This document shows positions 1-64,000 of a stretch of DNA of 64,000 nucleotides, one piece after another. A program made the translations under genes and the position numbers. The stretch is from an uncultured Clostridia bacterium. Lineage in GTDB: Bacteria; Bacillota; Clostridia; TANB77; CAG-508. A model generated the notes under the pieces. It was not told where the DNA came from and made no database searches. It saw only the letters and a list, made by a program, of their open reading frames with translations. The DNA is taken from positions 4,613 through 68,612 of the forward strand of contig CAKOXK010000002.1 of the NCBI GenBank assembly GCA_934130085.1, in the 5' to 3' direction. Position 1 is the first letter of the stretch. Every line of letters starts with the position of its first letter.

Positions 1-1217
1 AATTCTGCTGACATAGCACAAGCCTTTTCAAAGAAGTATATTAGTTCACCAATACTTTTTGCAGTTAAATCTTTTATATTAATTTTAATGTTTGGAACCT
101 CTCCTGCAACGTGTGCTTTTATTGTTCCTTCCATTGCCTTTTGATTAATATATGATAGTTTTTTTCCAACTAAATAATTCAAATTGTCTAAATTATCTTC
201 ATCATTATTTATTGTTATGTCTGTTTCACTGTTTTCAAATGATAATACTGTTTCAAACATTATTCTTGAGCCATCTTGTATGAATTGTCCTAAAGAATGC
301 AAATCCGTTGTAAATTCTGCTCCAGCTGGAAATATTCCTTTATGTTCTTTTCCTTCACTCTCTCCAAAAAGCTGTTTCCACCATTCTATAAAATAATGCA
401 TTCTTGGTTCATAACTCTCTAACATTTCTACTGATTTTCCGCTCTCATATAATAAGTTTCTTAATACTGCATATTGATAACATTTATTATATTCTAATGA
501 ACTATCAGAGTACTTATCTTCCCCAATCATCGCACCTTCAATTAATTCATCAATGTCAACTCCTGATACTGCGATTGGCAATAATCCGACTGGAGTTAGT
601 ACGGAAAATCTTCCTCCTACATCATCTGGTATTACAAATGTTTCATAGTTTTCAGCATTAGAAAGTGCCTTTAAAGCTCCCTTTTTCTTGTCTGTTGTGA
701 CATATATTCTTTTTCTGGCTTCTTCAATACCATATTTTCCTTCTATTATTTCTCTAAAAATTCTAAATGCAATTGCAGGCTCTGTTGTCGTTCCTGATTT
801 TGATATAACGTTGATACTAAAGTCTTTCCCTTCTATTAAATGAATTACATCATTTATATAGTTTGCACTTAAGTTATTACCTACAAATACTACTCTTGTT
901 TTGCCTTCATCTGTTATGTAAAATGATTGATGTAATGCGTCAATTACGGCTCTTGCACCTAGATATGATCCTCCAATTCCAATTACTAATAGTATATCAG
1001 AATCTTTTTTTATTTTATCTGCAGCTTTTTTTATTCTATTGTATTCTTCTGTTTCTCTGTATTTACTTGGCAAATGAATCCAGCCACAGAATTGGCCCTC
1101 ATTATCTTCTGCCTTTACTAATAACTCATTGTTTATTTCTTCAACTACATCTGAATGCTCGAAGATTTCTTCTTTTGAAAATCCAGCATTCTCAAAATCG
1201 GCTCTTAAATTTGACAT
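1..1217 (-). CDS. pgi: glucose-6-phosphate isomerase (3' end beyond window start; start codon ATG at complement 1215-1217)
   Basis: Manual translation of the minus strand gives MSNLRADFENAGFSKEEIF...LVIGIGGSYLGARAV...ISKSGTTTEP...GGRFSVLTPVGLLP, which are typical bacterial PGI motifs. No stop is reached before the window edge, so the ORF track does not list it. Confidence 0.85.
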   Translation of the reverse strand, partial: MSNLRADFENAGFSKEEIFEHSDVVEEINNELLVKAEDNEGQFCGWIHLPSKYRETEEYNRIKKAADKIKKDSDILLVIGIGGSYLGARAVIDALHQSFYITDEGKTRVVFVGNNLSANYINDVIHLIEGKDFSINVISKSGTTTEPAIAFRIFREIIEGKYGIEEARKRIYVTTDKKKGALKALSNAENYETFVIPDDVGGRFSVLTPVGLLPIAVSGVDIDELIEGAMIGEDKYSDSSLEYNKCYQYAVLRNLLYESGKSVEMLESYEPRMHYFIEWWKQLFGESEGKEHKGIFPAGAEFTTDLHSLGQFIQDGSRIMFETVLSFENSETDITINNDEDNLDNLNYLVGKKLSYINQKAMEGTIKAHVAGEVPNIKINIKDLTAKSIGELIYFFEKACAMSAE

Positions 1218-1410
1218 ACTTTTTCCCTTGTAAAATTTTATTTAGGTTTTATGCTCATAATTTTTCATTCTATTTTGTTTTAATTTAATTTTATTTTGTC
1301 ATTTATTTATTTTCTCACGTTTCTTTTATTTCTAATAAGAAAAATTAAAACTTTTATTTATGTGTAAACCTATAAAACACTCTTTTATTAATTTTGATGT
1401 TGTTTACTAA

Positions 1411-2382
1411 TTATTTCATTAAATATTCTGGATGAGATGTATACCAGTCTATTGTTTTTATTATTCCGTCTTCAAATTTTGTTTTAGGAAGCCATCCTAG
1501 CTCTGAATGTATTTTGCTTGGGTCTATTGCATATCTATAATCATGTCCTTTTCTGTCTGTTACATGTTCAATTAATGTTTCTGGTTTATTTAAATGTTTT
1601 AATATTAGTTTAACAATTTCAATATTTCTTTTTTCGTTATGACCACCTATGTTATATCTTTCTCCTTTTTTTCCATTATGGAGTACTAAATCAATTGCCT
1701 CACAGTGATCTTCAACATAAAGCCAATCTCTTATATTTAATCCCTCTCCATAAACTGGGAGTTTCTTATCTTGTAATGCTAATGATATAATATGTGGAAT
1801 TAACTTTTCATAATGTTGATATGGTCCATAATTATTTGAGCAATTTGTAACACTTACATTCATATTATAAGTTTTAGCATAAGCAAGTGCTATTAAATCA
1901 GAACTTGCTTTTGATGCAGAATATGGACTGTTTGGCTTAATTGGTGACGTTTCTGTAAAATATCCTTCCTCCTTTAATGAGCCATACACTTCATCTGTTG
2001 ATATATGAACAAATTTGTTCTCAGAACCCTCTTTCCATATTTGACGTGCTGCCTCAAGTAAGGTATGTGTGCCTATGACATTTGTGTGTGTAAAAATAAA
2101 TGGATTTTTTATTGAGTTATCAACATGTGATTCTGCAGCAAAATGAACAATTGCATCAATATTATATTTTTCAAGTGTTTTCTTTACAAATTCGAAATCA
2201 CATATATCACCTTTTATAAAAGTAATCTTGTCTTTTATTTTATCAAGATTATTTAGATTTCCAGCATAAGTTAACTTATCATACACATATAAGTTGTATT
2301 TACCATCATATTTTTTCACCATAAGTTCTGCAAAATTTGCTCCTATAAATCCAGCAGCTCCTGTAATTAATATATTCTTCAT
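1411..2382 (-). CDS. rfbB: dTDP-glucose 4,6-dehydratase
   Basis: N-terminal GAAGFIG Rossmann motif and HISTDEVYG; the size (323 aa) and context with rfbACD fit. An AAGGA RBS lies 8 nt upstream of the ATG. Confidence 0.9.
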   Translation of the reverse strand: MKNILITGAAGFIGANFAELMVKKYDGKYNLYVYDKLTYAGNLNNLDKIKDKITFIKGDICDFEFVKKTLEKYNIDAIVHFAAESHVDNSIKNPFIFTHTNVIGTHTLLEAARQIWKEGSENKFVHISTDEVYGSLKEEGYFTETSPIKPNSPYSASKASSDLIALAYAKTYNMNVSVTNCSNNYGPYQHYEKLIPHIISLALQDKKLPVYGEGLNIRDWLYVEDHCEAIDLVLHNGKKGERYNIGGHNEKRNIEIVKLILKHLNKPETLIEHVTDRKGHDYRYAIDPSKIHSELGWLPKTKFEDGIIKTIDWYTSHPEYLMK

Positions 2383-2559
2383 TTTACTATCCTTAATATT
2401 TATTTAGGTTTAAAGTAGCCTATAACTTTTATTTTGTCAATTGATAATTTATTGCATTTTTATTTTTCAGTTCTTATACATAGATTCTAAAAATGCTTTT
2501 CGTTTTATATTTTATTTTTCATTTCTTATATTTTATATTTTATATTTTATATTTTGTTT

Positions 2560-3150
2560 TTATTTTTTTTCAATCCTATACTCTTGAAACAATCCTTCAC
2601 TTCTTAATTCATTTAAAGTTGGCCATTTCGAATCTTTTTCTGATGTTAAATACTCCTGTATTCCATCGATTTTTGGCCATTTAATGTTTATTTCTTTATC
2701 ATTCCACATTACTCCACCTTCAGATTCATGATCATATATATTATCTACCTTATAGCAAAATTCTGCAATATCTGATAGTACTAAAAAGCCATGTGCAAAT
2801 CCTCTTGGTATATAAAACATTTTTTTATTTTCTTCTGATAAAATTACACCTTCCCATTTTCCATAGGTTTCACTATTTGGTCTTAGGTCCACTGCAACAT
2901 CAAATACTTCTCCTTTAATGCATCTTACAATTTTAGCCTGTGAATGGTTCTTTTGAAAATGTAATCCTCTTAGAACGCCTTTTTTTGAACGTGATTGGTT
3001 ATCTTGTACAAACTCACCATTTATTCCAATTTCTTTGAAGTCTGACTTTTCATAAGTTTCCATAAAATATCCTCTTTCATCTCCAAATACTGTTGGTTCG
3101 ATTATATAAACACCATTTATTTTTGTATCAATTCTTTTAAATTTTCCCAT
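2560..3150 (-). CDS. rfbC: dTDP-4-dehydrorhamnose 3,5-epimerase (start probably the internal Met, MGKFKRID...)
   Basis: Cupin-type RmlC sequence (IIEPTVFGDERGYF...LRGLHFQ...HGF). The ORF track begins 5 codons earlier. Confidence 0.88.
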   Translation of the reverse strand: MGKFKRIDTKINGVYIIEPTVFGDERGYFMETYEKSDFKEIGINGEFVQDNQSRSKKGVLRGLHFQKNHSQAKIVRCIKGEVFDVAVDLRPNSETYGKWEGVILSEENKKMFYIPRGFAHGFLVLSDIAEFCYKVDNIYDHESEGGVMWNDKEINIKWPKIDGIQEYLTSEKDSKWPTLNELRSEGLFQEYRIEKK

Positions 3151-3200
3151 AATCTTTTCATGCATATTGCCTTACAGGCCTAGCATAACCTCCTTTATTA

Positions 3201-4082
3201 TTAGTAATTGTCTTCTACTAAATCTTTTAGAAATACTCCATAATCATTCTTTTTTAATGTTTCAGCTAAAATTGATATTTGTTTTTTATCAATCCATCCA
3301 TTTTCAAATGCAATTTCTTCTGGTGCACATATTTGCAGTCCTTGTCTTTTTTCTATTGTTTGTACAAAACTTGCTGTTTCTAATAGAGCATCATGTGTTC
3401 CTGTATCAAACCAAGCCATACCTCTTCCTAATTTTTCAACCTTTAATTTGTGATTTTTCATATAAACCTCATTTATTGAAGTTATTTCAAGTTCTCCTCT
3501 TGCTGATGGTTTAATTTCCTTTGCAATTTGAACAACATCATTTGTATAAAAGTATAGTCCTGGAACCGCAAAGTCTGACTTTGGGCTTTCTGGTTTTTCT
3601 TCTATTGAAATAGCATTACCTTCTTTATCCATCTCAACAACTCCATATCTTCTTGGATCTTTTACCCTATAGCCAAATATTGTCGATTCGTCTTCTCTAT
3701 TGCTAGCTCGAATTAAAATATCTTTTAAATTTCCTCCATAGAACATATTGTCCCCTAATATCATGGCAACATTTGAATCTTTTATAAAATCTTCTGCAAT
3801 TATAAAAGCTTCAGCTAGTCCTCTTGGCTTTTCCTGAATTTTATACTCTAAATTAATTCCCCATTTTGAACCATCGCCTAATAGTTCCTTAAACATTTGC
3901 TGATCTCTTGGAGTAGTTATTATCAAAATATCTCTAATCTTCGCTTCCATTAAAACATATAATGGATAATATATCATTGGTTTATCATAAACTGGCATTA
4001 TTTGTTTAGATATAGCAAGTGTTAGTGGGTAAAGTCTTGTTCCTGATCCACCTGCTAATATTATACCTTTTCTATCTTTCAT
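3201..4082 (-). CDS. rfbA: glucose-1-phosphate thymidylyltransferase
   Basis: The [16 protein letters not shown] nucleotidyltransferase signature; 293 aa; AAGGA RBS. Confidence 0.92.
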
Positions 4083-4111
4083 ATCTAATCCTTCTTTTCT
4101 TACTTATATGT

Positions 4112-4951
4112 TTAATTTTCCGTCTCTAAGTATCTTTCTAACGCATTTTCGTATGTTGGTATTGTTATTCCATTTTTCAATAATTTATCTTTTGACATTT
4201 GAGAATTCTTCGGTCTCTTAGCAGGACTATTAAATGTTTCACTACTAACTGGTATGACTTTACATTTTATTCCTTTAAGTTCATATATACCTTTTGTAAA
4301 ATCATACCATGTTGTAAATCCTATATTAGTTGCATTATAAACTCCAAATGGTATTCTTTTTATAATTGCTTGATGAATTATACTTGCTAAGTCAACTGCG
4401 TAAGTTGGTGAGCCGTGTTGATCATTTACAACAGTTACTTCATTTCTCGTTTTTGAAGCTTCTATCATTGTTCTAACAAAATTATGACCTTCGCCATAAA
4501 GCCATGCGGTTCTAAATATGTAATATTTTTTGCATTCCGCTTCTACAAATTTTTCCCCTTCAAGTTTTGTGGTTCCATATACTGCTTGTGGATGTTTTTC
4601 ATCATCTTCATCATAACATTCATTTATTGGCTTCGAACCACCAAAAACATAGTCTGTTGAGATGTGTACCAAAATTGCATCATTTATTTTGCTTGCAATT
4701 GCTAGATTCTTTGGACCAATCGCATTTATCTTATAAGCCAAATCTTCTTCTGTCTCCGCTTTATCAACAGCAGTATATCCTGCGCAATTTATTATAAGTT
4801 CTGGCTTTTTCTTTGAAACATATTCTTTTACAGCTTCTAAGTCTGTAATATCTAAATCTTTAACATCTGTTAAAATTAATTCATCTTCTCTAAATTCATT
4901 TCTAACTGCTTTTGCAAGCATTCCATTAGCACCTGTTATTAAAATTTTCAT
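4112..4951 (-). CDS. rfbD: dTDP-4-dehydrorhamnose reductase (start taken at the internal MKILITG; the ORF-track start at 5041 would add an atypical 30-aa K-rich extension)
   Basis: MKILITGANGMLAK Rossmann N-terminus and the length of RmlD-family proteins. The start is ambiguous and no strong RBS is seen for either candidate. Confidence 0.8.
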   Translation of the reverse strand: MKILITGANGMLAKAVRNEFREDELILTDVKDLDITDLEAVKEYVSKKKPELIINCAGYTAVDKAETEEDLAYKINAIGPKNLAIASKINDAILVHISTDYVFGGSKPINECYDEDDEKHPQAVYGTTKLEGEKFVEAECKKYYIFRTAWLYGEGHNFVRTMIEASKTRNEVTVVNDQHGSPTYAVDLASIIHQAIIKRIPFGVYNATNIGFTTWYDFTKGIYELKGIKCKVIPVSSETFNSPAKRPKNSQMSKDKLLKNGITIPTYENALERYLETEN

Positions 4952-5125
4952 ACATTCACAGTGATTTTTTATCACATTCTCCTCTCTAAATAATTCTTTG
5001 TTCTTATTCTTTTTTGATGGTCTTATTCTTTTCTTTACCATTTACGCTACTTGTTATTACATTTATACAACTTGTTATTATTAATTTTTATACTTGATGT
5101 ATTTATTGTCATATATTTCTCTGTT

Positions 5126-6595
5126 TTATTTTGCATTTTCATTTGCTCTTTTTTTCTTGCCTTTTGCTATCTTCTTTACAAGATCAAATAAATATTCAAA
5201 TGAATCAATTTTTAGCATTTTTGAGCCCCATATATATACAATCATTCCAACTATTACCTGTATTATAAAAGACATTATTGTTGGTAATTTTATTAGCCCT
5301 ACCCAATATACAATTACACCCATAATCAAAGCCAATATTATGCTTGGCAAAATATCTTTTATTTGTTCTATATAGCTATAGCCTAATAGCTTTTTATTTG
5401 GCCATGAATTAATTAATTGACTAATTAATCCACTCACTAATAAGCTTAATGCCATTGCCATTGGACTTATTCTCATTGTTAATAACAATAAGATTATACC
5501 TACTATCTTTTTTATAATTTCCATTTTTAAAAACAAATCGCTTCTACCCATTGATTTTATTGCATTTAAGTTGGCTGTATGTATTGGATAAAACATATAT
5601 GTTATACAGAATATACATAAGTAAGGTACACATTCCATCCATTTTTCAGTTAATAGAAGTTTAACAACATTGTTTGATGTAAATGCTAGTCCCATCATTA
5701 ATGGAGCCATAATATAAATACTTGTTTTTATAGCCCTTCTTGTCATGTCTCTAACACGTTCTTTATTCTCTTGTTCATTTGACATTGTAGGCAATAATAC
5801 ACTATCAATTGATGTATTTATATTTGTTACTATTATATTAGGAAACTGTTTTCCTCTATTATAGTATGCTAATTCAGACGATGAATACAACTTTCCAATT
5901 ATCAATTGACGAACATTTTCATAAGTTGTGTCAATTAGTGATGAAACAAGAAGCTTCCATCCGTATGAAAATAATCCCTTTAACCTTTTAAAAGAAAATT
6001 TTAATTTTGGTCTCCATTTAACAGTAATCCATAAAACTATTGTATCAACTGTCAAGTTAAATAATTGTTGTGTAACTAATGCCCAAACTCCAAATCCTTT
6101 TAATGCCATAGCAATTCCAATTATTGCAGCTCCTATTGTTCCTGCTAATGTTGCGAAAAAGAATTTTTTAAATATTAATTTTCTTGATACATAAGCCTGT
6201 TGTACATTTTTTACTCCTGATATAATTATTGTTAAGCTTAATACTCTTATGAGTGCTATTAATGATTGATCTTTATAAAAATTAGCAATGATCGGTGCAC
6301 ATAAAAACACCAACAAGTATAATATTAAACATGAAAATAGGTTTGTATAAAATACCGTTGAAAAATCTATATCGTCAGCATCTTTTTTTTGAATAAGTGC
6401 ATTTCCAAGTCCGCTATCCACAAAAACTTGCAAAATATTTGTAAATACCGTTATTAAAGCTATTGTACCATAAGCTTCCGGAGCTAATATTCTTGCAAGT
6501 ACAATTGATACTATAAAAGATACAATTTGCGCTCCACATCTTTCTGCAAATCTCCATATTATGTTTGAAAAAACATTTTGTTTTGTATTTTCCAT
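5126..6595 (-). CDS. polysaccharide flippase, Wzx-like (MOP superfamily), 489 aa
   Basis: A multi-pass membrane protein with the N-terminal pattern typical of Wzx/polysaccharide biosynthesis proteins (FSNIIWRFAERCGAQIVSFIVSIVLARIL...). It lies in a glycan locus. Confidence 0.75.
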   Translation of the reverse strand: MENTKQNVFSNIIWRFAERCGAQIVSFIVSIVLARILAPEAYGTIALITVFTNILQVFVDSGLGNALIQKKDADDIDFSTVFYTNLFSCLILYLLVFLCAPIIANFYKDQSLIALIRVLSLTIIISGVKNVQQAYVSRKLIFKKFFFATLAGTIGAAIIGIAMALKGFGVWALVTQQLFNLTVDTIVLWITVKWRPKLKFSFKRLKGLFSYGWKLLVSSLIDTTYENVRQLIIGKLYSSSELAYYNRGKQFPNIIVTNINTSIDSVLLPTMSNEQENKERVRDMTRRAIKTSIYIMAPLMMGLAFTSNNVVKLLLTEKWMECVPYLCIFCITYMFYPIHTANLNAIKSMGRSDLFLKMEIIKKIVGIILLLLTMRISPMAMALSLLVSGLISQLINSWPNKKLLGYSYIEQIKDILPSIILALIMGVIVYWVGLIKLPTIMSFIIQVIVGMIVYIWGSKMLKIDSFEYLFDLVKKIAKGKKKRANENAK

Positions 6596-6620
6596 TGTTT
6601 ATCCTTTTCGTTGTTACAAA

Positions 6621-7724
6621 TTATTTATTTAAAATGATATCGCAAATTCTATTTGCATCCTCTTCAGAAAGTCCTGCATACATTGGTATTGTTAAAACAT
6701 TTTCTGAAATCTTCTTTGCAATTGGTGTTTCATTTACATCAAATTGACCTTTATAGCAGTCAAAAGCTGATGTTATTGGATAAAAATACTTTCTAGCAAA
6801 TATGTTCTCTTTTGCAAGTTTCTCAGCTATCTCATCTCTGCTCTTTCCAAATTTTTCTTTATCAAATACTACTGGATAATATGCAAAGTTAGGTTTTACA
6901 TTCTTTTGCGTTTTAGATATTTTAATTCCTTCAACATTCTGTAATCTTTTTGTATATATTTCATAAACTTTTTTTCTTTTTTCAATCTCTTCATCTAAAT
7001 GTCTTAGATTGCATAATCCCATTGCTGCCTGAAACTCATTCATTTTTGAATTAATTCCAACATCAATTACATGTTCTTGATCTATTATTCCAAAATTTTT
7101 ATAACTATCAAATTCGCTTTTTAGACCTAAATCATTATATACTAGAGCTCCCCCCTCTATTGTATTAAATACTTTAGTTGCATGAAAGCTAAACATTGAA
7201 ACATCTCCAAAGCTTCCTATTCCTTTTCCATCTATCTCTACTCCAAAAACATGTGCAGCATCATAAATAACTTTTAAATTATGCTTTTTTGCAATTTCTT
7301 CTATTCTTTTTACATCACAAGCATGCCCATAAACATGTACTGGAACTATGGCTGTTGTTTTTGGCGTAATCTTTTCTTCTATTTTATCTACGTCAATCGT
7401 GTAATCATCTTCATTTATATCACAAAATACAGGTTTTAGTCCATTTTGAACTATTGCATGTGTTGTTGATGCAAATGTAAATGGAGTAGTTATTACTTCA
7501 CCTGTTAAATTCATTTTATGTATAGCTGTATATAATGCAAGATGTCCATTATTAAACAATGATATGTTTTTAACCTTTAGCTTTTCACATAATTCTTTTT
7601 CAAGTTCTTGATGCTTCACTCCCATATTTGTAAGCCATCTAGTTTCAAATATATCTTTAATTTCTTCTTCATATTCTTCAAGTGTTGGCATTGAAGATCT
7701 TGTTACCATTATTTTGTCACTCAT
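6621..7724 (-). CDS. DegT/DnrJ/EryC1/StrS-family PLP-dependent sugar aminotransferase (WecE-like)
   Basis: 367 aa with the fold-I aminotransferase pattern, and a neighbour of rfb genes. It could make a dTDP-4-amino-4,6-dideoxyhexose. Confidence 0.8.
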   Translation of the reverse strand: MSDKIMVTRSSMPTLEEYEEEIKDIFETRWLTNMGVKHQELEKELCEKLKVKNISLFNNGHLALYTAIHKMNLTGEVITTPFTFASTTHAIVQNGLKPVFCDINEDDYTIDVDKIEEKITPKTTAIVPVHVYGHACDVKRIEEIAKKHNLKVIYDAAHVFGVEIDGKGIGSFGDVSMFSFHATKVFNTIEGGALVYNDLGLKSEFDSYKNFGIIDQEHVIDVGINSKMNEFQAAMGLCNLRHLDEEIEKRKKVYEIYTKRLQNVEGIKISKTQKNVKPNFAYYPVVFDKEKFGKSRDEIAEKLAKENIFARKYFYPITSAFDCYKGQFDVNETPIAKKISENVLTIPMYAGLSEEDANRICDIILNK

Positions 7725-7725
7725 A

Positions 7726-8727
7726 TTATCTTCCTCTTAATTCTAAAAATCTATCTACTTCCATTTCCTTTTTGTAATCCTCTAGTAGTTCTCTTATTCC
7801 ATATTTGGGTTCATAACCCAATTCTTCTTTTGCGTTGGTTACATCTAATGCAAATCCACCACTGTTCTTCTTTTCAGGGCAATATACAATCTTAGACTTA
7901 TTATTTTCATTTGAAAAAACATCTACTATTGTTCTTACTTTTTCCTCTAAAGTTACAGGTTTTCCTGTTCCAATATTATAAAAACCATTTTCTCTATCAA
8001 CCTCAATTGCTTTGCATAATTCCTGGCTGAAATCATACACATGAACCATATCAGTTGAATAGTTTGGATCTCCCCAAATTTCAAGAGGCTCTCCTTTTAT
8101 TGCCATATCAATCATTTTATAAATTGGCCTTAATGTTTTCACTCCATTTGGATAATAATATTGATATGGACTGTAACTATATATTGTTGGAAGTCTAAAT
8201 ACAAAGTATTTGATACCATATTCCGCATAATAATGTTTTAAAAATTCTATTGCAGTATTTTTAGTTATTACATACAAAGCATGATCTCCTTTATAGCTAA
8301 AACATGGCTTTGTATCAGGCTTTGCCATTTCATTATTCTTTATTGCTAATGATATATCAAATACTGTTGTTGTATATAATACTCTGTCAGCTTTTACATT
8401 TTTTGCATATTCTAGTACATTAAATGCACCTATTATATTTGATTGTATATATTTTTCTGGTTGGTATCCATCCATATATGATGGTATTTGTGCTGCAAGT
8501 AATACAATTGCATATACATTGTCTTTTGGTAATTTTTCAAAATCTTCTTTCTTACTTATATCAACACTAATATATTTAACTCCATGCTTTTCAAAAAAAT
8601 CTGTTTTTCTTCTACCTGAAGCAATTATTTCATACTCATCGTTGTTAAAATACTCAATAGCATATTTTGTAAAATAGCTTCCTACATTTCCTGTAGCTCC
8701 AAATATAATTATTTTCTTTCTATTCAT
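7726..8727 (-). CDS. NAD-dependent epimerase/dehydratase (extended SDR)
   Basis: IIIFGATGNVGSY Rossmann motif; 333 aa. Confidence 0.7.
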   Translation of the reverse strand: MNRKKIIIFGATGNVGSYFTKYAIEYFNNDEYEIIASGRRKTDFFEKHGVKYISVDISKKEDFEKLPKDNVYAIVLLAAQIPSYMDGYQPEKYIQSNIIGAFNVLEYAKNVKADRVLYTTTVFDISLAIKNNEMAKPDTKPCFSYKGDHALYVITKNTAIEFLKHYYAEYGIKYFVFRLPTIYSYSPYQYYYPNGVKTLRPIYKMIDMAIKGEPLEIWGDPNYSTDMVHVYDFSQELCKAIEVDRENGFYNIGTGKPVTLEEKVRTIVDVFSNENNKSKIVYCPEKKNSGGFALDVTNAKEELGYEPKYGIRELLEDYKKEMEVDRFLELRGR

Positions 8728-9682
8728 AACATGACTCCTTTATAATATTAATTATTCTCTTCATTTCCTCTAAACCATATCTTTGGTCAGATGGTATTAC
8801 CACAATGTTTTTAGCAAAATCGCATGCTTGTATGCTTTTATTCTCTTCAATTACATTTGGCCAAAGCGTTGGCGTAAATATATTTTTATCAATCATGAAT
8901 TTTCTTAAATTTTCTCCATCTTTAATATATAATGGATAAGAATATGCGCCTTCTATATTTTCTAATTTTAGTTTGTTAATACATTTTAAATTATCATTTA
9001 AGAATTTAAAGTTTTTACTTCTTTTTTCTTTTATTTTATTATAATCAAATGCTCCTAATATCATTTTTGTTGCTTTTGACATCTTCATTAAAGGAAGATT
9101 GTTAAGCAATTCTTCGTTTTTTCTGTAATCAGCAAAAAAATCTTGTGGAGTTTTTTCTAGTCTTCCTAATACATAATTATATCTTCTATTTGATTCATCA
9201 GTATCCAAGCCTTCTTCTTCATCTTTTTCCATTCTTTTATCTGTATAGAGGTATGCCCCATCAGTTACACCAAAAAATTTTCTACATGAATAAATTGTAT
9301 CAACTTTTTCAACATTATTTTGAAAGAAAGCTTGTACATTATCAATTATGATGTTTTTATATTTTTCTTTTAGCTTTAATATAGTTTCATTACTAATTGT
9401 TCCAAAATAATTTACAATATACAAATATTCATCGCTTTTTAGGCTTTTATTAAAAATAGGTAGAAAGTTTGTTCCAATTTCATAGTATTCTCTTTCGCAA
9501 TATTTTTCAATAAAATTTATTGAATCACACATATAGTATGGCGTATAAATTTTTTTAATATTTCTGCTTCTTACGATATATAGCAAGGCATTTCGTGCAC
9601 TATTAAGTTCAATTGCCCCCTTATGATATGGGTTGTTAATTAAACTCTCTAGTTCAAAATAACCTCCAATGCATTTTTCCAT
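8720..9682 (-). CDS. hypothetical protein in glycan locus (family not recognised; overlaps upstream and downstream genes, so co-translated)
   Basis: 320-aa ORF with consistent codon usage and an 8-nt overlap with the downstream SDR gene. A weak, uncertain impression of a WbqC-like sugar-modification protein. Confidence 0.5.
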   Translation of the reverse strand: MEKCIGGYFELESLINNPYHKGAIELNSARNALLYIVRSRNIKKIYTPYYMCDSINFIEKYCEREYYEIGTNFLPIFNKSLKSDEYLYIVNYFGTISNETILKLKEKYKNIIIDNVQAFFQNNVEKVDTIYSCRKFFGVTDGAYLYTDKRMEKDEEEGLDTDESNRRYNYVLGRLEKTPQDFFADYRKNEELLNNLPLMKMSKATKMILGAFDYNKIKEKRSKNFKFLNDNLKCINKLKLENIEGAYSYPLYIKDGENLRKFMIDKNIFTPTLWPNVIEENKSIQACDFAKNIVVIPSDQRYGLEEMKRIINIIKESCYE

Positions 9683-9703
9683 ATTAACCTACCTTGTATT
9701 TTA

Positions 9704-10903
9704 TTATGATAAAATAACTTTTACATATTCTTCTTGACTTTCAATTACTCTTTTTAGTTCTTCTTGATTTTTGAATCTCAAGACCAAAGTTCCTATCGCT
9801 TCATTTGCCCCTGCAAATCCTCCAACCTTTGTGCCTTCTTTAACCCACAAATCTTTCTCCACGATATTATCACTAATTTTCTCTGATGTCCATAATTCTT
9901 TGAATGTTCCTTCTTTTTCACTATGTAAAATTATCTCTGCAAAATTTTCTTTTATTTCCTCTTGCTTCAAATCTATTAATGGTTCTCCTATTGCTGCTCT
10001 AACAACTTCATCAATCAAGTCAATATTTGTCATATATCTAATCATTTCTGATAATCTATTTCCACCACCTCTTGGAGAACATTCCATAATATAGGCTTTC
10101 CCATTTGTACATTCTCTTGTTTCGATATTATATATTGAACTTTTCATATTAAGCAATTTTAATAATCTTTGTATTTCATTTTTTAATTCTTCTTGATGTT
10201 TTTTTGAAATTGTTGCTGGAAAAGTATAAGCAGCAGGTGTATATGGATTTTCGCACTTTTCATCAAACTTTTGAGCAGAAAAAGAAACAAACTTAAGCTC
10301 TCCATTGATTGAAAAACTATCACAATCTGATGAATCATTTACCTTCTCTAGAAAATCTTCAATTATAAATTCATTACAATGTGAGTATTTGAGAGCATAC
10401 TCTATTGCTTCTTTTAAGTTTTCCTTTTTTGAAACTTTTGTTACTCCTTTGCTTCCAGCAGAATCTGTAGGTTTAACAATTACAGGCCAATTGAACATTT
10501 CTGTTTCTTTTAGTGCTTCATCTATATTTGTATATTGCTTTGCAACTGGAACATTAAAATTATTTTCTGTTAAAAATTTTCTAAACTTTCCTTTATTTTG
10601 TAAAATTTCAATAGACTCTAAAGGTCCTGATGTAGGAAGATTCATCTTCTCAGCAACATAAGCAGCAGTTACAACTCCTGGATCACATGCAAATGAAAGA
10701 ATTCCATCAATCTTTCTTTTTCTAGCCTCTTCTAAAACCTTTTCTTTTTCAAGAATGCTTACATTTACGTATTCATCAGAATACTTATGTGCTATATTAT
10801 CTGGTAAATAGTCACAAGTAATTACATATACTCCCATTTTATGAGCAGTTTCTATTACTGGAACTAAATATCTCATTCCACCTAGTAGCATTAACTTTTT
10901 CAT
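9704..10903 (-). CDS. ATP-grasp domain protein (carboxylate-amine ligase-like)
   Basis: A pre-ATP-grasp plus ATP-grasp arrangement: ...FRKFLTENNFNVPVAKQY...WPVIVKPTDSAGSKGV...; 399 aa. Confidence 0.7.
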   Translation of the reverse strand: MKKLMLLGGMRYLVPVIETAHKMGVYVITCDYLPDNIAHKYSDEYVNVSILEKEKVLEEARKRKIDGILSFACDPGVVTAAYVAEKMNLPTSGPLESIEILQNKGKFRKFLTENNFNVPVAKQYTNIDEALKETEMFNWPVIVKPTDSAGSKGVTKVSKKENLKEAIEYALKYSHCNEFIIEDFLEKVNDSSDCDSFSINGELKFVSFSAQKFDEKCENPYTPAAYTFPATISKKHQEELKNEIQRLLKLLNMKSSIYNIETRECTNGKAYIMECSPRGGGNRLSEMIRYMTNIDLIDEVVRAAIGEPLIDLKQEEIKENFAEIILHSEKEGTFKELWTSEKISDNIVEKDLWVKEGTKVGGFAGANEAIGTLVLRFKNQEELKRVIESQEEYVKVILS

Positions 10904-10930
10904 ATTATTCTCCTTCCACAGATTTCAAGA

Positions 10931-12001
10931 TTATTTGATATTCTCAAATATTTCTCTCCATTGTTCATCCCATTTGCTTTCTTTTTTCTCAATATTGTCA
11001 TAATTTTGCTTTTTATATTTTACATCAAATCTAAATAAATCTTCATAACTTGTTTTGCTAAGATCCTTTATGTCAAATACCATTAAGTTATTTTTCTCAT
11101 ATTCTTTCCACATAGATGTATTACTTCTTAAATAGATTTTCTTTCCAATCTTTAACAGTGCATTTATGTTTCCCATTGCCTGTTGTCTATTATTATTAAA
11201 AATTCCGACCGAACATTTTGAAAGTAACTCTAGATAGTCATCATAATTCATAAACTCTGTTATTGGTTCAAATTTATTTTTAAAAATTTCTTTTCCCTTT
11301 TTTATAACCTCATCTTTGTATTTTTCATCACCATAAGAAAGTGGGCAAATAATTTTTAAGTCTTCATCTTTTAGATGCTTTAACATTTCAAAGGCTTCTA
11401 GATGACAATTTTCTTTAGTGGCTGAGTTTCCTACTATTATTGTTTTTTCTGTATTTTCATTGTCAAAGTTTAAATACTTTTTAAATTTTTGCTCTCTTCT
11501 TGGATCTGCAGGCATAACACCAACATAATGTTTAACCTTGTTAGGAAAAATCTTGGATAATTCATCATAATCATTTTCAACAAGGTTAATTATCCCATTA
11601 CATCTTTTAATTATGGAATGTTGCATACTTTTACTTAACTGCATTTTACTTAATTTTTTTACATTTCGATATCCATAAAAATCTGCACCCCAAAACTGAA
11701 GATATGTTTTTCTTAAATATGTATTTTTCCAGAAAAAAATATATTTAGCTATGTCAAAGACTCCTGTTACTATTATCTTGTCGCTTTTTTTAGCCATTTC
11801 TAAAATATCTTTTTTTAATAGTTCATTATCTTTTTTCAAGTGTATAATTTTGCAATCTTTATTTTCGTCCATAAGATCAACATCATATTTACCTGGCCTT
11901 ATTATAAATGTATGATCATATTCAGAAAAATTAAGACCCATGTAATTAATATAACCTGACAAGAATTTATCATTATAAATAATATGCAATACTTTCATCA
12001 A
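10931..12001 (-). CDS. WecF-like TDP-Fuc4NAc:lipid II transferase family (GT56) glycosyltransferase
   Basis: The motif QFWGADFYG matches the WecF HIWGADLYE block. The N-terminal KVLHII..NDKF is also WecF-like. Confidence 0.55.
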   Translation of the reverse strand: MMKVLHIIYNDKFLSGYINYMGLNFSEYDHTFIIRPGKYDVDLMDENKDCKIIHLKKDNELLKKDILEMAKKSDKIIVTGVFDIAKYIFFWKNTYLRKTYLQFWGADFYGYRNVKKLSKMQLSKSMQHSIIKRCNGIINLVENDYDELSKIFPNKVKHYVGVMPADPRREQKFKKYLNFDNENTEKTIIVGNSATKENCHLEAFEMLKHLKDEDLKIICPLSYGDEKYKDEVIKKGKEIFKNKFEPITEFMNYDDYLELLSKCSVGIFNNNRQQAMGNINALLKIGKKIYLRSNTSMWKEYEKNNLMVFDIKDLSKTSYEDLFRFDVKYKKQNYDNIEKKESKWDEQWREIFENIK

Positions 12002-12125
12002 AACTAACCTTAAATTATAATTTAACCTTTCTTTTTTAATGATTTGTAATATTTTTTTATCTAATACACATTGCCTAATATTTCAAGATCCAATATCCAA
12101 TATTCAATATTTAATATTCAATAAT

Positions 12126-12980
12126 CTACTTATAAACAAAAATGTACTTAAACATTCGTAATAAATTTCTTATAGAAAAATGCGTATTAAGTCCCTTGAA
12201 TAAATATTTAATATATTTTTCTTTGTTCTTCTTTTTTAATGCTGCATACGCTATATATACATTTGCGAGTGCCTTTTTGTCATTTTGTAAATCTTCTTGG
12301 TACTTCTTCATTATAATGTTGTACGCATCAATTCCCCTTTTTGGATTTTTAGTTATGCTTTCTTTTTGACAGTATTGTTTAAACAACATTTCATTTAAGT
12401 AATAAATGTTATAGCTTTTTAAAAATCTTAAGGCAAAGTCCCAATCTTGAAATCTTGGCATGCTGTTATCAAACATAACATTTTTTACACATTCACTTTT
12501 CGCAACTATTACAGGCGTAGACACACAATTTTTCTCAAGAACCTCATTAAATGTAAGTAATCTGCTTTTATTTATGTTATCAGGTATAGTTCCTATTATT
12601 TTATTGGTCTCTTCATCAATTTGCGCGGTTTTGCAAATGCACATATCAAAATTTCCGTGTTCTAATATTCCAATTTGTCTCTTAAGCTTGTCTTTCTCCC
12701 ATAGATCATCACTATCTTGAAACGCAATATACTCACCTTTTGCTTTTTCGATTCCATAATTTCTCGCAAAACACGCACCACTATTTTTTTCAAGCTTATA
12801 ATAAGAAACTCTTTCATCTTTTATACTTTTTACAACATCTTCTGTATTATCTTTTGAACAGTCATCAACTATTATTATTTCAATATTTTTATATGATTGC
12901 TGCAATAGACTATCAACTGCTCTTTTTATTGTTTTCTCTCTGTTATATGATGGTATTATTATACTCACCAATTTTTCCAT
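12126..12980 (-). CDS. family 2 glycosyltransferase
   Basis: SIIIPSYNREKTIKRAVDSLLQQSY...IIVDDCSKD GT2 signature. Confidence 0.85.
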   Translation of the reverse strand: MEKLVSIIIPSYNREKTIKRAVDSLLQQSYKNIEIIIVDDCSKDNTEDVVKSIKDERVSYYKLEKNSGACFARNYGIEKAKGEYIAFQDSDDLWEKDKLKRQIGILEHGNFDMCICKTAQIDEETNKIIGTIPDNINKSRLLTFNEVLEKNCVSTPVIVAKSECVKNVMFDNSMPRFQDWDFALRFLKSYNIYYLNEMLFKQYCQKESITKNPKRGIDAYNIIMKKYQEDLQNDKKALANVYIAYAALKKKNKEKYIKYLFKGLNTHFSIRNLLRMFKYIFVYK

Positions 12981-14232
12981 TATTTTTTACCTCTTCTAGT
13001 TCTAGATTGTTATTATCTTCATTATTTAATTCATCGTTAACATTATCATCATTATCATTAAGTGGTTCATTTTCATTCTCATTAACCTTGTTTTCTTGAA
13101 GTAAGTCATCACCTTGTTTATTAATACTATTATTCTTATTGTTAAATATACTTTTATATGGGCACGTTTTATCATTTTGTTGATATCCATAATAAATATA
13201 ATTATATGCTCCAAATATTGTAAGCAATGCTATTGCCGTAATTAACTTTTTTTTATTTGTATCACATATTTCAACCATTTCAGGAATTATTAACAAATAT
13301 AGATATGTAAAATAGTATGATATTCTAATTACAAAGTTAAATTGTGTACTTAAAAGCATTAATATATTTCCAAGTATTACAATAAACACTAAGTATTCAT
13401 TAAATTTATCATGTTTTATCAGTTTTTTATAAAATGTAAGCGACCATATTAATAATAATAAATTAAACAACATGTATGATAGCGAAACATCTACCTTATT
13501 TGAATTTATATAGTAATTATATCTGCTATTTAATACATGAATATCATTTATTAGAAAATTTAGTAATGGCTTATATACTATTAAGAATAAAGCAGATACT
13601 ACAAGTATGATAATCTTACAATACTTGGTATTCTTTTTATCAAATATTCCATATATTAAGTATATTAAAGCTCCAATTATTGCTGTCTTATGGATAAGAA
13701 TTGAAACTAATATTATAGCTATACTCTTCGTGTATTTCTTATTTTTTACATATTTTAGACCATATATAATTAAAAGTATTGATATTGTTTGTCTTACAAG
13801 ATTTAATGATTTGTTAAAATAAAATAATAAAAACACAGCGTAGGTAATTGATAAAGGGGCCTTGTCACTATTATCTTTTGCAATTTTATATGCTAGTAAT
13901 GTTATGATAAAATACAATGCAGTCATAAAAACATTGACATTGGCAAATATTTTTGCACAAACAAAAGTAAATAACATATACAAAGGCTCTATATCATACA
14001 TTTTATAAAACGCAGAAAAGTCAGTAGCATTAACTGCATCATTAAAGGCTGGTTCAATATATAATTTTGTATCTGTTCCAACATCAATAGCTCTCATTCC
14101 TGCAAGTAATGCAGGAATAAATATGGCAAGTATTTTTATAGCCACTGCAATATCTTTGTTCTTCTGTTCTAATTTTTCTGCTAATGCTAAGCAAGCAATT
14201 GAAATTGCAAATACTATATAGTATGTTAACAT
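12943..14232 (-). CDS. EpsG/Wzy-type oligosaccharide repeat-unit polymerase with Asn/Asp/Glu-rich C-terminal tail
   Basis: A multi-TM protein (about 10 helices) resembling the EpsG family. The tail NNKNNSINKQGDD...NDNDDNVNDELNNEDNNN is low complexity. Confidence 0.6.
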   Translation of the reverse strand: MLTYYIVFAISIACLALAEKLEQKNKDIAVAIKILAIFIPALLAGMRAIDVGTDTKLYIEPAFNDAVNATDFSAFYKMYDIEPLYMLFTFVCAKIFANVNVFMTALYFIITLLAYKIAKDNSDKAPLSITYAVFLLFYFNKSLNLVRQTISILLIIYGLKYVKNKKYTKSIAIILVSILIHKTAIIGALIYLIYGIFDKKNTKYCKIIILVVSALFLIVYKPLLNFLINDIHVLNSRYNYYINSNKVDVSLSYMLFNLLLLIWSLTFYKKLIKHDKFNEYLVFIVILGNILMLLSTQFNFVIRISYYFTYLYLLIIPEMVEICDTNKKKLITAIALLTIFGAYNYIYYGYQQNDKTCPYKSIFNNKNNSINKQGDDLLQENKVNENENEPLNDNDDNVNDELNNEDNNNLELEEVKNNGKIGEYNNTII

Positions 14233-14957
14233 TTTTCTTCTTTTCTCCTTGCTTTCTTTCTCTTGTTTAGTTCAAAAATAAATTTAATTCTATTTATGAA
14301 CATCTCGTTTAACCCTGTATGATTTAATCCTGTATTGTTATCTCCATGTCTTCTATAATCAATTAATTCATCCTCAACTAACATGTTTTTTCCATAAATA
14401 TCTGACAAAATACCAATCCATTGATCATGCATATTTATATCATCTGGTATAGGTAATATGATTTCTTTAATCTCTTTCGTGAAAGCCATTGTACATCCAA
14501 CGTAGCAATTTTTTATAATATTATGCAATACTCCTGTTTTTGATTTTCTCCATTTAAATGTAGAATAAGGTTCTATTCTTTCCATTTTATCATTTACAAT
14601 TTTAGCATTGTGCATAACAAGTGTTAGCTCTTTGTCTTTATTAAAATATTTTTTTACTGTTTTCACTTTATTTTCCATCCAAACATCATCTTGGTCAGAT
14701 AGAAAAATAATGTCACCTGTTGTATTTCTTATTGCATTCTCGAAATTTTTCTTTATTCCATTTTTAGGTCCCTGTATTAGTTTTATTCTTTTATCTTCAA
14801 AACTTTTTATTATATTTAAAGTATTGTCATTTGAACCATCATCTGAAATTACTAGTTCATCATTTTCAGATAAGTTTTGTAGAATAGATGAAATCTGTTC
14901 ATTTATATATTTTTGTCCATTATATGTTGCCATTGCAACACTAATTTTGTTTTCCAA
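14226..14957 (-). CDS. family 2 glycosyltransferase
   Basis: SVAMATYNGQKYINEQISSIL...ISDDGSND signature. Confidence 0.8.
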   Translation of the reverse strand: MENKISVAMATYNGQKYINEQISSILQNLSENDELVISDDGSNDNTLNIIKSFEDKRIKLIQGPKNGIKKNFENAIRNTTGDIIFLSDQDDVWMENKVKTVKKYFNKDKELTLVMHNAKIVNDKMERIEPYSTFKWRKSKTGVLHNIIKNCYVGCTMAFTKEIKEIILPIPDDINMHDQWIGILSDIYGKNMLVEDELIDYRRHGDNNTGLNHTGLNEMFINRIKFIFELNKRKKARRKEEKC

Positions 14958-15798
14958 TTTTCTTTCCTACTTTCATACCAATATATCTTGAACACATATC
15001 GGGAAAAAATTTTAATATTACTAAGAAATTTCTATCTTTTAAAGCTTCCTTCATAATAAACTTTGCAAGGGATGAACCAGCTTTAGTTGATTTTATATTT
15101 AACTCTGGTTCCATTTTTAGAAATTCTCCGTACGCTTTATATCTATTAAATGTTTGTCTTAAAGTAAATTTATGTGAATGTATTACCTCAGACTCAGCTA
15201 CGTATTTTATTCTATATCCATTGTTTAAAAGCTTATACGCAATGTACATATCTTCATTTGTAGGGAAATTCTTATTATCATAGCCATTTAACTTTACAAA
15301 TACATTCCTTTTTATACATGATGATGCATCTGAAAAAAAGAAAGCATTCATTCCTAAGTCCTTTATATCATTTTTTGTTTTTAGCTTTGATATATTCGGA
15401 TAATTCTTTTGCCTTGTATAATATTCTATTGATGTTTTATCTTTGCAAATTTGTCTACTGTATGTTGCATCAGCTTCATTTTTTTCTATTGGTTTTATTA
15501 ATTCAAACAACCAATTATCTTTTTCAATTTTAATATCTTGTGTGATAAAAACAACTAGATCAGCTTCTGATTTAAAAGCTTCTTCTTCTCTTATTAAGCT
15601 ATGTGAGAATTCTTCCTTGCCTATAATTCTAAATTTACATTTTAATTTTTTTAGTTCATTCTCTATTCCATCTTCTGTATTTGTTACAATATATCTAATA
15701 CTTAGAATACTTACATCTTTTTGCATTTCTAAGGACTTTTGTAAATTCCTTATATATTTTTTTGCATTATACAAAGGACATATTATATCTACTGTCAT
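14941..15798 (-). CDS. glycosyltransferase (GT2-like)
   Basis: N-terminal DIICPLYNAKKYI resembles GT2; 285 aa; overlaps its neighbours. Confidence 0.6.
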   Translation of the reverse strand: MTVDIICPLYNAKKYIRNLQKSLEMQKDVSILSIRYIVTNTEDGIENELKKLKCKFRIIGKEEFSHSLIREEEAFKSEADLVVFITQDIKIEKDNWLFELIKPIEKNEADATYSRQICKDKTSIEYYTRQKNYPNISKLKTKNDIKDLGMNAFFFSDASSCIKRNVFVKLNGYDNKNFPTNEDMYIAYKLLNNGYRIKYVAESEVIHSHKFTLRQTFNRYKAYGEFLKMEPELNIKSTKAGSSLAKFIMKEALKDRNFLVILKFFPDMCSRYIGMKVGKKIGKQN

Positions 15799-15823
15799 AT
15801 TATCTCCATCTCAAGTTTTATTT

Positions 15824-16546
15824 CTATTTGGCACCATCTTTGTTAATTACAACTGTAAATGTTTTAAAGAATATTTTTAAGTCTAGAAGTAATGATTGAT
15901 GTTCTACATAATAAAGCTCCATCTCTTTTCTCTCTTCATAAGTTGTATTGCTTCTGCCATTTACTTGCCAATACCCTGTTAAACCAGGAGTTACACTTAA
16001 AAACTTCTCTTTATCGTTTCCGTAAACGTCTATCTCTCCATCAACTATAGGCCTTGGGCCTATAAGAGTCATTGTTCCATTAAGCAAATTTATCACTTGA
16101 GGTACTTCATCAAGTGAAGTTTCTCTAAGGACTTTCCCCGTTTTAGTTATTCTTGGATCATGTTCTAGTTTTCTATATTTTATAAATTCTTCTTTTTCTT
16201 TTGGATGTTCTTTTAAATACTCCTTGAGTTTTTCATCTGCGCCTACACACATTGATCTATATTTATATATGTAAAAATATCTTCCGTTCTTTCCTATTCT
16301 TTTTTGTTTATAAAATATTGGTCCTTTTTCTTTATTTATAATTTTAAATATCTTAACAATTATGGTCATTGGAACCAATATAATTATTCCAACAAGCCCA
16401 ATTATAATATCTATTAATCTTTTGAAAGTATGATAAACTATGTGTTTTTTTGTTTTTTCGTTAGTAGTTTTTTCGTTTTCTTTTATTATTATTTCTTTAT
16501 TGCTTTTTGGTTTGCTTAATTTCTCTACTTTTTGTTTCACAGCCAT
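15824..16546 (-). CDS. initiating undecaprenyl-phosphate sugar phosphotransferase (bacterial sugar transferase family, WbaP/CpsE C-terminal domain type)
   Basis: KRLIDIIIGLVGIIILVPMTIIV...GPIFYKQKRIGKNGRYFYIYKYRSM...DELPQ is the PF02397-type signature. Confidence 0.85.
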   Translation of the reverse strand: MAVKQKVEKLSKPKSNKEIIIKENEKTTNEKTKKHIVYHTFKRLIDIIIGLVGIIILVPMTIIVKIFKIINKEKGPIFYKQKRIGKNGRYFYIYKYRSMCVGADEKLKEYLKEHPKEKEEFIKYRKLEHDPRITKTGKVLRETSLDEVPQVINLLNGTMTLIGPRPIVDGEIDVYGNDKEKFLSVTPGLTGYWQVNGRSNTTYEERKEMELYYVEHQSLLLDLKIFFKTFTVVINKDGAK

Positions 16547-16562
16547 TCTACTAACTCCCTTC

Positions 16563-17624
16563 TTAATTTTTGTATCCCGTTTTAGCTACAATTTTATCAC
16601 TTATTTCTTTTATTTCATTAGGCAATACGTAATCTTCATTTTCAAAAAGTTCTTTATGCAATTTTATTACATTGCTCTCTAGTGTAACTGGTATTCCATA
16701 CCATCTATCTGTTGTTATTCCTTTTGTTTGATATGGCCATCCAATACTAGTTTCAAAATTTACTTTCATCAAGTTTGGAATCAAACTTATTATTTCATTT
16801 TTTTCTATATTTGTGCTTACTCTTGGAAGTATTTTATTAGCTACATCTATTAATTTTGTAACTCCTAAAGTTTTTGCTTTATAAACCATTGCTTCAACAA
16901 CAGTTCTCATTCTTTCTGCTCTTTTATAATCTCCACCTGCTGTATAACGAATACGTGAATACGCAACTGCCTGAACTCCATTTAAAGTTTGTTTTCCCGC
17001 ACTTGCTACTTTTTTATTGCTACCACCTGAACTTTTAGCTGTTGCATCAATGTAATCATTTAGATATTTTAATTCGTCAGATGTTACATTTATAGTTACT
17101 CCACCAATTGCGTCAACTGCTGCAATTACTGCATCAAAATTAACAGTTAAATACTCTTTTATATTTAAATCTAAGTTCGTATTCAATGCTAATAATGTAT
17201 TTTGTGCGCCACCATACGAATAAGCATGAGTAATTTTATCAAGCTTGGTTTGTCCTTTTTCTTCTAATTGTAAATATGTATCTCTGTATACTGAAAATAA
17301 CTTAACATCATTTGTTTTTTTATTAAAACTTGCAATAATTATGCAATCAGATCTATTTCCTAATCCATAATCATCTGCTCTAGAGTCAATTCCTAGTAAC
17401 GCAATATTTCTATAGTCACTCAAATCCTTCTCGGTCTGCTCATCAATTCCTATTGAATTTTGGTCTATTGTTTCTTTCTTCATTTCTCCTAACATATTAT
17501 TAAAATATGTCCATCCGCCAGCAACTACTGCTCCTACCATAACAATTAACACAATTAATATTATTGATATAACCCTAATTGCTTTCTGAATTCCAGTCAT
17601 TTTCTTTTTATTTTTTTTAGCCAT
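16563..17624 (-). CDS. LytR-CpsA-Psr (LCP) family glycopolymer transferase
   Basis: A single N-terminal TM segment followed by ...NIALLGIDSRADDYGLGNRSDCIIIASFN...SVYRDTY. Confidence 0.8.
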   Translation of the reverse strand: MAKKNKKKMTGIQKAIRVISIILIVLIVMVGAVVAGGWTYFNNMLGEMKKETIDQNSIGIDEQTEKDLSDYRNIALLGIDSRADDYGLGNRSDCIIIASFNKKTNDVKLFSVYRDTYLQLEEKGQTKLDKITHAYSYGGAQNTLLALNTNLDLNIKEYLTVNFDAVIAAVDAIGGVTINVTSDELKYLNDYIDATAKSSGGSNKKVASAGKQTLNGVQAVAYSRIRYTAGGDYKRAERMRTVVEAMVYKAKTLGVTKLIDVANKILPRVSTNIEKNEIISLIPNLMKVNFETSIGWPYQTKGITTDRWYGIPVTLESNVIKLHKELFENEDYVLPNEIKEISDKIVAKTGYKN

Positions 17625-17821
17625 CGTTTACCTCTTTTATGCCTTTATATATTTTTAATTTATAATTCAAAATTTAAAATTTCAATTTAACTTTTGTGTT
17701 TTTTTATTTTTTCATTTTATTTTTACTTTGCCTTTTTTATTTACTTTTTTTTAATTTAGATTTTTTACAATTTTTCATTCTGTTTTTATTTTTGAAGTTT
17801 TTTGTATCTTTTTGTTACTTT

Positions 17822-19180
17822 TTATTTTCCTACTCCTGTTTTCTCAATGATTTTATCGCTTATCTCTTTTACGCTATCAGGAACAACGTAGTTTGATTGA
17901 TTAAATACCTCTTTATGCAATTTTTCAACATTTGTTTCAAGTGTTTTGGCTGGTCCATAAAAATCATTATTAATTGTAACTCCTACAGTTTCATAAGGCC
18001 AACCAAATGATTCCTTTAAATTTAATGATAATGCTTTTGGTATAAGAGCTGTAATATCTCCTTGAGTTAAGTTTGTTTCTACTTTTGGAAGCATATTATT
18101 TAATAATTCATTAATTTGAGAAACGTTCATTTTCTTGATTTTATCTACAACTTTTTCAAGAACGGTTCTCATTCTTTCAGTTCTTTTATAATCTTTTCCA
18201 TCATATCTTATTCTGCAATAAGCAACTGCTTGAATACCATCTAAATTTTGGATTCCTGGTGTTGTTAAATGTTTTGTTTTTCCATCTGTAACTTTTGATA
18301 CATCATCTATATAATTATTAATGTATTTAAGTTCATTTGATGTAATATTTATACTAACTCCATTAACCTCATTTACTAAATCTCTTACAGCATTAAAATC
18401 CACAGTTGCATATTGAGTAATGTTTAAATCTAGATTTTCGTTTATTGTTTTAAGAGTATTTTGCACGCCATCATAATAAGCTTGATTGATTTTGTTTAAT
18501 ATTGTTTTTTCATCTAAGTCCATTTGTACATAAGTATCTCTGTAAATTGACCAAAGAGTGACATCATTAGTTGTATTATTAATACTAGCTATCATTATGC
18601 AATCTGTTCTATAGTCTGTATCATAAGTATCATATCTTGAATCTAAACCAAGTAATGCAATATTGGTATAATCTTTCATTTCATCTTTAGTTGTATCTGA
18701 TATTCCTACACTATTCTTATCTATCTCTTTGTAATTCATTTTTGAAAGTTTACTTTTTAAAAAGCCCATTCCAGCACATCCAGCTGCAATTATAATTACT
18801 ATAATTATGATTATAATAATTCCAATCACCTTTAATGCTTTATGCTTTGGTCTTGTATAATCTTCATACTTTAAGCCATACTTGTTTTTTCTTTTTTTAG
18901 TAAGCCTCTCTGTATCAATGTCTTTTTCACAATCACTTTCTAGTTTTTTCTCAGACACTTTTTCTTTATAGTTATTATCTCTTTTATAATTGTCATCATG
19001 ATGAATACTTTGCTCTTCTATTACTGAATAAGCTCTTTTTTTATAAGCTATTCTTTTATTTTCTATATTATCGTTTTCATCATCAATTTTTAACTTATAT
19101 TTATCTTCTCTTTCTCTATTTATTTTATTTTTTTTATCTTTTATATCATCATTATTATCTTTATATCTTTTTCCTGACAT
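17822..19180 (-). CDS. LCP family protein with a cytoplasmic K/D/E/N-rich N-terminal extension of about 120 aa
   Basis: The LCP core (NIALLGLDSR...DCIMIASINN...SIYRDTY) lies after a poly-Ile TM segment. Confidence 0.8.
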   Translation of the reverse strand: MSGKRYKDNNDDIKDKKNKINREREDKYKLKIDDENDNIENKRIAYKKRAYSVIEEQSIHHDDNYKRDNNYKEKVSEKKLESDCEKDIDTERLTKKRKNKYGLKYEDYTRPKHKALKVIGIIIIIIIVIIIAAGCAGMGFLKSKLSKMNYKEIDKNSVGISDTTKDEMKDYTNIALLGLDSRYDTYDTDYRTDCIMIASINNTTNDVTLWSIYRDTYVQMDLDEKTILNKINQAYYDGVQNTLKTINENLDLNITQYATVDFNAVRDLVNEVNGVSINITSNELKYINNYIDDVSKVTDGKTKHLTTPGIQNLDGIQAVAYCRIRYDGKDYKRTERMRTVLEKVVDKIKKMNVSQINELLNNMLPKVETNLTQGDITALIPKALSLNLKESFGWPYETVGVTINNDFYGPAKTLETNVEKLHKEVFNQSNYVVPDSVKEISDKIIEKTGVGK

Positions 19181-19212
19181 TATTGTTACTCCATACGTAA
19201 ATTTTAGCTAAT

Positions 19213-19239
19213 TTTATAACATATTAACCCTTTTGTAAA
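19213..19239 (-). promoter_or_regulatory. candidate sigma-A promoter for the polysaccharide operon (TTTACA-N15-TGtTATAAA extended -10)
   Basis: Sequence match on the minus strand upstream of the LCP gene at 19180. Confidence 0.3.
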
Positions 19240-19359
19240 GACATTCTAATAAAACAAAATAAGTTTTAATTACTAGAATGCATTTAACTTTCTGGTTTGA
19301 CAAAGTTTTAATTCCATAAAAAATTATAAAAGAATTTAGTCACAAATTTATTATACAAA

Positions 19360-19497
19360 ACAGGACTTAATATCATATTGTTTAAAACGACGCGTTAGCA
19401 ACCAAGCGAAGCGCAAATGTTTCTTTCTTCCGAAAGTTAATTTTGACGAAGAAAGAAATGAACAAGTCATTGAAAAAATTTATGATATTAAATCCTG
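19360..19497. repeat. copy 1 of a ~140-bp palindromic repeat element (outer ~31-bp inverted arms, GC-rich core GCGTTAGCAACCAAGCGAAGCGCAA, inner 11-bp hairpin with AGTTAATTTTGAC loop)
   Basis: Direct comparison with 28439-28576 and 46494-46635. Confidence 0.85.
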
Positions 19498-19530
19498 TTC
19501 TGTACAAATCAAATTAATTTTTTCTCTATA

Positions 19531-19566
19531 CAAAAAAAGAGCTTTAATTTTTACATTAAAACTCTT
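19531..19566 (-). terminator. Rho-independent terminator of the dnaK operon
   Basis: A 13-bp stem (AAAGAGCTTTAAT/ATTAAAACTCTTT, 1 mismatch) followed on the minus strand by a 7-U run. Confidence 0.55.
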
Positions 19567-19596
19567 TTAAATATTTAACTTTTTTACCCAAATATT

Positions 19597-20777
19597 TTAA
19601 CCAAATATTCCTTTTTTCTTAATCGGAGGTTGCTCATTCATTGTTTTAGCAAGCTCTACAAACAATTCTCTTTGCTCTTTCGTCAAGCGTTTTGGTGTCT
19701 GAACTTGTACAGTAAATACAAGATCTCCATAAGAATTGTAGTTAAGTTTTTTGAAGCCTTCTCCTTTTAGTGTAAATCTGGTTCCTGTTTGTGTTCCTTC
19801 TGGTATTTGGAAATTTACACTTTCTCCTGTAACTTTTGGAACTTCAATGTTAGCACCCAAGGTAGCTTGAGTTATTGTGATTGGAATTGTACATTCTACA
19901 TCGTTTTCATTTCTTGTAAAAATTTTGCTTTCTTTTACTTTTATATCAATGTAAATGTCTCCATTTTCACCGCCATTTTTACCTGGCTCACCTTTACCTT
20001 GCAATCTTAATGTTTGGCCATCTTGAATTCCTGCTGGAATTTGTACTTTTATTGTTATATTCTTTCTAATTGTACCTTTTCCATAACAATCATTACATGG
20101 ATCTTCTATTACTTTTCCAGTTCCTCTACAATGATCGCAAGTTCCGGTTGTCTGAATTGCAAATCCCCCAAGCGATTGCGTCTTTCTTACTTGACCAGTT
20201 CCGTGGCACACACTACATGTTTCAATTTTAGTTCCTGGTTTTGCACCTGAACCATTACATGTACTACATATTACGTTTTTTGATATAGTAAATTCTTTTT
20301 CGCATCCTGTAAACGACTCTTCAAATGATATTGTCATATTAGTTTTTAGGTCATTGCCTTTTTGAGGGCTATTAGGAGATCTTCTAGTTGTTCTTCTAGT
20401 TGCTCCTCCAAATATAGATGAAACAAAATCATCCACTACATCATCAAATCCACCAAAACCTGATGTTTGATATGTGTATGTACCATTTCCAAACCCTCCA
20501 AAACCGGAGCCGAAACCACCGAAGCCTGAGCCTGAAGCTCCATATCCGGCTTGCGATGGATCTGCTGTTCCGAATTGATCATACATTTTTCTTTTATTTT
20601 CATCAGATAATACAGAGTAAGCTTCTCCAAGTTCTTTGAACTTTTCTTCCGCTTCTTTTCTGTTATCAGGGTTTGCATCAGGGTGCCATTTTTTTGCTAG
20701 CTTTCTGTATGCTTTTTTTATTTCATCTTCTGATGCATTTTTGTCAACCCCTAATACCTCATAGTAGTTTTTTGCCA

Positions 20778-20778
<1 letters not shown>
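19597..20778 (-). CDS. dnaJ: molecular chaperone DnaJ
   Basis: J-domain (YYEVLGV...[14 protein letters not shown]), G/F region and four CxxCxGxG zinc-finger repeats. Confidence 0.95.
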
Positions 20779-22685
<1,907 letters not shown>

Positions 22686-22752
22686 TTATTTTTTATTATA
22701 ATCTTTTCCTTTTGTTGTTGTTTCTTACTTTGCCTTTTCATTTTTGCTATAT

Positions 22753-23292
22753 TTAATTTGCTACTACAACTAATGAATGACGTAGCACCTTATCACCAAT
22801 CATATAGCCTTTTCTATATTCTTCTTTTATTATTTTTTCACCAAGCTTCTCATCAACTACAGATGAAACAGCTTCATGTAATGATGGATCAAATTTTTGT
22901 CCAACCGTTTCAATTTCTTTAACACCATTTGCAGTTAATACATCTTTGAATTGATTTAGACACATTTGAATTCCTTTTTTATATTCCTCATCTTCTGTTT
23001 TTGCTTCTGATGCCTTTTCAAGATTATCAATTATAGGAAGCAATTTTATTATTACATCTCCCATAACTGAATTATAAAGATTTGTTCTTTCTTTATCACT
23101 TCTTTTTTTAAAATTTTCAAATTCAGCCATTAACCTTTTTATTCTATCATCTTGTTCATCTATAATGTTTTTTTGTTCTGATATTTTATCATTTAATGCT
23201 TGAATTTCTTCTTTCCCATCCAACTTCTTTTCTTCTGGTGCATTTTGCTTTGTTTCTAATTTTTCATTTGTTTTTTCATTTTCATGTTCCAT
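22753..23292 (-). CDS. grpE: nucleotide exchange factor GrpE
   Basis: 179 aa with a coiled-coil N-terminus and the GrpE C-terminal domain; positioned between hrcA and dnaK. Confidence 0.9.
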   Translation of the reverse strand: MEHENEKTNEKLETKQNAPEEKKLDGKEEIQALNDKISEQKNIIDEQDDRIKRLMAEFENFKKRSDKERTNLYNSVMGDVIIKLLPIIDNLEKASEAKTEDEEYKKGIQMCLNQFKDVLTANGVKEIETVGQKFDPSLHEAVSSVVDEKLGEKIIKEEYRKGYMIGDKVLRHSLVVVAN

Positions 23293-23318
23293 TTATCTTT
23301 ATCACTCCCTTCTCATAA

Positions 23319-24350
23319 TTACTTTTTATTATTGTTGTCATCCAGTAAATTCTTATTAAGCTCTTCATTTATGTACTTTAATACTGAAATGACTTTTGAA
23401 TAATCCATTCTAGTAGGCCCTAAAATACCTATTGTACCTAGATCTTTGCCTTGAACCTTATTTTTAAAAGTTATCAGACTAAAATCATTAAGTCCACTAA
23501 TCTCGTTTCCAATATATATATTAAAATCATCATCACTGTCAAGTAAATCAAAAATTAAATCTTGCTTATCAAGTAAGCTTAAAAACTTTTTTGCAAGCTC
23601 ATTACTCTTGAATTCGGGATTATCAAGTGCTTGATCTGCACCTTTCAAATACATTTTAGATTCATCATTTAAAACCCTAGTTATTTGATTAACAATAGGT
23701 TTTATAACATCTAACCTATAATTCATTTCATTCATAATGTACTGTTCCATTGGAACATCAATTGATGATAAAAGTTTTCCTTTTAACTTATTATTAAATA
23801 AAATTGAGATTGTATCAACTTGCTCTTGAGTAATATCTTTATCAAACTTTATAATTGTCTCCTTAATCGTTCCCATTTCAGTTAAAATAACTGCCATTAG
23901 CATTCTAGAGCCAAGAAGTACAAACTTTATCTCCTGAATCCTTTGCTTAGCCGCATTAGGTTCAATTGCAATTGTAGTATAATGAGTAACCTCTGAAATA
24001 GTATTTGTTGCAATTTTTGTAAGCTCTTCCATTTCATTAACTTTGCTCTGCAATTTAGAATTTATGTACATTATTTCATTTAAATTAAGATCTTTTTCAT
24101 TAAGCAATTTATCAACATAAAATCTATAGCCTTTGTTCGAAGGAACTCTTCCACTTGATGTATGAGTCTTCTCAAGGAAACCGTCTTTTTCAAGTTCGGC
24201 CATATCATTTCTAACCGTTGCACTACTACAATTTAGTCCATATTTTGTTATGATGCTATTAGAACTAACTGGTTCAATAGTATCAATATATTCATTTACT
24301 ATCGCTTGTAAGATTCTTTTCTTACGATTATCTAATTCCAATATTATCAC
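23319..24350 (-). CDS. hrcA: heat-inducible transcription repressor HrcA (GTG start at 24350; alternative TTG three codons later with a GGGGTGA RBS)
   Basis: Winged-helix N-terminus (EPVSSNSIITKYGLNCSSATVRNDM), 343 aa, with CIRCE operators upstream. Confidence 0.85.
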   Translation of the reverse strand: MIILELDNRKKRILQAIVNEYIDTIEPVSSNSIITKYGLNCSSATVRNDMAELEKDGFLEKTHTSSGRVPSNKGYRFYVDKLLNEKDLNLNEIMYINSKLQSKVNEMEELTKIATNTISEVTHYTTIAIEPNAAKQRIQEIKFVLLGSRMLMAVILTEMGTIKETIIKFDKDITQEQVDTISILFNNKLKGKLLSSIDVPMEQYIMNEMNYRLDVIKPIVNQITRVLNDESKMYLKGADQALDNPEFKSNELAKKFLSLLDKQDLIFDLLDSDDDFNIYIGNEISGLNDFSLITFKNKVQGKDLGTIGILGPTRMDYSKVISVLKYINEELNKNLLDDNNNKK

Positions 24351-24356
24351 CCCATA

Positions 24357-24383
24357 TTAGCACTCTTTTATTATGTTTGCTAA
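24357..24383 (-). promoter_or_regulatory. CIRCE operator (TTAGCAAAC-N9-GAGTGCTAA on the minus strand)
   Basis: A 9-N9-9 inverted repeat matching the TTAGCACTC-N9-GAGTGCTAA consensus with 2 mismatches, immediately upstream of hrcA. Confidence 0.75.
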
Positions 24384-24391
24384 CTTTCTAT

Positions 24392-24420
24392 ATATTATAA
24401 CCAAAATTAGCAAAAGTCAA
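24392..24420 (-). promoter_or_regulatory. candidate sigma-A promoter of the dnaK operon (TTGACT, about 15-17-nt spacer, TATAAT/TAATAT)
   Basis: -35 and -10 hexamers on the minus strand between the two CIRCE-like repeats. Confidence 0.45.
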
Positions 24421-24433
24421 TAGAGATTGCTAA
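24407..24433 (-). promoter_or_regulatory. second, degenerate CIRCE-like inverted repeat overlapping the -35 region (TTAGCAATC-N9-TTTTGCTAA)
   Basis: 9-N9-9 geometry with 4 mismatches to consensus. Confidence 0.4.
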
Positions 24434-24558
24434 TTTTTATGTGAAAATTTTGTGAAAACAAGAATAAAAAATATATATTATATTACTTTTAAAATTCCGC
24501 TTAAACATCACATAAATTACAAAGAATATATGTAGCCAAAATATAAAGAAACATAAAA

Positions 24559-24611
24559 TGAAGTGAACCATCCTTGTTAGATTTTTTGTCTAGCAAGAAG
24601 GGTTCACTTCA
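24559..24611 (-). terminator. putative intrinsic terminator downstream of the PPIase gene
   Basis: A 10-bp perfect stem (GAAGTGAACC/GGTTCACTTC) with extended imperfect pairing and a U-rich tail on the minus strand. Confidence 0.45.
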
Positions 24612-24643
24612 AAATATATCTTTCTATTTATTCACATTAAATT

Positions 24644-25693
24644 TTACATACCACTTGAACCATAGTATTTACTCATCATATATGAATAATAATCAAATGG
24701 AGTTACAGTTTTTGGTGCACCATAATCTATTCCATAAGTTTCTACTCTAATTGATTTTATAACTGGTGGATCTACTGGTTTATCATCTGTTTTTCCATCA
24801 TCGCTTGAAGAATCACTTGATGATGTATCAGAACTTCTTTTTTCAACCTCAACATTAGATATTTTATCAACTACATCCATTCCCTCTGTAACTCTACCAA
24901 ATGCTGCATAAGAACCATCCAAGTTTGATTTATCTTCTGTTGTTATGAAGAATTGACATGATGCTGTATTATATCCTTTTTTTATAAGAGTTGATGAACC
25001 TTGTGATGAGTAATCTGATCTTGCCATTGAAATAGTTCCTCTTTTATGTTTTAGTGTGTTTTGTGTGTATCCGTTTAATACAAATTCTCCCTCAATATCA
25101 TATTTATCACTTGAAGATGAACTTGATGATGTAGAATTTGTTGTATTATTTTCACCTGATGTACTATTACTTACTTCATTTGTTGTATTTGAATTGTTTT
25201 CAGATGTTTTGTCATTTTTCAAATCAGTAAGCTTCGCTGATCCTGTTCCATCACCATTAGGATCTCCACCTTGTATCATGAAATCAGGTATCGTTCTATG
25301 AAATGTTAATCCATCATAAAATCCATTATTAGCCAATTTAACAAAGTTCGATACCGTATTTGGTGCATATTCTGGGTATAGCTCAACCTTTATCGTTCCG
25401 AAATTCTCTACTTCTATTGTTGCCAATGGATTTTGTGCTTTAAAGTTAACTTTTTTAACTATTGTATTTAATACATAAGCACACATTCCTAGAACAACGA
25501 TTATTGCAATTACAACAGCCGTCAATTTTATTTTTCCATAAGATCTTTTATTTGATTTATTTTCTTCAATTTTCTTTCCATTTAAATCTTCAGTTTTTTC
25601 TTGTTCGTTGTTTACAGTACTTACATCACTATTTAATTTCTCTTCTTTAATATTCTTTTCTTCTTTTATAGCCTTCTTGTTATTTTTTTTCAT
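24644..25693 (-). CDS. cyclophilin-type peptidyl-prolyl cis-trans isomerase, membrane-anchored, with an inserted S/N/T-rich low-complexity segment
   Basis: FHRTIPDFMIQGGDPNGDGTGS and GRVTEGMDVVDKI cyclophilin motifs; N-terminal TM segment. Confidence 0.8.
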   Translation of the reverse strand: MKKNNKKAIKEEKNIKEEKLNSDVSTVNNEQEKTEDLNGKKIEENKSNKRSYGKIKLTAVVIAIIVVLGMCAYVLNTIVKKVNFKAQNPLATIEVENFGTIKVELYPEYAPNTVSNFVKLANNGFYDGLTFHRTIPDFMIQGGDPNGDGTGSAKLTDLKNDKTSENNSNTTNEVSNSTSGENNTTNSTSSSSSSSDKYDIEGEFVLNGYTQNTLKHKRGTISMARSDYSSQGSSTLIKKGYNTASCQFFITTEDKSNLDGSYAAFGRVTEGMDVVDKISNVEVEKRSSDTSSSDSSSDDGKTDDKPVDPPVIKSIRVETYGIDYGAPKTVTPFDYYSYMMSKYYGSSGM

Positions 25694-25781
25694 TTTTTGT
25701 CCTTTCCATAATACGTATAGTTTATTTTAATTAAGTCATTAATAAAGTTAGAGATGTTTTATTTATATTAGAATAACCAAT

Positions 25782-26846
25782 TTATACAATCATTCTATCA
25801 AATACAAATTGTTCTTGCATTCTTTTTAATGTTTGCACAATTGTTTTTGCTCTTACTTCTCCTATTCCATCAACTTCATCAAGTTCTGTTATATCTGATA
25901 ATAGAAGTTTTTGGAACGATTTATATTTTTTAACTAGATTATCAACTATGTAACTAGGAACTCTTGGTACTTTATTAAGTATTCTGTAGCCCCTTGTATA
26001 TACAGTTGTTTCTGCAAAATCTGATACTTCTTTTCTTCCTAATATATTAGCAATTGTCTGCTCTTTGAGCAATTCTTCATACTTTAAAGAGTGAATTGCT
26101 TTTGCAATTTTCTCCTCTTCTTTTAAACTATCGCTATTCTCTCTGGCATAATCTTTGATTATCAGCCTTTCTTCATTTTCAACTCCATCAGTCAACTCAT
26201 CAAGCTGCATTTTTAGAAGTCTACCCTCAATCCCAAGTTCTGCAATTGATTTTTGTACCTCTTCTGCTATTCTTATAAGCATTTCAGAGCGTTGTATTGC
26301 ACTTATTACAATATCAAGTGTAACAATATCATTAAATTCATATTCTGTTAATATATTAATTTTATTGTCAAATACCTTTCTGTATTTTTCAACAGTCTGT
26401 AAAGCCTGATTAGACTTAGACATTACCTTTGACGTATCTTCTAGTACATACCTCAAATCTTTTTGGTATATAGTGATGATTCCTCTACGCTGAGATATAC
26501 TTATTACAATATTTCCAGTCTGCTTTGCAACTCTTTCTGCTGTTCTATGCCTTGTACCTGTTTCAACTGTTGTAATATTAAAATCAGGTATCAATTGAGC
26601 ATTCGCGTACAAAATTTGTTTTAAATCATCACTTAATATAATCGCTCCGTCCATTTTAGCAAGCTCATACAATCTTGCAGGTGTAAATTCAACATTTACG
26701 AAAAAACCTCCATCAACAATATTTTCAATTTCTTTAATATTGCCGATTACGATCAAACCACCAGTTTTGGCTTTAAGTATATTATCAAGACCTTCCCTAA
26801 TAGGGGTACCTGGTGCGATCATTTTTAAAATATCAACAAGTTCCAT
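25782..26846 (-). CDS. disA: DNA integrity scanning protein DisA (diadenylate cyclase)
   Basis: ILKMIAPGTPIREGLDNILKAKTGGLIVIG DAC domain plus a C-terminal HhH; adjacent to radA as in Bacillus. Confidence 0.85.
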   Translation of the reverse strand: MELVDILKMIAPGTPIREGLDNILKAKTGGLIVIGNIKEIENIVDGGFFVNVEFTPARLYELAKMDGAIILSDDLKQILYANAQLIPDFNITTVETGTRHRTAERVAKQTGNIVISISQRRGIITIYQKDLRYVLEDTSKVMSKSNQALQTVEKYRKVFDNKINILTEYEFNDIVTLDIVISAIQRSEMLIRIAEEVQKSIAELGIEGRLLKMQLDELTDGVENEERLIIKDYARENSDSLKEEEKIAKAIHSLKYEELLKEQTIANILGRKEVSDFAETTVYTRGYRILNKVPRVPSYIVDNLVKKYKSFQKLLLSDITELDEVDGIGEVRAKTIVQTLKRMQEQFVFDRMIV

Positions 26847-27035
26847 TTTTCACTCCTAATAATAAGTGTTTTACCTTAATTTATATTATTTAATATTTGT
26901 TATGATGTTATTTTACAATATTATTAAGTAGCATTTTAAATAATACATTCTAACCAACAGCAATTAAGCTTAGTTTAATAACAAGAAAATAATCATTTTA
27001 TTAAGTAATAAACAACATAAATTATTTAGCTTTTG

Positions 27036-28406
27036 TTAAATTCCAATAGCCTTAAGCGCTTCGTTAATATTTCTGACCCCTATTATATCTAATTTGTATG
27101 TATCTTTCAATAGTTTTTTGTTATTTTGTGGTATAATAACTCTTTTTATGCCAAGCCTCTCGCATTCTTTAAGCCTTTTATCGATCAAATTAACAGACCT
27201 AATCTCACCAGTCAATCCTACCTCCCCCATTATGGCAGTATCTTTTGGAATATATATACTCTTAAAACTTGAAGCCATAACAAGAGCAATTCCAAGATCC
27301 ACAGCCGGTTCGGTAAGTTTCATGCCACTAACTACATTCAAATATACATCTTGATTACTTAAAGATAGCCTTGCCCTTTTCTCAAGAACCGCAATAAGTA
27401 GCGATATTTTATTAAAATCCACCCCATTACCTGTCCTTTTTGGAATACCATATACAGTTGTAGTAGTCAAAGCCTGAAGTTCAACAAGCAAAGCCCTCGT
27501 TCCCTCTAAAGAGCAAACAATGGCAGCCCCTGGCACCTTTTCCTCATCTTCCGAAATAAGAACTGATGAAGGATTAGTAACTTCACACATTCCCTCATTT
27601 CTCATCTCAAACATACCAACTTCATTAGTAGAACCAAACCTATTTTTAACACCTCTTAAAATTCTATATGAAAAATATCTCTCACCCTCTAAATAAAGAA
27701 CAGTATCAACCATGTGTTCCAAAACTCTAGGACCAGCAATATTTCCATCCTTTGTAACATGACCAATAATTATTGTAGTAATTTGATTTTGTTTACAGCA
27801 CTTCATTATTCTTGACGTAATCTCTCTAACCTGGCTAACTGTACCCGGAGCAGAAGAAATCTCATTAGAAAACATAGTTTGAATAGAATCAATTACAACC
27901 AATTCGGGTCTCATACTAAGAACATGACCCTCAATCTCATCAATATCAGTCTCACCCAAAAACATAATAGCATCATTCTTAATATTAAGTCTATCAGCCC
28001 TTAGTTTAACCTGCTCCGCAGACTCCTCACCTGAAACATAAAGAACCTTTCTACCCTCATCTTTATTTGCAATCTTATCACAAAGTTGCAATATCAAAGT
28101 AGACTTACCAATACCAGGCTCGCCACCAATCAAAACCAAAGAGCCCTTAACAATTCCACCTCCAAGAACTCTATCAAGCTCTGAATAACCAGTCTTCCTT
28201 CTAATCTCCTCTTTACCTTCAACAGAGTTCAAAATCAAAGGTTTCGAAGCTTCACTTTGCAAAATCTTTTCGCCAGCCTTTGAAACTTTGCTAACCTTCT
28301 CCTCATAAAAAGAATTCCACGCATTACAAGCTGGGCACTTACCCAGCCATTTAGGAGATTCATATCCACATTCACTACAAACAAAAATTGTACTACTCTT
28401 TGCCAT
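27036..28406 (-). CDS. radA: DNA repair protein RadA/Sms
   Basis: N-terminal C4 zinc finger (CSECGYESPKWLGKCPACNAW), Walker A (GGEPGIGKST) and a Lon-like C-terminus. Confidence 0.95.
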   Translation of the reverse strand: MAKSSTIFVCSECGYESPKWLGKCPACNAWNSFYEEKVSKVSKAGEKILQSEASKPLILNSVEGKEEIRRKTGYSELDRVLGGGIVKGSLVLIGGEPGIGKSTLILQLCDKIANKDEGRKVLYVSGEESAEQVKLRADRLNIKNDAIMFLGETDIDEIEGHVLSMRPELVVIDSIQTMFSNEISSAPGTVSQVREITSRIMKCCKQNQITTIIIGHVTKDGNIAGPRVLEHMVDTVLYLEGERYFSYRILRGVKNRFGSTNEVGMFEMRNEGMCEVTNPSSVLISEDEEKVPGAAIVCSLEGTRALLVELQALTTTTVYGIPKRTGNGVDFNKISLLIAVLEKRARLSLSNQDVYLNVVSGMKLTEPAVDLGIALVMASSFKSIYIPKDTAIMGEVGLTGEIRSVNLIDKRLKECERLGIKRVIIPQNNKKLLKDTYKLDIIGVRNINEALKAIGI

Positions 28407-28438
28407 AATATCCTTTCTAAATATATAAAATATCTGAA

Positions 28439-28576
28439 TAATTAATAATATATTGTTTTTTTTTATGCCGCGTAGCGATCAAGCGAAGCGCGAATGTTTC
28501 TTTCTTCTTACAGTTAATTTTGACTAATGAAGAAAGAAACGAACAAGGCATGAAAAAACAATATATTATTAATTAT
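28439..28576. repeat. copy 2 of the ~140-bp palindromic repeat element
   Basis: Outer arms ATAATTAATAATATATTGTTTTTT...GGCATG/CATGCC...; core GCGTAGCGATCAAGCGAAGCGCGAATGTTTCTTTCTTC...GAAGAAAGAAACGAACA. Confidence 0.85.
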
Positions 28577-28629
28577 AAACCATATTATTTGAAATGCCTC
28601 GTAGCGAATTCGAAATGCCATAAGAGATC

Positions 28630-30600
28630 TTATTTCTCTTGCATCTCACTAAGCAATTTAATAAACATCGCATGTGACCATTCTAACCCAATTACCCATT
28701 TTTCTTTTAAATCAGAATTTACTTGTTCTGCAAGTAATCCAAGTTCAGTTGCACTGTTTACAACAAATCTTAAACATTCATTTGCTTCTCTTTCATTGCC
28801 AACTTTTAGATAGTATAGTCCCATCCAGCATGTTGCTATTATCCAAGGATTTTTACCGCCCATGTAACTGTCATTTTGAAATCTTAAGTATCCGCCTAAG
28901 TATGTTCTCAATGTCATGTTAATTTGTTCAACTGTGTTTCTTATAACTTTTTCATCAGGCTCAAATACTTCAAATGGTATAACTGCACCTATTATGCTTA
29001 TATCTGTTAATCTGTCTGTTGTATTTCTTACTAAAACCTTCTTTTTCTTATCATATAAGTTATCCATTATATATTTTTTTATGTTTCTCATTAAGCTTTC
29101 GTATCTTGCTTTTGCTAAGATTATATCATCTTGTTTTAATCTGTTGTTTGTAAAATTTTCTGATAATTCATTATATATTGACATCATTGCTTTGAATGCC
29201 CCATATATTGCAGAAAGTGAATATAGATGCACTCCTTCGTTCATTTCCCATAAATCATACGACTTATGTTTGTATACTTCGTCTCTATCTTTTGAATTGT
29301 ATTCTTTTTGAAGTTCTATTTTTACTAAATCTTCTTTTTCTTCTATTCCTAAAACATTGTTTATGTATTTTTCAAGAAAATCTGTTGCTTTTTCAAGCAT
29401 TTTTAAGTTGTCTTTTAAAAATTTTGTATCTTTCTTTCCATTCTTTTTGCATTCAAATTTATAAAATTCGTATGCTTCAAATACTACTATTGCTGTTTCA
29501 TCTACCTGATATCCCCAGCATGGTGCAAGGCTTCCATCTGTGAAGAATCTTTGTTCCCACATTCCGTTTTTACTTTGTGTTTTCTTTAAAAATACCTCAT
29601 AGTATTTTTTGCATAAATCATCGAATCCTAATTTGTTTATTGCATCATATATCATTATGCAATCCCTTGGCCAGCTGTATGAATATCTTCCACTTTTGTC
29701 TCTTTCTTCATCAACTTCTAATGATGCAGAGATTGCTCCTGTTTTTTCATTTATCAAAAGTGGCATATACAAAATTGTTCTCTTGTATATTTTTAATAAT
29801 TCATTTTTGAACTTGTTTCCTTCTTCTGCTTTTAATTTTAATGTATCATGCTTTTCAAGAAATCTTCTCCAATAGTTTTCTACCTTTGCTATTTCTTTTT
29901 GGACATTTATTTTTCTAAGTTCGTTTATTTCTTCTTCTAGATTTGCTAAGCCTTCTTCATACTTTATGTACATAATAACATCAAATTCTGTTTCTTCTCC
30001 TGGTTTTAGAACTCCTAAGTCATAACTCGTTGCTGAATCCGGACTCATTCCAATATAGTCTTTATCATTTATTGAGCCTGTTTGAATATTCTTTTCTACG
30101 TTATTAAGTTGATGATTTAACATTTTTTGATTTGCCATTATTGCAAATACAAAGTTATGGCTATATTGTACCAGTGTATCATCTAAAATCATTCCACCTG
30201 CCATATCATTAAATGATGATATTACCTTTGAATTGATTAAAAAATTTATATTTAGATCTATGTTATTTTTGTTTTTTATTACATATCTTTTTATTATTAC
30301 ATCTTTTGATGTCATTACACAATCTGTCTGTTTTACTTTAAAATTGAAATATGTATTTTCTATCTCGGTGTTTAATACATTTGTATCTTCTGTATAATAT
30401 TGTTTATATTTATTGTTTACATCTTCATGTAAATAAATAATATTTGAATCATTAATTTTTAGACCAACATGGAAAAAATCTGCATACTGTCTGTAATCTG
30501 GGAATGGATAATATAAACGTAAAAGTTCTCCATGCTTGCTAAAGCTTGCTGTTACATTTTTGTTTCCTATAAAGGCATCGTTATAAAATTTTTTATTCAT
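28630..30600 (-). CDS. glycoside hydrolase family 15-like protein (glucoamylase/trehalase-related)
   Basis: SWPRD and DLWEMNEGVHLY blocks resemble the GH15 catalytic DLWEE motif; 656 aa. Confidence 0.5.
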   Translation of the reverse strand: MNKKFYNDAFIGNKNVTASFSKHGELLRLYYPFPDYRQYADFFHVGLKINDSNIIYLHEDVNNKYKQYYTEDTNVLNTEIENTYFNFKVKQTDCVMTSKDVIIKRYVIKNKNNIDLNINFLINSKVISSFNDMAGGMILDDTLVQYSHNFVFAIMANQKMLNHQLNNVEKNIQTGSINDKDYIGMSPDSATSYDLGVLKPGEETEFDVIMYIKYEEGLANLEEEINELRKINVQKEIAKVENYWRRFLEKHDTLKLKAEEGNKFKNELLKIYKRTILYMPLLINEKTGAISASLEVDEERDKSGRYSYSWPRDCIMIYDAINKLGFDDLCKKYYEVFLKKTQSKNGMWEQRFFTDGSLAPCWGYQVDETAIVVFEAYEFYKFECKKNGKKDTKFLKDNLKMLEKATDFLEKYINNVLGIEEKEDLVKIELQKEYNSKDRDEVYKHKSYDLWEMNEGVHLYSLSAIYGAFKAMMSIYNELSENFTNNRLKQDDIILAKARYESLMRNIKKYIMDNLYDKKKKVLVRNTTDRLTDISIIGAVIPFEVFEPDEKVIRNTVEQINMTLRTYLGGYLRFQNDSYMGGKNPWIIATCWMGLYYLKVGNEREANECLRFVVNSATELGLLAEQVNSDLKEKWVIGLEWSHAMFIKLLSEMQEK

Positions 30601-31088
30601 TAATTATTTTCTCCTATGTTTTCAATTTTACTTATCCAGATGTTTCTTATTGCTCCGTCTGCATAAAAGGCTGCACTTGAGTATGAGTCACTTTTTGTTT
30701 GATTTGCAAAATATGCTTTGTATGTTGCTGTATCATCTAGCTTTCCTTCAATATCTTCAGCTTTACATTCTTCACCTTCAAGTCTTATTGTTATTTTCTC
30801 ACCGTTATCTCCCACATTAGTGTTTGATGAAATTACAACCCTCATAAGCATTTGAACTTCTTTTTTTGACATTTTATCTCTCATGTATTGTTTTATTGTT
30901 AGATTGTTTGTAGTAATTGATTGACTTTCTGTTGAAATTCCTGCCTTAGTTTCTGATAATGAATTTAAAAATTCCATACTATTATCGTTATTTTTTACTA
31001 TGTAAATTATTACGCCTATTACTCCAAAAATAAGTACAAATATAACAATGTAGCTTAGTATACTTTCATCTTTTCCATCGTTATTCAT
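30600..31088 (-). CDS. hypothetical small membrane protein
   Basis: 162 aa with a single TM segment; translationally coupled to the upstream gene. Confidence 0.4.
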   Translation of the reverse strand: MNNDGKDESILSYIVIFVLIFGVIGVIIYIVKNNDNSMEFLNSLSETKAGISTESQSITTNNLTIKQYMRDKMSKKEVQMLMRVVISSNTNVGDNGEKITIRLEGEECKAEDIEGKLDDTATYKAYFANQTKSDSYSSAAFYADGAIRNIWISKIENIGENN

Positions 31089-31111
31089 ATCACTTTTCTC
31101 CTTTGTTTATT

Positions 31112-32776
31112 CTATTCTTTTCCCATAATTTGAACTATTTGTTTTCTTAAGTCATTTACTCTATTATTTAACTTTGCCATATCTTCATCAGAGCTTGTAG
31201 AAAGTCTAATATCTTCTTTTAAAGAATGACGCATATCTTCAAGTTCAATTTCAAGTTTTTGCATTTTTTCCATCAATTCGATCTTATTAATTTCTTTTGC
31301 TTGTGGATTTGTATATCTTTGTTCCATTTTGAATGCATTCTCATCAAGTATAAATTCTTGACCATATTCTGGTATTTCAATATCAATATTAGGTGCTTGT
31401 TCTTTAATTTTCTCTTTTAATACTACTTGCGAATCTTCTTCTCCATGAATTAAGAAGATATGTTTTGGCATTCTATCTTTAAATGAGCAAACGTAGTTTA
31501 CTAATCCTTGTTGATCTGCATGTCCTGAAAAACCTTCTATATATTCTACTCTTGCATTTACTTGAAATTCTTCTCCTAGTATTCTAACTCTTTTTTCTCC
31601 ATCTGCAATTCTTCTTCCTAGAGTTCCTGGTGCTTGGTATCCTACAAATAATATTGTACTTTTTGGATTCCAAATATTATGTTTTAAATGATGTTTGATT
31701 CTTCCAACATCACACATACCACTTGCTGATATAATTATGCAAGGTTCATTTGATTCATTTAATGCTTTAGATTCTTCTACACTTTGTGTAAATCTTAGTC
31801 CTGGAAAGTCAAGTGGATTATCTCCTCTTTTTATGAACTTTTGAATTTCTTCATCAAATAAATTCATGTTCTTTCTAAAAACTTCAGTTGCAGACACAGC
31901 AAGTGGACTATCAACATAAACCGGTGTTCTCATTAAATTCTTATATTCTTCTTGAAATTTTTCATCATCTTTATGCTGATCTTTTATTTTATTTAGTTCA
32001 TATAAGATTTCTTGAGTTCTTCCAACTGCAAATGATGGTATTACAACCGTTCCACCATTATCAATTGTTTCTGATACTATATCAAGAAACATTGATGCCT
32101 TTTCATTATTTCTTATATGCAATCTATTTCCATAGGTTGATTCCATTATTAAATAATCTGCACTGTCTATCATTGTTGGACTTGCTAATAGTGGAATATC
32201 ATTGTTTCCAATATCTCCACTAAATACTATCTTCTGTTGCTTTCCATTCTCTGTTATCCAAACTTCAATCATTGCAGAACCAAGCATGTGTCCCGCATCA
32301 TTAAATCTTACAGTTATTCCCTCAGATAAATCAATTAATGTATCATACTTTTCAGGCACAAAAAGTTTTGTACATTCTAACGCATCTTTTGCAGTATATA
32401 ATGGCTCAACCATAACTTTTTGACCTTGTCTTTTTCTCTTCTTGTTTTTTATTTCTGTTTCAGTTTCTTGAATGTGACCAGAATCAGGTAACATTATCTC
32501 GCACAAATCACATGTGGCTTTTGTAGCATAAATTGGGTTACTGTATCCTTCTTTATACAATTTAGGAATTCTTCCTGAATGATCAATATGCGCATGTGTT
32601 AAAAGCATAAAATCTATACTTTTTACATCAAATGCAAAAGGTTTTTCATTTAAAAGCTCCTCTTTTACAGATCCTTGATGTAATCCACAGTCTACAAGAA
32701 ATTTTTTTCCTGCAGCCTCTACTAAGTAGTTAGAACCTGTTACCTCTTTTGTTGCACCTAAAAACGTTATTTTCAT
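31112..32776 (-). CDS. beta-CASP family metallo-beta-lactamase-fold ribonuclease
   Basis: MKITFLGATKEVTGS...LVDCG, HAHIDHSG MBL motif, 554 aa, C-terminal coiled-coil; resembles the TTHA0252/RNase J-like family. Confidence 0.7.
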   Translation of the reverse strand: MKITFLGATKEVTGSNYLVEAAGKKFLVDCGLHQGSVKEELLNEKPFAFDVKSIDFMLLTHAHIDHSGRIPKLYKEGYSNPIYATKATCDLCEIMLPDSGHIQETETEIKNKKRKRQGQKVMVEPLYTAKDALECTKLFVPEKYDTLIDLSEGITVRFNDAGHMLGSAMIEVWITENGKQQKIVFSGDIGNNDIPLLASPTMIDSADYLIMESTYGNRLHIRNNEKASMFLDIVSETIDNGGTVVIPSFAVGRTQEILYELNKIKDQHKDDEKFQEEYKNLMRTPVYVDSPLAVSATEVFRKNMNLFDEEIQKFIKRGDNPLDFPGLRFTQSVEESKALNESNEPCIIISASGMCDVGRIKHHLKHNIWNPKSTILFVGYQAPGTLGRRIADGEKRVRILGEEFQVNARVEYIEGFSGHADQQGLVNYVCSFKDRMPKHIFLIHGEEDSQVVLKEKIKEQAPNIDIEIPEYGQEFILDENAFKMEQRYTNPQAKEINKIELMEKMQKLEIELEDMRHSLKEDIRLSTSSDEDMAKLNNRVNDLRKQIVQIMGKE

Positions 32777-32893
32777 TTGTACTCCTTATATATAAAATTT
32801 GGAATTTTAGGCTTCCTTAAACCGTTATCATGTGTTTAAATTTACTTATTAAATAATTTATTGTTTTATTTTATTTGATAAAAAAGCTTTTGC

Positions 32894-34369
32894 CTATAAT
32901 CTTTCAAAAATTCTTGTTCTCTTTGATTTTCTTATTTCAATATTCGAACCCTCTGGCAATATTACATTGTATCTTTTCTCTAACATATCCGTATCAAATA
33001 ATTCTACATTTATTCTGTTCTCTTCTGCTGAGAGCTTAATGTATAGATTTTCAAGTGATACTACTTGTGATGTAAATATTCCTCTTAAAAGTCTATAATC
33101 TAAAGAATCATTATTAGATACTGGGGCAATTACATGACATTTAATTGCCTTAGGTATTGCTTTTTCTTCTAATTCATATAAATTCATTTTGCAATTTGGT
33201 ACATAATTTAAATACCTTAATTCATATATAATGTCAAGCATTGCTCTTTTATCTGTAACATTTTCTATCTTTTTTTCGAACATCTTTATGAATTCTTTTT
33301 GTAATTTTGATATATCAGTTTTTTCTTCATAAAATTTTATTTCATATTGAAGTCTGTCTTTTTCTTTTACATACTCATTTGGATTTAACATTCGGTTTAA
33401 TTTTTCAATTTCACTCAAAATGCCTACCCTTTGTTTTTGTACTAATTCTTCATAATGACTTACACTAAACACCTTTTTTTCATCAGGAAGCTTGCTATTA
33501 TATTCCATGTATTCTTTTTTTAGAAGTTGCTGATTACTCAAAGTTTCGTCTATTCTCTTAATCTGTGTAAGTAAATTTCTTTTATTTTCAGCAATTTCAA
33601 TAACATATTCAGATTGATGCTTCATCTTTTCAAATAATTTTTTATCATCTGACAATTTCTTTAGTATTTCTTCATTTTTTGTTTTATCATAAGACATATA
33701 AAATTGCACTGCCACTCTTTTTAGTTCTTCAAAAAATTCACTCGAAACATTATTTTTAATTTCTTCAACTGTTATGTTATCAACAAACTCGTATCCTAAT
33801 AAGTATGATAAGAATATATAGATTATGTTGCATTCTGTGCTTTCAATCTCATGTCCTTCAATTGACCATGTCCAGCCATTAAAATCTCTAATTACTTCTG
33901 ATTTTGAAATGCATTTTCCAATATTTACTGCCGTTATTATTGCCTGCTCTTCAATTGAATATGTACTTTTCAACGGTTGAATTGCTGCTTTTGAAATTCC
34001 ATATAATAATGTTTTTTCATTTGGATAAGAAATAACATTTTTTTGCATTTCGTTTTTCGCACTCTCCATCATTATTTTGCATTTATTTTCCTTGAGTTCT
34101 TTTTCTAATTCTGATTTTGGAGTTGCAATCATTATATTCTTACAATTACATTCTACTTCTCTTGTTAGTTCATCAAAAAACTCTTCTCTTGACGGAACTT
34201 GCCTTTTTACAATTTCATAATTATCGTAACTATCATCAATTCTGTAACACATTCCTAATAAAAGATTTTCTGATTCTTGAGAAAAGTTCTTTGTTTCTGC
34301 AATATTAGCAAGTTCTTCTTTATAATCTTTTGATAAAAACTTTCTTTTCAAAGCTTTCTCCTTTTTCAT
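32894..34369 (-). CDS. hypothetical coiled-coil protein, in operon with ftsK (4-nt gap)
   Basis: 491-aa ORF; no recognised family. Confidence 0.5.
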   Translation of the reverse strand: MKKEKALKRKFLSKDYKEELANIAETKNFSQESENLLLGMCYRIDDSYDNYEIVKRQVPSREEFFDELTREVECNCKNIMIATPKSELEKELKENKCKIMMESAKNEMQKNVISYPNEKTLLYGISKAAIQPLKSTYSIEEQAIITAVNIGKCISKSEVIRDFNGWTWSIEGHEIESTECNIIYIFLSYLLGYEFVDNITVEEIKNNVSSEFFEELKRVAVQFYMSYDKTKNEEILKKLSDDKKLFEKMKHQSEYVIEIAENKRNLLTQIKRIDETLSNQQLLKKEYMEYNSKLPDEKKVFSVSHYEELVQKQRVGILSEIEKLNRMLNPNEYVKEKDRLQYEIKFYEEKTDISKLQKEFIKMFEKKIENVTDKRAMLDIIYELRYLNYVPNCKMNLYELEEKAIPKAIKCHVIAPVSNNDSLDYRLLRGIFTSQVVSLENLYIKLSAEENRINVELFDTDMLEKRYNVILPEGSNIEIRKSKRTRIFERL

Positions 34370-34372
34370 AAT

Positions 34373-36940
34373 TTATGATTCAGATTGTTCGTTCTCTTCT
34401 TCATTCAAATCTTGATTAACATTTTCGGCATTCATTCTTTGAGATTTTGGCATTGTTTTTAATTCTTGCCATCTTTGCTTTGGCATTAATACCTCTCTTG
34501 GTTTGCTTCCTTGGTAACCGGAAATTATGCCTCTTTCTTCCATTTGATCTATTATTCTTCCTGCTCTTGCATAACCAACCTTAAATCTACGTTGAATAAA
34601 TGATGTAGATGCTTGCTGAGTTTCAACAACGAGATCAATTGCCTCTTCAATCAATGGATCCTCTTGATTATCATCATCATCTGCATTTTGAGAAACTTGT
34701 TCAGGTTCTGTTGACTTATCAATTTTCTCCATTATATTTGTATCATATATCATATCTCCATCTTTTCTAATAAATTTAACTATATTTTCAACTTCTTTAT
34801 CAGAAACAAACGCACCTTGAATTCTTGTAGGCTTTGGTGCTCCGGATGGATAGAATAACATATCACCTTTTCCTAAAAGCTTTTCAGCTCCAGCTCCATC
34901 TAATATTGTTCGTGAATCAACTTGTGATGAAACTGCAAATGCAATTCTTGAAGGAATATTTGCCTTAATTATACCTGTAATTACATCTACAGATGGTCTT
35001 TGTGTTGCAATTACTAAGTGCATTCCAGCAGCTCTTGCCATTTGAGCAAGTCTACAAATTGCATCTTCAACTTCTTTTGCTGCAACCATCATTAAATCAG
35101 CAAGCTCATCTATAATTATTACAATCTGTGGTAGCTTAAGCTCTCCCTCTTTTTCAGCAAGCTCATTATATCCTTTAATATCTCTTACTTTTTTATTCGC
35201 AAATAAGCTGTATCTGTTAACCATTTCCTGAACAGCCCATTGTAAAGCCCCTGCTGCTTTTTTTGGATCAGTTACAACTGGAATTAGCAAATGAGGAATA
35301 CCATTATAGACTGATAGTTCAACAACCTTAGGGTCTATCATAAGCAATTTAACCTCACTAGGTTTTGCTTTGTAGATTATACTTGTAATCATTGTATTGA
35401 TACAAACTGATTTACCAGAACCAGTACTACCTGCAATTAAAAGATGGGGCATTTTAGCAATATCTGTTGTAATACATTCACCTGCTACATCTTTTCCTAA
35501 TGCAAATGTAAGCTTTGATTTACCTTCTTTAAATGCATCTGATTCAATTATTTCGCGAAGTGAAACAATTGATTTTGATTTATTAGGAACCTCAATTCCA
35601 ACTGTATGTTTTCCTGGAATTGGAGCTTCAATTCTAATTGTTTCAGCCTCTAGGCTTAATGCAATATCATCAGATAAGTTAGCAATCTTGCTAACTCTTA
35701 CTCCCTCTGCTGGAGCAAGTTCGTATCTTGTAATAGCAGGTCCGACTGAGACATTTTCGACTTTAGCTGATACACCAAAACTGTACAAAGTTTTTCTTAA
35801 TTTTTCTGCTGTAGCAAGTAATGCTTTTCTGCTATTTCCTTCATTTTCATTCTCTGGAACTTGAAGCAACTCTATAGGAGGAAATTCGTAATGCTGTTCT
35901 TCTTCTTTCATCGCATGCTCAAGTTGTAAAACCTCTTGAGTTTTAGCTTCTTTTGCAACTTCTTTTCTAGCAAATAACCCATCATCACCTTGTTCTCTTG
36001 CATTTTCTTCTCTTGAAGTTTTTTTATTACCCATGTTGACATTAGTACTATTTGCATTACTCTGGCCTCCAATATTTTCATTAGTGCCATCTGTAATTTT
36101 ATAATCTTTTGCTTTTATTAGTCTATTTATACCTCTTGCATTTGAAAAATTAGGAACATCTAAGCCATCATTTGCATGGTCATACCTTGGAGAATCTTGC
36201 AAATTAATCGTAATCTGCTCATCAAGATTTTGTTCTTCTTTTTTAGCATTCTTTGCTCTTTCTCTTTCCTCTTTTTCTCTTAATCTTCTCTCACGAGCAG
36301 TTTCTTTAGGTTCTACTTCTATATCTTGAGATACTGCATTTTTTTGAATAACACTTCTTCGATCTTTCTTTAACTTAGCTCTAGCATTTTTTCTCTCCTC
36401 CATTTTATCAAGAGAGTTAGAAATTGCCTCCTCTGGATGAAGTCCTAAAATGAATACAGCAAGAATAATTGAAACTCCAACGCACGTTATAATAGTAGCT
36501 GAAAGTCCAATAACCTTATAAAGCATACCTGCTATAGCTGTTCCTAAAACTCCTCCTCCCATATCTCTTGAACCTAGATCATAAGCTCTAGAAAGAAGTT
36601 CTTCTTTTGTAACATTTGGATTTATATCTCCAGTTGAAATCCTGTAGCAGGAAAATGTTGCATCAATCAAAATCAAAATTATTACAAACATAACTATTTT
36701 TTTGGGATAGTATTTTGTATCTTTTTCATGCGCAGTATATAGAGCCATGAAGAACAAACCTATTGGAATAAAATACTTTATAAAACCAAGTACTCCTCCA
36801 AGTGCCAAACTTAGTGCATTGCCCCATGAACCCTCTTTAAAATAAATTAACACAGCTGAAACAATAGAAATCACTATTAAAGTTGTTACTGTTATATTTA
36901 AATTTTTTATTTCTTGCTTCTTTCTTCTACCCCTTGGCAT
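34373..36940 (-). CDS. ftsK: DNA translocase FtsK/SpoIIIE
   Basis: N-terminal TM helices, a Walker A motor domain ([10 protein letters not shown]) and a C-terminal gamma winged-helix domain. Confidence 0.9.
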
Positions 36941-37172
36941 GAAAAACCTCCTAAACTTTTGTGTATGTACAATTGTTTGTATTATATATTAAGTTCATTG
37001 TAAAATCAATTAAAAAATGATATCTTTATCTATTTTTTAATATATACCTTTATTTGAAAAATTTATATTAAATTTTAATGACAAATTTTTGTTTTAAACT
37101 CTTATTTTCAAGCCACTATTCTGTTTATTTATCCTAGTCATTTGATTTATTTTATTCTCGTATTTTTAGCTT

Positions 37173-39023
37173 TTATTTTAAATGTAAAATAACTCCCGCA
37201 TTTAAATTTTGAATTAGTTCTTCGTTTTTTAAGCCTAATGATTCCTTTACTTCTTTTATAATCGCTTCTCTGTCGTAACCCTCATTGCAAATTAATAAAA
37301 TACCGTTTTCAATATCCTTACCATCGAATACTTTTTTAATATTTTCTTCATTTGCATTTCTAAGTCTCATTATGTATGAATTATCAATTTTAGTAAATAA
37401 GTAAATATCATCTAAAAATCTATTATTATTCTCATTAAAAACATATAGAGCTGGTACATCAGATATTTCTTCTACCCTTTCAGCAACATTATTCATTCTT
37501 TTAAAAGTAAAATCTAATTGCTTGCCTGTAAAAATTGGAGAAATAGTTGTAAACGTAAATATTAAAACTAATGCAATACTTGATACTGTACTAGGATTTA
37601 TAGAATTTCTTTTTTTGTGATTAATATTTGTATGGCTATCACGACTGCAATTCTCTGCTACCTTTTCCAAAACAAAGTTTGTGATATATATAATAAAAAT
37701 CATGGTAACAGAAATTATAGGCATCATGTATCTAAGTTCTTTGTATGGTGTAATTTTAGCAACTAATACAAAATACACGATCATAGGAAATAAAATTAAC
37801 TTTATTAATTTATTTACCTTCACACTAAAGTCAACAGTATCAATATTAGTATTAATATTAGTATTAGTCTTTGTGTTCATGTTTGTATTTATATTAATGT
37901 TATTTTTGTAATTTTTACTTTTCTGTCTAATAATTGCTAATAAGCTTATAATTGAAATTGCAATTTCTATCTTGCCAAATAAATTCTTTCCTAAAATTCC
38001 AAGATAGATTATAATATCTTTTCCCAAGGCTTTAAAATCAATAAAATTGCCTGTTGCTCCTACTCCTCTGTATCCATTAAAAATATGATTTATTGAATAC
38101 GGAAAAATAGCAAGTGATATTCCCGCAGCAACTACAAAAGTAGAAATATATTTTATAAGATTTTTGTATTCCTTATTTTTTATATATTTTATAACGAAAA
38201 TTATGAAAAGCACTCCAATATAAATCAACGTGTAATAATGAGTTAATGAGCTTAAAACCGTAGCTATAAGTACGGTGATTAAATCTTTAAACTCTAGCTC
38301 TTTTTTCTCATACAAGTTCATGTGAATATATGTTGAAATAAGCACAAACAAATTTGCAAGTTCATACATTCTTATATATGCACTCGTATCTAATGCCCCT
38401 AAGCAAAGTCCTGTAAAAAGCAATGTTAAAAGTGCTTTTTTATTATCTTTAAATAGCTTCTTTGCAATTAAAAATATAAAAACACTCGAAAAAGCATAAA
38501 TAATCATATTTAAAATAAGTCCAGACCATTTTGAAAAATTCCCCACAGTAAATAGGGATGCAATTCTAAGTAGCAAGTAAAATAATGGTGGATGAACATC
38601 ATTTTTTTGATTTTCATAAACTGGTTTAAAATTTGAGACTTCATCATTCCCAATTTCGAAATAATCTTTATAATAATCTTTTGAATGCCATGTATCATAA
38701 AAATCAGAATTATTGGTTATTTCTATTTTATTATAATTCATTAAGCCATAAGAATAAGCTTCATCCATGTGAAAATATTCTTTTCTATAGCCAACAAATA
38801 CTCTCACTGCAATTTGCAGTAAAACAATTACAATAAATAAAATTACAGTTAATCTCTTGCTAAAATCTTTTGTAGAAATGCTTTTTATATTTGTTCTATG
38901 TTTTGCATTAGAATCTTGCATGCTAAATTCCTTGTTATTAAAACTTTTTCTATTTTGCCTTCTATTATAAGGTTCTTTTTCTTCCAAAATATTGTTACTA
39001 GATGTTTCTTTGTTCATATACAT
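37173..39023 (-). CDS. GT-C-fold membrane glycosyltransferase-like protein (ArnT/PMT-like), putative
   Basis: 616 aa with more than 10 predicted TM helices and HMDEAYSYG in the first loop; internal NINTN low-complexity segment. Confidence 0.4.
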   Translation of the reverse strand: MYMNKETSSNNILEEKEPYNRRQNRKSFNNKEFSMQDSNAKHRTNIKSISTKDFSKRLTVILFIVIVLLQIAVRVFVGYRKEYFHMDEAYSYGLMNYNKIEITNNSDFYDTWHSKDYYKDYFEIGNDEVSNFKPVYENQKNDVHPPLFYLLLRIASLFTVGNFSKWSGLILNMIIYAFSSVFIFLIAKKLFKDNKKALLTLLFTGLCLGALDTSAYIRMYELANLFVLISTYIHMNLYEKKELEFKDLITVLIATVLSSLTHYYTLIYIGVLFIIFVIKYIKNKEYKNLIKYISTFVVAAGISLAIFPYSINHIFNGYRGVGATGNFIDFKALGKDIIIYLGILGKNLFGKIEIAISIISLLAIIRQKSKNYKNNININTNMNTKTNTNINTNIDTVDFSVKVNKLIKLILFPMIVYFVLVAKITPYKELRYMMPIISVTMIFIIYITNFVLEKVAENCSRDSHTNINHKKRNSINPSTVSSIALVLIFTFTTISPIFTGKQLDFTFKRMNNVAERVEEISDVPALYVFNENNNRFLDDIYLFTKIDNSYIMRLRNANEENIKKVFDGKDIENGILLICNEGYDREAIIKEVKESLGLKNEELIQNLNAGVILHLK

Positions 39024-39045
39024 ATATCCTTTTCATTTATATATT

Positions 39046-39125
39046 CTTTTATTTATCTGCTTTTTATTTATACGTTTTTTATTTGTCCGTTTCTTATTTG
39101 TATGTTTTTTATTTGTGTTTTTTAG
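39046..39125. repeat. degenerate 14-15-bp tandem repeat (TTTTTATTTGTNCG-like, about 5 units) just upstream of the GT-C gene
   Basis: Visible by direct inspection. Confidence 0.6.
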
Positions 39126-39425
39126 TTAACTTCGTCTTTATTTTTTCTATTTTCATGTAAGAATTTTACAATATTTTTATCTAAAAGTCTATACATTTTA
39201 TAAATCGTATCTTTTTTTACTTAAAAAAAATACATTGTTTTTTTCTTTACATTTTACAAAACATTGAAAAACAATATAATATTAAGTCTTTTCTGTTAAT
39301 GAAATATTTATCATTTTTACCATTGTGTAGAAAAAGAAAGAACTAAATTGTTCTTTCTTCTTTAACTCTTATTATTACTTTCTTTGCATTTATTATCTCT
39401 TAACTTGTTAGCAATTTCTTGCATA

Positions 39426-41594
39426 CTAACCAGGCTCAGATATCTCATATTTGCTCATCCAGTAACCTGGTAACTCAACACCTGCAAAAGTAAATGCTTC
39501 AGGTACTTTATATATATGGTTTTCGTCTTCATGATTTGTAACATCCTTTGTTATAAAGTTAATGTCATATCCATTAGTACTTTTATCTATTTTATATTCA
39601 TATCTTGGTATCCACACCCAATATGCAATCTTGCCATTTGCTTTAGTTACAATGTTTGCCCATTTTCTTTGAGCATAATCATACCAATTTTGAGGTGCTG
39701 GTTGTGAAATTGGTATATCACTATGTTCTGTTCCATCATCATCCCAGTAAACATAATATGTGTTTTCTTTATCAAGATTATCTAAATTAACTTGTATTTT
39801 CTTTGATGATACGTTCTTTCTTCCTAACGGTATATTATCTTTCATTACACAAACATCATGATCTTTTGTTGAATCTATTCCAGTTATATTGCATGGCAAA
39901 ACGCCTGTAAATTTAAGATCTCCATCAATATATACTCTGTAGTCTTTTCCCTCTTCTTGGTTGTTTACTGAAACCGTTAGATTATTGTTGCAATCATAGC
40001 CTGTTGCGATTTCTTCTGCAGTATCTTTGGTCTCTGATATTTCATATTTGCTTATCCAATAACCTGATAATTCAACTCCCTTAAACGTAAATGCATCTGG
40101 TACTTTGTATATACTATTCTGACTGTTGCTATTAGTGAAATTTTTTGATACAAGTTCTAGACTTAGCCCTTCTTTTTGTGATGGCTCCATTTTATATCTA
40201 TAACGAGGAATCCATACCCAGAAAGTTACCATATTATTGGTCACAGTTACTATATTAGCATATTGTTTTTTACCATAGTTATACCAATTATCTGGAGCAG
40301 GACCTTTATCAATTCTGTTACCAATTTGCATATTTTCACCGTTCTCATCAAATGTTACATAATATGTGGCTTCTGGAGCCAAATTGCTTAAATCAACTAT
40401 CACCTTTTTTGTTGTAACCTGATTTCGTGCTATTATCTTACCATTTTTGGTTACACATATATCATATTTCTTATTTTCCTTTAGTCCGGTAATATCATGT
40501 GGTAAGCTCCCTTTATAATTTTCTATTCCATCTAGATAAACAGTGTAGTCTCCATTCTCCGTGTCATCACAATTTACAGTTATAAAATTAATATCAGTTC
40601 CAAGAGCTAATTGTGGTGAACCATTTTCGCAAACCTCATATTTGCTCATCCAGTAGCCTGCTAATTCCTGATTTGCAAATGTGAATGCTTCTGGTACTTG
40701 ATAATTTGAAGCAAGGCTTTCTGTTGTTCCATCTTCTTTTTTATATTCATTGGTTGTACTTATAAATCTTGCATCTACAGTTTGATCCGACTTAGTTATG
40801 TATGAATACCTTGGTATCCATACCCAATATGCAACCTGATTTCCTGTTACCGTTACTATATTTGCATACTTTTTCTGACTGCTACTATAATCATACCAAT
40901 CTGCTGGAGTATCTACCCTATCAATTCTGCCTGCTATACTTTGATTTCCGTTCTCATCATACGTTACATAGTATGTAGATGTAGGTTCCATATTTGATAA
41001 ATCTGGGGTTTGCATGAATACATCTCCAACTTTTTTGTAAGTTGTGCTTTCTGGAGTTTTATCACCTATATCTGTTTTTCCTCCATCATCTGAATCTTGT
41101 CCTTTGTTATCATCATCCTTACTGTCATCGCCACCATTTTTATCAACAAAATCTTGCCAGCTGTCATAGCTCCACACTGGAATATTTGCTTCAAAACACC
41201 ATTTAACACGTTTTTTATTGTTTGTATAAAAATAATATGTCTTGTTATTTTGAATGATTACTTCCTTTTCATAGTCGCTTTTTATTTCAGGTATAATCTT
41301 TTTTATTTTATCTTGCCCTACTAATCCAACACTTATTGTAAAATCAGGATTTTCAATTTGCTCCCCAGAAACATACATAGTTGCCTCTTCCATATATTTT
41401 TTCATCTGACTTACAAAAGCTGTTTTCTTGGTTCTTTCCAGTAAACCATTTTCACTAAAAACAGTAGCTATTGCAACGCCTGCAATAATTAGTAAAACTA
41501 TAATTGTAACTACAAGTGCTATTAAAGTTATACCATGGTTTTCCAAGCTGTTATTTTTATGTTTTAATTCAGGCTTTAACTTTTGTTTTTGCAT
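39426..41594 (-). CDS. type IV pilin-like (prepilin-type N-terminus) surface protein with three tandem ~200-aa repeat units; start overlaps the 3' end of the DGR RT gene
   Basis: N-terminus ...ENHGITLIALVVTIIVLLIIAGVAIA. The three repeats each end in GYWMSKYE(V/I) and contain WVWIPRY. The repeats are also visible at the DNA level (about 600-bp period). Confidence 0.6.
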   Translation of the reverse strand: MQKQKLKPELKHKNNSLENHGITLIALVVTIIVLLIIAGVAIATVFSENGLLERTKKTAFVSQMKKYMEEATMYVSGEQIENPDFTISVGLVGQDKIKKIIPEIKSDYEKEVIIQNNKTYYFYTNNKKRVKWCFEANIPVWSYDSWQDFVDKNGGDDSKDDDNKGQDSDDGGKTDIGDKTPESTTYKKVGDVFMQTPDLSNMEPTSTYYVTYDENGNQSIAGRIDRVDTPADWYDYSSSQKKYANIVTVTGNQVAYWVWIPRYSYITKSDQTVDARFISTTNEYKKEDGTTESLASNYQVPEAFTFANQELAGYWMSKYEVCENGSPQLALGTDINFITVNCDDTENGDYTVYLDGIENYKGSLPHDITGLKENKKYDICVTKNGKIIARNQVTTKKVIVDLSNLAPEATYYVTFDENGENMQIGNRIDKGPAPDNWYNYGKKQYANIVTVTNNMVTFWVWIPRYRYKMEPSQKEGLSLELVSKNFTNSNSQNSIYKVPDAFTFKGVELSGYWISKYEISETKDTAEEIATGYDCNNNLTVSVNNQEEGKDYRVYIDGDLKFTGVLPCNITGIDSTKDHDVCVMKDNIPLGRKNVSSKKIQVNLDNLDKENTYYVYWDDDGTEHSDIPISQPAPQNWYDYAQRKWANIVTKANGKIAYWVWIPRYEYKIDKSTNGYDINFITKDVTNHEDENHIYKVPEAFTFAGVELPGYWMSKYEISEPG

Positions 41595-42655
41595 TTTCCC
41601 TCCCCGTCTAATGGTTCTTCCTTATTTTCTCTATATATCCATTCACATTTGTCTATTACATTATCTATCAATTTTCTTGAGCTTGCATGAGAAGCATGAC
41701 CTATCCATGCATTTAAGCTTGCACTAACTTTAGTAATATTAAAATCTTTGTTTTTAAATTTTTGATTCCATTTTTTTATTTTTCTATAAATCTTTTTCTT
41801 ATTGCCTTTTAAAATTTTAATATGATTATCTTTTATTTTATATCCACAAAACTTCACACCTTGAGTATTTTTAAAATAATTAGTTTTTTCATTTAGTTCG
41901 AGTTCTAAGTTTTCTTTTAAATAATGTTCTAACTTATTTTTTACATCTTTGCATTCTTCTTTGTTATTCAATAATAATATAAAGTCATCCATGTACCTTA
42001 TATAGTACTTTACTTTTAACTTTTCCTTTACGTAGTGATCAAGCTGATTTAAATAGATATTTGCAAAAAATTGTGAAGTATAATTGCCTATTGGAATGCC
42101 CTTTTTGCTAGTAGTTCTTTGGTAAATGATATTTTTTGTAAATTTTAATAATTTCTTATCTTTTATATATCTTGATAAAATATTGTATAAAATTGATTTA
42201 TCTATGCTGTAGAAAAATTTTCTTATGTCGCATTTTAAAATGTAATAATCTTTATTTTTGTTATACATCTTTTTCATGTAATTTAATAATTGAATTATTG
42301 CTTTATGCACTCCTCTTCCTTCTATGCAAGCATAAGTATCACTTATAAACTTCGGAAGAAAAATTGGCTTTATAAATTCTTCTACATACCATTGATGCAT
42401 TACTCTATCTCTAAATGGTAGTGCCCAAATTATTCTCTCTTTTGGTTCATAGATTTTAAATTTTCTATAGCTTCCAATTACATATCTATCTTTGTAAATA
42501 TCTAATAGCATACTAGTAATGTTAGTTGCTAAGTTCATTTTGAATAAAACTACTTCTTTGTTTTCATGTTTTTCTTTTGAAGCTCTCTTATATGCTTTTA
42601 ACATTTTATCAAATTTAATCTTTTCTTCAAAAATATTACCTATCCTCTTTGGCAA
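41576..42655 (-). CDS. diversity-generating retroelement reverse transcriptase
   Basis: RT motifs including IPIGNYTSQFFANIYLNQLD (the DGR-specific IGxxxSQ) and RYMDDFILL (YMDD). No maturase or endonuclease domains. Adjacent avd and TR/VR. Confidence 0.88.
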   Translation of the reverse strand: MPKRIGNIFEEKIKFDKMLKAYKRASKEKHENKEVVLFKMNLATNITSMLLDIYKDRYVIGSYRKFKIYEPKERIIWALPFRDRVMHQWYVEEFIKPIFLPKFISDTYACIEGRGVHKAIIQLLNYMKKMYNKNKDYYILKCDIRKFFYSIDKSILYNILSRYIKDKKLLKFTKNIIYQRTTSKKGIPIGNYTSQFFANIYLNQLDHYVKEKLKVKYYIRYMDDFILLLNNKEECKDVKNKLEHYLKENLELELNEKTNYFKNTQGVKFCGYKIKDNHIKILKGNKKKIYRKIKKWNQKFKNKDFNITKVSASLNAWIGHASHASSRKLIDNVIDKCEWIYRENKEEPLDGEGKCKNKS

Positions 42656-42999
42656 CTTTTTATCCAGCCTCCTACCATCTTTCCTATTTCTTCAATTTGT
42701 GCATTCCAGTTCATATAGTTTTTATTTGTTATATATTTATATTCGTATGAAAGTCTAACCATTGTTTTTATTACATAGAGTTCTATATCAATTTCATTCA
42801 AGTATCTTACCTTTCTTTCTATGTCTGCTTCTTTCCAAGCCCAGATTACCTTTCTTAAAATATTATATAGTTCGTTTTTTATATCTGTACATAAATCGAA
42901 CCTTTCACTTTTAGGAAACTTTTGTAATAAGTTTTTTGAATAAAATATTAAATTGTTTATTTTTTCATAAATTATTAATCTATTATCTTTTTTAGGCAT
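42640..42999 (-). CDS. avd: accessory variability determinant (Avd, four-helix-bundle protein)
   Basis: 119 aa, basic and helical; resembles the Avd family. A 16-nt overlap with the RT gene implies translational coupling. Confidence 0.7.
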   Translation of the reverse strand: MPKKDNRLIIYEKINNLIFYSKNLLQKFPKSERFDLCTDIKNELYNILRKVIWAWKEADIERKVRYLNEIDIELYVIKTMVRLSYEYKYITNKNYMNWNAQIEEIGKMVGGWIKSCQRG

Positions 43000-43150
43000 T
43001 TAAAATTTTGAAACATCTCGCTTTCGTTTTTATTACTTGTAATTTGTTTCTTTAATGTTTTACCTGTTAAGGAAGGTGCTATACTTCTTTTGTACTTGTA
43101 CTTTTAGTCGAAAGGTTCCATGAAACCTTCCCCTCTTAAATTTATACAAG

Positions 43151-43290
43151 AGTCCCGAGCCAACACACAACACCGCACGAGACGAATTGTTACTGTTACT
43201 ATTACCATTGTTGTTATTATAGCCAAAGAGCGCATTGTTGCTACGTTTGAATACAGGGTTGCCAGAAGTAACAAAATTAGCGTTGGACGA
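43151..43290 (-). other. DGR template repeat (TR), 140 bp, intergenic between the target gene and avd
   Basis: 128/140 identity to 43473-43612. All 12 mismatches are at TR adenines on the coding (minus) strand. The TR is Asn-codon (AAC/AAT) rich in the target frame. Confidence 0.9.
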
Positions 43291-43468
43291 CAGTATAGTA
43301 CCTATGTTTTTAATTTATATTTTTTGAATATTTTATTAATATTATTTTTTGTTTTTTGTTTGTCTATTTTATGTATTTCAATTTATTCTTTATTATTATT
43401 TGTTTTTTTCATTTGTACTTTCGCAATTTATATTTTTTCGTCAATTGTTTTAAGTTCAAAGGGCAGAC

Positions 43469-44131
43469 TTAAAGTCCCGAGCCAACACACAACACCGCAC
43501 GAGACGAATCGCTACTGCTACTAACACCATTGTCGTTATTATAGCCAAAGAGCGCATTGTAGCTACGTTTGAATACAGGGCCGCCAGAAGTAACAAAACC
43601 AGCGCTGGACGAGCTTTTCCAGTTTTTGGTTTCTAGCGTAGCATCTCCTCTTTTTGCTACCTCTCCTGTATATATATTAACATATCTGCTATCTGCATTT
43701 TTCAATTTTGACATATAATCATTTGATGTATTGTAAATACCTGCTACATATTCGTATGTCCCATCTGCCATTTGAAAAATTCCTGTTGCATTGCCTGTTG
43801 TTGAAGCATCTGACCTACCTGATGGAGCACTTCCATAAGGTGATGCTGCAAGCATTGCTGCTGCTCCCCATTCAGTATTCTTAGCCATGTGTACATCAAC
43901 TCCATTATTGCTTGAATCTAAATAAGTGGTGCTATCTAATTGAGCTTTTTTACCTAGTGTTCCTCCTTCAACTTCCATTTGCCTTATTTTTACAAAGAAA
44001 TCATTTGCTGTTGTATTCTTTAAACTAGTTACCCCAGGTCTTGATTGAACCGCCGCATTTACTTTTCCTGTTAACATGAAAGCAGTTAAAATTCCAACAG
44101 TAAAAACTATTGCTGACTTTTTTATTTTCAT
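43469..44131 (-). CDS. DGR target protein: small secreted variable protein (220 aa, SPase-I-type signal peptide, C-terminal variable region)
   Basis: Signal peptide MKIKKSAIVFTVGILTAFMLTGKVNA; the last ~46 codons are the VR, homologous to the TR through the stop codon. Confidence 0.85.
   Translation of the reverse strand: MKIKKSAIVFTVGILTAFMLTGKVNAAVQSRPGVTSLKNTTANDFFVKIRQMEVEGGTLGKKAQLDSTTYLDSSNNGVDVHMAKNTEWGAAAMLAASPYGSAPSGRSDASTTGNATGIFQMADGTYEYVAGIYNTSNDYMSKLKNADSRYVNIYTGEVAKRGDATLETKNWKSSSSAGFVTSGGPVFKRSYNALFGYNNDNGVSSSSDSSRAVLCVGSGL
43473..43612 (-). other. DGR variable repeat (VR) at the 3' end of the target gene
   Basis: See the TR entry. Substitutions are at AAY codon positions 1 and 2 (for example TR AAT to VR GAT, AAC to AGC/GAC/TAC/GGC). 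Confidence 0.9.
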
Positions 44132-44164
44132 TTGTTCTTCCTTTCCTTTTACTTTTACTTTTTT

Positions 44165-44200
44165 ATCATTAAGTTATCCTAAAGTAAGTAACTTAATGAT
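44165..44200. promoter_or_regulatory. perfect 36-bp palindrome (12-bp arms ATCATTAAGTTA/TAACTTAATGAT, 12-nt spacer) 34 bp upstream of the DGR target start; the left member of a 30-bp inverted repeat pair
   Basis: Direct inspection; the partner lies at 44356-44385. Confidence 0.7.
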
Positions 44201-44310
44201 AAAAATAAATTAGCTAAAGTTCACCAAAATGCAGTATTCCGTAAGAATTATTCTAATGTAGTAAGACTTATTTTTAATGTTACATGTATATTACGCAAGT
44301 ACGAAAAAAG

Positions 44311-44339
44311 TTGAAATTTTGCCTATTTTATAGTATTTT
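44311..44339 (+). promoter_or_regulatory. candidate sigma-A promoter (TTGAAA-N17-TATTTT) inside the IR-bracketed segment, currently facing the + strand gene at 44604
   Basis: Hexamer match and spacing only. Confidence 0.3.
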
Positions 44340-44355
44340 ATACATATAGTTAGTT

Positions 44356-44385
44356 ATCATTAAGTTACTTACTTTAGGATAACTT
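44356..44385. repeat. right member of the 30-bp perfect inverted repeat (reverse complement of 44171-44200)
   Basis: ATCATTAAGTTACTTACTTTAGGATAACTT equals the reverse complement of AAGTTATCCTAAAGTAAGTAACTTAATGAT. Confidence 0.8.
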
Positions 44386-44603
44386 TTACCTTTTTTAAAC
44401 AATAAACTGTATTTTCTATTTTTTGTTCTTAAGCACTAAACAATAATATTTAGTGTTTTTATTTTTGTTTTTTCTTTTATCTTTTCCAAACTATTTTTCA
44501 TTTTTACTATATTAATTTTAAGTAACACCATTTGTTTTCATACATACTATATAATGTGAATAATTATTAATTTTTTAATAATAATATAACTATTGGAGGA
44601 ATT

Positions 44604-45461
44604 ATGGTTGCTTTTTCAGTGAAGGACTCTGATAAAAAAGTTATATATTTACTTTATGATTACTTATGCCAAATTGAATGGATTGATGTAGATTTTGAGA
44701 AACATTTTTCTAAAGGATTTTATGTAGTTGTTTTTAAATATAAAGGTTCAGATTTTAATGAGTTTTTGGACAATTTTTCTTATGTTATTGCATCTTTTAT
44801 TTTAAGATATTATGAGCATTTAATTGTTAAATATTTGATTAATACTGATTATTGTTATTTTGAGAAGAATGAAAAATTAGTTATCGAGCAAGAATTTGGA
44901 CTTTTAAATAAGCCCAATATAGTAAAGTCTAATAGGAAGCTTATTTGTAAATTGACTAAAAGTTATGCAATGCAGAATAGTTTTTTTGTTTTTAGAGGTT
45001 TTATTTGCTTTGCATTATCTGATTATATTTCTGTTCTAAAAGAACTTGTTCAAGAGTCTGTTAATCAATTTATTATTGATAAAGAGTATTTGAGGTTTGT
45101 AGATATGCTAAGAGATTATATTAGAAACAGCGTTTGTAAAACGTCAACAATTCATCTATTATATTTAAATAACATTGCTTACTTAATTGATGATGATGGC
45201 AAGGATATTGCCCTTGATGATTTTTCAAGAACCTTCGTTTCTGATATTTCTTTTTCAAAAAACGACTATGTTTTAAATACCTTGGTAGGAATGGCTCCAA
45301 GTAAAGTTGTTATTCATTTGCTTTCTCCAGCTGACCAGTTCATTAGAACAATTCAATTAATTTTTGAAAATAGAGCAATACTTTGCACCTCATGTGATAT
45401 TTGTGAGAATTACAAAAAAAGCTTAGAAAAAATTAAAGATTCAGGAAAGTGCAATAATTAA
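44604..45461 (+). CDS. hypothetical protein (285 aa; a possible but weak resemblance to the sporulation protein YtxC family)
   Basis: GGAGG RBS 8 nt upstream of the ATG; consistent codon usage. Confidence 0.5.
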   Translation: MVAFSVKDSDKKVIYLLYDYLCQIEWIDVDFEKHFSKGFYVVVFKYKGSDFNEFLDNFSYVIASFILRYYEHLIVKYLINTDYCYFEKNEKLVIEQEFGLLNKPNIVKSNRKLICKLTKSYAMQNSFFVFRGFICFALSDYISVLKELVQESVNQFIIDKEYLRFVDMLRDYIRNSVCKTSTIHLLYLNNIAYLIDDDGKDIALDDFSRTFVSDISFSKNDYVLNTLVGMAPSKVVIHLLSPADQFIRTIQLIFENRAILCTSCDICENYKKSLEKIKDSGKCNN

Positions 45462-45631
45462 ATTATCAAAATAATCTTTATTATAGTAATAAAAGTTACT
45501 AAATAATGATGGAAATTTTAAAAAATGTAATAATGTTAATTATTGCATTTTATTTTCTTTATGTTATATAATTAAATTATAAATTTTCAAACATACAACG
45601 CAGCATTTAGAAGAAATAGAAAGGAATTTAT

Positions 45632-46408
45632 ATGATAGCTTTAGTTACTGGGGCTTCCTCAGGTATTGGAAAAGATATTGCAGTGGAGCTTGCCAAAAAA
45701 GGATATGATATTATTGCAGTTGCAAGAAATGAAGATAAATTAATTGAATTAAAAACATATATTGAAAGTAGTATTCCTAATAGACGTGTTTTTGTAAAAA
45801 TATGTGATTTAAGTATATCTGATAATTGCATAAAGCTTCATGATGATATTTTTAATGATTTCGGTACAATTGATGTTCTTATTAATAATGCAGGATTTGG
45901 AACTTGCGGCAAGTTTACTGATACTTCACTTGATAAAGAAATAAATATGATTGATACCAATATAAAAGCTCTTCATATTTTGATGAAACTTTTTTTACAG
46001 GATATGTGCAAAGTTAATTACGGCTATATAATGAATGTTGCATCTATTGCAGGTTTTATGCCTGGTCCTTTAATGGCCACATATTATTCTTCAAAAGCGT
46101 ATGTTGTTAGGCTCACCGAAAGTGTACGTGAGGAGCTATTTATGGAAGGTTCAAAAGTTAAAGTTTCAGCTCTTTGTCCAGGCCCTGTAAAAACCAATTT
46201 TAACAAGGTTGCAAATGTTAAATTTAGTGTACCTGGTCAAAATAGTCCTTTTGTTGCAAAATACGCTGTATTTAAAATGTTCTTAAATAGAACTCTTATA
46301 TTTCCAAGCTTTTTTATATGGATATATAGATTGTTATGCAAGATTTTACCTGATAAAATTTCAGCATTTATAAATTATTTTATGCAAAAAAGAAAAATTG
46401 TACGTTAA
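45632..46408 (+). CDS. short-chain dehydrogenase/reductase family oxidoreductase
   Basis: ALVTGASSGIGKDIA Rossmann motif, NNAG, YxxxK. Confidence 0.8.
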   Translation: MIALVTGASSGIGKDIAVELAKKGYDIIAVARNEDKLIELKTYIESSIPNRRVFVKICDLSISDNCIKLHDDIFNDFGTIDVLINNAGFGTCGKFTDTSLDKEINMIDTNIKALHILMKLFLQDMCKVNYGYIMNVASIAGFMPGPLMATYYSSKAYVVRLTESVREELFMEGSKVKVSALCPGPVKTNFNKVANVKFSVPGQNSPFVAKYAVFKMFLNRTLIFPSFFIWIYRLLCKILPDKISAFINYFMQKRKIVR

Positions 46409-46493
46409 GTTAACAAGAATAAGCCTTAAAGAATATTTCATTTTTCAGTAAATAGAAAAGCTCTATAACTTTCTTCATTATACAAAATATAGA

Positions 46494-46635
46494 AGAAATC
46501 GAAAGATATATTGTTTTTCAATTTTGCGTTAGCGATCAAGCGAAGCGCGAATGTTTCTTTCTTCCTAAAGTTAATCTTGACTAGTGAAGAAAGAAACGAA
46601 CAAAAAATTGAAAAACAATATATCTTTCGATTTCT
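46494..46635. repeat. copy 3 of the ~140-bp palindromic repeat element, between convergent SDR and rplQ genes
   Basis: Perfect 32-bp outer inverted arms AGAAATCGAAAGATATATTGTTTTTCAATTTT / AAAATTGAAAAACAATATATCTTTCGATTTCT; the core is identical to copy 2 except at 2-3 positions. Confidence 0.85.
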
Positions 46636-46674
46636 TTAATTAATTATAATTATTAATAAATTATAATTATACAA

Positions 46675-47196
46675 TTAAACAAGTTTTAATATAACTGTTT
46701 CAGCTGCGTCTCCTCTGCGTTGTCCTTTTTTAATTATTTGTGTATATCCACCAACTCTTGATTGATATCTTGGTGCTATAACATTAAATAATTTATCTGT
46801 TAAGTCGATGTTAACTCCATCTTCATCCTTAACTTTATTTAAACTTGCTATCATTTTTCTTCTAGCATTTAATCTTGAAGGTTTATCTTTTTGTCTCTTC
46901 TCTGTTTTATTTTCTTTAACTACTTTTAAGAATTCTTTACCGTTTTTGCTTTTAACTAATTCAGTTTCTTTGTTTCCTTTGCTATCAAGTTTTGCTTTTA
47001 CTACTTTAGCATCAACTTCTTCAAAATTATCTTTTTCTTTAACTGCAAGTGCTATTAGACTATCTGCTAATGATTTAACTTCTTTAGCTCTAGCTTCAGT
47101 TGTTTCAATTTGTTCATGCCAAATTAAGTCTGTAGTTAAATTTTTAAGAATAGCCATACGTGCATCAGTTGGTCTTCCTAACTTTCTATTTGCCAT
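46675..47196 (-). CDS. rplQ: 50S ribosomal protein L17 (173 aa, with a charged internal insertion/extension)
   Basis: N-terminus MANRKLGRPTDARMAILKNLTTDLIWHEQIETTEARAKE is L17. Confidence 0.9.
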   Translation of the reverse strand: MANRKLGRPTDARMAILKNLTTDLIWHEQIETTEARAKEVKSLADSLIALAVKEKDNFEEVDAKVVKAKLDSKGNKETELVKSKNGKEFLKVVKENKTEKRQKDKPSRLNARRKMIASLNKVKDEDGVNIDLTDKLFNVIAPRYQSRVGGYTQIIKKGQRRGDAAETVILKLV

Positions 47197-47327
47197 TTTA
47201 GTTTCCTTTCTAAAGATTTTTATTAATTATTGGAATATTTAAATATTTAAGATATTTAATCAAATTAAATTAGTTAATCTATTTAAATATTCAACAAATT
47301 AATATTTGAATTTTAAAAATCCTTTAA

Positions 47328-48275
47328 TTATTCTTCTTCTTTTCTTAGGTCAAATCCCATATCATGTAATTTTGCAATTACTTCATCAAGTGATTTTTTA
47401 CCTAAGTTTTTAACTTTCATCATATCATTTTCTGTTTTATTTGTTAAATCTTCAACAGTTGATATACCCGATCTCTTTAAACAGTTAAATGATCTAACTG
47501 ATAATTCAAGTTCTTCAATTGGTTTTTCAAGCATTTTTTCTTTCTTGTTTTCTTCTTTTTCAACCATTATTTGTGTATTCTTAGCTGTTTCTGATAAATC
47601 AACAAATAATTTTAAATGTTCTGATAATACTTTTGCTGCTAAGCTTAATGCTTCATAAGGCTCTAAACTTCCGTCTGTCCATATTTCCATTGTAAGTTTA
47701 TCATAATCTACCATTTGTCCAACTCTAGTATTTTCAACAGAGTAATTTACCTTTTTTACTGGTGTATAAATTGAATCTATTGAGATAACTCCAATTGGTT
47801 GATTTGGTGTTTTATTTTTTTCTGCGGTATTATATCCTCTACCCATATCAGCAACTAAATCTATATGTAGGCTTCCACCTTTAGATACTGTAGCAATGTG
47901 TAGATCTGGATTAAGTATTTCTACTGTTCCATCTGTAATGATATCTCCAGCCTTTACTTCGCCTTCACCCTTAAAGTCAATTCTTAATGATTTTTCTTCG
48001 TTTTTATCAAGCTTTAGTCTAACCATTTTTAGGTTAAGTATTATTTCTGGTACATCTTCTACAACGTTTGGTATTGTTGTAAATTCATGCTCAGCACCGT
48101 CAATCTTTACACTCTTGATTGCACATCCAGGTAAAGAAGAAAGTAATATTCTTCTTAATGAATTACCAATTGTTATACCATAACCTCTTTCTAATGGCTC
48201 GCAAACGAATTTACCATATCTTTTAACTTTATCGATTTCTAGACATTTGATATTTGGCTTTTCAAATTCTATCAT
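47328..48275 (-). CDS. rpoA: DNA-directed RNA polymerase alpha subunit
   Basis: 315 aa with N-terminal and C-terminal alpha domains; lies between rpsD and rplQ. Confidence 0.95.
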
Positions 48276-48328
48276 TTTTACCTCCTAATAATTACGAGAA
48301 CGAATCTCACTATACAAATTATAAAACA

Positions 48329-48955
48329 TTATTTAGAATATAATTCAACGATTAAGTGTTCCTCAACTGGTAAATCAATATCTTCTCTAGCAGCTAATCT
48401 AACTACTTTTCCGCTTAATTTTGCTGCGTCTTTTTCTAGCCATGTTGGAACTGGTCTTGCTTCGTTAGCTTCAACTGAAGCTTTGATTGTTCCATTATCT
48501 TTTTTAATTTCTCTAACAGAAATAACATCTCCTGCTTTTACTAAGTATGATGGAATGTTAACCTTTCTTCCATTTACATCAAAAGCTGCATGTGTTACAA
48601 GCATTCTAGCTTGTGTTCTTGAACTTGCAAATCCTAATCTATAAACTACATTATCTAATCTGCTTTCTAGGATTGATAGTAATTTATCACCTGTTTTTTC
48701 TTTAGAATTTGCTGCCATTTCGAAGTATTTTCTAAATTGCTTTTCTCCAACACCATAATATGCTTTTGTTTTTTGCTTTTCTCTTAATTGTGTACCATAT
48801 TCAGAAAGCTTTGCTTTCTTTTGACCATTTTGACCTGGAGCATAATTTCTTCTATTTATGCTACATTTATCAGAATAGCATCTTTCGCCTTTTAAGAAAA
48901 GTTTTTGTCCTTCTCTACGGCAGATACGGCACATTTCGTCCTTATATCTAGACAT
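48329..48955 (-). CDS. rpsD: 30S ribosomal protein S4
   Basis: [26 protein letters not shown] zinc-finger-type S4 N-terminus. Confidence 0.95.
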
Positions 48956-48981
48956 TTTATATTTCCTCCATTTCTTTCAAA

Positions 48982-49377
48982 CTATACTCTTCTTCTTTTT
49001 GGTGGTCTGCATCCATTATGAGGGATTGGAGTAACATCTTTAATTGATGTGATTTCTAATCCTGCTGTTTGTAATGATCTGATTGCAGATTCACGACCAG
49101 CACCTGGTCCTTTAACATAAACTTCAACAGTTTTTAATCCATGTTCCATAGCTGCTTTTGCTGCTGTTTCAGCAACTTCTCCAGCTGCAAATGGTGTGCT
49201 CTTTCTAGAACCTTTAAAACCAAGTCCGCCAGCACTAGCCCATGATAAAACGTTTCCTTGAACATCAGAAATTGTAACTATTGTATTGTTAAAGCTTGAA
49301 TGAATATGAGCTTTTCCGCTTTCAATATTCTTGCTAACTTTTCTTCTAGTTGTTTTCTTTGCGACAGTCTTTGCCAT
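48982..49377 (-). CDS. rpsK: 30S ribosomal protein S11
   Basis: 131 aa; S11 signature. Confidence 0.95.
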
Positions 49378-49394
49378 TATTTTATTCTCCTTCC

Positions 49395-49766
49395 TTATTT
49401 ATCAGCCTTGCTCTTGCTAACCAACTTACGTGGTCCTTTTCTAGTACGAGCATTTGTTTTTGTTCTTTGTCCTCTAACTGGAAGACCTCTCTTATGTCTT
49501 GTTCCTCTGTAGCATCCCATTTCAACTAATTGTTTAATGTTAAGAGCTACTTCTCTTCTTAAATCACCTTCAACAACATAGTCAGACATAGCTTTTCTTA
49601 TTGCTTGTTCTTGTTCTGCTGTTAAATCTTTTACTCTTGTATCTGGATTAACTCCAGCTTCTTTAAGAATTTTTTGAGATGTTTTTAAACCTATACCATA
49701 AATGTATGTAAGTCCTATCTCTACCCTTTTTTCTTTTGGTAGTTCAACTCCTGCTAAACGAGCCAT
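49395..49766 (-). CDS. rpsM: 30S ribosomal protein S13
   Basis: [26 protein letters not shown]. Confidence 0.95.
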
Positions 49767-50012
49767 TTTTCATTCCTTTCTGAGATTTTTTACCTCTTTA
49801 TATGTAATATTTTTTGCTTTTTGTTTTATCAATAAATAATAAAGGTGAAATGCATTAAAATAAAATATAGATAATTTAATAAGAAAGGTTTTAATCAAAT
49901 TATTATATTTTAAATTAATCTTTAAATTTGTTGATAAATAAATATATATAAACGTAAAATCTAAAATCAGCCGCTCACTAGACTTTACGTTAATACCTAA
50001 ATTAAAATGTAA

Positions 50013-50126
50013 TTATCCTTGTCTTTGTTTATGCTTTGGGTTTGAGCATATAACTCTAACAACACCTTTTCTTTTGATAACTTTGCATTTTTCGCACATA
50101 GGCTTTACTGATGGTCTAACCTTCAT
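50013..50126 (-). CDS. rpmJ: 50S ribosomal protein L36 (37 aa; not in the ORF track)
   Basis: Manual translation gives [37 protein letters not shown]. Confidence 0.9.
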
Positions 50127-50253
50127 TTCACTTGCACCTCCTATTTTATTCTAATGTATGATATGTGAAGTCAAGCGTAAGATTTTTACACCTCACTTCA
50201 CCTATCAACATTAGTGATTTATATTTTTTATTAAAAACATTTTAGAAATTTAA

Positions 50254-50472
50254 TTACTTTGCTCTCCAAGTAATTCTACCTTTTGTTAAATCATAAGGTG
50301 ATAATTCTAATTTTACTTTATCGCCTGGAAGAATTTTGATGTAATTCATTCTCAATTTTCCAGAGATATGAGCCAAAACTTCATGTCCATTTTGTAATTT
50401 AACTTTAAATAGAGTATTAGGTAATGCTTCTGATACAACACCCTCAACCTCTATTACATCTTCTTTAGACAT
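50254..50472 (-). CDS. infA: translation initiation factor IF-1
   Basis: 72-aa S1-like protein: [13 protein letters not shown]... Confidence 0.95.
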
Positions 50473-50544
50473 ACGTCCTCCTTAAGTAATTAGTTTGCAT
50501 AATGCATTATTTTGTTGCAATAGCTATTATATTATATAATAATA

Positions 50545-51315
50545 TTATTCTAATGTCAATATTTCTGGTTCTTTTTCTGTAATTAAAATCGTATTTTCAT
50601 AGTGTGCTGATAGACTTTCATCATAAGTCCAGATAGACCATCCATCATCACCCTCACATATTTCTCTTGATCCTGCAACAACCATTGGTTCAATTGCAAG
50701 TGTCATTCCCGGCTCTAATCTTATACCTCTTCCGGCTTTTCCATAGTTTGGAATTCCTGGATCTTCGTGCATTTCTCTTCCGATACCGTGACCTTCAAAT
50801 TCTCTTATTACATTAAATCCATTTTTTTCAACATAAGCTTGTATTGCGTGGCTAATATCTCCTAAACGGTTTCCTTTTTTTGCAAACTTTATGCCCTCAA
50901 AAAAAGCTTGCTTTGTAACTTCTACAAGTCTTTTAGCTTCGGGAGTTGTTTCACCTACGATGAAGGTTCTGCAACAATCACCGTTGAATCCATCTTTATA
51001 AGCAACAAGATCACAGCTTATAATATCTCCTTCTCTTAGAACTACCCTTGATGAAGGAATTCCATGTATAATATTATCATTAACAGATGCACAAATTGAT
51101 GCTGGAAAATCAGGTACACCTTTCATTCCACTTGGATATCCTTTTTCTGCTGGTATTGCGCCATTTTCCTTCATTGTTTCTTCTGCTATTCTATCTAGCT
51201 CAAGAGTTGTTACTCCAGGTTTAATTGCTCTTTCAATGGCCTTTTGTGCTAAGTTTGCAACTCTGCAAGCCTCTCTCATTTTTTCAATTTCTGATTTCGA
51301 CTTTATAGTTACCAT
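50545..51315 (-). CDS. map: type I methionine aminopeptidase
   Basis: 256 aa with pita-bread metal ligands (D...D...H...E...E pattern). Confidence 0.92.
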   Translation of the reverse strand: MVTIKSKSEIEKMREACRVANLAQKAIERAIKPGVTTLELDRIAEETMKENGAIPAEKGYPSGMKGVPDFPASICASVNDNIIHGIPSSRVVLREGDIISCDLVAYKDGFNGDCCRTFIVGETTPEAKRLVEVTKQAFFEGIKFAKKGNRLGDISHAIQAYVEKNGFNVIREFEGHGIGREMHEDPGIPNYGKAGRGIRLEPGMTLAIEPMVVAGSREICEGDDGWSIWTYDESLSAHYENTILITEKEPEILTLE

Positions 51316-51493
51316 TTGTTTTGCCTTTCTATAATATAATGTTTTGAAAGATTTTCATTTGCCATTTATTTCAAATGTAAATTACTCATCATTCAAAACA
51401 TAATTATTTGTAATTTTTTAAATATTTATTATCATTTATAATACTTTTAATCCTTAGTTACTTATTGTTTAATACTTGTATTAAGTATTCGAT

Positions 51494-51563
51494 ATTTAGT
51501 ATTTAATATTTAATATTTAATATTTAATATTTGATATTTGATATTTAGTATTTGATATTAAAT
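51494..51563. repeat. ten tandem 7-bp units ATTT(A/G)(A/G)T in the adk-map intergenic region
   Basis: Direct inspection: atttagt atttaat x4 atttgat x2 atttagt atttgat attaaat. Confidence 0.8.
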
Positions 51564-51610
51564 TCTCATTTTTTAATTCTGAGTGTTTAACATTAATATT
51601 GCATTTAGTT

Positions 51611-52276
51611 TTATTTTAAATGCTCTTCAATTTTTGCAATTGATTTTGCTGTTGTATCTTCCTTAGTTGTAGCTGAATATATGTTTATATCAACTGACTC
51701 TAATAAATTTTCATTTTTGTAGTATTCAATTAAAGGTGCTGTATTTTTATAATATACTTCTAGTCTTTGTTTAATTGTTTCTGGATTATCATCTTTTCTT
51801 TTTACTAGAGTACTACCACATTTATCACATATTCCTTCAACCTTTGGAGGCATAAATATTGTATTATATGATGCTCCGCATTCTTTATTTGGGCATATAA
51901 TTCTACTTGATGTTCTTTTAATTATATCTTCATCTGGAACACATAGGTTAATAACAGTAGTTACTTGCTTACCTTTTTCATTAAGATATTTTTTAAGTGA
52001 CTCTGCTTGGTTTATTGTTCTTGGAAATCCATCAAGTAAAGCTCCTCCTTCTAAACCATCAAGTGTTTTTTCACACATTGCAATTGTTATCTCATCTGGA
52101 ACTAGTTGGCCTTTTGATATATATTCTTCTGCTTTCTTGCCAAGTTCAGTATGATTTTTCATCTCATTTCTGAAAATATCACCTGTTGCAACATGTGCTA
52201 AATTGTAGTGTTTGCATATTTCTGCACCTATTGTACCTTTTCCTGTACCAGGCGCTCCTAACATAATTATATACAT
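51611..52276 (-). CDS. adk: adenylate kinase (start at MYIIMLGAPG; the ORF-track start 12 codons upstream is less likely)
   Basis: P-loop GAPGTGKGT, a LID domain with a Cys4 zinc knuckle (CPNKECGASY...CDKCGS). Confidence 0.9.
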   Translation of the reverse strand: MYIIMLGAPGTGKGTIGAEICKHYNLAHVATGDIFRNEMKNHTELGKKAEEYISKGQLVPDEITIAMCEKTLDGLEGGALLDGFPRTINQAESLKKYLNEKGKQVTTVINLCVPDEDIIKRTSSRIICPNKECGASYNTIFMPPKVEGICDKCGSTLVKRKDDNPETIKQRLEVYYKNTAPLIEYYKNENLLESVDINIYSATTKEDTTAKSIAKIEEHLK

Positions 52277-52357
52277 ATTAAAAAATCCTTTCTTTTGTTT
52301 TAGAAAATTCAAAAGAGCCTCTTTATGCTTTCGCTTTAAGTTGGCTCTTTTCTAATA

Positions 52358-53686
52358 TTATTTTTCCAAAAATCCTTTATAGTGTTTCATTACTAATAAT
52401 GATTGTAATTGTTGACTTAATTCAATTGCAACTCCTACAACAATTAATACTGATGATCCACCAAATGCTGTATTTAGTCCTGTAAATCTTGCGAACATTG
52501 GAATAATAGCAATAGCTGCTAAGAAAATACCACCAAATAATGTAACTTTTGAAAGTACACTTGAAAGATACTCTGCTGTAGGTCTTCCTGCTCTTATTCC
52601 TGGAATAAATCCACCATTTTGTTTAATATTATTTGCAACTTCAGCTGGGTTAAATGTAGCATACGTATAAAAATATGTAAATCCAATTATTAGTAGCAAA
52701 TAGATTGCTGCATTAATTATAGTATATTGCCATCCAACGTTTGATGATGATGTTGCAATAGATAAATTATATAAAACTCTTAATAAGCCCGAATGTGTTT
52801 CAATATCTTTTACAAATATTTCAATACACATTGCTGGGAATGTCATGAAAGACGAAGCAAAAATTATTGGCATAACACTTGCCATTGCTGGCTTAATTGG
52901 TATATGTGTATTTTGTGCTCCAACCATTCTTCTTCCAACAACTTTTTTAGAATATTGAACTGGTACTCTTCTTTCTGCTAATTGTACTAATATAACACCA
53001 ACTACAAGAATTAATACCCCAACAATAATTAATATTGCAGTAATTAATCCTTTTGTTGAAAAACTTCCGGCATCATCTTTTATTAATCCAAAAATTTGAA
53101 TTAATGCTGATGGTAAGCTTGAAACAATACCTGCAAAAATTAGCATTGATATACCATTTCCAATTCCTTTTGTAGTGATTTTATCTCCTAGCCACATAAG
53201 TAGTGATGTTCCTGCAACAAGTGCAGCAATTATTACAATTGCAGCTAGTACTCCTGTATCAACAAATATTCCGCTAGCTTTATATGAGAAATATACACCT
53301 AAAGCTTCTATTAAAGCTAATATCAAAGAAATTATTTTTGTAATTCTATCAATCTTTTTACGACCTTCTTCTCCACCTTCTTTTGTTAATCTTTCAAGTG
53401 AAGGAATTACCATAGCCATCAATTGTACAACAATTGATGCCGTAATATATGGCGTGATTGACATTGCAAATATTGATAGTCTTGAAAAAGCTCCTCCTGA
53501 TACTATGTTAATTAAACCTGTAATTCCATTTGTATATTGTGACATGGTGTCATTTAACGTTCCAATGTTAACCATTGGAACAGTTATATAACATCCTAAT
53601 CTGAATATTACAAGAAGAAGTAAGGTATATAACATCTTCTTTCTGATTTCAGGAGTTTTTAGTGCGTTTTTAATTGTTTTAAACAA
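52358..53686 (-). CDS. secY: preprotein translocase subunit SecY
   Basis: 442 aa, 10 TM segments, conserved SecY blocks. Confidence 0.95.
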   Translation of the reverse strand: MFKTIKNALKTPEIRKKMLYTLLLLVIFRLGCYITVPMVNIGTLNDTMSQYTNGITGLINIVSGGAFSRLSIFAMSITPYITASIVVQLMAMVIPSLERLTKEGGEEGRKKIDRITKIISLILALIEALGVYFSYKASGIFVDTGVLAAIVIIAALVAGTSLLMWLGDKITTKGIGNGISMLIFAGIVSSLPSALIQIFGLIKDDAGSFSTKGLITAILIIVGVLILVVGVILVQLAERRVPVQYSKKVVGRRMVGAQNTHIPIKPAMASVMPIIFASSFMTFPAMCIEIFVKDIETHSGLLRVLYNLSIATSSSNVGWQYTIINAAIYLLLIIGFTYFYTYATFNPAEVANNIKQNGGFIPGIRAGRPTAEYLSSVLSKVTLFGGIFLAAIAIIPMFARFTGLNTAFGGSSVLIVVGVAIELSQQLQSLLVMKHYKGFLEK

Positions 53687-53687
53687 A

Positions 53688-54125
53688 CTAAATCACCTCT
53701 GTCTTTCCGCCTAAGGCTTCAATTTGTTCTTTTGCAGCCTTTGTGAATTTTACAGCTTTAACAGTTAGTTTCTTTTCAAGTTTTCCAGTTGCAAGTACAA
53801 CGATACCATCATTTGCTTTTGCAATTATTCCATCTTTTATTAGGCTTTCAGCGTCAACTACTGCACTTGTTGAATGGTTTAACATTGTTAGAGTTACTTC
53901 AGTATAATTCTTTGCAAATTTACTGTTGTTGAATCCTCTTTTTGGTAATCTTCTATATAATGGTGTTTGACCACCTTCGAATCCACGTCTAACTCCGCCA
54001 CCTGATCTGGCTTTTTGACCCTTATGTCCTCTTCCAGATGTTTTTCCAAGACCTGAACCAATTCCACGTCCAACTCTTGTTCTTTTTGTTTTCTTATCTG
54101 CTGGTTTTAATTCATCTAGTTTCAT
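53688..54125 (-). CDS. rplO: 50S ribosomal protein L15
   Basis: MKLDELKPA...[24 protein letters not shown]. Confidence 0.95.
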
Positions 54126-54166
54126 TTATGGATTACACCTCCTCGTCATATTATTTTATTAAATTA

Positions 54167-54670
54167 TTATTTAAGGTCTTCTACTTTAAGTCCTCTCTTT
54201 TTAGCAACTTGTTCAATTGTTTCCATGTTCTTCAATCCTTCTAATGTTGCGTAAACAACGTTTCTTGGATTGTTTGTTCCTAGAACCTTAGTTCTAACAT
54301 CTCTATATCCTGCAAGTTCTAATACAGGTCTTACACTTCCTCCAGTAATAAGTCCAGTACCTTCTTCAGCAGGTTTTAACATAACGCTTGCACTTCCAAA
54401 TTTTCCAACATACTCGTGTGGAACTGTTGTTCCAACGATTGGAACCTCGATTAAATTTTTCTTTGCATCTTCAATTGCTTTCTTTATTGCATCTGGAACT
54501 TCTGCAGCTTTTCCGTTTCCAACACCTACATGTCCTGCTCCGTCGCCAACTACAACTACAGCACTAAATCTAAAAGTTCTACCGCCCTTAACAACTTTTG
54601 CAACTCTGTTAATTGCAACAACTTTTTCATTTAATCCATCATTTTCTTGTTTTTCACGTCTATCTTGCAC
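54167..54670 (-). CDS. rpsE: 30S ribosomal protein S5
   Basis: [21 protein letters not shown]. Confidence 0.95.
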
Positions 54671-54691
54671 TTTTTGTTTCCCTCCTTTTTT

Positions 54692-55051
54692 TTAAAATTT
54701 AAGTCCGCCTTCTCTTGCGCTCTCAGCTAATTCTTTGATAACTCCGTGATATAGGTAACCACTTCTATCAAATACTACATTTGTTATCTTCTTCTCTATA
54801 GCTCTTGATGCTATTAATTTTCCAACTTCTTGAGCTGCAACTTTATTAGCATGTTTTTCTTTAACTTCTTTATCAAGTGTTGATGCAGAAACTAAAGTAA
54901 CACCTTTAACATCATCAATGATTTGAGCATATATTCCTGTATTTGATCTAAAAACACATAGTCTTGGGCATTCTGCTGTTCCAGAAATCTTATTACGAAC
55001 TCTAGCATGTCTTCTTGCTCTTTCAAATTTTCTATTTGTCTTTGAAATCAT
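54692..55051 (-). CDS. rplR: 50S ribosomal protein L18
   Basis: 119 aa; L18 signature. Confidence 0.95.
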
Positions 55052-55087
55052 TTTATTCTCCTTTCTTAAGCTTTAAAAGTTTAATTT

Positions 55088-55621
55088 TTATTTCTTACCT
55101 GTTTTACCTTCTTTACGTCTAATATGTTCTTCAACATATTTTATTCCTTTACCCTTGTAAACCTCAGGTGGTCTCTTTGATCTAACTACTGCTGCAGTTT
55201 GACCAACAGCCTCTTTGCTAATTCCTCTAACAATTATTGTGTTAGCATCTGGAACCTCAAAAGTTATTCCTTCTGGTGCTTCCATAATTACTTGATGTGA
55301 ATATCCTAAATTCATAACTAAGTTTGTACCTTGTTTTTGTGCTCTATATCCAACACCATTTATTTGAAGTGTTCTTGTAAATTCTTTTTCAACACCCTCA
55401 ATCATGTTGCTTATTAATGTTCTTGTTAAGCCATGTAGATTTCCATTTTGTTCGTTGTCAATTGAAACGATAACTTCATTTCCTTCTACTTTTACATTTA
55501 CAGCTTCATTTAGGTCTCTTTCAAGAGTTCCTTTTGGGCCTTTAACAGTTATATGATTTTTATCAATTGTAACTGTAACGCCTGCTGGAATTGCAACTGG
55601 CTTCTTTCCAATTCTAGACAT
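55088..55621 (-). CDS. rplF: 50S ribosomal protein L6
   Basis: MSRIGKKPVAIPAGVTV. Confidence 0.95.
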   Translation of the reverse strand: MSRIGKKPVAIPAGVTVTIDKNHITVKGPKGTLERDLNEAVNVKVEGNEVIVSIDNEQNGNLHGLTRTLISNMIEGVEKEFTRTLQINGVGYRAQKQGTNLVMNLGYSHQVIMEAPEGITFEVPDANTIIVRGISKEAVGQTAAVVRSKRPPEVYKGKGIKYVEEHIRRKEGKTGKK

Positions 55622-55724
55622 TTTGGGTTATCCTCCTTCTTATAATATTCAAAAATGCTATGCATTTCTTTTCAATTTTTATCTTTATAATACAATTTTG
55701 CAATCAATAAATTGATTTAATATA

Positions 55725-56123
55725 TTACCAGATATATGCTAGGACTTCTCCTCCTAGGTTATCTTTTCTAGCTTCTTTGTCTGTTTTAATTCCTTTTGAT
55801 GTAGAAATTAAAGCAATTCCTAATCCATTAAGAACTTGTGGAAGTTCATCTTTAGAAGCATATATACGTAAACCTGGCTTTGATATTCTCTTTAAACCAG
55901 ATATAACTCTTTTTCCGTTTTCATCATATTTTAAAGTAATTCTGATGATTCCTTGTTTTTCATCTTTTATTTCTTCAAAAGACTTTATGTATCCTTCATT
56001 TACAAGAATTTGTGCAATTGCTCTTTTCATGTTTGATGCAGGTACATCAACTGTTTGATGTTTTGATGTGTTTGCATTTCTGATTCTTGTAAGCATATCA
56101 GCTATAGGATCTGTTATATTCAT
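55725..56123 (-). CDS. rpsH: 30S ribosomal protein S8
   Basis: [17 protein letters not shown]. Confidence 0.95.
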
Positions 56124-56147
56124 TTGCTTTCCCTCCTTTTTTATTTA

Positions 56148-56333
56148 TTACCAGCTTGCCTTCTTAACTCCTGGAATTTCACCTTTATGAGCTAATTCTC
56201 TGAAGCATTCACGGCATACGCCATATTTTCTAATATAAGCATGTGGTCTTCCGCAAATTTTGCATCTGTTATATTCTCTTGTTTTATATTTTTGTACTTT
56301 TTGTTGTTTAACTTTTAAAGATTTCTTAGCCAT
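56148..56333 (-). CDS. rpsZ: 30S ribosomal protein S14 type Z (zinc-binding, 61 aa)
   Basis: [22 protein letters not shown]. Confidence 0.95.
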
Positions 56334-56358
56334 TGCTCCTTTTTTCCTCCTTCATTAA

Positions 56359-56898
56359 TTATTTTTTGAAAGGCATTCCAAGAAGAGTTAATAGCTCTTT
56401 TGCCTCTTCATCAGTCTTTGCTGTAGTAACAAAGATTATATCCATTCCTCTAATTTTATCGATTTTATCATATTCGATTTCTGGGAAAATTAATTGCTCT
56501 TTTATACCCATTGAGTAATTTCCTCTTCCATCAAAAGCATCTCCTGATACTCCTCTAAAATCTCTAACTCTTGGTAATGCTACATTGAATAGTTTGTAAG
56601 CAAAATCATACATTTTTCCTTTTCTTAATGTAACTTTTACACCAATATTAACTCCTGCTCTAATTTTGAATGCAGCTATAGCTTTTTTAGCTTTAGTTAC
56701 AACTGGTTTTTGACCTGTTATTGCAGTTATATCTTTTACAGCTCCTTCTAATGATTTTGGATTTTCTTTTATATCACCTAAACCAACATTTAGAACGATT
56801 TTATCTAGCTTTGGAACTTCCATTATAGATTTATATCCAAATTTTTTCATCATTGCTGGAACTATCTCTTTTTCATATTGTTCTCTTAATATTTCCAT
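56359..56898 (-). CDS. rplE: 50S ribosomal protein L5
   Basis: 179 aa; L5 signature. Confidence 0.95.
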
Positions 56899-56926
56899 AA
56901 GTCTAAATAGACCTCCTTTCCTTCAA

Positions 56927-57247
56927 TTATTTGTTTAACTCTGCTCCACAACTCTTGCAAATACGAACTTTTTTGTCTCCTTCAACTTTGTAACCAACTC
57001 TTACTGCTTTATTGCATTTTGGGCATATTACTTGAAGCTTACTTGCATTTACTGGATGCTCAGATGCTATAATTCCGCCTGTTTCTCCTGCTTTCTTAGG
57101 CTTTGTTGCTTTTTTTCTGATATTTACATCTTTAACAACTACTTTGTTTGACTTTGGTAAAACAGTTAAAACTTCACCTGTTTTTCCTTTATCATTTCCA
57201 GATAATACTTTTACAGTATCTCCTTTTCTAAGTTTCATATTTTTCAC
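56927..57247 (-). CDS. rplX: 50S ribosomal protein L24
   Basis: KGDTVKVLSGNDKGKTGEV KOW motif. Confidence 0.95.
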   Translation of the reverse strand: MKNMKLRKGDTVKVLSGNDKGKTGEVLTVLPKSNKVVVKDVNIRKKATKPKKAGETGGIIASEHPVNASKLQVICPKCNKAVRVGYKVEGDKKVRICKSCGAELNK

Positions 57248-57274
57248 CTCTTTCTTTGAAAAGATTGTTATTTA

Positions 57275-57643
57275 TTATAATACTTCTGGTGCTAATGATA
57301 GAATTTTCATATATTCTTTATCTCTTAGCTCTCTTGCTACTGGTCCAAATATACGTGTTCCAGTTGGTGTTTTATCATCTTTTATAATAACAGCTGCATT
57401 TTCATCAAATCTAACTACTGTTCCGTCAGCTCTTTGAATAGGCTTTTTAGTTCTAACAACTACTGCTTTAACTACTTGACCTTTTTTTACAACTCCACCT
57501 GGTGTTGCTGTTTTAACTGATGCAACTATTACGTCTCCTACCTTGGCATATTTTCTATAAGAACCACCAAGGCATCTGATACACATAATTTCTTTTGCTC
57601 CTGTGTTATCAGCTACTTTTAGTATAGTTTGTTGCTGTACCAT
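57275..57643 (-). CDS. rplN: 50S ribosomal protein L14
   Basis: [17 protein letters not shown]. Confidence 0.95.
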
Positions 57644-57680
57644 AGTAAAATTCCTCCTTCTTTTTGGTTATATCTTTAAA

Positions 57681-57941
57681 CTATTTTATAATTGCCTTTT
57701 CAGTTATTTCAACAACTCTCCATCTTTTATCTTTTGATAAAGGTCTTGTTTCCATAACTTTAACTGTATCACCAATTTGGCATTGATTCTCACCGTCATG
57801 AGCCTTTAGTTTGTATGTTGACTTTTTGATTTTTCCATAAATTTTGTCCATTTTTCTTGTTTCAACTGCAACAACAACTGTTTTATCCATTTTGTTCGAT
57901 ACAACTTTGCCGATCATAGTTTTACGAAGATTTCTTTCCAT
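57681..57941 (-). CDS. rpsQ: 30S ribosomal protein S17
   Basis: [24 protein letters not shown]. Confidence 0.95.
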
Positions 57942-57995
57942 TACTTAGGTATCTCCTTTCTTAAATTCTTAATAATTCTAACATTCATAGTTTAA

Positions 57996-58199
57996 TTATT
58001 TTGCTTCTTCTTGAAGCTTTCTTTGTGTTAAAACTGTATTTATTCTTGCAATGTCTTTCTTTACTTCTTTGATTTTCATAGGATTATCTAATCCATTTGT
58101 TGCTAAACTAAATCTTAGTTTAAATAACTCTTGTTTTAATTCTCCTAATTCTTTCTCTAAGTCAGGTGAAGACATTTCCTTAATCTTATTTATCTTCAT
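57996..58199 (-). CDS. rpmC: 50S ribosomal protein L29 (ATG at complement 58197-58199 after a GGTGGTGA RBS; the ORF-track GTG start 4 codons upstream is unlikely)
   Basis: [30 protein letters not shown]. Confidence 0.9.
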
Positions 58200-58632
58200 C
58201 TTTATCACCACCTATTTCAGTTTCTTCTTTTTTAATAAATTTTGACTTAACAGATAGTTTTGAACCAGCTAGTCTAAGAGCTTCTCTGGCAACATCTTCT
58301 GATACGCCACCCATCTCAAACATAACTCTTCCTGGTTTTACATTGGCTACCCAATATTCAACATTACCCTTTCCTTTACCCATACGAGTTCCGATAGGTT
58401 TTGCTGTAACTGGTTTGTCAGGGAAGATTTTAATCCAAACTTTTCCGCCTCTTTTAATATATCTTGTCATAGCAACACGGGCTGCTTCTATTTGGTTTGA
58501 TGTGATTTGACCAAGCTCTAATGCTTGTAAACCATATTGACCTTCATATACTTTATTTCCTCTTGTTGCCTTTCCTCTGTTTCTACCTTTTTGTTGTTTT
58601 CTAAACTTAGTCTTTTTTGGCATTAATGGCAT
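58186..58632 (-). CDS. rplP: 50S ribosomal protein L16
   Basis: [16 protein letters not shown]; GGAGGAG RBS 7 nt upstream. Confidence 0.95.
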
Positions 58633-59296
58633 GATTATCTCCTCCTTCCATTACTTTTTGTTTTCTTTCTGGAAGAACTTCGCCTTTATATATCCAAACT
58701 TTAACACCAACTTTTCCATAAGTTGTATTTGCTTCTGCAAATCCATAATCAATATCAGCTCTTAAAGTTTGAAGAGGAACTGTACCTTCTTTGTAGAATT
58801 CAGTTCTTGCCATATCAGCTCCGCCTAATCTACCAGAGCATGCTGCTTTAATACCTAAAGCTCCTGCTTTCATTGCTTTTTGCATACATTGTTTCATTGC
58901 ACGTCTGAATGAAATTCTTCTTTCTAGTTGTCCTGCAATATTTTCTGCAACTAGTTGAGCATTTGTATCAACATCTTTAACCTCAACTATGTTTAGGTTA
59001 ACTTGTTTGTTAATCATCTTCTCTAATTCTTGTTTTAAGCTTTCAGCTAAGTTTCCACCTTTTCCTATTACAAGGCCAGGTTTAGCTGTGTAAACATTTA
59101 CTTTAACAAATTTAGATGTTCTTTCAATTTCAATTTTTGAAATACCACTAACATATAACTTTTTCTTTATATACTCACGAATTTTATGGTCTTCTACTAC
59201 GTATTCTCCAAAATGTTTTTTATCAGCATACCATTTAGAATTCCAGTCGTTTATTACACCAACTCTAAATCCGCGTGGATCAATTTTTTGTCCCAT
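58607..59296 (-). CDS. rpsC: 30S ribosomal protein S3
   Basis: [14 protein letters not shown]...KH domain. Confidence 0.95.
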
Positions 59297-59302
59297 CTTA
59301 GA

Positions 59303-59854
59303 TTAGTCCTCCTTTTCTTTTAATACGATTGTTGTGTTGCTTGTTCTTTTTCTAATTCTAACTGCTGAACCCTTTGCTGCTGGTCTAATTCTCTTTAATG
59401 TAGGTCCTTGGTTTGAATAAATTTCAGCAATATATAATTTGCTGTGATTCATTTGATTGTTGTTTTCAGCATTTGCTATTGCAGATTTTAATAATTTTGT
59501 TAAAACATCTGCTCCAGCTTTTGGAGTAAATTGTAATATTGCCATTGCTTCATCAACATTTTTTCCTCTAATTAAATTTGCAACTATTGCTACTTTTCTA
59601 CTTGATATTCTCTCATATTTAACAGTAGCTTTTGCAACTAATTCTTCTTTATTTTCTTTTTCAACTTTAACAGCTTTTTTTGTTTCTACTGTTTTCTTTT
59701 CAACAGTTTTAGCTGTTTTAACTGAAGATTTTGCAGTTTCTGTTTTCTTTGCTGCAGTTTCTTTCTTTGTTGTTTGTGCTTTCTTTTCTGTAGCTTTTAC
59801 ATCTTTTTTAGTTTCTGTTTTAGCTATAGTCTTCTTTTCTTTCTCGTCTGCCAC
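59303..59854 (-). CDS. rplV: 50S ribosomal protein L22 with a Lys/Ala/Thr/Glu-rich N-terminal extension of about 70 aa
   Basis: The L22 core (ERISSRKVAIVANLIRGKNVDEAMAILQF) is preceded by MADEKEKKTIAKTETKKDVKATEKK... The ORF begins 29 nt after the rpsS stop, so the extension appears genuine. Confidence 0.88.
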   Translation of the reverse strand: MADEKEKKTIAKTETKKDVKATEKKAQTTKKETAAKKTETAKSSVKTAKTVEKKTVETKKAVKVEKENKEELVAKATVKYERISSRKVAIVANLIRGKNVDEAMAILQFTPKAGADVLTKLLKSAIANAENNNQMNHSKLYIAEIYSNQGPTLKRIRPAAKGSAVRIRKRTSNTTIVLKEKED

Positions 59855-59883
59855 AATAAAGTCCTCCTTTTCTCAAATTTCAA

Positions 59884-60165
59884 TTATTTCTTATCTGTTC
59901 CTGTTTTGCTTCCAGCATGACCTTTGAATGTTCTTGTTGGAGCAAATTCACCTAATTTATGTCCAATCATCTCTTCTGTAATATAAATTGGAACATGTTT
60001 TCTTCCGTCATGAACAGCTATTGTATGGCCAACCATTTGTGGATATATTGTAGAAGCTCTTGACCATGTTTTGATAACTTCTTTAGTTCCACTTTCATTC
60101 ATTGCATCAATTCTCTTTAATAACTTTGGCTCAATGAATGGCATTTTTTTGCTTGATCTTGACAT
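59884..60165 (-). CDS. rpsS: 30S ribosomal protein S19
   Basis: [19 protein letters not shown]. Confidence 0.95.
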
Positions 60166-60182
60166 ATTTTTCTCCTTTCAAA

Positions 60183-61010
60183 TTACTTTCTACGTTTTGT
60201 AATTAATCTATTAGATTTTTTATGTTTTGCTCTTGTCTTGTATCCAAGTGCTGGTTTGCCCCAAGGTGTCATTGGACCTGCGTGTCCTACTGGAGCCTTT
60301 CCTTCACCACCACCATGCGGGTGATCGTTAGGGTTCATAGCAGAACCTCTGACTTCTGGGCGTTTGCCTAAATGTCTTGTTTTTCCTGCTTTACCTAATT
60401 TAATATTTTCATGATCTTCATTTCCTACTACACCTATTGTAGCTTTGCAATTAGCTAAAACTAATCTCATTTCACCTGATGGTAATCTTAAATGAGCATA
60501 TTTTCCTTCTTTAGCCATTAATTGAGCTGATTGACCTGCAACTCTAACAAGTTTTGCACCTTGCATTGGGTTGATTTCAATATTATGAATTAATGTACCA
60601 ACTGGAATATTCTCAATTTTCATGCAGTTACCTGGTTTAATATCTGCTTTATCAGCTGATATTACTTTATCATTAACCTTTAGTCCCTTTGGAGCTATGA
60701 TATATGATAATGTACCATCTTCATATTTAATTAATGCTATGTTAGCTGATCTGTTTGGATCATATTCGATTCCAACAACTGTAGCTGGCATATCAACTTT
60801 GTTTCTTTTGAAATCAATTATTCTGTATTTTTGTCTGTTTCCGCCACCTTGATGTCTAACTGTAATTTTTCCATAAGAATTTCTTCCTGATTTTTGTTTC
60901 TTTACAGCTAATAATGACTTTTCTGGAGTTTTCTTTGTAATTTCTGAAAAATCAGAAACAGTCATGTTTCTAAGTGATGGAGTAATTGGTCTAAATTTCT
61001 TTGTTCCCAT
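60183..61010 (-). CDS. rplB: 50S ribosomal protein L2
   Basis: 275 aa; L2 signature [15 protein letters not shown]. Confidence 0.95.
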
Positions 61011-61107
61011 TTTAAAAATCTCCTTCTTTATAATAAGTGATAAATTTTCCTGTTCACTTTACAGATATTTTTTATTATCCGAGTTCTTTCTCGATAAATT
61101 CTAAATT

Positions 61108-61448
61108 CTATTGAATTCCTTCAATTGAATCTTTGTATTTCTTTGAAACTTTTGTTTCTTTTCCACCTTTAGCTAGGTATTTTTGATCAGCTGGGTTTCT
61201 ATCTATTGTAACAATTGCTTTTTTCCAATCTGATGTTTTTCCAATGTTTCTTCCAACTCTCTTTTCTTTTCCTTTTACGCTAATTGTGTTTACATTTAAA
61301 ACTTTTACATCAAATAGCTTTTCGCAAGCTCTTTTGATATCTACCTTTGTAGCTTTTTTATTAACTTTAAAGGTATACTTTCCTAATTGTACTTGATCAT
61401 TACTCTTCTCTGTAACAATAGGTTTGATAATTACTTCTTCTGGTAACA

Positions 61449-61449
<1 letters not shown>
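61108..61449 (-). CDS. rplW: 50S ribosomal protein L23
   Basis: AGGAGGTG RBS 8 nt upstream; ...IIKPIVTEKS. Confidence 0.92.
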
Positions 61450-62072
<623 letters not shown>

Positions 62073-62089
62073 CCGTTTTTCCTCCTTCC

Positions 62090-62719
62090 TTATGCTTTTA
62101 CGCTTGATTTAATTTTTAATATTGATTTCTTAGCACCAGGAACACTGCCTTTAACTAAGATTACATTTTTATCTAAATCAACTTTTACTACTTCAAGATT
62201 TTGGATTGTAACTGTTTCAACACCCATGTGTCCTGGTAAGTTCTTTCCTTTGAATACTCTACCTGGTGTTGATGTTGGTCCCATTGAACCTGGTCTTCTG
62301 TGATACATTGAACCATGTCCCATAGGTCCTCTTGATTGACCATGACGTTTAATAACACCTTGGAATCCTTTACCTTTTGAAGTACCTTGAATATCTACTT
62401 TATCTCCAGCTTGGAAAACGTCAGCCTTTAATTCATCACCAACTTTTATTCCTTCAACTGAATCTAATCTAAACTCTCTTAAATATTTCTTAGGTTGTAG
62501 TTTAGCTTTTGTAAATTTACCTAACTCTGGTTTTGTTAATTTGCTTTCTTTAACATCTTGAAAGCCTAATTGAACAGCTGTGTAACCATCTTGATCAGCA
62601 GTCTTAACTTGTGTAACTGTGCATGGTCCAACTTCAATTGCTGTTACTGGGATAACTCTTCCCTTTTCGTCGAAAATCTGTGTCATACCGATTTTCTTTC
62701 CGATTAATGCTTTGTTCAT
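62090..62719 (-). CDS. rplC: 50S ribosomal protein L3
   Basis: [26 protein letters not shown]. Confidence 0.95.
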
Positions 62720-62933
62720 TTTTCCTCCTATTGGCTAACCTTTTTATTTCTATATATGTAGATAAGTTAGCTTGGCTTTTTTAGAATTACATCATAAACT
62801 CTTATATTAACTTATATTGATTTTTTGATTTTCTTAGTTTTGTTTTATTTTACAATATTTTGCTTGAATATAATTCTAAAGATATTTGCAATCTGCATTC
62901 TGCATTTAAATTAAATTTAATTTGCAAACATTA

Positions 62934-63284
62934 TTATAATTTGATTTCTATATCAACACCTGCTGGTAATTCAATTTTCATTAAACTATCAACTGTTTTT
63001 TGAGTTGGATATAAAATATCAATAACTCTTTTATGAGTTCTAAGCTCAAATTGTTCTCTTGAATCTTTGTGCTTGTGTGGAGAACGTAAGATTGTTACAA
63101 TTTCCTTCTCAGTTGGAAGTGGAATAGGTCCTGAAACTTTAGCTCCTGTTCTTTTAGCAGTATCTACTATCTTCTCAGCAGACTGTTCTAAAACTACATG
63201 ATCATAAGCCTTAAGTCTTATTCTGATCTTCTCACTTTTTGCAGTTGTTGCAACTTTGTTTTCAGCATTCTTTTTTGTTGCCAT
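62934..63284 (-). CDS. rpsJ: 30S ribosomal protein S10 (18-aa N-terminal extension; AAGGAGGG RBS supports this start)
   Basis: [30 protein letters not shown]. Confidence 0.93.
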
Positions 63285-63531
63285 TTGTTTTCCCTCCTTA
63301 AAAATTTTGTTTTTCGGGGTCGGAAGTTATAAACGCACCCTGGTGTTTCATTTATTACCATTAAAAAAGCCAAGAAATTGCATGATAATCCTTGGGCATA
63401 AGTGCTATAATATTTATAAAACTTGCCGCCTGGTCTAAGCCATGACATACTCCATAGAAGTTCCCTCCATCACCTAAATAAAGGTGTGTAGCCACATTCT
63501 ACTTCAACGCATTTTGTCAACATGCTATTTT

Positions 63532-63560
63532 ATTATATAGCCAATAAAAGCAAAAGTCAA
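63532..63560 (-). promoter_or_regulatory. candidate S10-operon sigma-A promoter (TTGACT-N17-TATAAT) about 245 nt upstream of rpsJ, defining a long leader
   Basis: Consensus-like hexamers with ideal spacing on the minus strand. Confidence 0.5.
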
Positions 63561-63620
63561 GTAAAATACCGAAAAATGTATTTTTTCTTTCAAAAGTTAC
63601 GTTTTGATTTTCTTGTTTCT

Positions 63621-64000
63621 TTACTCTGCTTCATCATCTTCTCTGTTAACTATATTAGGTCCAACTATTTTTTCAATTCTTGCTTTTTCTGTTACCGCTA
63701 AGTCATACATCTTTTTGCTCCATGTTGTTTCTTGGTTTTCATAGGATTCTATTATTCCATTTAAATCAAGTAACTCATATCTGTCTTTTGCATTTGTTCC
63801 ATTATCATAATCATATACAGGCGCATATTTTGCATGGTCTATTGATATTCTGTTATTTTTTCCATCTTTTCTTATTTTTATATTTAATATTAAAGTATTT
63901 CTTGTATTAGGAAATGTCTGTGCTGAGAAAAAGTTTCCCATTGAGTAAATAACTACTCCCTCTTTTTTGCTGCCATCATCCATTGTTACTTCTTTCATTT
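63621..64000 (-). CDS. 3' portion of a gene continuing beyond the window end; possibly CapA/PGA-cap-like C-terminus
   Basis: The ORF runs to the window edge. VIYSMGNFFS resembles the CapA-family C-terminal motif; weak. Confidence 0.35.
   Translation of the reverse strand, partial: MKEVTMDDGSKKEGVVIYSMGNFFSAQTFPNTRNTLILNIKIRKDGKNNRISIDHAKYAPVYDYDNGTNAKDRYELLDLNGIIESYENQETTWSKKMYDLAVTEKARIEKIVGPNIVNREDDEAE

Follow-up and report, generated by a model that had tools for sequence, protein, structure and literature searches.

Short palindromic repeats that are dispersed over bacterial chromosomes shape operon ends, message stability, recombination and the quality of genome assemblies. The sources of almost all known families are cultured Proteobacteria and a few Firmicutes. 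Among them are the hairpin MITEs, which include Correia/NEMIS of Neisseria, ERIC/IRU of enterobacteria, bcr1 of the Bacillus cereus group, and RUP and BOX of pneumococcus. For REP, ERIC and Correia repeats, roles as 3' hairpins have been reported, namely in termination, as a block to exonucleases and as a target of RNase III. The attC sites of integrons are imperfect palindromes of 57-141 bp that lie at the 3' ends of genes, are co-oriented with them and are recognised as folded single strands. Earlier work reportedly places the hairpins of chloroplast inversions mostly just downstream of genes. In these small inversions, as a passage of PMC12928735 (citing Kim and Lee 2005) describes them, a short segment flanked by inverted repeats of 11-24 bp has opposite orientations in close relatives, and the flips are ascribed to recombination within the hairpin stem. 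GCGNAGC-type mini-hairpins have extraordinary stability as DNA and far less of it as RNA, and mini-hairpins of the GNA type occur at phage G4-type priming sites, in ssiA and at the single-strand promoters of phage N4 (PMC13037366). In ssoA of rolling-circle plasmids, the RSB box TTATGCCGAGAAAATTT and the CS-6 box TAGCGT lie about 50-65 nt apart within a long hairpin (PMC4598088).

The family described here comes from uncultured gut Clostridia. It was encountered in a stretch of 64,000 nucleotides (hereafter the window), which is the reverse complement of part of a 125,686-bp human gut metagenome contig (ENA ERZ27287188 k141_884380). Three palindromes in the window are copies of an undescribed, non-coding, dispersed repeat family, in which an asymmetric centre is nearly invariant and the arms around it drift freely and are always complementary, the reverse of the usual design.

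Copies in the window

The original prediction placed three copies at 19360-19497, 28439-28576 and 46494-46635, and these were confirmed both by reading the sequence and with a covariance model built from 24 family members, the E-values of which are rough. A search of the window with this model returned exactly three matches (19361-19498, 28436-28579 and 46494-46636), with scores of 96-112 bits and E-values from 1e-17 to 1e-21. The 27-nt core AAGCGAAGCGCRAATGTTTCTTTCTTC likewise occurs three times in the window, against 0.00 occurrences expected from 100 shuffles. The internal layout is as had been claimed: outer arms of 24-38 nt, 89-100% complementary, enclose an inner stem, GTTTCTTTCTTC/GAAGAAAGAAAC, that is perfect over 12 bp in copies 2 and 3 and comprises 11 bp in copy 1. 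In copy 2, a T-rich internal loop separates the outer arm from helix P1b. No ORF is common to the copies, and the proposed context at the 3' ends of dnaJ, the GH15 gene and rplQ was borne out with Pfam labels. In particular, dnaJ is followed by its ordinary terminator, copy 1 and then a LytR-family gene, and copy 3 lies between rplQ and a gene for a short-chain dehydrogenase, which are convergent. The coordinates are collected in Table 1.

Table 1. Elements of the repeat family in the window and their parts
Feature	Position	Strand	Details
Copy 1 with full arms	19351-19507	-	Arms 19351-19377 / 19481-19507; 96.6 bits
Copy 1, parts			Mini-hairpin motifs 19392-19399 and 19406-19412; P2 19420-19430 / 19448-19458
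Copy 2	28436-28579	- (covariance-model strand, the sense of the upstream gene)	112.2 bits, E 2.4e-21
Copy 2, setting			Stop of the GH15 gene (28630) on one side, start of radA (28406) on the other
Copy 2, outer arm	28438-28461		Pairs with 28553-28576; 24 nt, 100% complementary, AT-rich, contains the ATAT(A/T)AT block
Copy 2, other outer arm	28553-28576		Partner of 28438-28461
Copy 2, helix P1b	28465-28469		ATGCC pairs with GGCAT at 28547-28551; 5 bp
Copy 2, invariant GC-rich segment	28470-28489	+	GCGTAGC 28470-28476, GATCAA linker, GCGAAGC 28483-28489
Copy 2, variable hairpin P2	28496-28540		12-bp perfect stem GTTTCTTTCTTC/GAAGAAAGAAAC, 21-nt loop
Half copy beside copy 2	28590-28620	-	Part of the core and the start of an arm; GGCATTTCGAATTCGCTACGAGGCATTTC in gene sense
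Copy 3	46493-46636	-	Arms 46493-46530 / 46599-46636; 38 nt, 95% complementary
Decayed relic of copy 5	24470-24545	-	Between a peptidyl-prolyl isomerase gene and hrcA

The count of three holds for full copies in the window; the family itself is larger, and the window also contains a half copy and a relic. The half copy lies between the GH15 stop and copy 2, and a 21-nt piece of it is absent in some strains. The relic, which was missed by the covariance model search of the window, retains one intact arm and a mutated, partly deleted core, and has lost P2. The window as a whole has about 29% G+C, and nearly all of its genes lie on one strand. A tRNA scan of the window found none, and no link was seen between the palindromic elements and a neighbouring diversity-generating retroelement.

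Family members in related genomes

The contig from which the window is taken carries a fourth copy, between a KAP NTPase gene and spoVT, which has the same orientation as the window copies and is present in 8 of 10 strain contigs. A fifth is intact upstream of hrcA in strains L032 and L033, the window strain having only the relic. A relaxed pattern for the most conserved stretch, CATTYGCGCTNCGCTTRRTYGCTA, was found at 16 loci in about 9 MAGs, all of them in records titled 'uncultured Clostridia bacterium' from rabbit, sheep jejunum and other sources; the covariance model recovered all of these copies and added one in L046, which brings the MAG copies to 17. The core is, then, conserved in related genomes and not limited to the three loci first noticed. 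Four copies and the relic lie on one 125-kb contig, and single MAGs hold at least 3-5; these numbers are lower bounds, and all data are from metagenome assemblies. So far, the family is confined to a clade of low-GC uncultured gut Clostridia.

Units of the element measure 117-190 bp. MAG E13__bin84 has four copies, at unrelated loci, that hardly differ over their central ~120 nt; for three of them, this likeness extends to ~170 nt. The arms and P2 are most alike among copies within one genome. Upstream of the ten MAG copies that were checked, nine of the genes are ordinary chromosomal ones (PASTA kinase, PBP, DnaB, PFL, SpoIIIAE and others) and one has no Pfam match; none of the MAG loci is orthologous to a window locus. 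The whole unit, with its arms, P2 and core, has been copied to unrelated intergenic sites behind genes.

The novelty of the family, which had been part of the original prediction, stood up: there is no Rfam, phage or plasmid match, yet homologues are found in related MAGs. At the gathering threshold, no Rfam family matched the window elements or any of 13 loci, and below it, with an E-value cut-off, only chance matches to long-hairpin microRNA models appeared. Comparison with plasmid and phage collections by blastn gave nothing, or chance AT-rich pieces. The exact 26-nt core had 0 matches in a set of one genome per species, 0 in viral contigs and 0 in JGI metagenomes, and the motif was absent from a human-microbiome structured-RNA catalogue as covered by 200 of its 408 supplementary files. 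A partner gene was also sought: the called genes near the copies include no transposase, HUH or other candidate, no autonomous relative came to light, the 65 loci examined contain no extra arm copies, and a UPF0236 transposase gene on the contig shows no match to the core.

Anatomy and the invariant core

Read in the sense of the upstream gene (the minus strand of the window), the element begins with an arm containing ATAT(A/T)AT, which is followed by a pyrimidine-rich internal loop and P1b; then come CTTGTTG(TCGC), the variable hairpin P2, (GCTC)CATTCGCGCTTCGCTTGRTCGCTA(A)CGC, P1b' and the other arm. The arms of the family are AT-rich and 20-38 bp long, or longer if imperfect flanks are counted. 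The ATAT(A/T)AT block is the only arm sequence that is general to the family, the arms otherwise being common within a genome or subfamily. When the three window copies are aligned, the centre is nearly identical, whereas the outermost arms differ between copies yet still pair. Across hosts, the 27-nt GC-rich segment is near-invariant, and the arms and P2 diverge. The unpaired parts of the element are purine-rich on the plus strand of the window.

P2 differs in every lineage and is paired in every one, although its stems, which were read directly, are not alignable in register. They include GCAGG/CCTGC, GCAGA/TCTGC, GAAAGTAGC/GCTACTTTC, GAAAGTGAT/ATCACTTTC, GAAAATGTC/GACATTTTC, GGCGACC/GGTCGCC and TTTCTTTCTTC/GAAGAAAGAAA. 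Within the window species, the stem of copy 5 is TTGCAATCTTC/GAAGATTGCA.

On the plus strand of the window, the 27-nt segment has the form GCG(T)TAGC ... GCGNAGC, that is, two GCGNAGC/GCGNNAGC mini-hairpin motifs. Six of the 12 such motifs present in 128 kb (both strands) lie inside the three window elements, two per element and all on the plus strand. Across the family, the second mini-hairpin varies only at its free loop base (A, C or T), and in one member (L046:6539-6669) a paired GG/CC insertion lengthens its stem to GGGC-GAA-GCCC. The mini-hairpin motif was noticed after the fact and is to be taken as a lead, not as proof.

Pairing, covariation and fold

The window copies are predicted to fold far better than shuffled sequences on either strand, with z-scores from -7 to -12.6. 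In an alignment of the arms and P1b, 90.8% of the cells are paired, against 66% in shuffled alignments and 36-53% when the partners are slid. Moreover, 19 of the 20 pairs in the arms and P1b have changed on both sides across the family, among them all five pairs of P1b. Of the 480 cells, 424 are Watson-Crick pairs, 12 are G:T and 5 are A:C. Wobble pairs thus make up 2.5% of the pairs. Structured RNAs that have diverged this far normally gather many G-U pairs. The 12 G:T against 5 A:C on the gene-sense strand are too few events, in partly redundant rows, to serve as a test of the strand. As DNA, the mini-hairpin strand is predicted to fold better by 1.4-3.9 kcal/mol in 4 of 4 pairs.

A conserved and covarying structure would be expected of an independent multi-copy gene for a small non-coding RNA, transcribed from either strand, and the purine-rich unpaired parts on the plus strand recall many structured RNAs; promoter-like hexamers also lie 30-50 nt upstream of copies 1 and 3 on that strand. 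Such promoter-like hits, however, are as frequent in shuffled sequences, and the family has no promoter or terminator in common. The stems are perfect over 24-38 bp and almost free of wobble pairs, no Rfam family matches them, and decay, flips and half copies are unlike a gene. A small RNA gene is for these reasons very improbable, and the discrete structured RNA of ~140 nt that had been put forward among the original candidates is not supported, given stems almost without wobble, copies that lie past terminators and a core that flips.

Genomic placement, orientation and flanks

All 19 copies for which both neighbours are known lie behind the 3' end of a gene, and the neighbouring genes are co-directional in 14 cases, convergent in 5 and divergent in none. 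The same direction as the upstream gene is taken by 17 of 20 copies; in co-directional pairs alone, the ratio is 11 to 3, and three copies are antisense to both neighbours. Agreement with GC skew, at 15 of 22 copies, does not exceed that with the upstream gene. The strand that bears the mini-hairpins is, for most copies, not the one expected to be the lagging-strand template. The common orientation that the original prediction noted holds within the window, but not beyond it, where three relatives and three strains show the opposite one.

A normal intrinsic terminator precedes copies 1, 4 and 5 and, in strain L051, copy 3; this position argues against heavy transcription. A terminator scan found no terminator-like site at the three window copies, and most copies have no T-run directly behind them. 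Promoter-like hits at the elements are no commoner than in shuffles. Candidate -35/-10-like pairs composed of core and arm sequence were dropped, since their spacing varies from 14 to 24 nt.

The placement bears directly on the possibility that the element acts in cis as RNA, that is, as part of the 3'-UTR, where it would belong to the message of the upstream gene and form a very long hairpin that terminates transcription, blocks 3' exonucleases or is cut by RNase III, its helices being under selection as RNA. The constant position behind a gene 3' end and the prevailing orientation agree with this, and some copies lie within terminator-like outer stems and would, hence, be transcribed. In one sister species (see below), the palindrome is the sole hairpin after dnaJ and a T-run follows. 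The slight excess of G:T over A:C points the same way, in rows that are partly redundant. Against it stand the copies past a normal terminator, the three antisense to both neighbours, the general lack of a direct T-run and the empty terminator scan, as well as the low share of wobble pairs. In addition, copies decay, and the closest lineage lacks the element and has nothing in its place. A cis-acting 3'-UTR element is on balance unlikely, with a small but real chance of being the right description. As a side effect or secondary role of a DNA repeat, an effect on 3' ends at the RNA level is possible; the orientation bias of 11 to 3 is not predicted by a purely neutral DNA parasite, and thus could point to such a role.

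The palindromy often runs 9-14 bp past the point at which the copies stop resembling each other. The flanks pair perfectly over 13 bp in copy 3, at 8 of 9 positions in copy 1 and at 10 of 13 in copy 2; L039 has a perfect 14-bp inverted repeat there, and L044 pairs at 7 of 8. The copy-specific stems of L039, L044 and copies 1 and 3 have a higher G+C content and are preceded by an A-tract and followed by a T-tract; by their sequence, these flanks look like an intrinsic terminator split at its tip. This picture is clear for some copies only, being weak in L035 and not seen in copy 2. The extended palindromy fits either insertion into the tips of terminator hairpins or outward growth of the palindrome; such growth would be due to the same conversion process that keeps the arms paired. 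Element flanks tend toward inverted and not toward direct repeats. A clean empty site was sought in the sister lineage, in which the intergenic DNA is too diverged to align.

Variation among strains and lineages

Single copies decay in several ways. In strains L025 and L028, copy 2 lacks 46 nt of its interior, and L048 has a half copy and a full copy, like the copy 2 locus. In the closest sister lineage, the S10 and S11 proteins are identical, DnaJ falls in the same 90% cluster and the GH15-radA gap measures 25 bp; the element is absent there from all five loci, over ~49 kb, with plain terminators only. In a sister species whose DnaJ is 81% identical, a degenerate relative follows dnaJ; this palindrome is the only hairpin at that site, and a T-run comes next. 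Species at about 70% identity have no element in 56 kb. The presence or absence of the element thus changes quickly, by gain or by loss.

Strains L050, L051 and L054 carry the core of the rplQ locus in forward orientation; in L052, L053 and L056 it is inverted between similar arms, and the covariance model hits concur. The asymmetric core can thus be inverted between its arms. The arms at this locus carry paired changes, TTCAATTTT/AAAATTGAA as against TTCGCTTTT/AAAAGCGAA, and the two orientations track two haplotypes that also differ by indels in the flanks, which indicates one old inversion and not rapid switching. At the other four loci, the orientation is uniform in all of the 3-8 strains seen.

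Inverted repeats around an asymmetric segment, with both orientations at one locus, are also what a site-specific invertible switch (inverton) that toggles a neighbouring gene would present. Besides the single old event at rplQ and the uniformity of the other loci, it is contradicted by the absence of a recombinase gene near the copies, by arms that are not conserved, as an invertase would need them to be, and by a core without a convincing promoter or terminator, none being found above the level of shuffles; the neighbours, moreover, are housekeeping genes. A switch of this kind is extremely doubtful.

The flip and flop forms also enter into another interpretation, in which the element would be a chromosomal signal that acts as folded single-stranded DNA, such as an origin-like, priming or mobilisation site. 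The strand with the GNA mini-hairpins would be the active one, and its T-shaped three-way junction would be read by an HUH-type nuclease, primase or polymerase. Flip and flop would then arise as they do in parvoviral terminal repeats, and the element might insert specifically at the tips of terminator hairpins. Such a signal would account for the two consensus mini-hairpin motifs per copy on one strand, in which the free loop base alone varies, for the paired insertion that lengthens one stem, and for the predicted preference of this strand to fold as DNA. It would also suit the T-shaped junction with both forms and motifs that are far stabler in DNA than in RNA and are found at priming and single-strand promoter sites (PMC13037366); in addition, TAGCGA resembles the ssoA CS-6 box TAGCGT (PMC4598088). 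However, the copies lie on chromosomes, behind housekeeping genes, blastn against plasmids and phages is empty, the likeness to ssoA extends over 6-8 nt only with the wrong spacing, the mini-hairpin strand is mostly not the expected lagging-strand template, and the motif was spotted post hoc. A folded single-strand signal is accordingly quite improbable as the main identity of the family.

A proposed MITE/REP-like DNA repeat

The reading that we prefer, and to which we assign about an even chance, is that the palindromic family is a small, non-coding, non-autonomous, MITE/REP-like DNA repeat that sits in or next to terminator hairpins. A REP/MITE-like element was one of the candidates named at the outset, and it is favoured by dispersed near-identical copies, decay, deletions, half copies, presence and absence among lineages, and inversion of the core. 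The element is thus likelier to behave as selfish, mobile DNA than as a gene. A protein-binding site, also proposed then, is a reasonable way to understand a 27-nt segment that is near-invariant.

The complementarity of the arms would, on this reading of the repeat, be kept mainly at the level of DNA. Recombination or template switching between the arms would lead to gene conversion and, now and then, to inversion, and so would account in a single step for the inversion as well as for the perfect pairing and its paired changes, a process for which the chloroplast hairpin inversions offer a precedent; selection for a compact hairpin may contribute to the complementarity. The family would then be a clear bacterial case of concerted evolution and inversion in a small palindrome. 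The near-invariant core would be the cis site for propagation, whereas the arms and P2 would need only to pair. A putative trans-acting protein would read the core in the folded element, be it a single strand or a cruciform; this fold would be a three-way junction, one strand of which presents two very stable mini-hairpins of the GNA type. Since single copies decay freely and intact copies across hosts keep the core, we infer that the core serves propagation and not the host; a host function could equally well explain its conservation.

New copies would land in, or build, terminator-like hairpins at the ends of genes. Where it is transcribed, the element would simply lengthen the 3' hairpin of the message, and the elements may persist at gene ends because an insert of this self-folding kind does no harm in such places. 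Two ideas are raised by this scheme. The first is that elements settle in terminator hairpins because an insert that folds on itself leaves the terminator working, and the second is that mini-hairpins specific to DNA mark a site that is read in single-stranded form. The covariance model can be used to annotate the repeats in MAGs and to flag them there as strain markers and as likely break points of contigs.

Comparison with known systems

Inverted repeats that flip are shared with the chloroplast hairpin inversions, which match the flip at the rplQ locus; unlike the element, they are confined to a single locus and have no dispersed conserved core. Assignment to the invertons does not follow from the two orientations, as frequent switching, a recombinase and an internal promoter or terminator were not found. 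Neither is the element an intrinsic terminator in identity, no terminator-like site being present at the three window copies; the kind is defined by a G+C-rich stem with a short loop and a T-run directly behind it.

Among signals read as single-stranded DNA, phage G4 oric, ssiA of RSF1010 and ssoA resemble the element in being multi-hairpin folds of ~100-150 nt with GNA-type mini-hairpins and a dependence on orientation, and parvoviral terminal repeats share with it a T-shaped three-way junction with flip and flop. These origin signals and viral repeats sit on phages, plasmids and the ends of viral genomes, whereas the element is chromosomal and multi-copy, with no Rep, primase or plasmid context around its copies. 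Membership in ssoA was rejected: of its boxes, the element has only TTATGCCG, in copy 2 alone, and TAGCGA, the two are adjacent, the setting is chromosomal and blastn against plasmids is negative. The attC sites have conserved outer GTTRRRY boxes and a free centre, the arrangement that the element reverses, and the element has neither an integrase nor a cassette array.

The closest likenesses are with repeats of chromosomes. REP/BIME and REPIN are extragenic palindromes behind genes, in co-directional and convergent gaps and rarely in divergent ones, and the element, too, avoids divergent gaps. Reading in the form of folded single strands has been proposed for them, and host proteins are known to bind them. 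A REP unit has a length of 20-40 nt and a conserved GTAG, occurs in very high copy number and goes with a RAYT (HUH) transposase, whereas the element is a single three-way junction of 120-190 nt without a GTAG head, and the called genes at element loci include no RAYT/HUH gene; it was therefore not assigned to REP/REPIN. The hairpin MITEs are non-coding units of ~100-170 bp, dispersed between genes, with inverted-repeat arms that form a long hairpin in single-stranded DNA or in a transcript, with genome-specific subfamilies and with decayed copies, in all of which the element is like them. It has the small size (under about 300 bp), the lack of coding capacity and the several dispersed copies per genome by which MITEs are recognised. 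It departs from them in its design: hairpin MITEs have conserved terminal repeats and known target duplications, whereas in the element it is the centre that stays invariant, the drift of the arms being compensated, and neither a target duplication nor a parent IS is known for it. In its workings, the element comes closest to hairpin-forming MITEs and REP/BIME, and it belongs to no named family.

Genes Neighboring the Repeat Copies

Accessory DNA seems to land often in the gap behind dnaJ, because a related species whose DnaJ shares 71% identity has a ToxN-type toxin gene (L061:11387-11896) directly 3' of dnaJ, and copy 1 of the repeat occupies the equivalent place in the window. In L046, a locus from MAG Lapin-005__bin108, two repeat copies of the same orientation bracket a replicative helicase gene of the DnaB family (441 aa; whole arrangement at L046:5030-6669), which may be due to chance. 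Copy 4, located outside the window, is found at the 3' end of a gene encoding a KAP-family P-loop NTPase (L003:5294-7255 and window-side neighbors); this gene, preceded upstream by a small phosphoribosyltransferase-like gene, lies between recD2 and spoVT. The contig of the window ends, approx. 6 kb past window position 1, in a UPF0236-family transposase gene (L013:17044-18510), near which no sequence resembling the repeat core was found.

A Candidate Diversity-Generating Retroelement

Minus-strand genes at window positions 39426-44131 form a candidate diversity-generating retroelement that appears to be complete (see the table below). In particular, the region contains a pair of 140-nt direct repeats that are 91% identical, of which the copy adjoining the RT-14 motif is likely the template repeat and the other likely the variable repeat. 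The 722-aa ORF located downstream has no Pfam match.

Features of the candidate retroelement (window coordinates)
Feature	Position	Strand	Remarks
RT-14 RNA (Rfam)	43009-43152		63.7 bits
bAvd-like gene	42640-42999	-	
Reverse transcriptase gene	41576-42655	-	
Template repeat, candidate	43151-43290		Adjoins RT-14 motif
Variable repeat, candidate	43473-43612		3' end of 220-aa ORF (43469-44131)
722-aa ORF	39426-41594		Three internal repeats, ~600 nt each

The hrcA Promoter Region

Immediately downstream of the repeat relic, a decayed copy between the peptidyl-prolyl isomerase gene and hrcA, two inverted repeats, TTAGCAATCTC...TTGCTAA and TTAGCA...GAGTGCTAA, flank the consensus-like hrcA promoter (TTGACT-17-TATAAT; window ~24360-24440, minus strand). 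These inverted repeats are probably the CIRCE operators of the dnaK operon.

Follow-up and report, generated by a model that had tools for sequence, protein, structure and literature searches.

The 64-kb stretch of DNA analysed here, referred to below as the window, contains a genuine diversity-generating retroelement (DGR), in which each defining component that was tested is present: a reverse transcriptase (RT), Avd, a template repeat (TR) with its variable repeat (VR), and a coding target. A complete DGR had been proposed for this DNA in a preliminary description, and its identity is now confirmed, because the TR/VR mismatches are adenine-specific (12/12), the RT is bRT-like, Avd scores above its cut-off, the RNA RT-14 lies 3' of TR, and the target has a C-type-lectin (CLec) fold. 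The overall explanation, which we consider very probable, is that of a canonical Avd-type chromosomal DGR together with a proposed inverton switch, a pilin-like partner and a target diversified in trans. The host is an uncultured gut Firmicute with an AT-rich genome of about 25-30% GC. The parts of the element and the adjoining pilin-like gene are arranged as follows.

43469-44131, minus strand: target gene with VR at its 3' end, 220 aa
43473-43612, minus strand: variable repeat VR, 140 nt, forming the final 46 codons of the target gene
43291-43472, minus strand: AT-rich VR-TR spacer
43151-43290, minus strand: template repeat TR, intergenic, 140 nt with 36 A
43009-43152, minus strand: RT-14 RNA (Rfam RF02921), whose first 2 nt are the last 2 nt of TR
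42640-42999, minus strand: avd, 119 aa
41576-42655, minus strand: DGR reverse transcriptase, 359 aa, TTG start
39426-41594, minus strand: pilin-like gene (pil722), 722 aa

Target, TR, avd and RT are all encoded on the minus strand, with the open reading frames as first described. The RT and avd genes overlap by 16 nt at the RT start, and at the RT stop 19 nt are shared with the 722-aa ORF, which separates the RT from the GT-C/PMT_2 gene. On the other side, ytxC is located between the target gene and the SDR gene. The preliminary description was thus right in naming chromosomal neighbours on both flanks, but it omitted the 722-aa ORF on the RT/GT-C side and ytxC on the target/SDR side. Nor did it mention that the segment upstream of the target is invertible, that the 722-aa gene encodes a probable pilin-like partner, that an RT-14 RNA follows TR, or that a second, remote target with a decayed TR exists. 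Its suggestion of a non-phage setting agrees with the gene content of the window, which includes ribosomal, chaperone, FtsK, RadA/DisA and polysaccharide genes, and with the PHROG search, which matched RT and Avd and no other gene in the 64 kb; a purely chromosomal context is therefore supported. This distinguishes the element from the phage-borne DGR of the Bordetella phage BPP-1, as does the gene order: the coordinates bear out the order target-TR-avd-RT proposed earlier, or, once the RNA is counted, target-TR-RNA-avd-RT, in which avd separates the RNA from the RT, as opposed to mtd-avd-TR-brt in BPP-1.

Reverse transcriptase, Avd and the repeat system

Both motifs reported earlier for the RT, IPIGNYTSQ and YMDD, were found in its translation, which also has a Pfam RVT_1 match and scores 381 bits with PHROG 1423. 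The best sequence match in the PDB is 8ub7_A, a 328-residue reverse transcriptase (E 4e-42, 148 bits, full length, residues 1-329), which we take to be the Bordetella bRT from its chain length and entry series; group II RTs reached 69 bits and retron RTs about 60 bits in the same search. An RT of another class (group II intron, retron, Abi or DRT defence RT) beside a coincidental repeat pair would be in line with sub-threshold NCBIfam matches to group II RT/maturase (110.8 bits, cut-off 300), Drt3a and a retron RT. However, all of these matches lie far under their cut-offs, the bRT-like chain leads by about 80 bits over its full length, no maturase or endonuclease domain was detected in the RT and no intron RNA by Rfam, in agreement with the earlier statement that group II domains are lacking, and Avd, an A-specific TR/VR pair and a CLec target are all found alongside. 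This alternative deserves virtually no credence and is already effectively refuted; with its [IVL]GxxxSQ motif the protein is best classed, from its sequence, as a bRT-like RT of the DGR clade. The 119-aa ORF, previously called Avd-like, exceeds the cut-offs of NCBIfam NF033474 DivGenRetAVD (98.8 bits, cut-off 80) and of Pfam bAvd PF22296 (90.8 bits, cut-off 40), and matches phrog_3206, annotated as 'Avd protein of DGR'. The Treponema element has HRDC instead of Avd (PMC5758913).

The intergenic TR and the matching VR at the 3' end of the target gene, as anticipated in the preliminary description, are 140 nt each and 91% identical. The two differ at 12 positions, and read on the coding strand every one of these is an adenine in TR (10 A>G, 2 A>T; P = 1.7e-8, given 36 A in the 140-nt TR), with no difference at a non-adenine position. 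All 12 affect codon position 1 or 2, where 33 of the 36 TR adenines are located in the VR frame. The preliminary description had named two outcomes that would speak against a DGR, an RT grouping with group II intron, retron or Abi RTs and repeat differences away from adenines, and neither applies. With 13 AAY codons and 19 diversifiable codons in total, TR could specify about 4e19 theoretical protein variants. The 35-nt 3' core of the repeat occurs at only two sites in the window, in TR and in VR, with 0 expected by chance, and the 3' stretch of about 33 nt is identical in both, A-free and GC-rich, the sequences diverging directly after GGGACT. The VR-TR spacer contains a single weak promoter-like site (43366->43339). 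In BPP-1, a stem-loop (hairpin/cruciform) is located downstream of VR, whereas no significant hairpin was found 3' of the window VR (z -0.2).

The RT-14 RNA was recognised by Rfam over the full model (positions 1-144) at 63.7 bits, above the gathering score of 48.1, and its minimum free energy is unexceptional (z -1.0). It also follows TR in contigs L002, L095 and the more distant L028, and is absent after the decayed TR of the second locus described below. Located at the position expected for a spacer RNA, it is a candidate for the spacer/priming RNA of the DGR. According to Weinberg et al., the related RT-10 motif lies between TR and brt in BPP-1, and the authors speculate that DGRs are served by other RT motifs too (Weinberg et al., 2017; PMC5737381).

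By analogy with the BPP-1 model, TR would be transcribed together with the adjoining RT-14 RNA, and the RT-Avd complex would reverse-transcribe TR with misincorporation opposite adenines. The resulting cDNA would then take the place of VR in the target gene, homing presumably being directed by the 3' portion of the repeat, which is GC-rich and free of A. In this way, 19 codons, 13 of them AAY, would be rewritten in the C-type-lectin region that makes up the C-terminal binding face of the Sec-secreted, 220-aa target.

Population variation and a second target locus

From population data, the element looks active, either at present or in the recent past. The VRs of independent gut metagenome contigs are distinct, nearly all their differences falling on TR-adenine sites, and they diverge by 17%, as opposed to 0.7-1.5% for flanking sequence. 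Between the window and L002, for example, VR differs at 24 of 140 nt and the remainder of the target gene at 8 of 519 nt. In a set of 12 close protein variants, the mean number of distinct residues is 5.05 at VR codons whose first or second position is A, compared to 1.56 at A-free VR codons and 1.24 in the rest of the protein. For each of four TR alleles, the best-fitting VR is its own, with 0, 0, 2 and 1 non-A mismatches, and in the three further allele pairs 18/18, 13/15 and 21/22 mismatches are at A. Non-A polymorphisms of TR (G36A, T125C and others) recur in the cognate VR, which indirectly points to an information flow from TR to VR.

A fossil DGR, whose parts are still intact but whose diversification has ended and left the TR/VR differences as relics, is improbable. 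It would be compatible with data that consist of consensus assemblies only, and with haplotypes stable enough to recur across samples, since the window shares its VR with L001, and L002 shares both VR and TR with L003. However, all ORFs are intact, at least six VR haplotypes are found on near-identical backbones, and recent non-A mutations of TR have already been copied into the cognate VRs. Real TR decay can be seen in this organism at the second locus, where TR has accumulated 12-15 substitutions and a degraded 3' end.

This second locus (locus 2, the window locus being locus 1) contains an 88% identical paralog of the target with a decayed TR (TR2), on a contig from the same metagenome sample as that of the window, probably from the same genome. 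About 30 nt just upstream of TR are conserved between the two loci; TR2 is followed by a remnant of the 5' end of a pilin-like gene, and no RT-14, avd or RT was found at the locus. In L090, which stems from the sample of the window, the variable repeat of the paralog (VR2) differs from the window TR by 12 substitutions (9 A, 3 non-A) and a 6-nt deletion, and fits the adjacent TR2 worse, with 22 substitutions (15 A, 7 non-A). VR2 of L086 shows 24 substitutions, 5 of them non-A, against a functional TR1 allele and a far worse fit to its own TR2, with 41 substitutions, 18 of them non-A. Because VR2 fits TR1 better and the second locus is devoid of RT-14, avd and RT, the best explanation for the paralogous target is diversification in trans, with the window TR as template.

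The 3-5 non-A mismatches that remain between VR2 and its best-fitting TR, the in-frame 6-nt deletion, and the presence of two paralogs in what is probably one genome could also suggest that VR diversity arises mainly from gene conversion or recombination between paralogous target loci or strains, not from mutagenic retrohoming. Recombination, however, would also produce differences away from TR adenines or outside the first two codon positions, and the locus-1 VRs each match their own TR allele at non-A sites. We regard this explanation as very improbable and mutagenic retrohoming as the preferred one.

The target protein and its pilin-like neighbour

The target protein of 220 aa has a Sec signal peptide and a CLec fold, with the VR-encoded residues in its C-terminal part, and it matches no family in Pfam or NCBIfam. 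Together with the surrounding chromosomal genes, these properties sustain the earlier view of a chromosomal DGR that diversifies a secreted bacterial protein, as opposed to the tail-fibre protein targeted in BPP-1. The variable proteins TaqVP of Thermus aquaticus (5vf4) and TvpA of Treponema denticola (2y3c) are only 14-16% identical to the target, and their solved chains are larger, with 277-381 residues. The window target also differs from them in lying outside Pfam and in having no lipobox.

The 722-aa neighbour pil722 is referred to as pilin-like only, because its score with Pfam N_methyl is below the threshold (11.3 bits, cut-off 21.2) and its N-terminus, reading G-ITLIA, has Ala at +5 and lacks Glu5. 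Five related DGR targets pass the same Pfam model with 25.9-33.5 bits and have the motif GFTLIE. The L039 DGR target matches pil722 at its N-terminus (E 1e-3) and then in repeats (E 5e-16 to 5e-11), and after these parts it matches the variable protein of the window (E 4e-15). In such related DGRs, a single target thus combines a pilin N-terminus, a WYDY...WIPRY repeat domain and a CLec variable domain. Profile comparison revealed no homology between pil722 and the variable protein themselves. Because the same three pieces are fused in related type IV pilin-class DGR targets, a Rosetta-stone inference, the two proteins are probably partners, the variable protein providing the adhesive part of a pilus-like or other surface structure.

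A related arrangement has been described for DGRs of Bacteroides, which diversify the tip adhesins of Type V pili (Macadangdang et al., 2024; bioRxiv 10.1101/2024.11.15.621889). Common to both are a gut commensal host, an often non-phage setting and a CLec variable domain as a pilus-associated adhesive head, a role that is proposed for the window protein. They differ in that the association here is with the type IV pilin class of Firmicutes, as indicated by N_methyl in related targets, and in that the variable domain of the window is a separate secreted protein, unlike the Bacteroides tip adhesins. Inversion or phase variation is mentioned nowhere in that paper (0 occurrences).

The invertible segment upstream of the target gene

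Upstream of the target gene lies a 151-bp segment bounded by inverted repeats (IR), which exists in both orientations in nature. The features of this region are listed below.

44171-44202, no strand: target-proximal arm of the inverted repeat, perfect 32 nt
44203-44353, no strand: invertible segment, 151 bp, in the window in orientation 'A'
44354-44385, no strand: distal arm of the inverted repeat, perfect 32 nt
44319-44346, plus strand: candidate promoter TTGCCT-16-TACATA within the invertible segment, aimed away from the target in the window
44431-44475, plus strand: terminator-like hairpin and T-run, outward from the invertible segment

In L095 and L109, which come from other samples and have the same ytxC-target synteny, the interior aligns with that of the window at 94% identity after flipping and at 37% without. 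Orientation A was found at locus 1 in the window, L001 and L002, and orientation B in L095, L109 and L003, the evidence for the flipped junction of L003 being 11 nt at the contig end. The same element with perfect 32-nt arms is also present upstream of the paralogous target, and since the other neighbour gene differs there, the target is its common denominator. A promoter-like block is conserved between the loci, and the locus-2 versions, TTGCCT-16-TATAAT and TTGCCT-16-TCTAAT, are aimed at the target gene. The proximal arm and the adjacent flank can form a 14-bp hairpin (-18 kcal/mol, z -6.2). The terminator-like hairpin has a stem of 10 bp (-8.1 kcal/mol, z -2.9) with a U-rich tract behind it; it is kept at both loci, while the sequence further out is unrelated in the alignment of the two. 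Taken from sequence, the segment probably carries a promoter, so that expression of the variable protein would phase-vary between ON and OFF; on this promoter-switch reading, the window copy would be OFF.

Alternatively, the IR element may not be a regulatory switch: lineages might be fixed for one orientation or the other, or the element might serve as a structure or terminator that leaves target expression unaffected. In favour of this, no recombinase is listed among the called genes of the 64-kb window (it may be encoded elsewhere in the genome), locus 2 has the same orientation in 10/10 contigs, and the only full-length examples of orientation B at locus 1 (L095, L109) belong to a single lineage. 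The promoter evidence is also weak, as the consensus scan gave no excess over shuffles in this very AT-rich region with weak consensus matches, and the -10 of the window (TACATA) is a poor match. However, the perfect 32-nt arms are maintained at both paralogous loci, the outward terminator is conserved together with the element, and L002 and L003 have opposite junctions despite identical VR and TR. Two further IR-bounded segments of the same organism are also flipped between samples, one at 46493-46636 of the window and one upstream of the locus-2 pilin-like gene (96% flipped versus 34% in the same orientation), which suggests that inversion is active in it. The non-regulatory alternative is accordingly unlikely, though it should be taken seriously, and the promoter switch remains our preferred reading.

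Invertible promoter switches are known from cwpV and flgB of Clostridioides difficile and from the capsule or fimbrial invertons of Bacteroides. The window element resembles them as a short IR-bounded segment upstream of a surface-protein gene that is found in both orientations, and differs in that its promoter and ON/OFF state are inferred and that no recombinase was found in the window. Invertons as a general class are described in two papers (PMC11602134, PMC11892184), and among the papers that our literature search covered, none connects a DGR target with an inverton.

The general type of DGR represented here is already familiar, and what is new is some regulatory detail. Tentatively, and leaning slightly against it, we entertain the further reading of a two-layer contingency locus, in which a DGR-hypermutated adhesin module with its own inverton ON/OFF control would form a detachable head on a type IV pilin-like surface protein, and one set of RT, Avd and TR would serve both the cis copy and the dispersed trans copy, whose own TR has decayed. 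If this two-layer reading is true, the DGR-diversified type IV pilins of related lineages would form a class that has not been described so far.

The DGR cassette in its chromosomal setting

The ORF map agrees exactly with the preliminary description, in which four successive minus-strand parts had been recognised, namely a target gene, an intergenic stretch, avd and a reverse transcriptase (RT) gene. The pair of template repeat (TR) and variable repeat (VR) was recovered by the repeat finder as the single outstanding direct repeat, 140 nt long and 91% identical.

Components of the cassette
43469-44131, minus strand, target ORF, 220 aa (ORF map)
43473-43612, minus strand, VR, the copy within the gene, 140 nt
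43151-43290, minus strand, TR, the intergenic copy, 140 nt
43009-43152, minus strand, RT-14 RNA (RF02921), Rfam 63.7 bits with a gathering score of 48.1
42640-42999, minus strand, avd ORF, 119 aa (ORF map)
41576-42655, minus strand, RT ORF, 359 aa, overlapping the 119-aa ORF by 16 nt

On the coding strand, TR and VR differ at 12 positions, all of them at codon position 1 or 2; the TR has an adenine in 12 of 12 cases, which is replaced in the VR by G (10) or T (2). Differences at non-adenine positions, previously named as evidence against a DGR, are absent. The TR contains 36 adenines in 140 nt, and the probability that 12 random mismatches would all fall on an A is 1.7e-8. The A-free 35-nt 3' core, for which 0 sites are expected by chance, is confined to TR and VR, and no further VR was found in the window. 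Folding of the region 3' of the VR gave no significant BPP-1-like hairpin. With 19 diversifiable codons in the TR, about 4e19 protein variants are possible.

In Pfam, the RT matched only the generic RVT_1 model, and in NCBIfam only group II, Drt and retron models below their thresholds. Against all PDB sequences, the top match was the 328-residue RT of 8ub7-8ube (E 4e-42, 148 bits), which we take from its length to be the Bordetella bRT, as opposed to at most 69 bits for group II RTs and about 60 bits for retron RTs, so that the assignment to the DGR type is upheld. The alignment runs through the GIPIG..TSQ.FAN.Y motif and begins at residue 1, in support of the RT's TTG start. The 119-aa ORF is confirmed as Avd by the NCBIfam DGR Avd model (98.8 bits, curated cut-off 80) and additionally matches Pfam bAvd and the PHROG “Avd protein of DGR”.

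The Rfam scan of the entire window returned one family, RT-14, whose first bases are the final two of the TR and which ends just short of avd. The motifs RT-1 to RT-19 are found near RT genes, RT-10 lies between TR and brt in phage BPP-1, and it has been speculated that the other RT motifs serve other DGRs (Weinberg et al., 2017; PMC5737381). The position of RT-14 described here, adjoining a verified TR, is equivalent to that of RT-10 in BPP-1. An orphan Rfam motif thereby gains a concrete place immediately 3' of a genuine TR, and by analogy this would support a spacer or priming role, as played by the spacer RNA of BPP-1.

The gene context was derived from the Pfam families of the genes called on the matching 125,686-bp contig. 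One flank of the DGR consists of the ribosomal protein cluster, rpoA, L17, an SDR and YtxC, which marks a Firmicute. The other flank carries a pilin-like protein of 722 aa, a PMT_2 glycosyltransferase, FtsK and an RNase J-like metallo-beta-lactamase/beta-CASP/RMMBL nuclease, followed by a RadA-like protein, DisA, HrcA-GrpE-DnaK-DnaJ, LytR proteins and a polysaccharide cluster. Across the window, where the context is solely chromosomal, neither phage nor recombinase genes are among those with a Pfam annotation, and PHROG matches are restricted to RT and Avd, in line with the earlier view that the cassette is not phage-borne. From 38 to 48 kb, which covers the cassette and about 4 kb of either flank, the GC content is 22-40% (mostly 25-31%) without a break at the borders between cassette and flanks, and the window contains no tRNA genes.

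Among species-representative genomes, the nearest RTs reach at most 60% identity and originate from MAGs of uncultured gut Clostridia and Bacilli. The order target-TR-avd-RT, which had been said to occur in other DGRs, was found as VR-TR-avd-RT in about 18 related loci, most of them with A-biased mismatches; the architecture is therefore typical of the lineage and not exceptional. At the locus of the closest species-representative relative (L006, 2067-4606), a single avd is flanked by two RT genes (identity to the query 60% and 56%), an arrangement that might reflect a tandem or rearranged DGR. Another related locus (L034, 8129-9637) has a long tandem direct repeat directly upstream of avd (period about 340 nt, 73-79% identity, more than 1.2 kb), which may represent either a series of TR/VR-like units or a target gene of repetitive sequence. 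Scans of the JGI metagenomes with the TR/VR 3' core and with an arm of the inverted repeat described below each gave zero matches, and the organism seems to be absent from this collection. [quoted passage not shown] The DGR itself belongs to a well-known kind; the additions made here are regulatory and functional context, and are partly inferred.

Sequence variation at two target loci

The same cassette, referred to as locus 1, was retrieved by exact-protein look-up from independent gut metagenome assemblies, Hadza samples included. Between the window and L002, a contig from such other material, the VR differs in 24 of 140 nt, compared with 8 of 519 nt in the remaining target gene and 17 of 2550 nt in the 2.5 kb downstream. 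The TR of L002 shows two non-adenine changes relative to the window TR (G36A and T125C), both of which are also found in the L002 VR. In a matrix of six VRs and six TRs, every locus-1 VR best fits its own TR, with 0, 0, 2 and 1 non-A mismatches, the signature of directional copying from TR to VR. Twelve variants of the target protein, 88-94% identical, differ almost exclusively in the VR: the mean number of distinct residues is 5.05 at codons with an A at TR position 1 or 2, 1.56 at A-free VR codons and 1.24 in the mature protein outside the VR in the same variant set. From these sequence comparisons we conclude that the DGR is active now or was so very recently.

Four related proteins (P0008, P0010, P0007 and P0011) are 88-89% identical to the window target and are encoded at another locus, referred to as locus 2. 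It comprises a pilin-like gene (746-750 aa), an inverton, i.e., invertible DNA bounded by inverted repeats, a second target with VR2, TR2 and rpsF-ssb-rpsR, without avd or RT. Locus 2 is represented by ten contigs outside the window (L086-L090 and L104-L108), one of which, L090, shares its sample of origin with the window's contig. TR1, the TR of locus 1, and TR2 disagree at 12-15 positions, 3' core included, RT-14 is absent at TR2, and a fragment of the 5' end of a pilin-like gene follows TR2, so that locus 2 resembles what is left of a second cassette that has lost avd and RT by deletion. VR2 agrees better with functional TR1 alleles than with its own TR2. VR2 of L090 shows 12 substitutions (3 non-A) against the TR1 allele of the window and 22 (7 non-A) against TR2, together with an in-frame deletion of 6 nt relative to the TR; for VR2 of L086 the values are 24 (5 non-A) and 41 (18 non-A), respectively. 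Trans-diversification of non-adjacent targets is known in non-phage DGRs (Wu et al., 2018), and the second target is, partly by inference, likely to be served in trans by the functional TR1 while its own TR has decayed. The remaining non-A mismatches of VR2 leave room for occasional gene conversion.

Invertible DNA upstream of the target and elsewhere

A perfect inverted repeat lies between the target start (44131) and ytxC (44604).

Arms of the inverted repeat
44171-44202 and 44354-44385, no strand assigned, perfect 32-nt repeat enclosing 151 nt

Two contigs of other samples, L095 and L109, share the ytxC-target-avd synteny; their flanks align with the window, and the interior is 94% identical when flipped, as opposed to 37% unflipped. 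A further contig, L003, starts within the element, and its junction is the flipped one; L003 and L002 have the same VR and TR, but L002 has the window's orientation. Since the arms are shorter than the assembler k-mers (k141 in the contig names), the junctions should be supported by reads. This element recurs, its interior about 77% identical, upstream of the locus-2 target next to a different upstream neighbour gene, which identifies the target gene as the associate of the element. In 10 of 10 locus-2 contigs it has the orientation opposite to that in the window, here called B. A promoter-like block is kept at both loci, TTGCCT-16-TATAAT or TCTAAT at locus 2 and TTGCCT-16-TACATA in the window; it faces the target in orientation B and the opposite way in the window. 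Beyond the distal arm, both loci share an outward hairpin with a U-run (-8.1 kcal/mol, z -2.9), as expected if it insulates the neighbours when the promoter points away. The window copy of the putative switch would accordingly be OFF; generic promoter scanning is uninformative in DNA so AT-rich. A minus-strand promoter-like site (44277->44250) was rejected as the switch promoter, as it shows no conservation at locus 2 in the alignment inspected by eye.

An inverted-repeat search in about 27 more distant DGR loci found none upstream of the target, the sole pair being one of 21 nt between TR and avd in L020; the element seems confined to this species group, unless its counterparts in the others escaped the sensitivity of the search. 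A limited literature search found no publication on an inverton linked to a DGR target. Many of the organism's short-read contigs end exactly at the TR 3' end or at the arms upstream of the target (the Logan unitigs L005, L099, L100, L102 and L103, as well as L003 and L094), which fits an unresolved repeat or heterogeneous orientation in the reads.

The locus-2 pilin-like gene is preceded by a 38-39-nt inverted repeat around about 141 nt (L086, 2923-3141; L089, 2935-3153). The interiors of these two contigs are 96% identical when flipped and 34% unflipped, so that this gene has its own invertible element, the repeats of which are unrelated to those upstream of the target. A further candidate in the window lies between the SDR gene and rplQ (46493-46636), where 68 nt, which include a hairpin GTTTCTTTCTTC...GAAGAAAGAAAC, are bounded by an inverted repeat of 38 nt with 95% complementarity. 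In L095 these 68 nt are reverse-complemented between aligning flanks, which suggests one more invertible segment, perhaps a terminator that can be inverted. With these two additional flipped segments, the inversion system appears to be genome-wide. A perfect 24-nt inverted repeat enclosing 91 nt between the radA-like and GH15 genes (28438-28576) also has an inverton-like geometry.

The pilin-like neighbour and the target family

The gene of the 722-aa protein (39426-41594, minus strand) shares a 19-nt overlap with the RT stop, so that co-transcription is probable. The protein begins with a pilin-like hydrophobic helix (GITLIALVVTIIVL...), lacks Glu5 and remains below the threshold of N_methyl, the Pfam prepilin cleavage/methylation motif. 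A relationship as a paralogue of the target was rejected (hhalign probability 2.5%, not homologous). According to tblastn, its repeat domain occurs beside many related DGRs, either after the RT, directly before the target or inside the target. In L039 (5440-6990), one 516-aa protein serves as the DGR target and combines the canonical prepilin motif GFTLIELL (N_methyl 29.8 bits vs 21.2), one repeat domain (E 5e-16 to 5e-11 vs the three repeats of the window protein) and a domain homologous to the window variable protein (E 4e-15), and the fusion junction corresponds to the end of the 722-aa protein and the start of the mature variable protein. Targets of 516-668 aa with a GFTLIE start and a CLec variable domain at the end are encoded in L039, L009, L013, L016, L028 and L035, whose RTs are 50-55% identical; N_methyl was passed by all five targets scanned (L009, L016, L028, L035 and L039). 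On account of this start and end, they represent DGR-diversified modular type IV pilins. This Rosetta-stone pattern of fused related targets suggests a pilin-like surface structure from which the window variable protein has been split off as the head, and the 722-aa protein is its probable pilin-like partner. Large minor pilins without Glu5 are located at the filament tips of type II secretion systems and type IV pili, and placing the 722-aa protein at a tip as a minor pilin would fit by analogy.

The target, about 195 residues long after processing, has no family in Pfam, NCBIfam or PHROGs, and its profile retrieved 3083 clusters (50% identity) at E<=1e-3; the family is unannotated but large. 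The related proteins P0236 (4516 aa), P0241 (3713 aa) and P0342 (2338 aa) contain 4-8 stretches matching the variable-protein profile, so the stand-alone domain is also a repeated module in very large proteins.

To our knowledge, DGRs are the sole natural targeted protein hypermutation system of prokaryotes, and we know of a role for few of their cellular, non-phage targets. It is the invertible element, the probable pilin-like partner, the probable trans target and the place of RT-14 that lift this locus above a routine DGR. A functional clue comes from the fusions in related DGRs, by which type IV pilin-class proteins of gut Bacilli and Clostridia are tied to the variable domain; the pilin link would carry the concept that DGRs diversify pilus adhesins from the Type V pili of Bacteroides to Gram-positive type IV filaments. 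The locus appears to be a natural case of DNA inversion and retro-mutagenesis acting on one gene, a pairing that bears on how bacteria restrict the cost of expressing a randomised surface protein.

Follow-up and report, generated by a model that had tools for sequence, protein, structure and literature searches.

At the tip of the enterotoxigenic E. coli pilus, CofB binds the separately secreted protein CofJ, and in archaea, bindosome-type proteins use class III signal peptides for a surface display that does not involve pili. CofB is one of the modular type IV minor pilins, together with PilB and PilC of S. sanguinis, in which a class III leader and helix are followed by bulky grafted modules that are presumed to bind (PMC8179133). 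Among the variable proteins diversified by DGRs, TaqVP (5vf4) and TvpA (2y3c) have an FGE-type CLec fold (category 'b' of Wu et al. 2018, PMC5758913). The CLec core of TaqVP begins at residue 112, and the preceding region was described as wrapping round the core (PMC6328139).

Here we describe a locus of an uncultured Clostridia bacterium, within a 64,000-nt stretch of DNA (the window), where a DGR diversifies a secreted CLec-fold protein, S, near the gene of a large pilin-like protein, the scaffold. Compared with TaqVP and TvpA, the domain appears to be split over two genes, one for an anchored protein with three copies of the N-terminal subdomain and one for the CLec core, which is secreted alone. 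Unlike FGE-type proteins, the scaffold and S both stay below every Pfam threshold, including that of FGE-sulfatase, and no catalytic role is implied. The scaffold resembles the modular minor pilins in its class-III-like leader and helix with bulky, presumably binding modules behind them, and CofB with CofJ is the closest functional analogy to the scaffold and its secreted partner. It differs from these pilins by Ala in place of Glu5, by sub-threshold matches to pilin models, by a neighbourhood in which no pilus machinery was found and by grafted modules that are lectin-fold half-domains instead of complete domains. The type V pilus-tip DGRs of Bacteroides (bioRxiv 10.1101/2024.11.15.621889) are similar in that a chromosomal DGR of a gut bacterium diversifies a surface adhesive component linked to a fibre or anchor. 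They differ in phylum, in architecture and in anchoring chemistry (type V pili with lipoprotein-type processing), and the Bacteroides variable protein is itself the pilus subunit, whereas S would be a detachable partner.

Results

The DGR and its target

The cassette, its target and the scaffold gene lie on the same strand:

39426..41594, minus strand: scaffold gene ("big"), ATG-start ORF, 722 aa
41598..41605, minus strand: Shine-Dalgarno-like GGGGAGGG, 3 nt 5' of the scaffold ATG, within the 3' end of the RT gene
41576..42655, minus strand: DGR reverse transcriptase (RT), 359 aa (Pfam RVT_1 2e-20; phrog_1423 3.5e-113; contains IGNYTSQ)
42640..42999, minus strand: DGR accessory protein Avd, 119 aa (Pfam bAvd 1e-25; NCBIfam DivGenRetAVD 98.8 bits, cut-off 80)
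43151..43290, minus strand: template repeat (TR), 140 nt, encoding SSNANFVTSGNPVFKRSNNALFGYNNNNGNSNSNNSSRAVLCVGSG
43469..44131, minus strand: S, target gene of the DGR, 220 aa; Sec signal peptide cleaved after VNA26, then the CLec core
43473..43612, minus strand: variable region (VR), the last 46 codons of S

The DGR of the window is genuine. VR and TR differ at 12 positions, all of which are A in the TR, and are identical at the non-A positions (104/104); the VR was also the sole match of the TR in a scan that ignored A positions. Among 12 close orthologues of S, the VR is hypervariable, with 31 of 47 positions varying versus 34 of 173 elsewhere. S has 97 homologues and no Pfam match, and it is a DGR target at three further loci (L008, L088 and L118).

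The scaffold gene is not a second VR target, in agreement with an initial reading of the sequence alone (the sequence-only reading). The best TR match within its ORF covers 40 of the 104 non-A positions, which equals background, and the differences from a 95%-identical orthologue are evenly spread, with no hypervariable patch. A CLec core fold ending in a ligand-binding VR is absent from the 722-aa protein, and Pfam FGE-sulfatase (PF03781) matches neither of the two window proteins. At 722 aa, the scaffold is not the "giant" protein it had been called.

The overlap of 19 nt between the scaffold ORF and the end of the RT gene is real (ATG at 41594-41592, RT TAA at 41578-41576). No terminator-like site was found between the two, and promoter-like matches at the junction are no more frequent than in shuffled sequence. 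Together with the Shine-Dalgarno-like site, the overlap and the lack of a terminator-like site make the suggested co-transcription with the DGR plausible. Since the TR-avd-RT cassette sits between S and the scaffold gene in the window lineage, the scaffold is there most likely translated from the RT transcript.

S and the large gene are a conserved pair

We analysed gene adjacency for 56 stand-alone S ORFs in 167 fetched loci, 29 of which were testable (at least 1 kb on both sides). A same-strand ORF with several copies of the repeat module A (see below) was located within 800 nt of S in 27 of the 29 testable loci. The remaining two belong to the window's own lineage, with only TR-avd-RT between S and the scaffold gene. 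In 19 loci S precedes the large gene and in 27 it follows, and there is one S gene per three to five or more A modules. Throughout uncultured gut Clostridia, the two genes form an obligate, conserved pair. As a scaffold partner, the PMT_2-like gene downstream (37173-39023) was rejected, since it adjoins the large gene only in the window lineage.

The sequence-only reading had tied the scaffold to the DGR, but the actual link is to the target gene S. Most pairs of S and large gene are without RT or Avd within up to 10 kb, and a consistent co-occurrence of the large gene with the DGR RT, Avd and TR was not found. RT, Avd or TR occur beside a stand-alone S only in the window, at L001-L003 and at L008, L088 and L118 (the contigs of L088 and L118 are too short to show the large gene). 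At L008, the gene order is avd-RT-S-TR-large gene, with the DGR on the other side. Given these pairs and the order at L008, the coupling of scaffold and RT is peculiar to the window lineage. The 19-nt overlap with the RT stop codon and the lack of a terminator might still suggest that the scaffold is an accessory factor for mutagenic retrohoming, or a second, cryptic DGR target. We regard this as extremely improbable, and the distribution data already contradict it: most pairs do without RT and Avd, and the large gene of L008 follows S and TR, not the RT. The scaffold is, moreover, exported or membrane-anchored, whereas retrohoming is cytoplasmic, and its gene has neither a TR-like stretch nor clustered differences from its close orthologue. 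As far as gene linkage and domain fusion go, there is strong support for the further guess that the large protein serves the diversified one as partner or display scaffold.

Repeat architecture of the scaffold

From the N-terminus, the scaffold consists of a pilin-like leader with a hydrophobic helix, an N-terminal region, an acidic linker and the modules A1-B1-A2-B2-A3:

41466..41594, minus strand: leader and hydrophobic tract, residues 1-43, resembling a class III (prepilin) signal
40629..41009, minus strand: module A1, residues 196-322
40401..40628, minus strand: module B1, residues 323-398, fibronectin-type-III-like spacer
40035..40400, minus strand: module A2, residues 399-520
39795..40034, minus strand: module B2, residues 521-600, fibronectin-type-III-like spacer
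39429..39794, minus strand: module A3, residues 601-722, C-terminal end ...GYWMSKYEISEPG

The threefold repeat seen earlier is thus retained, but not as three equal units of ~200 aa: three A modules of ~122 aa alternate with two B modules of ~78 aa. The motifs that had been quoted each recur three times (YANIVT or WANIVT at 243, 445 and 645; WVWIPRY at 257, 459 and 659; SKYE at 317, 515 and 714), and the repeat units are 48-49% identical pairwise. Periodicity at the DNA level is likewise real, with four direct-repeat families spaced by 594-612 nt, of which three comprise three copies each and the fourth comprises two. This ~600-nt periodicity escaped Tandem Repeats Finder, since the copies are too diverged. 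Three A modules were found in 112 of the 121 scaffold-family members examined. The last SKYEIS of the scaffold sits 4 residues from its C-terminus, and this end, judged by alignment, is the fission point relative to the single-chain proteins described below.

Searches of Pfam, NCBIfam and PHROGs returned nothing significant for the 722-aa protein or its single modules, nor did phmmer against PDB sequences for the scaffold. Its homologues, more than 2237 in number, are unnamed, and almost none of them belongs to a Pfam family; the scaffold and S likewise have neither a name nor a Pfam family of their own. For module B, a profile of 38 sequences matched fibronectin FN3 domains in the PDB (E 9e-8) and many other FN3 domains; 12 of the 38 members gave weak matches to Pfam fn3 (PF00041), and the window copies by themselves had no Pfam match. 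By this profile comparison, module B is classed as fibronectin-type-III-like. The motifs WVWIPRY and GYWMSKYEV of module A may be counterparts of the opening strands in canonical FGE (mvlIPgG..., fyidkYEVT), a resemblance that we kept as a lead only; the support for the FGE-type placement comes from the fold match to TaqVP given below.

A and S as parts of one domain

A single ORF with anchor, one A module and S domain occurs in 16 genome loci and 79 fetched proteins. Single-chain proteins of this kind are very numerous: of 8000 candidates scored, 7744 reached E<=1e-3. PF03781 scored 20.5 and 18.8 bits on single-chain relatives, below its cut-off of 23.3, and one of them, P0295, carries a precomputed PF03781 match. 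On the single-chain protein P0224, the module A profile maps to residues 94-222 (hhalign probability 99.7%, E 6e-27) and the S profile (residues 28-216) to residues 228-450 (99.8%, E 5e-30). By profile alignment, module A proves homologous to the subdomain directly N-terminal of the CLec core in single-chain, pilin-like-anchored CLec proteins of the FGE type, S proves homologous to the remainder of their lectin domain, and the break between scaffold and S falls exactly at the A/S junction. The domain that the sequence-only reading did not recognise can now be placed, module A as the subdomain before the CLec core (hhalign 99.7%) and module B among fibronectin-type-III-like domains. It did not turn out to be a well-known unrelated domain, and its placement ties the scaffold closer to the DGR target.

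Aligned to the single-chain proteins, the scaffold C-terminus and the N-terminus of mature S do not overlap and leave next to no gap between them, and both sequences joined are 31-42% identical to these proteins over both halves. In 10 of the 12 split loci examined, no more than a few residues separate the end of the large protein from its final KY-x-x motif; L014 and L016, which diverge most, have a different C-terminal extension. Where A modules occur in tandem within one chain, each is directly followed by S in P0412 (five units) and P0431 (four units), and less regularly so in P0425 and P0463. P0345 is an intermediate: its chain has one A-S unit and three orphan A modules, and a separate S gene follows 60 nt downstream. 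Orphan and S-fused copies of module A share the same invariant residues (WAN, VWIPRY, PxAF and GxWxxKYE). With A and S mapping consecutively on P0224, adjacent genes and the intermediate P0345, scaffold and S look like one binding domain split over two genes.

Structure prediction bears on the same question. The AlphaFold2 model of P0224 (pLDDT 76, pTM 0.77) reaches its highest confidence, 90-96, unbroken over the A/S junction (residues 141-280). Foldseek matched this model to TaqVP with E 1e-7, and the match, 387-413 alignment columns long, takes in practically the full length of TaqVP. In a profile search the end of module A (HPAF..GxWxGKYE) aligned to TaqVP residues 57-75, which lie ahead of the CLec core in the part described as wrapping round it (PMC6328139). 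Profiles of module A alone and S alone had no matches among PDB sequences, so the structural placement rests on the predicted model of a relative. We also modelled a chimera of scaffold residues 598-722 and mature S with AlphaFold2, using the alignment of single-chain homologues. Module A3 was predicted with reasonable confidence (pLDDT 64-89 per 10-residue block over the first 120 residues), S only at pLDDT 30-50, and Foldseek on this chimera model with its poorly predicted S half gave no match below E 0.1. By the TaqVP definition (PMC6328139), the CLec core of S is complete. Neither half would need the other to fold, S having the full core and module A being predicted to fold by itself.

Scaffold and S might accordingly be co-regulated without binding each other. 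The A modules would then have a role of their own, S would be a free soluble hypervariable lectin, and adjacency and fusion would reflect a shared pathway (the same ligand or niche) instead of a complex. Such an arrangement would fit the predicted self-contained, beta-rich fold of module A, the full CLec core and separate Sec signal peptide of S, and a chimera model uninformative as to docking. We nevertheless consider it unlikely, as A immediately precedes S wherever both are in one chain (the 79 single-unit proteins and the tandem proteins P0412 and P0431), the split falls exactly at the A/S boundary, module A keeps the same invariant residues with and without a fused S, and model confidence in the single-chain relative is continuous over the junction.

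A pilin-like N-terminus

The scaffold begins with MQKQKLKPELKHKNNSLENHG|ITLIALVVTIIVLLIIAGVAIA, a 21-aa basic leader that ends in Gly and is followed by a hydrophobic tract of 22 residues. This is the pattern by which class III leaders are defined (a short hydrophilic leader ending in Gly or Ala, then ~21 mostly hydrophobic residues; PMC8179133), and it recurs across homologues. Ala in place of Glu at +5, as noted earlier, was confirmed; of 112 related ORFs with this leader, 103 carry Ala at +5, five carry Glu and four Ser. Pfam N_methyl (PF07963) scored 11.3 bits on the whole scaffold and 15.9 bits on its N-terminal 70 aa, below the cut-off of 21.2, and TIGR01710 (GspG) scored 12.6 bits, below its cut-off of 88.85. 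In one relative, L039, N_methyl reached the Pfam threshold (21.5 versus 21.2 bits). The scaffold-family profile gave a weak match to pilin PilE1 (PDB 8pfb, E 0.037) and further weak matches to MshA, geopilin and an archaeal flagellin. Pfam searches revealed no prepilin peptidase or pilus-assembly genes among 46 window ORFs, a set that excludes the ribosomal-cluster ORFs at ~46.7-64 kb, and no peptidase_A24, PilB, PilC or PilM in the flanks of L001 and L004-L007. Of the type IV prepilin proposed by the sequence-only reading, the resemblance of the leader stands; the sub-threshold N_methyl score, the missing Glu5 and the lack of peptidase and assembly genes in the ORFs and flanks examined speak against it. 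Type IV pilins have a continuous alpha-1 helix of about 50 residues that packs on a globular head; the N-terminus of the P0224 model comprises helices 18-40 and 45-73 at pLDDT of only 45-73, with no confident head domain.

The scaffold could still be a true modular type IV pilin, minor or at the tip, that is processed by a prepilin peptidase and carried on a filament in the way of S. sanguinis PilB and PilC, with the A-B repeats as adhesive or partner-binding module. A leader ending in Gly before a 22-residue hydrophobic tract and an amphipathic helix would be expected of such a protein, the weak profile matches and the threshold score in L039 point the same way, and modular pilins are widespread (PMC8179133). 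This reading would be compatible with docking of S, in the manner of CofJ on the tip pilin CofB. Several observations make it quite improbable: Ala5 occurs in 103 of the 112 leaders, mostly on large proteins (median 431 aa) that can hardly all be tip subunits; Pfam and NCBIfam pilin models remain sub-threshold on the window protein; peptidase_A24, PilB, PilC and PilM are missing from the window ORFs examined and from the flanks of L001 and L004-L007; and no globular pilin head is predicted with confidence in the single-chain model. In favour of the pilin reading, Glu5 is known to be missing from tip pseudopilins, GspK for instance.

The ITLIAL leader occurs on many different proteins, and this likens it to the archaeal bindosome-type proteins, where a prepilin-like leader is found on many large, functionally unrelated surface proteins; unlike those, the system of the window is bacterial. 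A literature search revealed nothing on an ITLIALV motif, nor on a DGR together with a prepilin.

Discussion

Our preferred reading, to which we assign a probability of roughly 0.55, is that two genes together encode one surface-binding module: the scaffold is its invariant half, anchored to the cell, and S its other half, which is secreted, has a CLec fold and is diversified by the DGR. An ancestral anchored A-S protein would have undergone gene fission, after which S would have gained its own Sec signal peptide, and module A would have been triplicated on fibronectin-type-III-like spacers. Its class-III-like N-terminal helix would keep the exported scaffold in the membrane or perhaps in a pilus-like fibre. 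The secreted S may then dock non-covalently on each A module and thereby re-form the old intramolecular A/S interface. A cell would thus display up to three identical copies of the current DGR-written S variant, so that one 140-nt VR could give multivalent, homotypic binding while the scaffold stays unchanged.

The window is chromosomal. Module A has a relative in only 3 of 2.9 million viral contigs, which makes a phage origin unlikely, and the window carries chromosomal markers, namely a ribosomal protein cluster (by synteny with L001), secY, ftsK, the dnaK operon and a polysaccharide gene cluster.

For the variable proteins of chromosomal DGRs in gut Firmicutes, it is largely unknown how they are delivered to the surface and retained there, and what role they have. 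The locus offers a concrete architecture, in which a hypervariable secreted lectin-fold subunit is paired with an invariant anchored scaffold bearing three former N-terminal subdomains. If docking is real, it would explain how avidity arises from a single VR, keep the mutable part apart from the anchoring part and constitute a natural two-component display scaffold; CLec-fold variable proteins have already been considered for molecular display (PMC6328139). Beyond the locus, these comparisons propose a role for two unnamed large families (>2000 and >7000 database clusters) and flag an unusual Ala5 prepilin-like leader common to many proteins of uncultured Clostridia.

We tentatively extend this to a "plug-in" form of recognition, a somewhat doubtful step, in which a DGR-rewritten CLec subunit would self-assemble in trans on the invariant docking modules (three here, at least 5-7 in relatives) of a pilin-like anchored scaffold. 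The idea resembles the loading of one variable chain on a constant multivalent frame. If it is true, a single 140-nt VR would yield a multivalent array of identical binding sites, and the widespread ITLIAL (Ala5) leader would represent an uncharacterised surface-display or fibre pathway of gut Clostridia.

The DGR cassette and its target

The minus strand carries a series of five consecutive features, beginning with the target gene S and ending with the large gene, whose product we call the scaffold:

44131..43469, minus strand: S, 220-aa ORF, first in the row
43473-43612, minus strand: variable region (VR), last 46 codons of S, counterpart of the TR
43290..43151 (43151-43290), minus strand: template repeat (TR), 140-nt repeat, template of the VR
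42999..42640, minus strand: DGR accessory protein Avd, 119-aa ORF (Pfam bAvd 1e-25; NCBIfam DivGenRetAVD 98.8 bits versus a cut-off of 80)
42655..41576, minus strand: RT, 359-aa ORF with the motif IGNYTSQ (RVT_1 2e-20; phrog_1423 3.5e-113)
41594..39426, minus strand: scaffold, 722-aa ORF, last in the row
scaffold residues 196-322, 399-520 and 601-722: three A modules of ~122 aa
between consecutive A modules: two B modules of ~78 aa

TR and VR differ at 12 positions, all 12 of them adenines in the TR, and the non-A positions are identical (104 of 104). There is no second VR in the 64-kb window. The DGR is therefore genuine, with S as its single target. Comparison of 12 close orthologues revealed 31 variable positions among the 47 of the VR, versus 34 of 173 in the rest of S. 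In a set of 12 sequences with 88-94% identity (P0121-P0131 and the window protein), single Asn-templated positions held up to nine different residues. Given these many natural variants, adenine mutagenesis of S is active in the wild. A short GC-rich inverted repeat at 43604-43623 extends across the VR's 5' edge and was called terminator-like on either strand, but since it sits within the coding region of S, it is unlikely to be a terminator.

The scaffold ORF and its homologues

The sequence-only reading described a pilin-like repeat protein translationally coupled to the RT. Its start codon (ATG, 41594-41592) indeed precedes the RT stop codon (TAA, 41578-41576), giving the 19-nt overlap, and GGGGAGGG is found 3 nt 5' of the ATG. 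No terminator-like site was detected between RT and scaffold ORF, and promoter-like matches in this region were not more frequent than in shuffled sequence. The claimed N-terminus is present, each quoted motif (YANIVTVT, WVWIPRY and GYWMSKYE(V/I)) occurs three times, and the internal copies of the protein are 48-49% identical; the periodicity recurs at the DNA level as four repeat families spaced 594-612 nt. The threefold repeat thus stands, but the units of ~200 aa are not equal and the layout is better given as A-B-A-B-A, with the C-terminus four residues past the last SKYEIS. As claimed, the gene lacks TR-like sequence; differences from a 95%-identical orthologue are evenly spread, and the scaffold is invariant.

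Neither the 722-aa protein nor S gave anything above threshold in Pfam, NCBIfam, PHROGs or PDB sequence searches. The former has more than 2237 homologues, mostly from gut metagenomes and MAGs of uncultured Clostridia; the 120 listed all lack a functional name, and very few have a precomputed Pfam match. Three A modules are the dominant form (112 of 121 family members), the others having two or four to seven. In an exhaustive profile search, module A was found in 2526 representative clusters at 50% identity, and relatives in viruses were limited to three of 2.9 million contigs (L168-L170, IMG/VR). The module A family is essentially cellular. Module B is fibronectin-type-III-like: its profile matches fibronectin (E 9e-8), and weak Pfam fn3 matches were obtained for 12 of 38 members.

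Directly downstream of the scaffold gene lies a gene for a PMT_2-like membrane glycosyltransferase of 616 aa (37173-39023, minus strand) with an Asn/Thr-rich low-complexity insert (NININTNMNTKTNTNINTNIDT), an adjacency restricted to the lineage of the window and L001. At 39022-39124 lies a T-rich tandem repeat with 15-nt units. Further along, just after ftsK, we noted a 491-aa ORF without Pfam family (32894-34369, minus strand), which has a 485-aa counterpart at the same position in L001.

S and the large gene form a conserved pair

P0017, a 40%-identical homologue of the scaffold at locus L004, is encoded without RT or Avd; the gene directly upstream of it encodes a 215-aa protein 56% identical to S, and L005, L006 and L007 show the same arrangement. 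We collected loci from both sides, 80 from genomes with the large protein as query and 80 from metagenomes with an S profile. All 167 loci were screened for module A and S by HMM, and for RT and Avd by means of the window sequences. Of 56 stand-alone S ORFs, 29 had at least 1 kb on each side, and for 27 of these a multi-A ORF lay no more than 800 nt away on the same strand. In the remaining two, L001 and L003, which are of the window's own lineage, only TR-avd-RT separates S from the large gene. S preceded the large gene in 19 loci and directly followed it in 27. Copy-number variants also occur: in L113 and L120 a single S precedes a tandem pair of scaffold genes (~740 and ~769 residues), and in L124 a tandem pair of S genes precedes a single scaffold gene.

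The only loci where a stand-alone S has DGR parts beside it are the window, L001-L003, L008, L088 and L118, and the contigs of the last two do not reach far enough for the large gene to be seen; L008, L088 and L118 each display A-specific TR-to-VR changes. As the pairing mostly occurs without DGR parts, the conserved unit is the pair of S and the large gene. The order at L008 (412-7989), avd-RT-S(VR)-TR-large gene with at least five A modules in a 1423-residue reading frame, differs from that of the window, which points to independent DGR acquisition or rearrangement. The DGR has joined the pair more than once, and the coupling of large gene and RT is a local accident of cassette position. Of the partner role proposed from the sequence, the gene link to the target S holds, but the link to the RT is lineage-local. 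For the scaffold, encoded next to the RT, a role as DGR accessory factor or as second target is hardly credible, since this distribution contradicts it and the scaffold gene contains no VR.

Single-chain relatives and the fission point

At 16 genome loci, one ORF begins with the anchor seen in the scaffold and has a single A module that leads straight into an S-like domain. Such single-chain proteins are very numerous: with one of them as query, 7744 of 8000 candidates scored reached E<=1e-3. In profile-profile comparisons with the single-chain protein P0224, module A mapped to residues 94-222 (probability 99.7%, E 6e-27) and S residues 28-216 to residues 228-450 (probability 99.8%, E 5e-30). 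The two window proteins therefore correspond to successive segments of one protein that do not overlap and are 5 residues apart. Joining the large-protein C-terminus (...GYWMSKYEISEPG) to mature S (AVQSRPGVTSLKN...) yields a sequence collinear with ...GxWVGKYETSxxxxxxIxPNxTSLRN... of single-chain proteins, at 31-42% identity over both halves. We examined 12 split loci. In 10 of them the C-terminus of the large protein lies only a few residues from its final KY-x-x motif, the most divergent two (L014, L016) carrying a different C-terminal extension, and S starts with a Sec signal peptide in all 12. Together, the S/large-gene pair appears to be an exact domain fission.

The 471 fetched proteins comprise A-only forms with 2-6 copies, S-only forms, one A followed by S, and tandem A-S units. 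Tandem units, four or five per protein, occur in giant relatives. They are fully regular, with every A directly before S, in P0412 (4516 aa, five) and P0431 (2338 aa, four); P0425 (3713 aa) and P0463 (4340 aa) are less regular, and some of their S domains lack a detected preceding A. P0345 (L171:124-4090) is an intermediate form with one A-S unit and three orphan A modules in the same chain, and a stand-alone S gene with signal peptide follows 60 nt downstream. One single-chain member, L145:420-3564, is itself a DGR target (VR 1881-1997, TR 2179-2295); its TR and VR differ only where the TR has adenine, and the RT is on the opposite strand.

Predicted fold of the undivided form

AlphaFold2 modelled P0224 with a pLDDT of 76 and a pTM of 0.77 (84 homologues in the alignment), and the most confident stretch (residues 141-280, pLDDT 90-96) spans the A/S junction. 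Foldseek matched this model to TaqVP (E 1e-7 over 387-413 alignment columns, the whole TaqVP chain), with Mtd next. TaqVP again came first in a PDB-sequence profile search (E 7e-4), and the profile alignment placed HPAF..GxWxGKYE..PNxTS..HMxKNxEWGAxA on TaqVP residues 57-142. The undivided form is thus predicted to have an FGE-type CLec fold. S holds the entire CLec core and the VR, and module A is the counterpart of the N-terminal subdomain that packs on this core in FGE-type variable proteins.

As a direct docking test, a chimera of the last A module (A3) and S was modelled with AlphaFold2; the S part was left unfolded, and the model therefore speaks neither for nor against docking. An alternative to docking is that scaffold and S are co-regulated and do not bind to each other; with the collinearity of the two halves on the other side, we consider it unlikely, yet worth weighing.

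The N-terminal anchor

After the scaffold leader, whose last residue is Gly21, come 22 hydrophobic residues, and the sequence continues through a conserved GENG break into an amphipathic helix. This fits the class III signal peptide as published (PMC8179133), except for Ala in place of Glu5. The scaffold stayed below threshold in curated pilin models, and its profile matches to PilE1, MshA, geopilin and an archaeal flagellin were weak, indicating no more than a resemblance. Neither the 46 window ORFs scanned with Pfam nor the flanks of related loci revealed a prepilin peptidase or pilus-assembly gene. Of the prepilin-like N-terminus first proposed, the class III-like leader and the hydrophobic tract remain; in view of the pilin models and of these searches for peptidase and assembly genes, we name it a class-III-like anchor only. 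A true modular tip pilin, compatible with S docking, would share this leader and is, next to these negative searches, quite improbable.

The leader, K/R-G followed by ITLIALVITIIVLLILAGV...GENGIL..A..AK (41466-41594, minus strand; L020-L087), heads many unrelated Clostridia MAG proteins, often several per genome of these uncultured organisms. At 55 of the 80 genome loci, the query match was confined to about residues 1-90. Ala occupies position +5 in 103 of 112 leader-carrying ORFs (median length 431 aa). We found no paper describing this Ala5 ITLIAL leader class in our literature search; judged from these sequences, it may mark an undescribed surface-sorting class.

Proposed display of S on the scaffold

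We propose that S would be secreted and then dock in trans on the three A modules, which would re-create the former intramolecular A/S interface, and that the anchored scaffold would carry as many as three identical molecules of whichever S variant is current. Precedents exist both for CLec variable proteins of DGRs and for modular pilin-like display proteins; our literature search found no paper on a domain split between two proteins, with one half as the variable protein and the other half repeated on a separate anchored scaffold. Possible advantages of such a division would be homotypic multivalency from a single VR and the separation of the mutable part from the anchoring part.

Follow-up and report, generated by a model that had tools for sequence, protein, structure and literature searches.

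Evidence for a chromosomal diversity-generating retroelement, with a probable invertible promoter before its target gene, in an uncultured Clostridia bacterium

A stretch of 64,000 nucleotides from the genome of an uncultured Clostridia bacterium (hereafter the window; 29.5% GC) contains two similar 140-nt direct repeats, one at the 3' end of a gene for a small secreted protein and the other in the intergenic region that follows. This locus raises the question of whether the differences between the two copies were produced by a diversity-generating retroelement (DGR) and, if so, whether such an element is still at work and how its product might be controlled. The repeats and their immediate surroundings are:

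43151..43290, minus strand: template repeat (TR), with 36 adenines, and with 13 AAC/AAT (AAY) codons among the 35 codons of its variable part
43291..43472, minus strand: VR-TR spacer, 182 nt, AT-rich (18% GC), with a promoter-like site at 43366..43339
43473..43612, minus strand: variable repeat (VR), which supplies the C-terminal 46 residues of the target protein
43469..44131, minus strand: DGR target gene, encoding a 220-aa secreted protein with an N-terminal signal-like helix and a C-type-lectin fold

Alignment of the two repeats with MAFFT reproduced the 128/140 identities claimed in the first-pass annotation, with no gaps. The edges of the homology are sharp (43150/43472 and 43291/43613), the VR reaching as far as the second base of the last sense codon in ORF 44131..43469, and a third copy was not found within the 64-kb window. 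The spacer between the repeats is about 100 nt shorter in a related locus, L006, than in the window. Read on the minus strand from TR to VR, all 12 mismatches fall at TR adenines (ten A to G, two A to T), so that the recount agrees fully with what was first reported; for 12 random mismatches all to fall on the 36 adenines among 140 nt, the hypergeometric probability is 1.7e-8. Most of the TR adenines (33 of 36) stand at codon positions 1-2, and the window mismatches are confined to nine of the 13 AAY codons, divided evenly between positions 1 and 2 (six each) and absent from position 3, in keeping with the original description of AAC/AAT codons altered at the first two positions only. The accompanying list of VR codons stands as given, except that it lacked GTT (from AAT). 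The idea that the design avoids stop codons holds for the AAY codons and fails for a single AAA, the 15th codon of the TR, which can become TAA, TAG or TGA.

Additional loci (designated by L numbers) were obtained through close target alleles on metagenome contigs, giving four independent RT-bearing alleles with both repeats: the window, which is L001; L002, identical to L003 and L004; L097, identical to L101 and L102; and L103. The TR-to-VR mismatches located at adenines are:

Window (L001): 12/12
L002, L003 and L004: 18/18
L097, L101 and L102: 13/15
L103: 14/14

Pooled over the four alleles, 57/59 mismatches are at adenines, and the other two stand side by side in the 3' block of the repeat, in the L097/L101/L102 lineage only. 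At the 35 positions where all four TRs have an adenine, the VR is variable at 28, compared with 9 of the 105 other positions, and none of these 35 shared adenines varies in the TR itself. The TR does vary at ten sites, all outside the 35, three of which (23, 37 and 52) are A in at least one TR. Seven of the ten TR polymorphisms are mirrored in the cognate VR, which indicates that information flows from TR to VR. The ten TR differences are about what would be expected from the target gene outside the VR, where the strains diverge by 1.4-3.3%; between strains this close the VRs differ at 20-24 of their 140 positions, almost always at adenine-templated ones. On the evidence of these alignments, the comparison shows that TR-to-VR copying took place after the strains diverged.

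The same asymmetry is seen in the encoded proteins. Among 13 protein alleles (88-100% identical), residues templated by AAY codons take 3-9 states each, and codons without adenine at positions 1-2 take 1-3, of which only GTA, with its adenine at position 3, reaches three. It had been predicted beforehand that related strains would vary in the VR at adenine-templated positions over a constant TR, and the opposite pattern, a varying intergenic copy beside a fixed genic copy, had been named as contrary evidence. Related strains gave the former (28/35 adenine-templated VR sites variable, 0/35 shared TR adenines), with the adenines of the intergenic copy fixed and the genic copy varying.

Two direct repeats 322 bp apart could also arise by ordinary tandem duplication, the copies having then drifted apart through point mutation or gene conversion, with the nearby reverse transcriptase (RT) gene there by coincidence, but in that case the concentration of differences at one template base, in the window and over the four alleles alike, would be left to chance. 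Moreover, the A always stands in the intergenic copy, and an avd gene, an RT gene and an RT-14 RNA lie adjacent. The mismatch spectrum already effectively refutes this reading, to which we attach a negligible probability.

The genes and the RNA next to the TR are consistent with a DGR:

43009..43152, minus strand: RT-14 RNA (Rfam RF02921), from the last bases of the TR to 10 nt before the avd start
42640..42999, minus strand: avd accessory gene, 119 aa (Pfam bAvd PF22296, E 9.6e-26)
41576..42655, minus strand: DGR reverse transcriptase, 359 aa, overlapping avd by 16 nt (RVT_1, E 2e-20)

The avd product matches the NCBIfam equivalog NF033474 (DivGenRetAVD) with 98.8 bits against a cutoff of 80. 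The RT has as its closest solved relative 8ub7_A (328 aa; E 4e-42 over residues 1-329), which we take to be the BPP-1 bRT; a search of the literature for 8UB7 gave no match. The two proteins have in common a GIPIG..TSQ.FAN.Y block and YMDD, and the RT carries the motif IGNYTSQ (IGxxxSQ) as well as YMDD. The protein is 100% identical on seven metagenome contigs, and among species-representative genomes no RT more than 60% identical was found.

Below threshold, NCBIfam shows weak similarity of this RT to a group II RT, Drt3a and a retron RT, which would suit an RT unconnected with the repeats and from another class of retroelement, such as a group II intron, a retron or a Drt/abortive-infection defence system. 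The scores lie far under the curated cutoffs, however: 110.8 against 300 for the group II RT family, 78.4 against 200 for Drt3a, 69.4 against 235 for retron St85 and 42.8 against 390 for Drt2. Among solved structures the second-best relative is a group II intron RT, but with an E-value of 4e-18 it stands 24 orders of magnitude behind 8ub7, and the RT gene overlaps a bona fide DGR avd. A different class of RT is, in our judgement, extremely improbable.

On the minus strand the elements are thus arranged in the order invertible segment (described below), target gene with C-terminal VR, 182-nt spacer, TR, RT-14, avd, RT and a gene for a 722-aa partner protein. The remainder of the window is occupied by housekeeping functions (the ribosomal protein/rpoA operon, ytxC, ftsK, RNase J, radA, disA, hrcA-grpE-dnaK-dnaJ and polysaccharide synthesis), which argues that the element is chromosomal and does not belong to a prophage. 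Adenine-confined TR/VR differences, an adjacent RT, Avd, and a VR at the 3' end of the target on a C-type-lectin fold are among the features by which a DGR is recognized, and these are present here. With Avd and RT adjoining the TR and the cross-strain pattern as predicted, the initial reading of the repeats as a DGR is supported.

The RNA match deserves separate mention. The covariance model of RT-14 is matched over its full length (1-144) with 63.7 bits, against a gathering score of 48.1, and the placement of the RNA is identical in six RT-bearing loci (the window, L002, L003, L097, L088 and L007). Compensatory changes occur at 10 of 31 predicted pairs in a comparison of five loci. Motifs RT-1 to RT-19 were described by Weinberg et al. 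2017 as lying near RT genes, and the discoverers speculated on a DGR-type role for some of them; the structured RNA of BPP-1 is RT-10 (PMC5737381). In the searchable literature we found no match for RT-14 together with DGR. Our comparisons support the assignment of RT-14 to DGRs, as a structured RNA probably fused to the 3' end of the TR, and by analogy with the spacer RNA of BPP-1 it is a candidate spacer/priming RNA. In this way an orphan Rfam motif that was earlier only RT-associated would gain a concrete role.

Two further stretches may bear on homing:

43476..43508, minus strand: adenine-free, GC-rich 3' block of the VR (IMH-like candidate), 33 nt, 61% GC
43430..43472, minus strand: conserved VR-downstream flank, with the stop codon, ..CTGCCCTTTGA.. 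and ..ACGAAAAAATAT..; not present downstream of the TR

The first-pass annotation had pointed to the GC-rich 3' end of the repeat as the likely IMH-like region, and the composition of the block (33 nt without adenine, 61% GC in a window of 29.5%) agrees with this. The 33-nt blocks of TR and VR, just before the terminal ACT, are the two longest plus-strand T-free runs of the 64-kb window, as would fit a region that needs to escape mutagenesis, and the block is plausibly IMH-like. It is identical between TR and VR in the window, where no IMH/IMH* asymmetry is visible. In L097 (3842-3981 compared with 3520-3659), and also in L101 and L102, the repeats differ inside the block by TG vs GA at positions 120-121, the sole IMH/IMH*-like TR/VR asymmetry seen. 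Scans of genome and metagenome contigs with exact patterns for the 3' block gave no match, the first pattern having spanned a polymorphic site.

The motifs CTGCCCTTTGA and ACGAAAAAATAT of the flank are kept in type-A loci, in the paralogous type-B loci treated below and in a second species, L088 (the comparison comprised the window, L002, L006, L087, L088, L095, L097-L099 and L103), and the flank may serve in target recognition or in setting directionality. Downstream of the VR, a hairpin or cruciform like that of BPP-1 is not supported: the folding z-score is -0.2, and of a short AT stem and its loop only the loop motif CTGCCCTTTGA is kept in L088.

Six contigs (L087, L095, L096, L098, L099 and L100) carry a paralogous type-B locus, in which a partner paralogue of about 750 aa (59% identical) is followed by the switch arms, a target paralogue, a TR-like copy and rpsF-ssb-rpsR. 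The stretches concerned are:

L087, 5520-5909: type-B locus
L095, 3520-3915: type-B locus

The target paralogue is 88-89% identical and carries a VR, and avd, RT and RT-14 are lacking from the locus on all six contigs. Apart from a lone A-to-G substitution in L098, the TR-like copy retains its adenines; in L087 it exceeds the VR in length by 6 nt. Templating of the type-B VR by the adjacent TR-like copy was examined and rejected, with 5-16 non-adenine mismatches to that copy as against 3-9 to known type-A TRs. The better fit to type-A TRs suggests templating in trans from an RT-bearing locus; the two kinds of locus were seen on separate contigs. The type-B VR may accordingly be rewritten in trans, and the TR-like copy appears to be a decaying TR.

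It is possible that the DGR of the window has itself gone silent, in which case the TR/VR pattern would have been left by mutagenic homing in the past and the VR would now change by ordinary mutation alone. The type-B locus demonstrates that members of the family can lose avd, RT and RT-14, but in the window all three are intact, the RT protein is the same on all seven contigs, and the pairing of RT-14 has been kept through compensatory changes. One VR allele recurs in L002, L003 and L004, from three samples, and another in L097, L101 and L102, from three more. This recurrence across unrelated samples would suit a silent element and indicates that VR turnover is not rapid; against it stand the 20-24 VR differences between little-diverged strains. 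Similarly, the L097 lineage retains its two non-adenine TR/VR differences in the 3' block, yet recent non-adenine changes in the TR have been copied into the VR, and the TR adenines shared among the alleles are all conserved. We regard silencing as unlikely; the consensus contigs compared here give indirect evidence that the DGR may still be active.

The protein that is diversified, and the partner encoded at the other end of the element, had zero Pfam or NCBIfam family matches. The VR forms the C-terminus of a protein with a C-type-lectin fold, and in structure this protein is matched best by a DGR variable protein. The partner gene is placed as follows:

39426..41594, minus strand: partner gene, 722 aa, overlapping the RT stop by 19 nt

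The partner has an N-terminal hydrophobic, pilin-like helix (GITLIALVV...) and three beta-rich repeats of about 200 aa (WVWIPRY..., PEAFTF..GYW.SKYE) with FN3-like folds. Its homologues number over 1500, all uncharacterised, and a gene of the target family is always adjacent. In relatives without a DGR the gene for a protein of about 740 aa begins within about 40 nt after the small-protein gene, and genes for PMT_2 glycosyltransferases lie nearby; in the window and also in L088 the small-protein gene and the partner gene are separated by the TR-RT-14-avd-RT cassette. From this arrangement it appears that the target and partner genes were parted by insertion of the DGR cassette. The locus defines, in gut Firmicutes, a family of small secreted proteins with a C-type-lectin fold that had not been annotated before, each paired with a large FN3-repeat membrane protein.

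Some other features of this region were recorded. L002 (4304-4617) and L003 (3408-3438) differ by about 280 nt within the repeat-containing partner gene, and in L002 the difference splits the ORF; either the number of repeats varies between them or the assembly is at fault. Downstream of the operon, a gene for a PMT_2-family glycosyltransferase (37173-39023, minus strand) has an Asn/Thr/Ile-rich low-complexity insert (NNININTNMNTKTNTNINTNIDT), and between it and the 722-aa gene a T-rich unit of 15 nt (TTTTATTTATNNGNT) occurs four to five times in tandem at 39047-39115.

Upstream of the target gene we found an arrangement that suggests control of its expression by inversion:

44171..44202, no strand assigned: proximal inverted-repeat arm, 32 nt, 39 nt upstream of the target ATG
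44203..44353, no strand assigned: invertible segment (inverton core), 151 bp, upstream of the DGR target gene
44354..44385, no strand assigned: distal inverted-repeat arm, 32 nt, 100% complementary to 44171-44202

The orientation seen in the window (L001), state 1, is shared by L002, L006 and L103, and the segment is inverted (state 2) over its full length, at 94% identity, in L097 and L101. The contig of L102 ends within the proximal arm. At the junction present in L003, 11/11 bases fit the expectation for the inverted state and 3/11 that for the same orientation. L002 and L003 differ by 1 nt in 3397 (99.97% identical), yet have the segment in opposite orientations, and the near-identical strains that show the two states come from different metagenomes. 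The arms are conserved in a lineage diverged by 11% (L006) and in the type-B loci, where the flipped state is always found. In the second species L088, in which the target is 73% identical and the synteny the same, a different perfect inverted repeat of 29 nt encloses a 149-bp core at the same place. No inverted repeats were found upstream of about 20 more distant DGR targets or upstream of target homologues without a DGR.

Promoter-like sites in the segment face both ways; they are weak (9/12 of the consensus) and not enriched over shuffles. The best-conserved block of the segment, TTGAAATTTTGCCTATTTTATAGTA, points at the target gene in state 2, and for this reason the window may represent the OFF state. 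At 0.8-46 kb of the window a search for a recombinase gene was negative, though such a gene could lie elsewhere. Taking these observations together, 44171-44385 is a probable invertible promoter controlling the variable protein, judged from its sequence and the two orientations. A broader proposal is that this promoter gates the target and possibly a read-through operon comprising the TR RNA, avd, RT and the FN3-repeat partner, and that the same arms guard a paralogous locus whose VR is rewritten in trans; we put this forward tentatively, as somewhat less probable than its contrary. If it is true, ON/OFF phase variation and adenine-directed hypermutation would be combined in one locus as a two-layer form of bet-hedging. 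In the searchable literature there were only incidental co-mentions of DGRs and invertons, and no DGR target under inverton control.

A second inverted-repeat element, with 38-nt arms (2 mismatches) and a 68-bp core, lies at 46493-46636, in the gap between an SDR gene and rplQ. Its core contains a palindrome and a TTGACT hexamer and is inverted in L097 (66/68 identity, only as reverse complement). The arms differ in sequence from those of 44171-44385.

Following the paradigm of BPP-1, the proposed sequence of events is that an Avd-RT complex would bind the transcript of TR and RT-14, cDNA synthesis would be primed by the structured RNA 3' of the TR, and the RT would misincorporate opposite adenines. 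The cDNA would then replace the VR, with the adenine-free, GC-rich 3' block as the homing anchor, possibly together with the conserved VR-downstream flank. By this route the ligand-binding face of the secreted protein, on its C-type-lectin fold, could take as many as about 4e19 forms. The 151-bp segment may act as a promoter switch, flipped by a recombinase, for on/off expression of the variable protein; it perhaps also drives the downstream DGR genes, since a consensus scan found no terminator between these and the target. The locus as a whole is, with high probability, a complete chromosomal DGR that would operate by these homing steps and have a promoter switch upstream.

Comparison with known systems places most of these features in a familiar setting. 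The DGR of Bordetella phage BPP-1 is alike in its adenine-specific TR-to-VR mutagenesis concentrated in AAY codons, in a VR at the 3' end of a receptor-binding protein with a C-type-lectin fold, in an Avd that is a four-helix-bundle protein, in an RT of the same family, and in a structured RNA directly 3' of the TR (RT-10 in BPP-1, PMC5737381; RT-14 here), although the RNA of the window belongs to a different Rfam family. It is unlike in being phage-borne, whereas the present element is chromosomal with housekeeping neighbours, and in its order, VR-avd-TR-RNA-RT as opposed to VR-TR-RNA-avd-RT. In contrast to BPP-1, the window has neither IMH/IMH* mismatches nor a convincing hairpin after the VR, and where the BPP-1 target is the tip of a tail fibre, the target here is a 220-aa secreted protein.

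The cellular DGR variable proteins TaqVP of Thermus aquaticus (5vf4) and TvpA of Treponema denticola (2y3c) show 13-16% identity to the target. They are longer (277-381 aa compared with 220 aa); the target here matches neither the Pfam FGE-sulfatase family nor any other and, unlike TaqVP and TvpA, is accompanied by a large FN3-repeat protein.

Further parallels are the DGRs in metagenome-assembled genomes of gut Clostridia and Bacilli (L007-L048), which have the layout VR-TR-(avd)-RT, RTs 45-60% identical to that of the window and mismatches at adenines only (e.g. 15/15 in L010, 20/20 in L011 and 21/21 in L013). Their targets are mostly different and larger (485-905 aa), RT-14 reaches threshold only in the closest of them, L007, and inverted repeats upstream of their targets were not found. 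The element of the window is one of a well-populated, already known kind of DGR. Tens of thousands of DGRs have already been catalogued, and the TR/VR pair adds one more well-formed example, a result that is confirmatory and not surprising.

The switch, for its part, resembles the invertons of E. coli (fimS) and Clostridioides difficile (cwpV and the flagellar switches), differing from them in that a recombinase gene is not adjacent and that promoter and ON/OFF polarity are putative here. The likeness consists in a short segment (151 bp here) between perfect inverted repeats, in its position directly upstream of a gene for a surface or secreted protein, and in the occurrence of both orientations in near-isogenic strains. 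An invertible switch placed before a diversified gene, which lay beyond the original finding, is to our mind the most interesting aspect of this locus.

Follow-up and report, generated by a model that had tools for sequence, protein, structure and literature searches.

Does the small, hypervariable protein encoded at this locus act on its own, or is it one part of a larger structure at the cell surface? The gene lies in a 64-kb stretch of DNA (hereafter, the window), and its product was originally predicted to be an unusually small, free-standing secreted target of a diversity-generating retroelement (DGR). Our main reading, to which we assign a probability of roughly 0.6, is that the locus is a DGR whose secreted target has a C-type-lectin (CLec) fold and is displayed on the product of a neighboring gene, here called pil722. 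The features of the locus are listed in Table 1.

Table 1. Position, strand, and supporting evidence of the features at the DGR locus
Feature	Position	Strand	Description and evidence
Predicted Sec/SPase-I signal peptide, codons 1–26, MKIKKSAIVFTVGILTAFMLTGKVNA↓A	44054..44131	(-)	n, h, and c regions, V-N-A motif
DGR target gene	43469..44131	(-)	220-aa single-domain variable protein, predicted to be secreted and of C-type-lectin fold
Variable repeat (VR), codons S174–L220	43473..43612	(-)	140-nt repeat; stops 1 base ahead of TAA
Template repeat (TR), intergenic, in the interval between target and avd	43151..43290	(-)	140-nt direct repeat with the VR; 36 adenines
Stem-loop directly 3' of the TR, GAAGGTTTCATGGAACCTTTC	43109..43130	(-)	Inverted repeat 43112–43129 and RNA fold
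avd, accessory variability determinant, 119 aa	42640..42999	(-)	bAvd, DivGenRetAVD, and phrog_3206 matches
DGR reverse transcriptase (RT), 359 aa	41576..42655	(-)	RVT_1 2.2e-20; phrog_1423 3.5e-113; motifs
pil722, 722-aa partner ORF	39426..41594	(-)	Pilin-like hydrophobic N-terminal helix, HG↓ITLIALVVTIIVLLIIAG

The target ORF, whose translation is identical to the peptide given in the original prediction, ends in the VR and is followed on the minus strand by the TR, avd, the RT gene, and the 722-aa ORF, in that order. The TR is located 322 nt downstream of the VR on the coding strand. When both repeats are read on the minus strand, they differ at 12 positions, all 12 of which are adenines in the TR, and the remaining 104 non-adenine positions of the TR exhibit no drift at all between the two repeats. 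The probability that 12 of 12 mismatches fall on adenines by chance is approximately 1.7e-8 (hypergeometric; 36 A in 140 nt). The VR comprises 47 codons in frame with the target, and the homology between the repeats ends within the last sense codon, which reads CTT in the VR and CTC in the TR. The earlier statement that the VR runs to the stop codon is therefore literally true, with a single base between the repeat and TAA. The proposal that the last ~46 residues are templated by the TR was correct as to the templating itself, but the templated segment is 47 codons long (S174–L220), and the peptide quoted for it started three residues early, with WKS lying outside the repeat. Translation of the TR yields SSNANFVTSGNPVFKRSNNALFGYNNNNGNSNSNNSSRAVLCVGSG, in which 21 codons contain an adenine and 14 are of the AAY type, and the theoretical repertoire from the TR adenines is about 10^19.6 protein variants.

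The 3' 37 nt of the VR, a candidate IMH-like segment, are the same as those of the TR and are G/T-rich. Downstream of the VR, a weak, AT-rich 7-bp inverted repeat was observed (43449–43455 and 43467–43473), and a classical GC-rich hairpin, which was sought 3' of the VR, was not found. The stem-loop directly 3' of the TR, as judged from its sequence, probably forms part of the spacer of the DGR RNA. No second VR for the TR was detected in the 64-kb window by blastn, and the matches obtained in promoter and terminator scans were not above the level expected by chance.

For Avd, significant matches were obtained with Pfam bAvd (9.6e-26, 90.8 bits; cutoff 40), with NCBIfam DivGenRetAVD (1.9e-28, 98.8 bits; cutoff 80), and with phrog_3206 in PHROGs, which is annotated as 'Avd protein of DGR'. 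For the RT, the motifs IGNYTSQ (residues 189–195) and YMDD (residues 221–224), together with the profile matches, which pass the family cutoffs, assign the enzyme to the DGR clade, which is recognized by [LIV]GxxxSQ in combination with YxDD. The Avd and RT of DGRs always resemble phage DGR proteins. The RT gene shares 16 nt with avd and 19 nt with the 722-aa ORF; both avd and the RT gene are full-length ORFs, and the catalytic motifs of the RT are intact. The locus is a complete chromosomal DGR, and mechanistically it is a textbook one. As in other members of the DGR family, the TR would be transcribed, an Avd-RT complex would copy the TR RNA into cDNA with misincorporation opposite adenines, and the mutagenized cDNA would replace the VR, whereby as many as 21 codons, including the 14 AAY codons, could be rewritten within the last 47 residues of the 220-aa target.

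The target itself exhibited no match in Pfam or NCBIfam (E <= 0.1-1) or in PHROGs, and none to the PDB sequences, whether searched as a single sequence or as a family profile. Comparison with the FGE-sulfatase (PF03781) and DUF1566 profiles also gave no significant match, and the distant fused relatives described below reached only sub-threshold scores for FGE-sulfatase (16.9–19.3 bits; cutoff 23.3). The fold was sought by structure prediction and fold comparison, as the original prediction had called for. The AlphaFold2 (AF2) model of the target, for which an 81-sequence family alignment was used as the input, has a pLDDT of 89.5 and a pTM of 0.82, with values of 89–97 for the VR blocks, in which four beta strands are predicted. 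In the comparison of this model with known structures, the highest score was obtained for TaqVP (9.5), followed by TvpA (7.6), CarF (7.4), Mtd (6.8), PvdO (6.7), the FGE-like domain of OvoA (6.6), and the FGE paralogue 1y4j (6.5), with dozens of classical C-type lectins scoring 5–6. TaqVP was also ranked first by Foldseek, at a level that is not significant (E 0.12, TMq 0.47). On the predicted model, the target is a divergent, minimal C-type-lectin fold (FGE subtype) of the kind used by DGR variable proteins, with TaqVP as its nearest neighbor. This assignment answers the question of the fold raised in the original prediction.

An exhaustive profile search, with clustering at 50% identity, placed 3092 clusters in the target family, and E was <= 1e-30 for 255 of them. 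Among the best 150 of these 3092 clusters, nearly all are 210–260 aa in length and match the target from end to end, and a few giant family proteins carry 4–8 copies of the module each. The family is large and has no name.

A length of ~220 aa is thus typical of the target's own family, and compact targets have already been reported, so that the target can no longer be called unusually small. Wu et al. (2018, PMC5758913) reported DGR targets from 44 to 2697 aa in length, and a CLec or Ig fold makes up the whole of the smallest ones. Of the 71 FGE-type targets, 52 carry no additional motif, and short proteins account for about half of the DUF1566-type targets (PMC5758913). TvpA, AvpA, and TaqVP each consist of one domain (PMC6328139), and the structure of AvpA, a protein of about 250 aa in which the VR spans residues 181–203 with 46 residues beyond it (PMC5006420), indicates that compact targets have already been characterized structurally. 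In addition, most clusters of cellular DGR targets have an N-terminal transmembrane (TM) segment or a signal peptide (Roux et al., 2021, PMC8144416), and BovT and BfiT are small Bacteroides variable proteins that have been localized experimentally (bioRxiv 10.1101/2024.11.15.621889). The suggestion that a compact secreted ligand-binding module represents a less explored class is not supported either, since single-domain CLec targets are many in the surveys. The interest based on size falls away, and what is new here is the conserved pil722 neighbor.

The N-terminus of the target reads MKIKK / SAIVFTVGILTAFMLTG / KVNA↓A (the arrow marks the predicted cleavage), with a 17-residue hydrophobic core and agreement with the -3/-1 (V..A) rule. 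An equivalent hydrophobic N-terminus is present in 77 of the 81 family members, and AxA-type cleavage sites are seen in the 25 family N-termini listed. From these rules and from the conservation in the family, we infer that the target carries a Sec/SPase-I signal, in agreement with the classical signal peptide proposed earlier: n, h, and c regions precede VNA↓A, and the relatives are alike. About 194 residues would remain after removal of the 26-residue signal, compared with the ~195 aa given in the original prediction. In the AF2 model, residues 2–20 form a helix of moderate confidence (pLDDT 67–69) and residues 22–24 a linker of very low confidence; this arrangement is consistent with a signal peptide. 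Directly past the cleavage site, the mature N-terminus is strongly conserved as A-L/V-Q-S/A-R/K-P, suggesting that it forms an interaction surface. The sole Cys residue, C215, lies within the invariant part of the VR.

A search of the 81 family members for anchoring motifs, also proposed earlier, revealed neither a lipobox (0/81) nor LPXTG (0/81), and anchoring of the target as a lipoprotein or by sortase was rejected. TvpA, by contrast, is a lipoprotein. Because the target lacks an anchor of the lipid, sortase, or transmembrane type, we propose that it is retained at the surface by Pil722, the product of pil722.

For Pil722, three similar beta domains of ~130 aa are predicted past the N-terminal helix, with an FN3-like module (~65 aa) after each of the first two. 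This architecture, a predicted N-terminal helix followed by beta repeats and FN3-like modules, would be stalk-like. To follow the gene among relatives, the window proteins were compared by tblastn with 80 species-representative loci encoding target relatives. The loci belong to MAGs of uncultured Clostridia and Bacilli of the gut, obtained from samples of rabbit, goat, buffalo, and Hadza and Nepali people. Of the 34 full-length close relatives, 28 have a pil722 homolog on the same strand no more than 2.6 kb from the target gene, often with a gap of just 12–80 nt, and the remaining relatives (6/34) have no adjacent homolog. The paired relatives span 29–63% sequence identity and varied genomic neighborhoods, and the pairing is independent of the presence of a DGR. 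An A-biased TR/VR pair, on the other hand, was present in only 6 of the 80 loci. These results indicate that the gene pair is the conserved unit and that the DGR is an occasional addition to it. Essentially the same arrangement as in the window, with the TR-avd-RT block between target and pil722, was observed in L005, L014, and L033, whereas the block is placed after the gene pair in L002 and L007. The target gene, which had been regarded as encoding a free-standing module, is therefore one half of a conserved pair, the other half being pil722 downstream of the RT gene.

The pil722 family comprises at least 1527 members (clusters), and none of the best 120 of these matches has an informative name, one being a 'hypothetical protein'. 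Its conserved N-terminus, KG↓ITLIALVITIIVLLILAGV, is pilin-like but carries Ala at the position of Glu5 in type IV pilins. Pil722 itself reads HG↓ITLIALVV, with Ala at +5, and its N-terminus matched that of GspG at just E 0.1. Type IV pilins are recognized by the class III signal G↓[FM]TL[IL]E (Pfam N_methyl), with which Pil722 gave no match. The missing N_methyl match and the Ala that replaces Glu5 throughout the family suggest that Pil722 may be a plain membrane-anchored stalk, not a pilin. The 64-kb window contains no other ORF with a pilin motif. Genes for pilus assembly (prepilin peptidase, ATPase/platform) were found neither in the window nor within 10 kb of the pair (<=10 kb) in L087–L089, three long contigs.

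In distant relatives of the target, the module forms the C-terminal domain of proteins of 420–635 aa. Two of these fused relatives pass the Pfam N_methyl cutoff of 21.2 (L040, 27.9 bits; L045, 28.7 bits), a third (L038) is sub-threshold, and others have a plain TM anchor at the N-terminus. The fusion of the module to prepilin and TM N-termini provides 'Rosetta-stone' evidence for a lectin module that functions on a pilin-like or membrane-anchored stalk. The possibility that the target and Pil722 are halves of a split duplicate was rejected, as no homology between them was found by hhalign (probability 35%). Our literature search revealed no specific report linking DGRs to type IV pili; rare VRs in proteins with a 'GspG-type pilin' domain are mentioned in one survey (PMC11661182).

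Taken together, these observations lead to the following display model. The target would be exported via Sec, and cleavage of its signal would release a mature CLec domain of ~194 residues, as deduced from the sequence. We infer that this domain docks on Pil722, which would hold it at the cell surface: the target would be an exchangeable, hypervariable binding head, and Pil722 a stalk or pilus-like fiber. In the gut, such a fiber could attach to ligands that change, for example, glycans, other cells, or particles. That the mature domain docks as a hypervariable head on the FN3-repeat, pilin-like protein is a step we favor, if only by a little. A narrower version, in which the target is a detachable, DGR-diversified tip or adaptor of a type-IV-pilin-like fiber formed with the FN3-repeat protein in gut Firmicutes, is put forward as tentative and is doubtful at present.

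The alternative that survives best is that the target is a free-standing, secreted or loosely wall-associated, hypervariable lectin-like binder, with Pil722 unrelated or merely co-regulated. Consistent with this, the target has a Sec signal of its own and no recognizable docking or anchoring motif, the six relatives mentioned above lack a neighboring pil722 homolog, hhalign detects no homology between the two families, and BovT and BfiT proved to be soluble proteins of the periplasm outside pili (bioRxiv 10.1101/2024.11.15.621889). However, a free binder would not be expected to keep a same-strand neighbor in 28 of 34 genomes across 29–63% identity and varied neighborhoods, nor would it account for the lectin modules fused to pilin-like or TM-anchored N-termini or for the strongly conserved mature N-terminus, which suggests an interaction surface. 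In addition, a diffusible product would have no obvious benefit for the cell that diversifies it. We therefore regard the free binder as unlikely, though as a serious competitor to display on Pil722.

The 11 closest relatives of the target (88–94% identity overall) are 92.5–99.4% identical to it outside the VR, whereas the identity inside the VR is 62–76%. Each relative has 11–18 differences in the VR, 10–15 of which are at codons with a TR adenine, and even strains that are 98–99% identical outside the VR have different VRs. This conservation outside and divergence inside the VR indicate past activity of the element in this lineage. In the contig L085, where the gene order is the same as in the window, 13 of the 15 mismatches between its own TR and VR are at adenines. 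The TR of L085 differs from that of the window at eight non-adenine positions, and the VR of L085 shares the state of its TR at five of these eight, which points to transfer of information from TR to VR within each lineage. A DGR active in the lineage, with a secreted CLec target, is almost certain.

The DGR could still be a fossil cassette, which once diversified the gene and is now inactive in this strain, the VR being a frozen allele. Ongoing activity cannot be read from one assembled sequence, and decay does occur in the lineage, as seen in the type B loci L082, L084, and L086, which have lost avd and RT and kept a TR remnant, with 7–16 non-adenine mismatches between TR and VR. In the window, however, avd and the RT gene are full-length with the catalytic motifs preserved, the TR and VR differ solely at adenines with the other 104 positions unchanged, and the VRs differ among nearly identical strains. 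A fossil is accordingly improbable.

The locus has a GC content of about 29% and is flanked by housekeeping genes (YtxC, SDR, rplQ, rpoA, rpsD/K/M, FtsK, RNase J, RadA, DisA, HrcA, and DnaK). A phage or prophage DGR, whose target would be a receptor-binding protein at the tail-fiber tip like Mtd of Bordetella phage BPP-1, is hardly credible at such a site: Avd and RT do match the phage DGR families phrog_3206 and phrog_1423, and many gut DGRs are phage-borne (PMC8144416), but the target has no PHROG match and no relative in 2.9 million viral contigs (IMG/VR), no phage structural genes were found in the flanks, and the target bears a predicted Sec signal peptide, for which a virion protein would have no use, so that a phage origin of the target was rejected as very unlikely.

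To our knowledge, DGR targets in gut Firmicutes are numerous and almost all uncharacterized. The present locus gives a predicted fold and a testable cellular context to a large, unnamed family of ~220-aa secreted proteins, and it names a partner gene. If the pairing of the target with Pil722 is physical, it would extend hypermutated pilus or fiber adhesins beyond the Type V pili of Bacteroides, to another phylum and another pilus system, and the target would offer a compact scaffold (~194 residues, about 10^19.6 theoretical variants) for the study and engineering of DGR binding proteins. If the target is in addition a tip subunit, DGR-driven diversification of a pilus adhesin would have evolved independently for a second time, the Bacteroides pili being the first case, and would operate here in a different system of secretion and assembly; the families of 3092 and at least 1527 clusters would then constitute a two-component adhesin that is widespread among uncultured Clostridia and Bacilli of the gut. 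Should the two proteins not associate physically, the locus would be another standard DGR with a minimal CLec target.

Among the known systems, TaqVP of Thermus aquaticus (PDB 5VF4) is the nearest in predicted fold. It differs from the target in its length of 381 aa, its three large inserts, and its N-terminal wrap, in contrast to the ~194 aa of the mature target, and the two proteins share 16% identity, with no detectable sequence homology and no significance in Foldseek. TvpA of Treponema denticola (PDB 2Y3C) and category 'b' of Wu et al., the stand-alone FGE-type CLec proteins, are likewise among the closest known systems, but the target misses Pfam FGE-sulfatase. The nanoarchaeal AvpA resembles the target in its size of about 250 aa and its single CLec domain (PMC5006420), whereas it is archaeal and has an internal VR that is followed by 46 residues. 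Mtd of the Bordetella phage BPP-1 is a trimeric tail-fiber protein whose 381 aa include additional N-terminal domains, unlike the target, which is cellular, single-domain, and equipped with a putative signal peptide. Nevertheless, Mtd, TvpA, and TaqVP all have their variable residues at the extreme C-terminus (PMC6328139), as does the target. By analogy, the variable residues of the target may form a solvent-exposed binding face.

For the proposed pairing, the relevant comparison is with Bacteroides, gut commensals in which the DGRs of BfrT, BthT, and BunT diversify the CLec head of the Type V pilus tip adhesin (bioRxiv 10.1101/2024.11.15.621889). BovT and BfiT have no pilin domain, and the Bacteroides target genes adjoin stalk or anchor genes (bioRxiv 10.1101/2024.11.15.621889). 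The Bacteroides adhesins have no sequence relationship to the target. They are built on Type V lipoprotein pilins, whereas a type-IV-pilin-like or TM-anchored FN3 stalk is proposed here, in another phylum, with head and stalk encoded by separate genes and the DGR located between them. With these differences, the DGR-diversified adhesins of the Bacteroides Type V pili would be the closest functional analogy to the display of the target on Pil722.

The 722-aa stalk-like protein, encoded near the predicted secreted lectin-fold target, contains three internal repeats of ~200 aa each, matched by DNA repeat families at a spacing of ~600 nt. Its predicted structure shows three mutually similar ~130-aa beta domains, with FN3-like domains behind domains 1 and 2. 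The protein belongs to a family of at least 1527 members, and the best 120 of these listed include no informative name, one being a "hypothetical protein".

For the PMT_2 glycosyltransferase gene in the window, a similar neighbourhood was found on an unrelated contig (L088), where the target/stalk pair is also flanked by PMT_2 genes (6938-8479 and 13494-15005). Judging from these neighbours at both loci, the stalk or the lectin-fold protein could be glycosylated. In the window, the PMT_2 gene is separated from the 722-aa gene by an interval that holds a T-rich short tandem repeat (39047-39106; three copies, period 15 nt).

Features of the window and large proteins carrying the lectin-fold module
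Feature	Location	Strand	Description
GT-C type glycosyltransferase	window 37173-39023	-	Pfam PMT_2; directly downstream of the 722-aa gene
722-aa ORF	window 39426-41594	-	N-terminus pilin-like: HG|ITLIALVV, +5 = Ala
Stem-loop	window 43109-43130		GAAGGTTTCATGGAACCTTTC; just 3' of TR; stronger than the post-VR inverted repeat
Inverted repeat	window 43449-43473		7-bp, AT-rich; spans the stop codon immediately after VR
Giant proteins	P0236 (4516 aa), P0240 (3713 aa), P0319 (2338 aa)		4-8 tandem copies of the lectin-fold module
Giant protein	L050 1675-8289 (2204 aa)		single terminal copy of the lectin-fold module

Relatives of the target with 88-89% identity were found at a chromosomal site that differs from that of the window, in L082/L083 (5520-6056), L084 (5520-5914), and L086 (1386-1786), where the gene order is a 750-aa stalk homolog, the target, and rpsF-ssb-rpsR. 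In all of these loci, a 135-nt TR remnant is kept and is followed by an N-terminal remnant of the 722-aa gene, which in L082/L083 is annotated as a 35-aa ORF (MQKLKQRLEYKHNSIKNYGITLIALAVTI...). From this arrangement, avd, RT, and most of the 722-aa gene appear to have been deleted. In addition, the element looks decayed because the TR/VR mismatches include 7-16 non-A changes.

For another locus, L001, the TR/VR pair (6535-6816) is A-biased, with 11 of the 13 mismatches at A, and the stalk gene directly follows it, while neither avd nor RT was detected within 6 kb. Either the TR here is an orphan, or it belongs to a DGR that works in trans from another place in the same genome.

The lectin-fold module is also present in very large surface proteins, as indicated by its occurrence in the four giant proteins in the table. 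In one rabbit-gut "Bacilli" MAG (Lapin-012__bin84), more than 15 loci match the module (L042, L048, L051, L053, L056, L060, L062, L064-L066, L068, L071, L074, L075, L077, and L078), which is a large paralogous expansion; no TR/VR was detectable for these loci. In L042, the single locus inspected, the encoded protein is ~635 aa long, has a TM segment at its N-terminus and carries the module as its C-terminal domain.

At the VR boundary, codon 173 of the target (window 43613-43615) lies just beyond the TR homology, where the TR has CTG. Among close relatives, this codon encodes S, G, N, or D (AGC, GGC, AAC, and GAC), the pattern of variation of an AAC codon under adenine mutagenesis. Its variability may stem from a TR that was formerly longer, or from a cDNA integration boundary that is not fixed. 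As for known DGR elements, the inverted repeat after the VR may correspond to the DGR target-site hairpin, and the stem-loop beside the TR to a structured part of the TR RNA spacer.
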